Shown here: positions 1 to 32,000 of the stretch, piece by piece
Position numbering within the stretch: position 1 is the first letter of the stretch
Layout: each line of letters begins with the position of its first letter
Origin: Erysipelothrix larvae
GTDB taxonomy: Bacteria > Bacillota_I > Bacilli_A > Erysipelotrichales > Erysipelotrichaceae
Assembly (NCBI RefSeq): GCF_001545095.1
Contig: NZ_CP013213.1
Span: forward strand, 840,001 to 872,000
Reading direction: 5' to 3'
Length of the DNA: 32,000 nucleotides
Translations under genes and position numbers: made by a program
Notes under the pieces: generated by a model
What the model saw: the letters and a program-made list of their open reading frames with translations, nothing else
Database searches by the model: none
Told to the model about the DNA's origin: nothing

Positions 1-737
1 TCAACCTTTCGGAAAAATGAACTTTGTGATAATTTCTCTCTTAACTCAAGATATAGGTTGATAGTAGCCTTCAATGCATTAACACAGCTTTCGTAATCAT
101 GAGTAGCGACCGTTTTTTCTAATGCTTCAATATATTGGGGTGCGTCCAATTCAATTTTTCTAACTCCACGAGGTAATTTACCTAAGTGAAGCTGTATCAA
201 TGGGGCAAGTACTGATTGCCTTAAGAAAGATAAGAAATCAATTGTTTCAAATAGTTCTCTACGTCCAATCTTAGTACAAGCGTAATGAACCCAAATCCAA
301 AATCTATCTTCAATCCACTGTAAGTCTGGAGTTGGGAAGTGTGGTTCCTTTTTAGAATACATTTCTGTTATGCAATTGTTTTCTTCATAGAGAATAACTG
401 AATCTTCAACTCTATCCAGTAAACCGTTTAAGGTTGTGAACTTAAAATCAACATGAAGAACAGGGGAATCATAGAGGGAGATGATCAATCGAGGTTCTCC
501 CACATGTTCGCCAGTAAAAGCAGAAACTAATGTACCAAACTGTTCCACGATAAGTAATCGTTGTTCGTTAACTTCTTCATAGGATTTATCTTCTACTACA
601 ATCACAAAATCCAAATCAGAATATTCATCTAACGATTTTGTGATATAAGAACCGCTAATTGCTAGTCCTATTAGCCTACTATCTCTTATTGAAAATTCTA
701 ATACCTTTTGGATCATATCTTGTTGTGTTTTTGTCAT
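1..737 (-). CDS. nucleotidyltransferase-domain protein (ANT(6)/AadK-like fold), C-terminus beyond window edge
   Basis: Absent from the ORF track because it runs off the window. Reverse-strand ATG at 735-737, open for 245 codons down to position 1. Translation begins MTKTQQDMIQKVLEFSIRDSRLIGLAISGSYITKSLDEYSDLDFVIVVED, which has the G-S...D-x-D minimal nucleotidyltransferase motif. The helical second half (RFWIWVHYACTKIGRRELFETIDFLSFLRQSVL) resembles aminoglycoside 6-adenylyltransferase-type proteins. Confidence 0.6.
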   Translation of the reverse strand, partial: MTKTQQDMIQKVLEFSIRDSRLIGLAISGSYITKSLDEYSDLDFVIVVEDKSYEEVNEQRLLIVEQFGTLVSAFTGEHVGEPRLIISLYDSPVLHVDFKFTTLNGLLDRVEDSVILYEENNCITEMYSKKEPHFPTPDLQWIEDRFWIWVHYACTKIGRRELFETIDFLSFLRQSVLAPLIQLHLGKLPRGVRKIELDAPQYIEALEKTVATHDYESCVNALKATINLYLELREKLSQSSFFRKV

Positions 738-843
738 AATATAACACCGTTCACTTTCTTGTATTAACAATCAATCTAATTTAATAATGCATAAGAATAG
801 TATATAACGAAGAAATACAAGGAATAGGTCACTTGACCCGAAA

Positions 844-878
844 TAAAAAAGTATTGAATAGTTATTATTCGATACTTT
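844..878 (-). terminator. rho-independent terminator downstream of the Crp/Fnr gene
   Basis: aaagtattgaata (848-860) pairs with tattcgatacttt (866-878). This is a 13-bp stem including one G-U, with loop gttat. On the minus strand it is followed by a T-run (A-run 845-850 on plus). Confidence 0.55.
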
Positions 879-891
879 ATTAAAATCCTAC

Positions 892-1518
892 TTATGTTGT
901 TGGAAGATTCTTTAATACCTCCCGCTGGTTAATTACACTAAATCTTTTATTTTCATACGCAATTAGCTGTTCTTTTACACATTCATTTATAGCACGATTA
1001 ATGCTTCTAATTGGAGCATTTACTTCGCTAGCAAGCTGTTTTTTGGTAAGTAGGTTTAATTCACTTCTATGATAGTGTAAGGATATACACCTCAGAACTC
1101 GTTCCTTAACACTTAATGATGATAATTCTTCAATTAGTTCAGCATTTATAACTAATTTATTGGTTATATCTCGAATCAGAAATTTTGTAGCTTCAAAATC
1201 TCCTCTTAACCAGTTTAGAAAATCATCTCTATGAAGTTTATATACATTACAATCTGTAAAAGCGACAATTTCAACGGGTTTTTTTCCATCATTGAATTGT
1301 TCCGTTTCTCCAAAAAAACTACCGCTTCTATAAAGGTGAATAGTTGAGATGTTTCCTTTCACATTTAGAATGAATGCTTCTGCAATACCATCAATCATAA
1401 AAATTACATATTCATTGTCTTGCTCAGCAAAAAGAATAGTTTCATTCTTTTTATACGTCTTTTTTACAAGCTTCTTTTTAATGTCTTCATTCATTAAATC
1501 AATTAAATGCATATTCAT
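892..1518 (-). CDS. Crp/Fnr family transcriptional regulator
   Basis: 208-aa ORF with an N-terminal cNMP-binding beta-barrel (..FGETEQF..) and a C-terminal HTH (LTKKQLASEVNAPIRSINRAINEC). The SD AAGGAGAG abuts the first ATG, so the third codon (ATG at 1510-1512, spacing about 8 nt) may be the real start. Confidence 0.85.
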   Translation of the reverse strand: MNMHLIDLMNEDIKKKLVKKTYKKNETILFAEQDNEYVIFMIDGIAEAFILNVKGNISTIHLYRSGSFFGETEQFNDGKKPVEIVAFTDCNVYKLHRDDFLNWLRGDFEATKFLIRDITNKLVINAELIEELSSLSVKERVLRCISLHYHRSELNLLTKKQLASEVNAPIRSINRAINECVKEQLIAYENKRFSVINQREVLKNLPTT

Positions 1519-1543
1519 CTCTCCTTACCAAATCTTTGATTGA

Positions 1544-1572
1544 ATTATAACATCTTTCAATTAGTTAGGTAA
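1544..1572 (-). promoter_or_regulatory. candidate sigma-A promoter for the Crp/Fnr gene
   Basis: On the minus strand: TTACCT (1567-1572), 17-nt spacer, TGT-TATAAT extended -10 (TATAAT = 1544-1549). Confidence 0.35.
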
Positions 1573-1792
1573 GATAGGTAAAATATATTCGCATAGAACC
1601 TTTTTCATCATAATTTATCGAGTTGGTATTTTTCTGGAAAGTAAGCTCAAACTCGGGAAGCTGTGTAACTTTGATTTCCTTACCAGGTGTTTTATTGTTA
1701 CAGTATCGGTCACTTGATTGTAATAGTGCTCGTTGCCCTTTTATATAGAATGCTAGATAAATCGTTTTTTTATTTGGAACGTCAAATAACAT
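1565..1792 (-). CDS. hypothetical small protein (doubtful)
   Basis: 75-aa ORF in the same orientation as its neighbours. It has no convincing SD and no recognisable motif, and its 3' end overlaps the predicted crp promoter. Confidence 0.2.
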   Translation of the reverse strand: MLFDVPNKKTIYLAFYIKGQRALLQSSDRYCNNKTPGKEIKVTQLPEFELTFQKNTNSINYDEKGSMRIYFTYLT

Positions 1793-1883
1793 ACATGACC
1801 ACTTTTGAAGTGGTAATTTGAGTTTATTTCAGGAAGATATATCACATTTAGTGGAGGTTGATTTGTGATATGGATACTGATCA

Positions 1884-1911
1884 GAAAAAAGACACTTAAA
1901 TCCAAGTGTCT
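1884..1911 (-). terminator. rho-independent terminator overlapping the NmrA-family gene stop codon
   Basis: Minus-strand reading is AGACACTT-ggattt-AAGTGTCT followed by TTTTTT. The TAA stop (1896-1898) spans the loop/3'-arm junction of the hairpin. Confidence 0.55.
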
Positions 1912-2756
1912 CTATTCTTATGTGCGAATTGTTGAAATGTTTGTGGTTTTTTGTGCATAACTTCTTCGAATATAGAAGTAACCTTTTTAGCGGTGCCAAA
2001 TCGTGTCATCATGTAGAGCATTCCCATGACAGTACAGTATTCTTTGTCTAAGCCTCGTATTTGAATCCAATATTTCTTCGCAAAGGATGGTTTTGGATTT
2101 GCATAAAGGATCTCTCTTTGAAGTTCGTGTGATAGAATTCTTGCAACCTCCCAGTAATCAATGGCCTCAGGTCCAGTAATTGAATATCCTGTGTTTTGAT
2201 GTTGATTGGGTTCGCTGAGTACTTTCGCTGTAATCTCTCCAATGTCTTGTGCATCAATAAAGCTCGTGAGAGCATTTTTGACAGGAACTACTATGCGATT
2301 AAAGTGCTTAATTTCAAAGGCGTGAATACCGCTGATATTTTGCATAAAAAAACTTGGTCTAATATGACAATAGGGGAGTCCAACTTTCTCAATGTATTTC
2401 TCAATCTTATGGTGAGGGGGTACAGGATTATTTTCAACTCCGATCAGCGATAAAAAGCTAACAAGTTTTATGTTCCCTTGTTTTTTAAGCGCATCGATGA
2501 ATGGTTTCAAGTCATTAGGGTTACCAAGATGTGGTGGTCTCATAATAAAAACACGATCGACGTCTTCTAAAGCGTTGTTGAACGTTGAAGGATTTAGAAA
2601 ATCAAAAGCTGCAATTTTAACTGTGTCCCCAAACATCGTTTTCAAGGTGTTTGGATCAATTCCACATGCTGTGACTTCTTGATTGTTTTGAAGGGCGTAC
2701 TTCACTACATATTTTCCAACATTTCCAGAAGCACCTGTAACAAGAATTCGTCCCAT
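1896..2756 (-). CDS. NmrA-family NAD(P)H-binding protein (atypical SDR)
   Basis: 286 aa. N-terminal Rossmann motif ILVTGASGNVGKYVV, with length and layout typical of NmrA/HSCARG-like proteins. Its start overlaps the upstream MarR stop by 1 nt, indicating an operon. Confidence 0.85.
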   Translation of the reverse strand: MGRILVTGASGNVGKYVVKYALQNNQEVTACGIDPNTLKTMFGDTVKIAAFDFLNPSTFNNALEDVDRVFIMRPPHLGNPNDLKPFIDALKKQGNIKLVSFLSLIGVENNPVPPHHKIEKYIEKVGLPYCHIRPSFFMQNISGIHAFEIKHFNRIVVPVKNALTSFIDAQDIGEITAKVLSEPNQHQNTGYSITGPEAIDYWEVARILSHELQREILYANPKPSFAKKYWIQIRGLDKEYCTVMGMLYMMTRFGTAKKVTSIFEEVMHKKPQTFQQFAHKNRDTWI

Positions 2757-3178
2757 TAGTTATCACCTTGTGTCAAGATTGAATTTGCTGTCGCAATAAG
2801 GTCAATCATTGTATCAAATTGCACATCACCCATTTTTTTGCGAAGCGATACGATTGAATCAAAAATCGATTCGTATGTTTCATTCACTAAATGAATTGCT
2901 TTATCAGTGGGTGTAAGCTGAATGCTTCGTTTATCAATATCTGACTTTATTTTCTCAAGATATCCTTTAGAAACAAGTGAAGTAACCATGTTAGTAGCCA
3001 TGGATTTTGAGAACATAAAAAATTGAGCAACTCCTTTGGGTGTTTTTTCGAAATCTGTTTTCACTAAGTATATCAACAAGCCCGTCTCGCTGGAGCGAAT
3101 TGGCAAGTTTTTATTCAACCTGATATTCATTCTACAAAATAATGATATTTGCTCAGAGGTGTAGTGGTATTTATCCAT
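2756..3178 (-). CDS. MarR family transcriptional regulator
   Basis: Winged-helix MarR signature (..SKSMATNMVTSLVSKGYLEKIKSDIDKRSIQLTPTDKA..). The ORF track starts at 3196, but the SD AAAGGAG (3184-3190, minus) sits 5 nt before the ATG at 3176-3178 (MDKYHYTSEQ..), so I call the shorter start. Confidence 0.85.
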   Translation of the reverse strand: MDKYHYTSEQISLFCRMNIRLNKNLPIRSSETGLLIYLVKTDFEKTPKGVAQFFMFSKSMATNMVTSLVSKGYLEKIKSDIDKRSIQLTPTDKAIHLVNETYESIFDSIVSLRKKMGDVQFDTMIDLIATANSILTQGDN

Positions 3179-3219
3179 AATAACTCCTTTTAGCATAAAG
3201 ATAGAATCTCATTAAATAA

Positions 3220-3238
3220 TAGTACACTAGGTGTACTA
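3220..3238. promoter_or_regulatory. perfect 8-3-8 palindrome, candidate MarR operator
   Basis: TAGTACAC-TAG-GTGTACTA lies 42 nt upstream of the MarR start, in the divergent region shared with the aldo/keto reductase gene. Confidence 0.45.
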
Positions 3239-3388
3239 AGTCAATGGATAGTTGTGGATAAAGTGCAACAATCATATCATTCATAAAAGGCATGACATGT
3301 ATAGGTTTGAGGTATTAGACATGTAAACCTTCAAATGATAGAGTGAACCTATAAACAACGCACAACACGTTGGATAAGGAGGACGTAT

Positions 3389-4372
<984 letters not shown>

Positions 4373-4382
4373 ACACTATGTT

Positions 4383-4412
4383 AAAAGACTATCTTAAAAA
4401 GGTAGTCTTTTT
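4383..4412 (+). terminator. rho-independent terminator after the aldo/keto reductase gene
   Basis: AAAAGACTA (4383-4391) pairs with TAGTCTTTT (4403-4411), with a T-rich 3' tail. Confidence 0.5.
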
Positions 4413-4513
4413 CAATGTTCATCTTTATCTTAATATTTTAGATACGTCGCGTAATCGCTCATGACTCAGGATGAAGCGTGGTATAATAGGATAAAAGGAT
4501 TTGGAGGAATGTT

Positions 4514-5407
4514 ATGGAATTAAGAGTGCTTCGCTATTTTCTTACCGTAGCCCAAGAAGAAAACATTACCCGTTTTGCTGAATTGCTTTATATCACACAA
4601 CCAACACTCAGCAATCAAATTCAACAGTTAGAAGAAGAGATTGGAACACAATTAATAATTTGAGGTACTCGAAAAGTTACTTTTACCCCAGCAGGTGTTT
4701 ATCTTCAAAACCGTGCAGAAGAAATCATTAGTTTAGTTGAACATACAAAAAGCGAGCTTCAAGAACAGGCAACAGAAGTTAACGGACTGATTACAGTTGG
4801 AATTCCTGAGTCCGATGCAGGCCAACAAATTATCAGCTTTTTAAAATCTTTTCAAGACCAATATCCTAAAGTCACGTATGATATCTATACCGGAACGGCT
4901 GATATGGTCAAAGAACGCATGGATAAAGGACTGATTGACATTGGATTGCTGATGGTACCAACTGATGTTGAAAAATATCATTATATATCGATGTAACAAA
5001 AAGAAACCTGGGGAATCTTGCTACCCAGTGATTCAACCCTTGCACATAAAGAAACGATTACGCGAAATGATATACTTGATCAACCGCTATTGATCCCAAA
5101 ACGTTACAAATTAAGCAAAGATTTGGCTCAGTGGTTTCAATGTGATATCGCAACTTTGAACGTGGTCGCAACCATTAATTTGACGACCAACGCTGTTATT
5201 ATGGTTGAAAACAAGATGGGGCTAGCAACTGTAATTGGAGGATCTTTCTTGGGGGATGAAAACAACAATGTATGCTTTAGACCGTTTTATCCAAAAGTAG
5301 CCCGTGAATCCATTTTGGCATGGAAAAAATACTAAGTATTTAGTCCGACAATCACCAAGTTTTTAGATCATGTAAAACAAATGATTCAGAGTAAATCATC
5401 AGATTAG
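4514..5407 (+). pseudogene. LysR family transcriptional regulator, inactivated by three in-frame nonsense codons
   Basis: One reading frame from the ATG at 4514 (SD GGAGGA) to the TAG at 5405-5407 gives a LysR-length product of 297 codons. It has an HTH (MELRVLRYFLTVAQEENITRFAELLYITQPTLSNQIQQLEEEIG) and a substrate-binding domain. The frame is interrupted by TGA 4661-4663, TAA 4994-4996 and TAA 5333-5335. There are no frameshifts. The track ORF 5018-5335 is an internal fragment. Confidence 0.8.
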
Positions 5408-5425
5408 GTGTGTATTTTCACGATA

Positions 5426-5452
5426 TGAAAAACGTCTCTTTGATGAGACGTA
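5426..5452 (-). terminator. rho-independent terminator of the phosphatase gene
   Basis: ACGTCTC (5432-5438) pairs with GAGACGT (5445-5451). On the minus strand the hairpin is followed by TTTTT. Confidence 0.5.
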
Positions 5453-5466
5453 AACATGTTTATGAT

Positions 5467-6219
5467 TCACTTTTCTGTATACATTAAGCGAAGACGTTCG
5501 ATCTCTTCATGGCTAACACCAATACCATCCATGATAAAGCAACTAAAGGAACCAAATTTATCAGTTGCTTCTTGATATGCTGTTTCAAGATATTCCGATG
5601 TAACTCCCAAGAATGTTGCCATTTTATTGACTTCAAAAGGACTGTATCCTTCCTTTAACATCGTTCTTAAGATCTCTTCGTTTGCTTCTTTTCTCATTTC
5701 ATTTGTGAGCAAGTAATCATCCATAATTGAAGCTTCGTCAACATCGAGTAGTGTTAAAATAATTGCAGCAGCAATGCCTGTACGATCTTTCCCTGCAAAA
5801 CAATGGAAGATTGTAGAACCTTCGCTATTATTCAAAAGTACATCGATAAATTCACGATAACCTTTACATGCAGTTTCGTTGGTTATGATTGACCGATAGA
5901 TGTCCACCATCGGATCAATCGATTCGCTATTTCGATTCTTAAAGAACGACTTTTTGCTTGCTTTATTCTCGATATTTTTCATGATATCAATATTATGATA
6001 AAAAACGCCATCTAATGTATCATCGGGTGATCGTTTGACTTCATTATTTGAGCGGAAATCAACAATATTTCTTAAATTGTATCCTTCAACAAGCAACACC
6101 TTATCTTCTTCTGATATATTCACAAGTTCACCAGACCGTAACAGTCTGTGTTTTTTTATATAAGAACCCGATCTGGTTTTTAAACCACCTAAATCTCTGA
6201 AATTTACCACGGTATCCAT
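5467..6219 (-). CDS. protein-tyrosine phosphatase (Y_phosphatase3/CX5R family)
   Basis: Active-site loop HCFAGKDRTG. The N-terminus VNFRDLGG is typical of this family. The SD AAAGGTGA precedes the ATG at 6217-6219 (MDTVVNF..); the track start at 6258 lacks an SD. Confidence 0.85.
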   Translation of the reverse strand: MDTVVNFRDLGGLKTRSGSYIKKHRLLRSGELVNISEEDKVLLVEGYNLRNIVDFRSNNEVKRSPDDTLDGVFYHNIDIMKNIENKASKKSFFKNRNSESIDPMVDIYRSIITNETACKGYREFIDVLLNNSEGSTIFHCFAGKDRTGIAAAIILTLLDVDEASIMDDYLLTNEMRKEANEEILRTMLKEGYSPFEVNKMATFLGVTSEYLETAYQEATDKFGSFSCFIMDGIGVSHEEIERLRLMYTEK

Positions 6220-6479
6220 AGTATCACCTTTGCTTTCTTTTTTATAACTTATCATCATTATACCGTATTTAAGCTCATCTGTAGCTATAAATTATGTTGT
6301 AGGTGTGAGCATCGGTAATCTCTAATCTGTAATAAGGGTGATATAAATTCACACATCACACATCTAATTTCAAGGCACTATACATAAAGGTTAGGTGGAT
6401 TTATTAATGCCGTAGATATTAGGGCTTTTCATTTCATGACTGACCTTATATAATTATTAAGGAAAGTTTGAGGAAAACA

Positions 6480-6959
6480 ATGAAAACAACAGTAGAAATG
6501 AAAATTAAAAATGATGGTTCAATCTTCATTGAACTTGATGATACCTATGCACCACTTACCGTAGAAAACTTTTTGAAGTTAGTGGATGATAAGTTCTATG
6601 ATGGATTAACATTCCATCGTGTGATTCCAGGCTTTATGGTTCAAGGTGGCTGCCCACAAGGAACTGGTATGGGAGGACCTGGATATGAAATCAAAGGTGA
6701 ATTCTCATCCAATGGTGTTGAAAACCCGATGGTTCATCACCGTGGTGTGATCTCAATGGCACGTGCTATGAATCCAGACTCTGCAGGAAGCCAATTCTTT
6801 ATTATGGTTGCGGATGCACCACATTTAGATGGTCAGTACGCAAGCTTTGGTGCTGTTACTAAAGGTATGGATGTTGTAGATCGTATCGTATCCGTTCAAA
6901 CAAACAGAATGGATAAACCACTTGAGGATGTAGTAATCGAGTCAGTAACACGAGTTTAG
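6480..6959 (+). CDS. ppiB: peptidylprolyl isomerase, cyclophilin type
   Basis: Cyclophilin motifs FHRVIPGFMVQGG, GVISMAR and GSQFFI. The track ORF starts at TTG 6468. The in-frame ATG at 6480 is preceded by GAGGAAA, so I prefer it. Confidence 0.9.
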   Translation: MKTTVEMKIKNDGSIFIELDDTYAPLTVENFLKLVDDKFYDGLTFHRVIPGFMVQGGCPQGTGMGGPGYEIKGEFSSNGVENPMVHHRGVISMARAMNPDSAGSQFFIMVADAPHLDGQYASFGAVTKGMDVVDRIVSVQTNRMDKPLEDVVIESVTRV

Positions 6960-6978
6960 TCTTGTTAAAGAATCAATT

Positions 6979-7018
6979 GAACCCAAGGACGTTATAAAGT
7001 CTTCTGGGTTCTTTTTTT
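6979..7018 (+). terminator. rho-independent terminator after ppiB
   Basis: GAACCCA (6979-6985) pairs with TGGGTTC (7005-7011), followed by TTTTTTT (7012-7018). Confidence 0.6.
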
Positions 7019-7186
7019 ATTTTTTAAAACCTTTACCTTTTAATACTTTTGGGAAATTCAAAAAGCGCTTTAAACACTGGTCGAATCAATATCGCATGTG
7101 TACCTTTTTGAATTATGTTTGGTTACACGTTGACAAAATGGTACACACAGCTTACGATGTTGATAATACTTAATGGATTATAGACC

Positions 7187-7489
7187 ATGAGTGATTTTGA
7201 CGTACCCAATAAAGTGGCTCAAAGCAACGAATTAATTGTAGGGCGATGGGGAATGAACAACACCATGTTAAAGCTTTTTGAAATGACTGTGTTTTGTATT
7301 GATACTAAGTTACCATTGCCAAGTCGTAAAGTGACAATAAGCAAGCAAGAAATATTTGAATTGTTTAAATACAATTCAAGCTATACATATACTGTATTTC
7401 AGGAGCATATAAAGGAATTCAAAAAGGCTTACTCTGAAAAAGTTGACCCAGACCAAATGATATTAGACGACTTCAATCAAGGAGAATAG
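7187..7489 (+). pseudogene. truncated replication-initiator (Rep_3/RepB-like) N-terminal fragment
   Basis: The 100-aa ORF NKVAQSNELIVGRWGMNNTMLKLFEMTVFCIDT...RKVTISKQEIFELF...YTVFQEHIKEFKK follows the N-terminal winged-helix pattern of plasmid Rep_3 initiators (N-x-V-x-x-SN-x-LI ... I-x-x-x-E-F). Those proteins are normally 250-330 aa, and the rest of the protein is missing here. Confidence 0.5.
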
Positions 7490-7532
7490 CACATGAAACA
7501 ATACCCATTATCATTCAACGTGGAGGAATAAT

Positions 7533-7931
7533 ATGAAACTATATTTAGAAAAAGCAACTAACAACATAGCTGTTTCTTTAGGAATTCTTTACATAAGTTT
7601 TTGTCTGCAGATAAATGTATATTATGAAATTGTAAATCAATCACAACAAACAGGTACGTTCAATTTTGGATTTACAGAAGTGTTGATACTTCTGATATCG
7701 CCCCTATCTTTTTTTTGGGGAGTTCTATTGTTTAGTAAGCTCATGTTAATTAAGCTCCAAGAAACAAAAATGAATAAATGGATAATTTTGCTTATTTGTA
7801 TTTTTTCTAGTGTCATTATATTAGCTGTGATTAGCAGTCGGCAGCCACTTACCATAGAATGGTCAATAAGTATATTAACAGTCTTAATCCTCGTATACAG
7901 CAGTTTTTTAACAGCTTTTTCTATTATATGA
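7533..7931 (+). CDS. hypothetical integral membrane protein (about 4 TM helices)
   Basis: 132 aa. Strong SD GGAGGA lies 6 nt upstream. Four hydrophobic segments, with no recognisable family. The antisense ORF 7637-7981 has no SD. Confidence 0.55.
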   Translation: MKLYLEKATNNIAVSLGILYISFCLQINVYYEIVNQSQQTGTFNFGFTEVLILLISPLSFFWGVLLFSKLMLIKLQETKMNKWIILLICIFSSVIILAVISSRQPLTIEWSISILTVLILVYSSFLTAFSII

Positions 7932-7993
7932 TAGCGCTTTACTTTTGGAAATGGTAATATTTTTTCTGAGATTATTTTCATAAAGGAGAGAAT

Positions 7994-8298
7994 ATGAAAA
8001 AATTAGCGAACCAATTGTCACGAACTATCTTGATGATTCTATTTTAGTATGCTTTGTATCGTCGTTTGTTGTAAACGTGCAAGCTGACACTTTAAATGAT
8101 GATACTCCTGCTACAGTACTAGGAGATACACACATTGTTGATGAAATGTATGTTACAAACGATATCGTTATACATCAATACTATGATTATGGCGAACAAT
8201 ACAAAGTAACAATATTTTTGATACCAAAAATATATCAAGTTAAAGAACAATATTATTCTATTGAAAGTTGGAGTATTGCAGTAGAAGAACAATTTTAA
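7994..8298 (+). pseudogene. small secreted protein gene split by a 1-nt frameshift inside its signal peptide
   Basis: SD AAAGGAGAG plus the ATG at 7994 gives MKKLANQLSRTILMILF, then a stop at 8045. The adjacent frame, open from about 8029, reads ..ILVCFVSSFVVNVQA/DTLNDD.. and continues into track ORF 8077-8298. Joined, the two pieces form a canonical signal peptide with an AxA-like cleavage site. Confidence 0.4.
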
Positions 8299-8578
8299 AA
8301 CAAACTTTGCACCTGATAAATCACGGTTTACACAAGACTTTTTAGATCGGGTGGCAGACCGTGTTGGATCACTTGAAACATCATCAAGCACATTGGCAAG
8401 TATCATCTATGATGAAGCCTTAAATCATATTTCGGGTCAATACTTTGATCGTGGACTCCAACCATCCTTATCGTCTCCCTTGTCTTACAATAAAGAGAAC
8501 GCCCAAGCACTTTTTAGAAAAAGTGTTGAATATACCAAACTGGACTCAACGATGACCCTAAAGGGAATCTTGGATTAA
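8285..8578 (+). pseudogene. C-terminal remnant of a short-chain dehydrogenase/reductase
   Basis: The frame opens directly after a stop at 8282-8284. The sequence ..TNFAPDK...LETSSSTLASIIYDEALNHISGQYFDRGLQPSLSSPLSYNKENAQALFRKSVEYTKL resembles the C-terminal tail of retinol-dehydrogenase-like SDRs (..YLA....SG.YF......S..A.D...A..LW..S). The Rossmann and catalytic portions are absent. Confidence 0.45.
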
Positions 8579-8603
8579 ATCTTTATTCCCCTAATAAACG
8601 CAC

Positions 8604-8649
8604 AAAAAAACACCGCCTTCATTGATCGTATTAAAATGAATGGTGGTGT
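8604..8649 (-). terminator. rho-independent terminator of the M24 peptidase gene (possibly bidirectional)
   Basis: ACACCGCCTTCATT (8610-8623) pairs with AATGAATGGTGGTGT (8635-8649), giving 14 bp with one bulge and one G-U. On the minus strand it is followed by TTTTTTT (8604-8610). Confidence 0.6.
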
Positions 8650-8711
8650 TTGTCTTTGTTTGATTAAGTCACCTCAAAACAGAGTGTGTCTTGAAGCATC
8701 GTCTTATAGTA

Positions 8712-9761
8712 CTAAAGTCTGTTTTCTTCAAGTCCTTTTGGAAAGGTGTTGATTACATCACATCCATCCGATGTGACGATTACCAAGTCTTCGATTCGAA
8801 TTCCGCCCAATCCTTTCACGTAAATTCCAGGTTCGATTGAAAAACACATGCCATCTTGAACAATCGTATCATTGGATGAAGATACATCCAAGGTTTCATG
8901 ACATTCAATCCCAATGCCATGGCCTGTTCGATGAATAAACTGTGCACCATATCCTGCCTGAGTGATTACATCCCGAGCTGCCTTATCAATATCTGACAAC
9001 TTAACCCCTGGTTTAACTGTATCTATTGCAGCAAGATTTGCCTTAAGCACAATGTGATAAAGTGTTTCAAGTTCAGGGTTTGAACCATAGAAAAAGGTGC
9101 GGGTCATATCTGAACAATAATGGTTATAAATACCACCCATGTCGACTAAGATTGCATCGCCTTTTTTTAACGTGCGGTTACTTGGGAGTCCATGGGGATT
9201 TGCAATGTTTTCTGAGAAAAGGACAATCGGTGTGAAACTTGGACCACTGAGTGGATGTGTACTTTGTTGTTTAAGAATTATGTCTGCAAGTTCACGCTCA
9301 CTGACGCCTTCTTTAAAAAGGGGAACGAGGGATGCCATGATGTCATCGTTAAGTTTTGATGCATGGCGCAAAGCGTCTTGTTCTTCTTTTGTTTTGATGG
9401 CACGTTGTGATTCAATTAAATAAGAACCATCAACAAAGGTTCTGCCTTGTCTAAAGAGCGGAAGTAAAAACTTTGCACTAAATCCGCCATCTACCGCAAT
9501 CGCTCCGGTTTGAGGGAGGGCATCACTTAAGAGCGTTTTAATATCGTCACTGTCTTTGAATGCCACTGTTTGAATTGATGTTTTATTCTCAAACATTTCA
9601 TTGAGAAACAGAACGGGTGCTTTGTCTTTATTAATAATAAGTGCTAAAAGACGTTCGCCCACATCAAATTCTTGACCAATGTAATAGTAGATAGAAATTG
9701 GGTTTGATATAATCATTGCGTCTTGAGATAAAGTATTTTTGAGATGATCAATGCGTGTCAT
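8712..9761 (-). CDS. M24B family Xaa-Pro aminopeptidase/dipeptidase
   Basis: 349 aa. Metal-ligand motifs of the pita-bread fold are present: VDMGGIYNHYCSDMTRT, HRTGHGIGIECHE and EPGIY..GLGGIRIED. SD AAAAGGAGA. Confidence 0.9.
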   Translation of the reverse strand: MTRIDHLKNTLSQDAMIISNPISIYYYIGQEFDVGERLLALIINKDKAPVLFLNEMFENKTSIQTVAFKDSDDIKTLLSDALPQTGAIAVDGGFSAKFLLPLFRQGRTFVDGSYLIESQRAIKTKEEQDALRHASKLNDDIMASLVPLFKEGVSERELADIILKQQSTHPLSGPSFTPIVLFSENIANPHGLPSNRTLKKGDAILVDMGGIYNHYCSDMTRTFFYGSNPELETLYHIVLKANLAAIDTVKPGVKLSDIDKAARDVITQAGYGAQFIHRTGHGIGIECHETLDVSSSNDTIVQDGMCFSIEPGIYVKGLGGIRIEDLVIVTSDGCDVINTFPKGLEENRL

Positions 9762-9810
9762 ATAAGTCTCCTTTTTATTTTATGGTATAATGTACTTAGA
9801 GGTGATATCG

Positions 9811-10167
9811 ATGGTAAAAGATCAAGAACGTTTTACGATTGTTATTAGTAACGGTAACTTATCGACCGGTCCTCAACTCGTGTTGCCATCGTTTAGACCA
9901 ATTAGTCTTTATGAGATTGAAGATGATTTCGATCAGCTAACACAAGAGGTAGAAGTCGGTGTGAGTGATGAGATGATTCGAAATGAAATGATTGAATTTC
10001 TCAGTGCGTTTAAAGAAGCATTGAGACTTAAAAATGTATTGCCACTTGTTGACTACTTTGTGATGAATCATGGTGGCCGTGTTAATATGGAACAAATCAA
10101 ACCAGCATTTGATGCGCTCAGTGAGCTCATTGATACTGTTACGGATTCCAATCGTAGGATGAATTAG
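9811..10167 (+). CDS. hypothetical acidic protein
   Basis: The track ORF begins at 9790, but that ATG lies inside an extended -10 element (TGGTATAAT, 9783-9791). The ATG at 9811 has SD GAGGTGA 5 nt upstream. 118 aa, with no family recognised. Confidence 0.6.
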   Translation: MVKDQERFTIVISNGNLSTGPQLVLPSFRPISLYEIEDDFDQLTQEVEVGVSDEMIRNEMIEFLSAFKEALRLKNVLPLVDYFVMNHGGRVNMEQIKPAFDALSELIDTVTDSNRRMN

Positions 10168-10574
10168 GGAGAGACTGTGTTCTCTTCTTTTATTTTGTCC
10201 AACTGAAGGGTGAGTGCATGAATTGAAATGTGGAGTTCTTTTACAAGATATCCAAGCGAAACCAATAAAAACAATAAGCTGATTCCAAATACATAAGGGG
10301 CATAAGGAAGTGCGCCTTTTATCATAATCATAAGCATACTCATGACAGCAAACGTGAAGGCAAGTGCACCCCATATTTGCATAGCGCGTATTAACTTCAT
10401 GCGGTGTTGAAGATTTTTAATCTGTTCTAAAACATTAGGATCATTTTTTCGTTCCTGTTCTTTCGCCAGATCTCTAACGAGTCCTGCCAACGTTAAAAAT
10501 CGATTTGTGTAAGCGAGCATTAACAGCGAAATCGCAGGGAAAATTAATGCTGGCGTTTGTAATGTGAATTCCAT
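10164..10574 (-). CDS. DUF2721-family membrane protein
   Basis: MEFTLQTPALIFPAISLLMLAYTNRFLTLAGLVRDL.. matches the conserved DUF2721 N-terminus. SD AAAGGAG lies 6 nt before the ATG at 10572-10574. The 205-aa track ORF is an unsupported upstream extension that would overlap the lplA start. Confidence 0.7.
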   Translation of the reverse strand: MEFTLQTPALIFPAISLLMLAYTNRFLTLAGLVRDLAKEQERKNDPNVLEQIKNLQHRMKLIRAMQIWGALAFTFAVMSMLMIMIKGALPYAPYVFGISLLFLLVSLGYLVKELHISIHALTLQLDKIKEENTVSP

Positions 10575-10598
10575 AACATACTCCTTTACAATGTTTGC

Positions 10599-10627
10599 TT
10601 GCATAATAACATTATTATACCTAAAAT
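10599..10627 (+). promoter_or_regulatory. candidate sigma-A promoter for lplA
   Basis: TTGCAT (10599-10604), 17-nt spacer, TAAAAT (10622-10627). Confidence 0.35.
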
Positions 10628-10653
10628 AGGAGGTGAGATAAAGGAGGCTTGCG

Positions 10654-11664
10654 ATGAAGTTTTTAAGAAATGAATCAACAAATCCATATTTCAACTTAGC
10701 GTTGGATGAGTATGCAATGAAATATATTGATGAAGATGAGGACTTTTTCTTCTTATGGCAAAATGAACCCTCAGTCATCATCGGTAAAAATCAAAATGCA
10801 TCGGAGGAAATCAATCAGCGTTTTATTGATGAACGTGGAATTCATGTTGCGCGTCGCGTATCAGGGGGCGGTGCGGTTTATCATGATTTTGGAAATCTTA
10901 ACTTTACCATCATCACTAAAGTCGATGATCCAGGGAAAGTGAACTATAAAAAGTATGTACAACCTGTGATTGATGCCTTAAAGGCAATGGGTGTTGAAGC
11001 ACAAGCATCAGGAAGAAATGACATTCTTATTGATGGTTTAAAGATCTCGGGAAATGCACAACGGATGGCAAATGGTCGACTCATGCATCATGGAACATTG
11101 ATTTATGATGTCAATATCGAAGATATGGTAAAAGCGCTTAATGTTGCACCGGATAAATTTGTATCAAAAGGCGTTAAATCAGTACGCTCACGTGTCACGA
11201 CTATTAAAGAACATTTACCAAAGGATACAACACTTCAGAGTTTTTGGGATGAACTGCATTATTATCTATCAAATCATGGACAAGATGAAGAAATAATACT
11301 TTCAGAAAAAGACATTGCGGCAATTGAGTTTGAAGCGTTAAATCGTTTTTCAACGTGGGATTGGATTTATGGGCAATCTCCTGAGTTTAATTATGTCAAC
11401 TCCCGACGATTTACAGGCGGCAAACTTGAAACAAATCTTGAAGTAGAAGAAGGTAGAATCAAACACTGTCGGTTTATCGGTGATTATCTTGGACTTCATG
11501 ATGTTGCGGATGTTGAAGCGCGTTTGGTCGGCGTTCGCTATAAAGAAACCGATGTAAAAGCATGTTTAGAACAGTTTGATATGAAGACATATTTTGGATT
11601 AATTACCCTTGACGAAATCCTAAATTTGATGTTTGAGAATTCGTTAACACACGAGTCAGTTTAA
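10654..11664 (+). CDS. lplA: lipoate-protein ligase
   Basis: 336 aa. N-terminus ..NPYFNLALDEY.., RRVSGGGAVYHDFGNLNF and the KISGNAQ lysine motif are typical of LplA/LplJ. It lies immediately upstream of the lipoyl-dependent PDH operon. Confidence 0.9.
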   Translation: MKFLRNESTNPYFNLALDEYAMKYIDEDEDFFFLWQNEPSVIIGKNQNASEEINQRFIDERGIHVARRVSGGGAVYHDFGNLNFTIITKVDDPGKVNYKKYVQPVIDALKAMGVEAQASGRNDILIDGLKISGNAQRMANGRLMHHGTLIYDVNIEDMVKALNVAPDKFVSKGVKSVRSRVTTIKEHLPKDTTLQSFWDELHYYLSNHGQDEEIILSEKDIAAIEFEALNRFSTWDWIYGQSPEFNYVNSRRFTGGKLETNLEVEEGRIKHCRFIGDYLGLHDVADVEARLVGVRYKETDVKACLEQFDMKTYFGLITLDEILNLMFENSLTHESV

Positions 11665-11739
11665 TTCAAGGCACTATCGTTGAAACCCTGCTGTTTAAAT
11701 GATTAAATATGAATATATGGTCTAAAAAACGACCTATGA

Positions 11740-12875
<1,136 letters not shown>

Positions 12876-12876
<1 letters not shown>

Positions 12877-13856
12877 TGGCACAGCTAACAATGATTCAAG
12901 CCATTACACAAGCGCTTGATATTGCCTTAGAACGTGATGAAAACACATTAATCTTTGGTGAAGACGTAGGACTAAACGGAGGCGTTTTCCGGGCAACAGA
13001 AGGTCTACAAGCAAAACATGGCGAAGACCGCGTATTCAATACTCCGCTTGCGGAATCTGGAATCGGTGGACTTGCAATTGGTTTAGCGCTTGAAAAATAC
13101 CGTCCAATTCCTGAAATTCAATTCTTTGGATTTGTTTTCGAAGTGATGGACTCAATCGTCGCACAAATGGCACGTACTCGTTATCGTTTAGGCGGTACAC
13201 GTCATATGCCAATTACCATTCGTTCACCATTTGGTGGTGGTGTTCATACACCGGAATTACACTCTGATAACCTTGAAGGGTTAATGGCTCATTCACCAGG
13301 ACTTCGTGTTGTAATCCCAAGTAACCCATACGATGCAAAAGGACTTTTACTTGCATCCATTGAAAATAATGACCCGGTTGTCTATTTAGAACACATGAAG
13401 CTATACCGTTCATTCCGTGAAGAAGTGCCTGAGGGATACTACACAGTACCTTTAGACAAAGCAAACGTTTCCCTAGAAGGAAACGATATAACCATCGTAA
13501 CGTATGGATATATGGTACGTGAAGCACTAAAAGCAAGTGAAAAACTAAAAGCAGAAGGAATTTCTGTTGAAGTAATTGACTTACGTACTGTGCAACCACT
13601 TGATATCAATACAATTGTGAAATCAGTTGAAAAAACTGGACGCTTAGTGGTTGTTCAAGAAGCACAACGTCAAGCAGGTGTAGGTGCTGCAGTGATGGCT
13701 GAAATCGCTGAACGTGCGATTTTAAACCTAAAAGCACCAATTGGTCGTGTTGCAGCTCCGGATACAATATTCCCATTTGGTTTAGCTGAACATGATTGGC
13801 TACCAAATGAAGAAGATATCATTGCAAAAGTTAAAGAAATCGTAGCTTTTGATTAA
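12876..13856 (+). CDS. pdhB: pyruvate dehydrogenase E1 component beta subunit
   Basis: 326 aa. Transketolase-like pyrimidine-binding and C-terminal domains ([22 protein letters not shown]). The ATG overlaps the pdhA stop. Confidence 0.95.
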
Positions 13857-13867
13857 GGAGGAGAAAT

Positions 13868-15475
13868 ATGTCATTCGTATTTAAAATGCCAGATGTTGGC
13901 GAAGGCATCGCTGAAGGCGAAATCGTACAATGGTTCGTTAAAGAAGGCGATACAATTACAGAAGATGCACCCTTATTAGAAGTGCAAAATGATAAATTAC
14001 TACAAGAAGTTCCTTCTCCTGTTAGTGGAACCATCACGAAAATTTTAGTTCCAGCAGGAACAATCGCAACCGTTGGTGATCCATTGATCGAAATTGAAGC
14101 TCAAGGACATGCAAGTGCTCCTGAAGCACCAAAACAAGCAGACCCTGCGCCAAGTGTTCCTGCACCAAGTGCACCTGCATCAAGTGGGGCATCATTCACA
14201 TTCCATTTACCAGATGTTGGTGAAGGGATTGCGGAAGGTGAAATTGTACAATGGTTTGTTAAAGAGGGTGAGCGTGTATCTGAAGATGCACCACTCCTTG
14301 AAGTACAAAATGATAAATTAGTTCAAGAAATCCCATCACCAGTGAATGGGGTTGTCGCAAAAATCTTAGTTCAACCTGGAACGGTTGCAACTGTCGGCGA
14401 TGCACTTGTTGAAATTTCAGGTGCAAGTGGACACGGTCTTCAAGATGCTGGTGCACACGTACCAACACCACAAGCACCTGCAGTTCAACCTACAGAAAAC
14501 TCAGTTTCACATGCAAGTAATACAGTTGCAGGACGTGTTTTGGCACTTCCTTCAGTCCGTCAATACGCACGTGAAAAAGGCGTAGACTTAACACAAGTCG
14601 CTTCAACAGGTAAACATGGTCATGTTACAAAGAAAGATGTTGATGCATTCTTAGGTGGTGCACGTCCTGAAACTCAGACAGCACCTACTCAAACTGCTTC
14701 AGCTCCAACCACAACAGTGGCTGCTGCACCTGTTAAAGTTGAGGCACCTGCTGTTGCTGTAGTCACAACAGGAAATGTAACCCGTGAAAAAATGACACCA
14801 ACACGTAAAGCAATTGCGAAAGCAATGCTTAACTCTAAGTCAAAAGCACCACATGTTACACTCTTTGATGAAGTTGAAGTATCAAAACTTGTTGCTCATC
14901 GCAAACGTTTCAAAGACGTTGCAGCGCAACAAGATGTCAAATTAACATTCCTTCCATACATTGTGAAAGCACTCGTAGCTGTAGTTCGTAAATATCCAGT
15001 GCTCAATGCAAGTGTTGATGAAGTAAATGAAGAAATAGTATACAAAAACTTCTACAATATTGGAATTGCTGCTGATACACCTCATGGACTTTATGTGCCA
15101 AATGTTAAAGATGCTGATAAGAAAGGAATCTTTACCGTTGCTAATGAAATTAATACACTTGCTAAAGCTGCCAATGATGGTAAGTTAGCGGGTCCAGATA
15201 TGCGTGATGGTACCATTACAATTAGTAATATTGGTTCAGCACGTGGCTTATGGTTTACACCGATCATTAACTTCCCAGAAGTCGCAATTCTTGGTGTAGG
15301 ACGTATAGAAAAGAAACCTGTAATTCTTGAAGATGGTACTGTAGGAGTTGGACAAATGCTCGCATTGTCGTTAAGTTTTGATCACCGCATTATTGATGGT
15401 ATGACTGCTCAAAATGCAATGAACGAACTTAAGCGCTTATTGAGTGAACCCGAACTTCTCTTAATGGAGGTGTAA
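13868..15475 (+). CDS. pdhC: dihydrolipoamide acetyltransferase E2 with two lipoyl domains
   Basis: 535 aa. Two lipoyl domains (each with EVQNDK lipoyl-lysine), Ala/Pro linkers, a peripheral subunit-binding domain ([17 protein letters not shown]) and a catalytic domain with DHRIIDG. Confidence 0.95.
13871..14419 (+). repeat. tandem intragenic duplication encoding the two lipoyl domains of E2
   Basis: Residues 2-76 and 110-184 are near-identical at protein level (..[38 protein letters not shown]...KILV..GT.ATVGD.L.EI). The DNA copies differ mostly at third codon positions. Confidence 0.7.
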
Positions 15476-15479
15476 TTGT

Positions 15480-16886
15480 ATGGTAGTTGGAGATTTAGCT
15501 TTAGAGCTTGAAACAGTTGTGATTGGATCAGGTCCTGGTGGTTATGTTGCGGCAATTCGTGCAGCACAAATGGGACAAAAAGTCGCAATAATTGAAAAAG
15601 ATGCAATTGGTGGTGTATGTCTTAATGTTGGGTGTATTCCATCAAAAGCACTGATTAATGCAGGACATCGATTCCAAGAAGCGCAACACTCAGAAACATT
15701 TGGTGTCAGTGCTGAAGGTGTAAAACTTGATTTTACCCAAACTCAAAAATGGAAAGATGAAAAAGTTGTTAAAACACTGACTAAAGGTGTTGAAATGCTT
15801 TTAAAGAAAAACAAAGTTGAAATTATTCGTGGAACAGCATTCTTTAATGATACCAATCAACTGCGTGTTGTAACGGATGAAACAGCGCAATCGTATACCT
15901 TTAAACATGCAATTATCGCAACAGGAAGCCGTCCAATTGAAATTAAAGGCTTCAAATTTGGAAAACGCATTTTAGATTCAACCGGTGGCTTAAACCTTAA
16001 AGAAGTGCCTAAGAAATTGGTTGTTATTGGTGGCGGATATATTGGGAGTGAACTCGCGGGTGCTTATGCAAACTTAGGTGCAGAAGTGACGATTCTTGAA
16101 GGACTTCCATCAATTCTTGCACAATTTGATGCAGACATGACAAAACTTGCTGTTGATAACTTCAAGAAAAAAGGCGTTACGATTGTAACCAATGCTATGG
16201 CAAAAAATGCCGTTGAAAATGATAAGGGTGTTTCAGTAACCTATGAAGCTGAAGGGAAAGAACATACCATTGAAGCAGACTATGTTATGGTTACAGTAGG
16301 TCGTCGTCCAAATACCGATGATTTAGGACTTGAAGTAGCCCGTATTGAAACTACAGATCGTGGACTCATTAAAGTCGATAAACAAGGGCGTACGAGTCAA
16401 CATCATATTTTTGCAATCGGAGACATTACACCAGGGCTTGCTTTAGCACACAAAGCTTCCTATGAAGCGAAAATTGCTGCAGAAGCTATTTCTGGTAAAC
16501 CTGTAGAAATTGACTATGTTGCAATGCCTGCTGTATGTTTTACAGATCCAGAACTTGCAACTGTGGGACTTACTGAAAAAGAAGCAAAAGAACAAGGACT
16601 AAATGTTAAAGTATCGAAGTTCCCATTTGGAGCAAACGGTCGTGCATTGTCTCTCAATGCAACTGAAGGATTTGTTCGTCTAGTTTCTGAAGCAGATACA
16701 GGCTTGTTATTAGGTGGTCAAGTTGCAGGTGTCGGTGCATCAGATCTAATTGGTGAACTTGCTGTTGCAGTTGAATCACGTTTGAATGTCGAAGACATCG
16801 CATTAACAATCCATGCACACCCAACATTGGGTGAAACCATCATGGACGCAACTGAAATTGCACTTGGATTACCAATTCACGTCTAA
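15480..16886 (+). CDS. pdhD: dihydrolipoyl dehydrogenase E3
   Basis: 468 aa. FAD motif GSGPGGY, redox disulfide [16 protein letters not shown] motif GGGYIGSE, and a C-terminal HAHPTLGE. Confidence 0.95.
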
Positions 16887-16906
16887 TATTGATTTAAAAC
16901 ATTGAC

Positions 16907-16960
16907 AAAAGGAGCTTTTTGTAAATGGGAATTAACCCTCATTTCCAAGGCTCCTTTTTC
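16907..16960 (+). terminator. rho-independent terminator of the pdh operon
   Basis: AAAAGGAGC (16907-16915) pairs with GCTCCTTTT (16950-16958). An inner helix (AAATGGG with CCCtCATTT) lies inside, and a T-rich tail follows. Confidence 0.55.
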
Positions 16961-17391
16961 TATATATATAGGGAACTCACATCTTGCGTTAAAAAAGTCC
17001 CGATTCTTGTAGGAAAAAATCCAATTTTTGACTTCGATGGTCAAAATTGTTGAACCCTCCCGATCTATACATCAGACAAATGAGGGTGATTGATATCATA
17101 GTACTTCGATAAATTAATAACAATATGTGGTGAAAGGACAAAAATTGAGCATAAATCAGTATAAATGATTTCAATATCAGCAATAAATCAAGGTTATTGA
17201 CATAAAAATACTTGAATTTAATAAAATAATTTTTTCACATAAAGAAAGTGTTGTAAGGGGATCATTTTGGTATTGATGCGAAAGACACTGTATAAAAAAT
17301 ATTGATAAAGGCACTAAATAGTGTGTTTTGTGAACTTTCTGTGAAATCATCGATAATGAAACTGTTGATTTATAAGGACAAATTATGAAAC

Positions 17392-17406
17392 AATTTTCAG
17401 AATATT
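17392..17406. promoter_or_regulatory. CodY-box-like motif upstream of the peptide ABC operon
   Basis: AATTTTCAGAATATT matches the Firmicutes CodY consensus AATTTTCWGAAAATT at 14 of 15 positions. It lies about 45 nt upstream of the predicted -35. Chance matches are possible in AT-rich DNA. Confidence 0.3.
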
Positions 17407-17450
17407 TTTGTAAAAAAATTACATTCTTTTGAATTGTCTATGAAAAAGCG

Positions 17451-17478
17451 TTGACTTTTGATTTCAATAGTATATAAT
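17451..17478 (+). promoter_or_regulatory. candidate sigma-A promoter of the ABC importer operon
   Basis: TTGACT (17451-17456), 16-nt spacer, TATAAT (17473-17478). It lies 49 nt upstream of the ATG, with SD AAGGAGGAG. Confidence 0.5.
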
Positions 17479-17526
17479 AAATTTCATACAGAACGACAAC
17501 TGTATTGATTTCTAAGGAGGAGAATT

Positions 17527-19326
17527 ATGAAGAAATTACTAGCCGTATTTCTATCAGCACTTCTTGTCTTAACAGGATGCGGTGGCTCAGGTACTGCACT
17601 TGTTGAAGATCAAAGCGCTGAAACATTTACGATCGGTGTTCCTGCGGCAATAAACGGAAGTTTTGTTCCAGGTTTCACAAATAGCTCATATGATCTTTGG
17701 ATCATGAATGCATTGTATGGATATGGTGTTTACTATAACGACCGCGACACAGGTGAATATAAAGTAAACCCAACAGTAGCAACTGAAGAAGTTACTGAAA
17801 ATGCTGATGGTAGCAAGACATACACATTCACAATCAAAGATGGTCTTAAATATTCTGATGGTGAAGCTGTAACTGCTAAGGATTATGTATTCCAAGTATT
17901 ATGGCGTGCTTCAAAAGCATGGAACTCACAAGCAACTCTTGATGCTTCAGTTTGGAAAGAAATCGTTGGTTATGCAGACTATCAAGCTGGTGGAGAATTC
18001 ACTGGTGTTAAATTAGTTGATGACAAAACATTCTCATTAACAATCGATGGTGAATACCTACCTTACTTCTATGAAAAAGCTTATGTAGCTGCTTCACCTT
18101 ATCCATCACATGTTTACTTCCCAGGTATGAAGTTAAATGCTGATGGTAACAAGTTTGAAAATACAGATGCAGAAATTGTTGCTGCTGTAGATCAAGTTGC
18201 TACAAAAGAACGTTTTGCTCCAACAATCTCATGGGGACCTTACAAATTTGTAAGTAACCAAGACAGTGTTGTAACATTAGACCTAAATGCTGAATACGCT
18301 GGAAACTATGAAGGTGCTAAAGCAGAAATCGGTAAATTAGTATTCCGTGAAGTAGATTCATCACAAGCTGTTGATGCACTAAAACGTGGCGAAATTGATA
18401 TTTCTGCTGGTAACGTTGAGGGAGATTACATCAATGAAGTAAGAGCTGAAGATAGCGGCCTTGCATTCACAAGCTACCCACGTAACGGTTACGGAATGAT
18501 TTCATTCAAAACACAAAAAACTACAACTGCTGTTAAAGAAGTACGTCAAGCTGTTGGTTACTTACTAAACCGTAACGCATTTGTTGAATCAATCGCTGGT
18601 GGATATGGTAAAGTTGTTGACGGTCCTTACGGATTATCATCATGGTTCTACCAAGAACGTTCAGAAGAAATTACAAATGTTATTAATCAATATGCATTAA
18701 ACGTTTCTAAAGCTACTGAATTACTTGATAGCACTGACTATATTTACAATGAAGATGGATCAACTCCATGGGATTCAGCTAAGAGCACATACCGCTACAA
18801 TAAAGCTGGTGAGCAATTAGTAATCTACCATGCTGGTTCAGAAAACAACCAAGTTACAGACTTGATTAATAGTACTTTAGTACCAAATGCTAAAGAAGTT
18901 GGTATTAACTATGTTATCGACTACCTACCATTTAGTACTCTATTGAACTACTACTATGGATTAGAAGAAAACAAATATGGCGCATTCAACTTGGCTTCAG
19001 GATTTACTGCAATTTATGACCGTGAATCAGAATTGTCAATGTATGCAGATGTTGAGTCAATCAACACAAGCCAAATCAACAGCCCAGAACTTGATGCAAC
19101 AATCAACAAGATGAGATTCTTAGATTCTGCAGAACGTGATGCTTTCGCTGATGCATTTGTTGAGTATGTTGATCTATGGAATGATATCTTACCAGAACTT
19201 CCATTGTACTCAAATGAATACCATGACTTCTTCACAAAACGTGTAACTGGTTATGATGGTAAGATCACTTCACTAAGTGACTTCTCAGAAAACTTCGAGT
19301 ACCTACGTATTCAAAATGTAGATTAA
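17527..19326 (+). CDS. ABC transporter substrate-binding lipoprotein, family 5 (peptide/nickel, OppA/DppA-like)
   Basis: 599 aa. Signal peptide with lipobox LLVLTGC. Size and motif layout are those of cluster-C (SBP_bac_5) binding proteins. Confidence 0.9.
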   Translation: MKKLLAVFLSALLVLTGCGGSGTALVEDQSAETFTIGVPAAINGSFVPGFTNSSYDLWIMNALYGYGVYYNDRDTGEYKVNPTVATEEVTENADGSKTYTFTIKDGLKYSDGEAVTAKDYVFQVLWRASKAWNSQATLDASVWKEIVGYADYQAGGEFTGVKLVDDKTFSLTIDGEYLPYFYEKAYVAASPYPSHVYFPGMKLNADGNKFENTDAEIVAAVDQVATKERFAPTISWGPYKFVSNQDSVVTLDLNAEYAGNYEGAKAEIGKLVFREVDSSQAVDALKRGEIDISAGNVEGDYINEVRAEDSGLAFTSYPRNGYGMISFKTQKTTTAVKEVRQAVGYLLNRNAFVESIAGGYGKVVDGPYGLSSWFYQERSEEITNVINQYALNVSKATELLDSTDYIYNEDGSTPWDSAKSTYRYNKAGEQLVIYHAGSENNQVTDLINSTLVPNAKEVGINYVIDYLPFSTLLNYYYGLEENKYGAFNLASGFTAIYDRESELSMYADVESINTSQINSPELDATINKMRFLDSAERDAFADAFVEYVDLWNDILPELPLYSNEYHDFFTKRVTGYDGKITSLSDFSENFEYLRIQNVD

Positions 19327-19361
19327 TCCTCTTTCTTAGAGGCAATTAAATAAGTGGTGAT

Positions 19362-19400
19362 TAGGAAGTGATTGTTACAGTTACTTCCTATCATTTTGTT
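19362..19400 (+). terminator. intra-operon hairpin (partial terminator/mRNA stabiliser) after the binding-protein gene
   Basis: TAGGAAGT (19362-19369) pairs with ACTTCCTA (19383-19390) across a 13-nt loop, followed by TCATTTTGTT. It sits between the SBP and permease genes. Confidence 0.4.
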
Positions 19401-19416
19401 ATAAAGGAGAATTAAA

Positions 19417-20391
19417 ATGTTTAAATACCTAATAAAAAGATTAATTTCTCTTATTCCTGTTGTTATCATAATTTCGGTTCTTTTATTTACGTTTGTGCAA
19501 ATGATGCCAGGCGATCCTGTGGCAGTGATGCTTGGAAACAGTATTACAGATCCTGAAGAATATAAAGCTGCATATGAAGCAATGAGAGCAAGAATGGGAT
19601 TGGATGCAAGTTACTTCGAACAATACATCCGTTGGATTGTGAATTCATTAAAAGGTCAACTTGGATACTCAATCGCAATGAATAAACCTGTTACTGAAGT
19701 TGTTGCTCGTCCACTTAAGAACACAATAATCTTAAATGTTACCTCTTTAGTGTTGTCGTTTGTTATCTCTGTTTTTGTTGGGATTCGCTCCGCTGTTAAA
19801 AAGGGATCGTTTTTCGATAAATTCTGGCAAGTAACATCTATTGTAGGCGTGTCAATGCCGACACTGTTAATTGCTGTTTTACTAATATATGTTTTCTCAT
19901 TGAGATTGAACTTAGTTCCAATGAGTGGTATGCCAAGTATGATTGATGATGGTAGCCTTAGATACTATTTGGAACTTCTTCCATTTATGTTTTTACCATT
20001 ATTGACACTTACGCTTGGGTCTTTTGCGTCTACAATTCGATACATTCGAAATGCTATGCTGGATGTATTAAGCAGTGATTATATACGAACTGCACGAGCA
20101 AAAGGTGTATCGGGAAAAGTTGTTATTTACTCACATGCATTTAGAAATGCTTTGATTCCAGTTGTAACGATTGTTGCGGGATCAATACCGGGTATCTTTG
20201 GTGGTGCGGCGATTACTGAGCAAATCTTCGCATGGAATGGGATTGGACGTGTTCTTATTGCAGGGGTAAATAATCTTGACTATAACTTGATTCTTGCAAT
20301 GAATATGTTCTATGCAATTTTATCACTTGTTTCAAATATTATTATGGACGTTGGATATGCACTTGTTGATCCACGTGTCAAAATTGATTAG
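19417..20391 (+). CDS. ABC transporter permease, OppB/DppB-type
   Basis: 324 aa. N-terminus MFKYLIKRLISLIP.., six TM segments, EAA-like loop ..DYIRTARAKGVS...IYSHAFRNALIP. Confidence 0.9.
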   Translation: MFKYLIKRLISLIPVVIIISVLLFTFVQMMPGDPVAVMLGNSITDPEEYKAAYEAMRARMGLDASYFEQYIRWIVNSLKGQLGYSIAMNKPVTEVVARPLKNTIILNVTSLVLSFVISVFVGIRSAVKKGSFFDKFWQVTSIVGVSMPTLLIAVLLIYVFSLRLNLVPMSGMPSMIDDGSLRYYLELLPFMFLPLLTLTLGSFASTIRYIRNAMLDVLSSDYIRTARAKGVSGKVVIYSHAFRNALIPVVTIVAGSIPGIFGGAAITEQIFAWNGIGRVLIAGVNNLDYNLILAMNMFYAILSLVSNIIMDVGYALVDPRVKID

Positions 20392-20410
20392 TTAGGAGCC
20401 TTTTAAAATT

Positions 20411-22249
20411 ATGAGTGAAAAGAAAAAGAAAACTTCATTTTTAAAGACAATTACTAGTCTATTTTTACCAGGTGGGAGAAAAGATAACTTCGATGATGTT
20501 ATCGTAAGCCCAACTCAACAAATTGCACGTAATTTCTTTGAAAACAAACTGGGTGTTATTGGTCTTGTGGGATTTATTTTGTTATTCTCGTTGGTGTTTA
20601 TTTCAACATCACTTGATACAGGATATAATCCATATAATCATGAAACAACACTTGCAAACTTAGGACCAAGTACGAGCTATTTAAAAATTGATAAGAGCTT
20701 AAATGGTTCAAATGTTGACAAGATCGTTTCAGGTGTATCATTCAGTGTTGCACTTGATACGGATGGTAAACTTCATTTCTGGGGGAATAACCCAGCATCA
20801 AACGTTAATGTTGAACAAATCGTTGAACTTACAAAAGATAAAACGATTGTAGATATTGCAGCAGGTTCACGACACATTATCGCATTGACTAACACTGGTG
20901 ATATCATCGGTGCTGGTGAGAATAACTTTAACGAAGCAAGTTTTCCATCAGAAGTTAAGCAATCCTTAATGGGGGATACCATTAAGAAAATCGACGCCGG
21001 AGTTTCTGTATCTGTAATCTTAACAGGTAAAGGGCGTGTTATTGTATGGGGTAGTACTTTAGCGAATAATCTTGACACAATTCCAAACAGTGTCCAAGGT
21101 GAAATCGCAGATGTTACTGTTGCACCATTTAACTTAGTATTAACAATGAAAGATGGAACAATCACAACATTGGGAGTTCGTAGTAACGAAGTTGCTGCTG
21201 TATCTCCTGAGCTCGCAGCGGGTGAGTATAACATTGTTCAAACTGTAGTTTCAGAAAATACAGTAATTGCTCTTGATGATCAGGGTGTAGTTCATTCATG
21301 GGGAGCTTATGGTGAAGGCCGTAATGTTATACCTGAGTTTGACGCTAAAATTGTTGAAATCTATTCAACACGTTCAACATTCTTGGCACTTGATGAAAAC
21401 GGAACACTCTATACATGGGGTGCTGATCGTTTTGGACTTCTAAATATTCCTTCAAATGTATCTGCTAAGAACGTTGAAACTGTATTCGCAAATTTCTTCT
21501 CAGTTTACGCTGTAAATGATGATGATAGCATTACTGCTTGGGGACATGGCGGGTTCCGTTTTGGTTCTGATAGCCTTGGTCGTGATATGGGTGAACGTTT
21601 ACTTCATGGTGGACGAATTTCCTTAACTGTTGGTGCGGTTTCTGTGTTAATTTCTCTTATTATCGGAGTGATTGTAGGTCTTATTTCAGGATTCTACGGT
21701 GGATGGCTTGATAATCTATTGATGCGTATTGCAGAAGTTATTAACTCGTTTCCATTCCTCCCACTTGCGATTACCTTATCCGCATTCTTACCGCCATCTA
21801 TCTCGGAGAACCAACGTCTAACGTTAATTATGGTTATCTTAGGGATTCTATCGTGGCCAGGTATGGCGCGTCTTGTTCGTGGTCAAATTCTTGCAGAACG
21901 TGAGAAAGACTTCGTACTTGCTGCACGTGCGCTTGGATTAAAAGAAAACGTGATTATCATTAAACACATTCTTCCAAGTGTATTTAGTATGATAATTGTA
22001 AATATGACACTTGGGTATGCTTCAAGCTTACTTACTGAAGCAGGTCTTTCATACTTAGGGTTTGGAGTTAAACCTCCATCACCTTCATGGGGGAATATGC
22101 TTAGTGGTGTTATTAGTTCTGTTGTTATCGAACGTTACTGGTGGCAATGGGTTCTTCCAGCAGGATGTGTTCTTCTTGCTGCATTAACTGTAAACTTAAT
22201 TGGTGACGCACTTCGTGATGCTATTGATCCACGTGCAAATCAAAAGTAA
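20411..22249 (+). CDS. ABC transporter permease, OppC/DppC-type, with an inserted RCC1-like seven-bladed beta-propeller
   Basis: 612 aa, against about 300 aa for typical OppC. TM1 is at residues 46-66. Residues about 90-385 (nt 20678-21565) form seven repeats of about 42 aa with the pattern [IV]xx[IV]..G....[AL]L...G.[ILV]..WG. The canonical OppC sequence then resumes (SDSLGRDMGERLLHGGRISLTVGAVSVLISLIIG.., then the BPD_transp_1 core). Confidence 0.9.
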   Translation: MSEKKKKTSFLKTITSLFLPGGRKDNFDDVIVSPTQQIARNFFENKLGVIGLVGFILLFSLVFISTSLDTGYNPYNHETTLANLGPSTSYLKIDKSLNGSNVDKIVSGVSFSVALDTDGKLHFWGNNPASNVNVEQIVELTKDKTIVDIAAGSRHIIALTNTGDIIGAGENNFNEASFPSEVKQSLMGDTIKKIDAGVSVSVILTGKGRVIVWGSTLANNLDTIPNSVQGEIADVTVAPFNLVLTMKDGTITTLGVRSNEVAAVSPELAAGEYNIVQTVVSENTVIALDDQGVVHSWGAYGEGRNVIPEFDAKIVEIYSTRSTFLALDENGTLYTWGADRFGLLNIPSNVSAKNVETVFANFFSVYAVNDDDSITAWGHGGFRFGSDSLGRDMGERLLHGGRISLTVGAVSVLISLIIGVIVGLISGFYGGWLDNLLMRIAEVINSFPFLPLAITLSAFLPPSISENQRLTLIMVILGILSWPGMARLVRGQILAEREKDFVLAARALGLKENVIIIKHILPSVFSMIIVNMTLGYASSLLTEAGLSYLGFGVKPPSPSWGNMLSGVISSVVIERYWWQWVLPAGCVLLAALTVNLIGDALRDAIDPRANQK

Positions 22250-22286
22250 TTGGTTTGTATGAAACGATTAGATTGGAGTCGAAAAT

Positions 22287-23750
22287 ATGTCTGAAAAAAT
22301 TCTATTAAAGGTAGACCACTTACAAAAGTTCTTCCCATTGAAAAAGAAGAGTGTCTTTCAAAAAGAAGTTCAATATGTACGTGCAAATAAAGATATCTCA
22401 ATCAACATTCACGAAGGTGAAACATTAGGTCTTGTTGGTGAATCCGGATGTGGTAAATCTACATTTGGTCGTACATTGATTCAATTGTATGACCAAACTG
22501 GTGGAGTATCACTGTACTATGGTGACACGATAGAGTCTATGATGCCAAGTTATGTTGAAGCATGTTATAAATCTATTCCTAAAGTATTCAAAGGTTACAA
22601 ACATGATCTTGAGAAACTTAAAGAAATCGAAAAGTTGGCAGCTCAAGAAACAGGAACTTCAGCAGTTCATGTCGAAGAATTGCGCCATGCGAAAATTGAT
22701 TTTGAAAAGAAATACGGGAATATTCTGCGTTTAGCAGGTGGACTACTTGTTCACAGCAACTTAGATGAAGTGAAATCAGTGTTACTTGAAAAGTATCACA
22801 AAGGTTCTGCTGTATCAAAATATATTAAAGGGATTGAGTTTGAAACAACACGTTTAGAAGCACGTGGTGAAGATCCTTCGAAATCTACGAAGATTTCTGG
22901 ATTTAAGAGTAAACTTGATCAAGCTGAAAAAGAACTTGTTAGTGTTGATGAAAAAGTTGAAAAACTCAAAGATTCATTGCGTTCAAATCCTGAATTTGAT
23001 ACCTTCGAGTCAATGCTTGATAACGGAATTGATTTATCTTCATTAACGAAAACAGAAATGCGTGATTTACGTAAGGATTTACAAATCATCTTCCAAGATC
23101 CATATTCATCATTAGACCCACGGTTTACTGTAGGGAACATCATTGGTGAAGGTCTTGTTGCACATGGTATCTTCGACAGTAATAAGAGCGAAGGATACCA
23201 AGAGTATATTGAAGATATTATGCAAAAGTGTGGATTAGCACCAGAATATATTCACCGTTATCCACACCAATTCTCTGGGGGTCAACGTCAAAGAATTGGG
23301 ATTGCACGTGCTTTAGCACTTAATCCACGATTTATCGTATGCGATGAAGCGGTTAGTGCACTTGACGTATCCATTCAGTCTCAAGTTATCAACTTGCTTC
23401 AAGATTTAAAGGATGAAAATAATTTAACGTACTTGTTTATTACCCATGACTTGGGTGTTGTTCGTTTTATTAGTGATCGTATTGGTGTTATGTACTTTGG
23501 TAACTTAGTTGAATTAGCACCTGCTGAAGAAATCTTTGATAATCCTCAACACCCTTATACACGGCAATTGTTGAATGCAATTCCTAAAATGACAAAACCA
23601 GGTGAAATTATTGAACCGCTACCGCTCTATACCGAAAACGATGTCTTTGATTTTGGTTTCAAAGAAACAGGCGAAGCGGACAATGATTGGCATGAAGTGT
23701 CCCCAGGTCACTTTGTAGCGTGCCGTTTAAAGAATAAAGAAAGTGTCTAG
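22287..23750 (+). CDS. ABC transporter ATP-binding protein, OppF-type, with large insertion between Walker A and Q-loop
   Basis: 487 aa. Walker A GESGCGKST (residues 51-59), Q-loop IIFQDP (267-272), signature FSGGQRQR, Walker B IVCDEAVSALD, and a C-terminal oligo_HPY region (HPYT). About 165 extra K/E-rich residues (83-247) are absent from canonical OppF. Confidence 0.9.
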   Translation: MSEKILLKVDHLQKFFPLKKKSVFQKEVQYVRANKDISINIHEGETLGLVGESGCGKSTFGRTLIQLYDQTGGVSLYYGDTIESMMPSYVEACYKSIPKVFKGYKHDLEKLKEIEKLAAQETGTSAVHVEELRHAKIDFEKKYGNILRLAGGLLVHSNLDEVKSVLLEKYHKGSAVSKYIKGIEFETTRLEARGEDPSKSTKISGFKSKLDQAEKELVSVDEKVEKLKDSLRSNPEFDTFESMLDNGIDLSSLTKTEMRDLRKDLQIIFQDPYSSLDPRFTVGNIIGEGLVAHGIFDSNKSEGYQEYIEDIMQKCGLAPEYIHRYPHQFSGGQRQRIGIARALALNPRFIVCDEAVSALDVSIQSQVINLLQDLKDENNLTYLFITHDLGVVRFISDRIGVMYFGNLVELAPAEEIFDNPQHPYTRQLLNAIPKMTKPGEIIEPLPLYTENDVFDFGFKETGEADNDWHEVSPGHFVACRLKNKESV

Positions 23751-23762
23751 GAGGGTCAAAAT

Positions 23763-24707
23763 ATGAGTTTATTAGAAATTAAGAATCTACATACTTATTT
23801 TGATACACGTCGTGGACTTGTTAAAGCTGTAAACGGTGTTTCATTTAAAGTAGAAGAGGGTCGTACATTAGGGATTGTTGGTGAGTCTGGTTCTGGAAAG
23901 AGCCAAACTGCGATGTCGATTCTACAACTGTTCGAATCAAACCAAAAGATTTATGATGGTGAAATTATATTTGATGGTAAAGTGCTCTCAGATTTCAATG
24001 CATCTCAACTTCAAGAAATTCGTGGAAATGATATTTCAATGATTTTCCAAGAACCGATGACAAGCTTAAATCCTGTTTTTACGGTTGAAAAGCAAATCAA
24101 CGAAGTACTGATGCTTCACCAAAATATGAGTAAAAAAGAAGCTTCAGAACGTTCTTTAGAAATGCTGAAGTCTGTAAAAATTCCTAATGCTGAAGCAGTA
24201 TTAAAACAATACCCTCACCAATTATCTGGTGGGATGAGTCAACGTGTTATGATCGCGATGGCCCTTGCTTGTAATCCTAAGCTTTTGATTGCGGATGAGC
24301 CAACGACTGCGCTTGACGTTATCATCCAAGCTGAAATATTACGTCTTATGAATGATTTGAAGGACAAGTACCGTACCTCAATCCTCTTTATTACCCATGA
24401 CCTTGGCGTTATCAGTCAAATGGCAGATGATGTTATCGTTATGTACGGTGGGAAGATTGTTGAGGCAGGACCAATCCTTAAAATATTCGAAGAAGCAAAA
24501 CACCCATATACAAAACGCTTGATGGCTGCTTTCTTAAAGACAGACATTAGCCGTCGTAAGGGTGAAAAAGAAACAGAAGCAGACTTATACTCTGCTGAAA
24601 ACGAAGTATATGATTTCCATAACTTCCGTGAAAATGCAGTTGCAGATACAGATTGGTATGAAGTATCAGACGATCACTTCGTTGCATGTAATTTACTAGG
24701 AAAATAA
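23763..24707 (+). CDS. ABC transporter ATP-binding protein, OppD-type
   Basis: 314 aa. Walker A GESGSGKS, signature LSGGMSQR, Walker B LIADEPTTALD, C-terminal HPYT region. SD AGGAGGG overlaps the upstream stop. Confidence 0.9.
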   Translation: MSLLEIKNLHTYFDTRRGLVKAVNGVSFKVEEGRTLGIVGESGSGKSQTAMSILQLFESNQKIYDGEIIFDGKVLSDFNASQLQEIRGNDISMIFQEPMTSLNPVFTVEKQINEVLMLHQNMSKKEASERSLEMLKSVKIPNAEAVLKQYPHQLSGGMSQRVMIAMALACNPKLLIADEPTTALDVIIQAEILRLMNDLKDKYRTSILFITHDLGVISQMADDVIVMYGGKIVEAGPILKIFEEAKHPYTKRLMAAFLKTDISRRKGEKETEADLYSAENEVYDFHNFRENAVADTDWYEVSDDHFVACNLLGK

Positions 24708-24708
24708 C

Positions 24709-24894
24709 ATGGCTTTGTTCAAAAAAAGAAAAGACATGTATGATGAAGAAGAAATCGAAAAGAAGCTAAACGATATGGAGTTTGAAAAGGGCGATATGTT
24801 TGCAATGTTTATTGCTGCAATGATTACCTTTTTACCCGCTGTATTATTACTTCTTGGTCTATTCAGCCTCATCTTATGGATTATCTTTACATAA
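24709..24894 (+). CDS. small membrane protein translationally coupled to the ABC operon
   Basis: 61 aa. The ATG lies 1 nt after the OppD-type TAA. An acidic cytoplasmic head (KDMYDEEEIEKKLNDMEFEKGD) is followed by about 31 contiguous hydrophobic residues. The operon terminator follows it. Confidence 0.55.
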   Translation: MALFKKRKDMYDEEEIEKKLNDMEFEKGDMFAMFIAAMITFLPAVLLLLGLFSLILWIIFT

Positions 24895-24913
24895 AGTAAA
24901 CATTTTAATTCTC

Positions 24914-24946
24914 AAAACAGACGCTCCGGTGTCTGTTTTCCTTTTT
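24914..24946 (+). terminator. rho-independent terminator of the ABC importer operon
   Basis: AAAACAGAC (24914-24922) pairs with GTCTGTTTT (24931-24939), followed by CCTTTTT. Confidence 0.6.
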
Positions 24947-24961
24947 GATAAAGCCTTTCAC

Positions 24962-24990
24962 TTTAATGAACTTAAATTGTGTGGTATGAT
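24962..24990 (+). promoter_or_regulatory. candidate extended -10 promoter for the thiT leader
   Basis: TGG-TATGAT (24982-24990) with a weak -35 TTTAAT (24962-24967) at 17-nt spacing. Confidence 0.35.
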
Positions 24991-24997
24991 ATTTTTG

Positions 24998-25093
24998 TGA
25001 ACAGGGGTGCTGTAAAAGGCTGAGATAATACCCTTAATCACCTGATCTAAGACTAGACTATTATTAATAGTCAGAGCTAGCGTAGGGAGTTCA
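24998..25093 (+). promoter_or_regulatory. TPP (THI-box) riboswitch
   Basis: P1 is TGAAC (24998-25002) paired with GTTCA (25089-25093). Conserved cores are present: AGGGGTGC, GCTGAGA, ACCC, ACCTGATCT and CTAGCGTAGGGA. A ThiT gene lies directly downstream. Confidence 0.85.
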
Positions 25094-25110
25094 AACTTTT
25101 TAAGTTCCTG

Positions 25111-25137
25111 CGCCTCATATTATGGAGGTGTTTTTTT
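25111..25137 (+). terminator. riboswitch expression-platform hairpin (terminator and SD sequestor)
   Basis: CGCCTC (25111-25116) pairs with GAGGTG (25125-25130), which is the thiT SD. TTTTTTT (25131-25137) follows and abuts the ATG. Confidence 0.45.
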
Positions 25138-25677
25138 ATGAAAACAAAAGATCTGGTAAATATGTCTCTATTTGTTGCATTATATGTCGCACTAGAGTAT
25201 CTTGATTCAGCATTTAGTATCTTTAAGATGCCACAAGGCGGAAGCTTATCGTTTAGTATTCTTGCTATTATCTTTGCAAGTTACTTCTTTGGGATAAAAA
25301 AAGCAGTCGCCGTTACTGCTTTAGCATTTATTGTCCGATTTATGTTGGTTCCAATGTCCGTTGTACATCCAATGCAATTTTTACTGGACTATGTACTTGC
25401 GCCAGGTTGCTATGCCATTGTATCGGTGTTACCCGAGATAAAGGTGAAAAAGTTGCCTACAATTCCGTTATCCGTACTCATTGCAGGCTTTATGCAGTTT
25501 ATGTTTCATAATATCTCAGGATGGGTTTATTATGCACAATATTATGAAGGAAATCTATTTTGGGGAGTCCTTGCTTACAATGCAACCTATGTGATTCCGA
25601 CTGTAGTTGTTGGGTTTGTCGTTGTCATGTTAATGAAAGATCGAATGATGACAATCTTTCACGCCTTGAATCGATAA
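25138..25677 (+). CDS. thiT: ECF-transporter S component for thiamine (ThiT)
   Basis: 179 aa, 6 TM. Motifs MPQGGSLS, FLLDYVLAP and FHNISGWVYYAQY are typical of ThiT/YuaJ. It is controlled by the upstream TPP riboswitch. Confidence 0.85.
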   Translation: MKTKDLVNMSLFVALYVALEYLDSAFSIFKMPQGGSLSFSILAIIFASYFFGIKKAVAVTALAFIVRFMLVPMSVVHPMQFLLDYVLAPGCYAIVSVLPEIKVKKLPTIPLSVLIAGFMQFMFHNISGWVYYAQYYEGNLFWGVLAYNATYVIPTVVVGFVVVMLMKDRMMTIFHALNR

Positions 25678-25683
25678 AAAATA

Positions 25684-25731
25684 ATCGAAAAGATGTTGAT
25701 GTAAATGAATCGACATCTTTTGATTTTTTTT
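25684..25731 (+). terminator. rho-independent terminator after thiT
   Basis: ATCGAAAAGATGTTGAT (25684-25700) pairs with ATCGACATCTTTTGAT (25709-25724), followed by a T-run to 25731. Confidence 0.65.
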
Positions 25732-25847
25732 ATAGGATATCCCCTGGTTTTTCATCACTATTCTAAGAATTACCAAAAGGAATAAAGCCTGTTTATAGGC
25801 CTTTAAGCAAATCTATAAAAATTAAGTAAAAAAGATGAAGAATAGTG

Positions 25848-25876
25848 TTGACTTGTGGTAGGTGTAATGGTATTAT
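25848..25876 (+). promoter_or_regulatory. rRNA operon promoter
   Basis: TTGACT (25848-25853), 17-nt spacer, TATTAT (25871-25876). It is preceded by an A/T-rich UP-like tract. Confidence 0.55.
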
Positions 25877-25918
25877 TATCAAGCCGGTTCGGTAAGAACG
25901 GCAACGAATTGGTCTTTG

Positions 25919-25937
25919 AAAACTGAACAAGAAACGT
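25919..25937 (+). other. 5' half of the 16S processing stem (partner 27599-27617)
   Basis: AAAACTGAACAAGAAACGT is complementary to ACGTTTCTTGTTTAGTTTT in the spacer, at 19 of 19 positions with one G-U. The two halves bracket the 16S gene as in RNase III processing stems. Confidence 0.7.
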
Positions 25938-26020
25938 CAATTTCGAAATTAGAAATTAAAACAAAAACAAACTGTCAGAGTTTGTGTTTATAAAAGATAA
26001 ACAAAAAAAGAGAAAGAATC

Positions 26021-27564
<1,544 letters not shown>

Positions 27565-27649
27565 AAGGAGTATTAGAAAGACGTCGAAATTGGTACACAC
27601 GTTTCTTGTTTAGTTTTGAGAGATCGAAGCGATCATCTCAGGATCTTTG

Positions 27650-27666
27650 AAAACTGAATAATAGAA
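27650..27666 (+). other. 5' half of the 23S processing stem (partner 30802-30818)
   Basis: AAAACTGAATAATAGAA is complementary to TTCTATTATTTAGTTTT downstream of the 23S, at 17 of 17 positions with one G-U. Confidence 0.7.
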
Positions 27667-27832
27667 GAGATTCAGATAGGTAAAAAAATGGATCTTTTTG
27701 GATAGTTGAAAAACTAAGAACACAAAGTCAAAGTTAAAAAGCAATTTAACAGTAACTTAAGCAAACAAACAAAGCGAACACATAAAAAAAACAAAGCGCA
27801 ATCCAGTCTTATGCAGGCTGAGGTTGTAATGA

Positions 27833-30740
<2,908 letters not shown>

Positions 30741-30839
30741 ACAAACGTCTTATAAACAACAACACATCCGAAAGGATACAACGTCAACTTATCAATCGAC
30801 TTTCTATTATTTAGTTTTGAGAGATTCTCTCAATTTGAT

Positions 30840-30950
<111 letters not shown>

Positions 30951-30956
30951 TTAATC

Positions 30957-30988
30957 AAGGACCTTCACTTTGAGGGTTCTTTTTTTTA
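30957..30988 (+). terminator. rRNA operon terminator
   Basis: AAGGACCTTCA (30957-30967) pairs with TGAGGGTTCTT (30971-30981), followed by a T-run to 30988. Confidence 0.65.
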
Positions 30989-31090
30989 TAGTACTTTAAA
31001 AAGGTGTGTTGATATGAATAAAATTTTCATCTAGACATAACAAATTAAATTGTAAAATTGACATATTTTTCATCGAACTTCCATATAGTG

Positions 31091-31099
31091 TGATATAAT
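31091..31099 (+). promoter_or_regulatory. extended -10 promoter element for the MarR-ABC exporter unit
   Basis: TGATATAAT is a perfect TGnTATAAT. A TTGACA at 31058-31063 is too far upstream (30 nt) to be the cognate -35. Confidence 0.4.
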
Positions 31100-31117
31100 T
31101 AGTTAACCGATTAACTA
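31100..31117. promoter_or_regulatory. near-perfect 18-bp palindrome, candidate MarR autoregulatory operator
   Basis: TAGTTAAC-CG-ATTAACTA has 8 of 9 symmetric pairs. It lies immediately downstream of the -10 and 19 nt upstream of the MarR ATG. Confidence 0.45.
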
Positions 31118-31135
31118 TTATGAAGGAGTGATCAT

Positions 31136-31576
31136 ATGTTTGACTTATTAACAGAAACTTTTCGTGCGATGGCACATAAGCAACGAAATGCTTTACGTAC
31201 CGAATTAGCAAAGCACGGTCTCTATTTGGGACAACATCGGATTCTTTTCTTACTCAAAGATCAACCAGGACTGTCTCAAGTTGAAATCTGTGATAACTTG
31301 AATGTAACTAAAGAATCGTTATCCTTAAGTCTTAAACGGCTTCACAATGCTGATCTTGTGTATTGTGAGAAAGATGATCATGATAAAAGAAAGACACTGT
31401 GGTCTTTAACCAATCTTGGATTAGAAAAGGCTCAGGTGTGTAAGAAGGGGTTTAAGTCAGTGAACGAATCGATGTTTGGGGAACTATCACATGAAGAAAT
31501 GATTCAGCTCGAATCATACTTCAATAAAATGATACGGGGGTTAGAAAGAAGAGAGATTGATGAAGAAGTTATTTAG
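31136..31576 (+). CDS. MarR family transcriptional regulator
   Basis: 146 aa. Winged-helix region LSQVEICDNLNVTKESLSLSLKRLHNADLVYCEKDDHDKRKTLWSLT. SD GAAGGAG. Confidence 0.85.
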   Translation: MFDLLTETFRAMAHKQRNALRTELAKHGLYLGQHRILFLLKDQPGLSQVEICDNLNVTKESLSLSLKRLHNADLVYCEKDDHDKRKTLWSLTNLGLEKAQVCKKGFKSVNESMFGELSHEEMIQLESYFNKMIRGLERREIDEEVI

Positions 31577-32000
31577 TATTTTTAAACCCAGTATTCCACT
31601 TGCCCTTGTTGGCGTTGTAATGGTTGGAAGTGTGGCATTGATTGAACTCTATCAAATTCAATTAATGGCACAAATTATTGATGTAGGAATTGCAAATCAA
31701 GATATGAGTGTTATTGTACGGGTCGGCTCATTAATGGTAGGTCTGGCCTTAATTGGCGCGGTGATTGCGGTGTTGGGACTTATCATTCCTGCACATGTGT
31801 CAACGCTTTTTGGGTTTAATCTCAGATTATATTTATTTGATAAGATTCAAAACTTCTCAGTTAAAAATGTTAACAAATTTTCAAGTGCGTCCTTAGTTAC
31901 GCGATTAACTAATGATATTGATGTTGTTTCGAGAACCCTTATGACCATTTTAAGACTTCTTGTAAGAGCACCAATCCTTATGGTCAGTGCTGTGTATATG
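31560..32000 (+). CDS. ABC exporter, fused permease/ATPase type (N-terminal transmembrane domain, partial)
   Basis: Absent from the ORF track because it runs off the window. The ATG at 31560 overlaps the MarR 3' end by 17 nt and the frame is open for 147 codons to the window end. MKKLFSIFKPSIPLALVGVVMV... ...FDKIQNFSVKNVNKFSSASLVTRLTNDIDVV is the typical ABC_membrane (type I exporter) N-terminus. Confidence 0.8.
   Translation, partial: MKKLFSIFKPSIPLALVGVVMVGSVALIELYQIQLMAQIIDVGIANQDMSVIVRVGSLMVGLALIGAVIAVLGLIIPAHVSTLFGFNLRLYLFDKIQNFSVKNVNKFSSASLVTRLTNDIDVVSRTLMTILRLLVRAPILMVSAVYM

Follow-up and report, generated by a model that had tools for sequence, protein, structure and literature searches.

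The locus at positions 17451–24946 of the window (the whole 32,000-nucleotide stretch of Erysipelothrix larvae DNA analyzed here) raises the question of whether an ABC importer operon with three non-canonical additions, namely a β-propeller, an insertion in one of its ATPases, and an extra small membrane protein, encodes a specialized transporter or has gathered these parts by separate accidents. The operon is an Opp/Dpp-family (PepT-type) ABC importer operon with six components; this family assignment, made in the original prediction, is borne out by Pfam, NCBIfam, and PDB matches, and all six open reading frames are present on the + strand where they had been placed:

17527–19326, + strand: substrate-binding protein (SBP) gene, 599 aa, family-5 (cluster C) substrate-binding lipoprotein
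19417–20391, + strand: oppB, 324 aa, OppB-type permease
20411–22249, + strand: oppC, 612 aa, OppC-type permease with inserted propeller
20693–21550, + strand: seven-bladed RCC1/BLIP-II-like β-propeller, about residues 95–380 of OppC, in the TM1–TM2 loop
22287–23750, + strand: oppF, 487 aa, OppF-type ATPase with insertion
22518–23024, + strand: OppF insertion of about 170 aa, about residues 78–246, between Walker A and the Q-loop
23763–24707, + strand: oppD, 314 aa, OppD-type ATPase with a Cys-poor C-terminal domain
24709–24894, + strand: small membrane protein gene, 61 aa, last gene of the operon

The SBP matches the Pfam family SBP_bac_5 (148.7 bits), its N-terminus reads MKKLLAVFLSALLVLTGC with the lipobox LTGC, and its closest solved chain is 9p48 "OppA" (E 2.9e-28). 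OppB contains BPD_transp_1 and BPD_transp_1_N, OppC contains OppC_N, RCC1_2 (89.4 bits, cutoff 22), and BPD_transp_1 in that order, and both ATPases contain ABC_tran and oligo_HPY. The best models for the SBP, OppB, and OppC are the oligopeptide types Opp4A, Opp4B, and Opp4C, and none of the operon's proteins reaches a curated equivalog cutoff in NCBIfam (for example, 125.9 bits vs. 650 for Opp4A and 290.6 bits vs. 450 for Opp4B). A literature search found no study of this variant or of the roles of its propeller, helical bundle, and mini-subunit.

The main evidence for a specialized design comes from the inheritance of the three additions. Propeller-OppC loci were scorable where they reached beyond the last ATPase gene (n = 27 including the window; from Erysipelothrix rhusiopathiae, Anaerorhabdus, Anaerococcus, Sellimonas, and metagenomes), and an inserted OppF and a trailing small gene are present in 27/27. 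The architecture of the window is thus repeated at 26 other loci, with the SBP gene kept at 25 of these, and co-inheritance persists down to 24–28% propeller identity and across at least three orders, while no further gene is conserved adjacent to the operon across loci. Because the three additions occur together in every scorable locus, they mark a specialized Opp subfamily rather than three accidents, as had been proposed; its members come from Erysipelotrichales, Anaerococcus, Sellimonas, and related uncultured Firmicutes, and it is conserved in Erysipelothrix-like and other gut Firmicutes. The additions are separable and not mutually dependent. Inserted OppF occurs without propeller or small gene in loci L081–L083 and L167; Atopostipes and a second Erysipelothrix operon are examples of this combination, in which OppC is ordinary. 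L166 has an inserted OppF and no propeller, the locus ending before the operon tail. Similarly, the small gene is present without propeller or insertion in the sister operon L008. Independent and sporadic occurrence had been named as the finding that would speak against a single specialized variant; the independence is real in these loci, but the occurrence is not sporadic.

The propeller is a confidently modeled domain, with seven blades of three strands each at pLDDT >90 in an AlphaFold2 model of OppC (overall pLDDT 82.8; TM1 at residues 46–68, core helices at 393–611). It lies just ahead of the OppC GxD..GRD motif, and structure comparison aligns the membrane-spanning portion of OppC with E. 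coli DppC and OppC. The best fold match of the propeller is BLIP-II (3qhy, 3qi0, and 1jtd; TM 0.75–0.79, rmsd 2.6–3.1), and more than 1000 OppC homologues share the architecture. OppC homologues have an N-in topology, by which the propeller would lie on the extracellular side. Both the propeller and the OppF insertion contain invariant non-glycine positions. Related propellers are also carried by giant surface proteins (L112–L137).

The insertion in the ATPase is likewise genuine. It is modeled with confidence as four long helices (residues 88–120, 127–155, 159–192, and 201–229; pLDDT 84.7 for OppF), and in every inserted OppF it occupies the identical site and bears shared motifs, namely YYG..(M/A)P.Y, (R/K/Q/H)(L/I/V)..GG(L/F), and F..[FYVL](E/D/V)...(D/G).G(I/V)DL. 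No match was found in any solved ABC ATPase; just 11 representative clusters match the insertion, all at the same position in OppF-like proteins or fragments, and no homologue is detectable outside this OppF-like context. The third addition, the small protein, has a charged N-terminal half with an E-K-G-D motif followed by a hydrophobic helix bearing a conserved Pro, and its gene starts 1 nt past the oppD stop. The motif (L/F)EKGD..AM.(I/L)AA....(L/F)P is conserved across orders, and homologues form the last gene of all 27 scorable propeller operons and of L008, trailing whichever ATPase gene comes last. Gene callers annotate it in E. rhusiopathiae (62 aa), Anaerorhabdus (63 aa), and L168 (62 aa); it has no Pfam or NCBIfam match, and an indexed protein search returned only the protein itself. 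It may be a single-pass sixth subunit (about 60 aa) whose gene, in every case the final one, would be coupled in translation to the gene before it, and together with the helical module of OppF it could act as a regulatory or stabilizing element.

The order of the ATPase genes, F before D, was correctly recognized in the original prediction: protein 4 scores 312 bits as OppF vs. 184 as OppD, protein 5 scores 330 bits as OppD vs. 228 as OppF (NCBIfam), and PDB matches concur, with OppF/DppF best for protein 4. The order is real in the window but is not part of the specialized design, as 22/27 loci are arranged A-B-C-D-F-small and the F-D order is restricted to one Erysipelothrix-related lineage, where it is linked to a distinct ATPase cassette that also occurs in operons without a propeller. 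In trees built by distance-based neighbor joining rather than maximum likelihood, the window groups with L001, L081, and L083 at 100% bootstrap in both OppF and OppD and at 0% in OppB and OppC, whereas all propeller operons and L008 group together at 100% in OppB and 98% in OppC, and the SBPs of propeller operons form a single clade (100%). Pairwise identities show the same mosaic, as the OppD of the window is 72–74% identical to those of L081 and L083 vs. 64% to that of L006, and its OppC core is 71% identical to that of L006 vs. 39–40% to those of L081 and L083. The four-Cys [4Fe-4S] motif is retained in the D-F types and lost from both ATPases of the F-D cassette; in the window, one Cys is left in the OppF C-terminal domain and one after the HPYT motif of OppD, vs. 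four in D-F-type relatives. The F-D clade is nested within the inserted-OppF clade, and in the OppD tree it lies outside the D-F clade (63% bootstrap). In the lineage of the window, a Cys-less F(insert)-D cassette probably took the place of an ancestral D-F pair with the [4Fe-4S]-type Cys motif, and since this cassette is common to propeller-less opp operons, such a swap explains the "inverted" order. In alignments, both ATPases appear to have kept all their catalytic motifs.

Upstream of the SBP gene, the leader contains three candidate regulatory elements:

17392–17406, + strand: CodY-box-like candidate AATTTTCAGAATATT, one mismatch to AATTTTCWGAAAATT, upstream of the –35 box
17451–17478, + strand: sigma-70-type promoter TTGACT-16-TATAAT, 11/12 match
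17486–17505, + strand: conserved inverted repeat ATACAG-N8-CTGTAT at the predicted mRNA 5′ end

The promoter, already noted in the original prediction, is the top match within 16800–25800; promoter-like matches taken together are no more frequent than chance predicts (32 found vs. 33.4 expected). TTGAC(T/A) and TATAAT are kept in the upstream regions of two orthologues, L001 and E. rhusiopathiae. The spacing of the inverted repeat varies (N8 in the window, N11 in L001, and N10 in E. rhusiopathiae), which would fit a stem-loop at the 5′ end of the RNA better than an operator bound by a protein. Taken on the window by itself, the CodY-like box is statistically weak: it is the sole match in the window, yet 38/100 shuffled versions contain one or more matches when ≤2 mismatches are allowed. 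In L001, a box with 2 mismatches occurs at a comparable upstream position (background 0.033 hits per kb), and the aligned stretch of E. rhusiopathiae reads TATTTTCATAAAATT, so that the candidate is conserved in three orthologous leaders.

By homology, the canonical part of the machine would work through a lipid-anchored family-5 SBP that catches the substrate and docks onto an OppB/OppC heterodimer, with OppD beneath OppB, OppF beneath OppC, and ATP hydrolyzed by both. In the Dpp system, DppF is the partner of DppC and DppD that of DppB, and the TM1–TM2 periplasmic regions touch the SBP (PMC12136057). The corresponding OppC–OppF pairing would put the propeller and the helical module on one half-transporter, outside and inside the membrane, respectively. 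The propeller may then offer an additional extracellular docking surface next to the SBP-binding site, where the SBPs of the subfamily, unusually large and divergent, or another surface protein would be held or oriented, a part resembling that of the MalF P2 loop in role and unlike it in fold. Gram-positive SBPs are already lipid-tethered, and the need for a further docking domain is not obvious. The substrate is left unassigned because all curated equivalog cutoffs were missed, in agreement with the earlier view that sequence does not reveal it; peptides are most probable, as suggested by the OppA and Opp4A matches, the SBP genes in tandem at Anaerococcus loci, and the CodY-like box in three leaders. 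Tandem SBP paralogues are typical of peptide systems. The whole reading, a six-component Opp/Dpp importer, most probably of peptides, with propeller-assisted docking of the SBP or a partner, is judged reasonably probable.

The same architecture could instead import something other than a peptide, in line with other systems built on family-5 SBPs; the substrate would then be nickel or a metallophore, an opine, glutathione, a muropeptide from the cell wall, or an oligosaccharide, with the propeller serving that specialized substrate. The SBP is strongly diverged from canonical OppA (SBPs of propeller operons reach only 82–149 bits against SBP_bac_5, vs. 318 bits for that of L081, an operon of the plain type), NikA-type models match the SBP weakly (1e-13 to 1e-14), and the murein-peptide binder MppA is among its PDB matches. 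In addition, BLIP-II binds β-lactamases, which have a penicillin-binding-protein-like fold, a hint of cell-wall enzymology, and the second, ordinary-looking opp operon kept in Erysipelothrix sp. HDW6C is consistent with non-redundant roles. The Opp4A, Opp4B, Opp4C, and OppA matches and the tandem SBP genes nevertheless point to peptides, metallophore, nickel-enzyme, and cell-wall genes are not conserved nearby, and a CodY-like box suits nitrogen and peptide nutrition, which leaves this alternative rather unlikely.

A sensory role, or transceptor, is less probable still and is doubtful at best. The propeller would bind an external protein or ligand and signal through OppC to the helical module of OppF, which would recruit or control a cytoplasmic partner, with transport secondary. 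The position of both large additions on the C-F half, one per membrane side, and their joint presence at every scorable propeller-bearing locus would suit such a path, their conserved motifs suggest specific interactions, and the related propellers of the giant surface proteins also speak for this reading. However, neither a regulator nor a kinase is conserved beside the operon, the OppF module pairs with an ordinary OppC in L081, L083, L166, and L167 and so does not need the propeller, it has no detectable homologue in other protein contexts, and the catalytic motifs of the two ATPases seem intact. That the additions are lineage baggage without specific function and the 61-aa frame is no real subunit, as might be argued from the lack of family matches for the small frame and from the absence of each addition from some related, working-looking operons, is very improbable given their retention in all scorable loci at such low propeller identity, the motif and position that the small protein holds whatever the ATPase order, and the confident folds and invariant positions of the propeller and insertion.

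For the favored peptide importer, the two ends of the proposed single transcription unit are in place, and a strong hairpin absent from the original account lies between its first two genes:

19362–19390, + strand: terminator-like hairpin, 13 pairs followed by TCATTTTGTT, in the SBP gene–oppB spacer
24914–24939, + strand: intrinsic-terminator-like hairpin, 11 pairs followed by CCTTTTTGAT, at the operon end

One transcription unit remains plausible, with promoter and terminator both present, but the terminator-like hairpin after the SBP gene qualifies it. Only 26 nt lie between the end of this hairpin and the start of oppB, too few for a promoter downstream of it, and a strong stem is predicted in the equivalent spacer of 10/10 other loci examined, which points to graded expression with an excess of SBP and read-through for the remaining genes. 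The operon would be expressed from one conserved promoter and attenuated past the SBP gene. Beyond the final terminator lies a separate TPP-riboswitch-like leader with thiT.

The operon consists of six genes running in one direction within window 17527-24894 (ORF listing), with intergenic spacers of 90, 19, 37, 12, and 1 nt; the end of a pyruvate-dehydrogenase operon (lplA, pdhA, pdhB, pdhC, lpd) lies on its 5' side, and thiT, with its own leader, followed by an rRNA operon, lies on its 3' side. The ORFs, the Pfam matches, and the structural models bear out the original prediction of a six-gene operon with three oddities, namely a propeller in OppC, an insertion of ~170 aa in OppF (residues ~78-246), and a trailing small membrane protein of 61 aa. 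The Pfam assignments of the six products, in gene order, are as follows.

Pfam matches of the operon products
599-aa protein: SBP_bac_5 (PF00496), 148.7 bits against a cutoff of 32.4, with lipobox LTGC at the N-terminus
324-aa protein: BPD_transp_1_N and BPD_transp_1, above cutoffs
612-aa protein: OppC_N, RCC1_2/RLD, and BPD_transp_1, above cutoffs
487-aa protein: ABC_tran and oligo_HPY (39.1 bits), OppF-type
314-aa protein: ABC_tran and oligo_HPY (26.1 bits, slightly below the cutoff of 27.1), OppD-type
61-aa protein: no Pfam match

The translocator is encoded together with a family-5/cluster C SBP, and it comprises two distinct permeases (OppB-type and OppC-type, with the OppC core matching solved OppC/DppC chains at E 2e-48) and two distinct ATPases (OppD-type and OppF-type) with the oligo_HPY extension; the four-Cys motif for a [4Fe-4S] cluster found in E. 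coli DppD/DppF, which is not universal, is absent from window OppD and OppF. By structural membership tests the system belongs to the Opp/Dpp family (PepT, TC 3.A.5), as a member without the Cys motif and below the Opp4 equivalog cutoffs. It shares with OppABCDF/DppABCDF of E. coli and OppABCD/DppABCD of M. tuberculosis (8z21, 8z1v-8z1z, 8j5q, 8wd9), which are type I importers of the PepT family, the family-5 SBP, the OppB/OppC and OppD/OppF heterodimers, and the C-terminal oligo_HPY domain, and its OppC and OppF cores superpose on 8z1w_B, 8z21_B, and 8z21_D (TMt 0.70-0.80). What sets it apart from these systems is a propeller of ~290 aa in the TM1-TM2 loop of OppC, ~170 aa of inserted helices in OppF, an additional small membrane gene (the sixth), and the placement of the OppF gene before the OppD gene (F-D order); unlike E. 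coli DppD/DppF, its ATPases also lack three of the four [4Fe-4S] cysteines. Among curated models, S. aureus Opp4 (Opp4A/B/C) comes closest to the SBP, OppB, and the OppC core, with scores that reach none of the equivalog cutoffs (NF045467, NF045472, and NF045476): the SBP scores 125.9 against 650, OppB 290.6 against 450, and the OppC core 302 against 350. Only window OppC 377-608 is covered by the Opp4C model (278 positions), in which the propeller therefore has no counterpart.

The model of OppC, built from a 25-sequence alignment (mean pLDDT 82.8), contains TM helix 1 at residues 46-68, seven three-stranded blades at ~100-380 (pLDDT >90), and a helical core at 393-611. The propeller is thereby placed between TM1 and the GxD..GRD motif before TM2 (GSD in the window, GTD in most homologues) and would lie outside the cell, because the TM1-TM2 loop is periplasmic in solved homologues. 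With seven blades of RCC1-type repeats, the propeller as modelled belongs to the RCC1/BLIP-II fold class; RCC1_2 matches OppC at 89.4 bits against a cutoff of 22, and the best fold match in Foldseek is BLIP-II (TM 0.75-0.79, rmsd 2.6-3.1, 21-22% identity), followed by UVR8, RPGR, and HERC2; for the OppC core, the matches are DppC and OppC of E. coli and the homologues from M. tuberculosis. BLIP-II of Streptomyces (1jtd, 3qhy, 3qi0) is likewise a compact seven-bladed propeller of three-stranded RCC1_2-type blades, but it is a free secreted beta-lactamase binder, whereas the window propeller lies within a membrane permease as one of its domains. Fold likeness at 14-22% identity carries no function for the propeller, and GEF activity appears implausible since the propeller is predicted to be extracellular. 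The subfamily is widespread: the propeller-OppC architecture occurs in >1000 protein clusters at 90% identity (indexed search), in which the named organisms are Erysipelothrix spp., Anaerorhabdus, and 'Firmicutes HGW-19'; the propeller system also has Anaerococcus and Sellimonas as hosts. Propeller-OppC is present on 109 contigs of E. rhusiopathiae, and the system appears to be widespread within this animal and human pathogen.

Insertions of 70-100 aa without a propeller were also observed in the TM1-TM2 loop of OppC in two Bdellovibrio-type loci (L052 and L057) and a cyanobacterial locus (L079), which makes this loop a place where extracytoplasmic sequence has been added repeatedly. A 608-aa 'OppC' at L059 was rejected as another large insertion, being an over-extended ORF on a high-GC contig. 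The propeller-based scan of metagenomes also matched related RCC1-type propellers in giant proteins of 2900-5400 aa and in clusters of 300-700-aa proteins (L112, L113, L129, L134, L137, and others), and neither kind matched any of the transporter's proteins.

The insertion in OppF was modelled (OppF pLDDT 84.7) as four helices of ~30 residues each (88-120, 127-155, 159-192, and 201-229), located between the strand following Walker A and the short 'GIDL' strand preceding the Q-loop. No solved ABC ATPase covered this module in Foldseek, where NBD cores only were matched with a query-normalised TM of at most 0.55; a PDB profile search with the module returned only coiled-coil noise (E at least 0.015), and the NCBIfam search with the insertion gave no match. 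A full HMMER pass over 1.84 billion representatives recovered the module in 11 clusters, all at the same position in OppF-like proteins or fragments, and the one identical site and shared motifs in all inserted OppFs indicate that the insertion arose once. The Mycoplasma mycoides/JCVI-syn models MMSYN1_0167 (561 positions) and MMSYN1_0168 (649 positions) are far longer than E. coli OppD/OppF (~330), and window OppF 24-232 is colinear with profile positions 14-224 and 11-213 of these models. The insertion alone had no significant match to the Mycoplasma OppD/OppF models, and the inserts are therefore not established as homologous. Both ATPases are enlarged in mycoplasmas, whereas OppF alone carries an insertion in the window; no propeller is known in mycoplasmas, and literature searches on the Mycoplasma OppF insertion and, separately, on PDB 9P48 found nothing relevant.

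The 61-aa protein has a charged N-terminal half, an E-K-G-D motif, and a C-terminal hydrophobic helix with a conserved proline. An indexed protein search with it returned only the query, and its homologues were found by HMM over six-frame ORFs of the fetched loci. At one Anaerococcus-like locus (L095 11498-13339), the inserted OppF and the small protein lie in one 613-aa ORF, which may reflect either a natural fusion or a frameshift in the sequencing; if genuine, the fusion would speak for a physical association of the two proteins. Near a propeller-less opp operon of 'Firmicutes UBA5500', an ORF of 60 aa (L010 6694-6876) gave a weak match to the small-protein HMM (E 0.008), and the small-subunit family may reach beyond the loci found here.

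The comparison loci were drawn from a genome scan with a full-length OppC alignment and from a propeller-only scan of metagenomes (5-sequence alignment), with E. rhusiopathiae, Anaerorhabdus, and one metagenome contig added by look-up. Ordinary OppC genes accounted for 73 of the 80 loci of the genome scan (permease motifs used) and served as outgroups and for gene-order statistics. Every ORF was classed by comparison with the window proteins, in which OppC was divided into propeller and core and OppF into core and insertion, and with the small-protein HMM. Scorable loci were those with a propeller-OppC that reach beyond the last ATPase gene; there are 27, window included, with several near-duplicates among them and ~15 distinct lineages. 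OppF is long (460-561 aa) in all 27, and its insertion matches that of the window in 26, the exception being a Sellimonas locus (L007) with an insertion at the same aligned site. In 27/27 the operon closes with a homologue of the small protein, even where the propeller is only 24-28% identical to that of the window. When flanking ORFs were clustered all against all, no further conserved flanking gene emerged, the only clusters being genes of the operon itself and antisense shadow ORFs, and no conserved neighbouring peptidase, regulator, or cell-wall enzyme was found around the fetched loci; the six genes are thus the unit.

The add-ons had been proposed to be parts of one specialised variant, and this is upheld by their joint presence in every scorable propeller locus; the contrary outcome that had been named, independent and sporadic occurrence, is seen in part outside the propeller clade, where the add-ons do occur independently, but not within it. 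For example, the same OppF insertion stands beside an ordinary OppC of 295-300 aa in Atopostipes suicloacalis, in a second operon of Erysipelothrix sp. HDW6C, and in two more contigs, and the small gene is absent from such operons where the region after OppD is present (L081-L083, L167). The reverse case is L008, from a Mollicutes MAG, where the small protein trails an operon whose OppC has 344 aa and whose OppF, of 368 aa, lacks the insertion; in the trees, its OppB and OppC branch as sister to the propeller clade (100 and 98% bootstrap support). Since this sister operon has the small gene without the insertion, the small subunit was likely gained first and the propeller and insertion later. 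The system is a conserved specialised variant whose add-on modules are separable.

The F-before-D order had been read correctly in the window, since NCBIfam and PDB comparisons make the first ATPase OppF-type and the second OppD-type; its standing as a feature of the specialised system was not sustained, as 22 of the 27 propeller loci have the D-F order and F-D belongs to a lineage-specific cassette. The F-D order is found only in the window, in L001 and L084 (loci of the same organism), in E. rhusiopathiae, and in a metagenome locus (L168), as well as in the truncated locus L085. All outgroup loci with adjacent ATPase genes have D then F, with L001 as the sole exception. Neighbour-joining trees of the translocator subunits gave the following support.

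Bootstrap support (500 bootstraps) for three groupings, in the order window + L001 + L081 + L083 (L081 and L083 being propeller-less F-D operons); all propeller operons + L008; window + L001 + L006 (Erysipelotrichaceae)
OppF tree: 100%; 0%; 0%
OppD tree: 100%; 0%; 0%
OppB tree: 0%; 100%; 82%
OppC tree: 0%; 98%; 64%

In an SBP tree without L008 and L081, the SBPs of the propeller operons form one clade (100%). Window OppD is 72-74% identical to that of the propeller-less L081/L083 versus 64% to that of L006, and the window OppC core is 39-40% identical to L081/L083 versus 71% to L006. The incongruent trees and these pairwise identities indicate that the ATPase pair is a cassette with its own history.

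The cassette also differs in its cysteines. In DppD and DppF of E. coli, a [4Fe-4S] cluster is coordinated by four Cys (PMC12136057). Window OppD and OppF have one Cys each after the HPYT motif and their D-F-type relatives at least four; four or more Cys are kept in the D-F-type ATPases, in the sister operon L008, and in most ordinary relatives, and both subunits of the F-D cassette have 0-1 Cys, with an acidic segment in replacement. This Cys-less OppF-OppD cassette (window 22287-24707) is present in L001, L081, L083, L164, and L166-L168 and is common to propeller-less opp operons of Erysipelothrix and Atopostipes (100% bootstrap). The window carries all three add-ons with the small gene last, but not the D-F order (called ancestral) with Cys-containing ATPases. 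The exchanged Cys-less pair is presumably free of an iron-sulfur cluster. This mosaic history shows ATPase pairs moving as an exchangeable cassette between opp operons, and the transfer may have gone in either direction. Erysipelothrix and Atopostipes are facultative anaerobes, and the occurrence of the Cys-less cassette in them suggests that it may be an oxygen-related adaptation.

Three signals for expression were found on the operon strand.

17451-17478, + strand: promoter-like site, the best match of the region (11/12)
19362-19390, + strand: hairpin of 13 pairs with a T-rich tail, directly 3' of the SBP gene
24914-24939, + strand: terminator-like hairpin at the 3' end of the operon

The hairpin behind the SBP gene had no place in the original prediction. 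The window, L001, and E. rhusiopathiae share the promoter hexamers, and right after the -10 box, where the mRNA is predicted to begin, lies an inverted repeat, ATACAG-N8-CTGTAT (17486-17505), which is probably a 5' stem-loop of the mRNA, since the repeat is conserved with N11 spacing in L001 and N10 in E. rhusiopathiae. A strong predicted hairpin is located between the SBP gene and oppB in 11 of 11 loci examined; in the window, the distance from hairpin to oppB start is 26 nt, and the genes after the SBP would therefore depend on read-through. These features fit a single promoter with attenuation, which would yield an excess of SBP over the other subunits. Upstream of the -35 box, a CodY-box-like candidate occurs in the leaders of the window (17392-17406), L001, and L164/E. 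rhusiopathiae, with 1, 2, and 2 mismatches. The lpd-SBP spacer (16887-17526) is unusually long (640 nt), and no Rfam match, riboswitch, T-box, or long ORF was found in it. A hairpin in its first part (AAAGGAGC...GCTCCTTTTT, ~16902-16952) looks like the pdh terminator. Beyond the operon, a TPP-riboswitch-like element (window 24993-25105; 46.8 bits, E 2e-8, full model covered) lies upstream of thiT (25138-25677), and it was missed by the default Rfam scan because its score is below the gathering score of 54.3.

The SBPs of propeller operons are divergent proteins of 594-774 aa with internal SBP_bac_5 expansions and N-terminal extensions, and the Pfam scan of these proteins detected no extra domain to pair with the propeller. 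Anaerococcus-type loci (L003, L094, L095, and L098) have two tandem SBP genes of ~740 aa, and the L003 SBP has an N-terminal extension of ~140 aa before SBP_bac_5, with no extra Pfam domain. A peptide substrate is favoured because the nearest curated models are Opp4A, Opp4B, and Opp4C and the nearest solved structure is named OppA, together with the tandem SBP genes of Anaerococcus and the CodY-like box upstream; every curated cutoff was missed, and the assignment is therefore a putative one.

From homology, the SBP would hand its substrate to OppB/OppC, and the alternating-access cycle presumably proceeds as in Opp/Dpp of E. coli and M. tuberculosis. In E. coli, DppB pairs with DppD and DppC with DppF, and the periplasmic TM1-TM2 region of DppB forms a 'scoop' that enters the SBP cleft (PMC12136057). 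The OppC propeller and the OppF helical module would both belong to one half of the transporter, the former facing outwards and the latter inwards, with the propeller flanking the SBP docking site. The favoured role of the propeller is to dock or orient the SBP or another surface protein, because it would flank the SBP site and the SBPs of propeller operons form one clade of large, divergent proteins; a regulatory or stabilising role is favoured for the OppF module and the small subunit. The P2 loop of MalF in MalFGK2 is an extracytoplasmic domain in a permease loop of a type I importer, beside the SBP docking site, and is, as an analogy only, the best functional parallel for built-in SBP docking; it has an unrelated (Ig-like) fold and belongs to a different loop and a different transporter family.

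Opp-type importers feed amino-acid-auxotrophic Firmicutes and carry signalling peptides in many species, and small accessory subunits such as AcrZ, KdpF, and CydX occur in other pumps. No studied type I ABC importer is known to carry a propeller within a loop of its permease, a helical domain that separates Walker A from the Q-loop in one of its ATPases, or a dedicated small sixth subunit, and a literature search (RCC1 with Opp/ABC permease; Erysipelothrix opp) found no mention of a propeller-Opp architecture. If the extras control docking or gating, they would add a new level of regulation to this class of transporter and offer a lineage-specific target exposed at the surface. A bolder reading, which we consider rather doubtful, is that no earlier type I ABC importer has had a beta-propeller as part of its permease, that the propeller would provide a second extracellular capture or docking site, and that the C-F half would be a dedicated regulatory axis. 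The propeller would then bind either the SBP itself or a protein at the surface (protease, PBP-like enzyme, or host protein), and together with the ATPase helical module and the mini-subunit would couple events outside to control of the ATPase inside, an axis that no studied Opp, Dpp, or Nik system would share.

Two observations concern peptidases. An M24 Xaa-Pro-type peptidase gene (window 8712-9761, - strand) lies ~8 kb upstream of the operon, with no conserved adjacency in other loci. In a JGI metagenome locus (L168 7770-12469), genes for two large surface proteins bearing Flg_new repeats come after an F-D propeller operon. In one of these proteins (908 aa) the repeats are joined to Peptidase_S41, in the other (>898 aa) to SBP_bac_5, a single instance that may hint at surface proteolysis tied to uptake.
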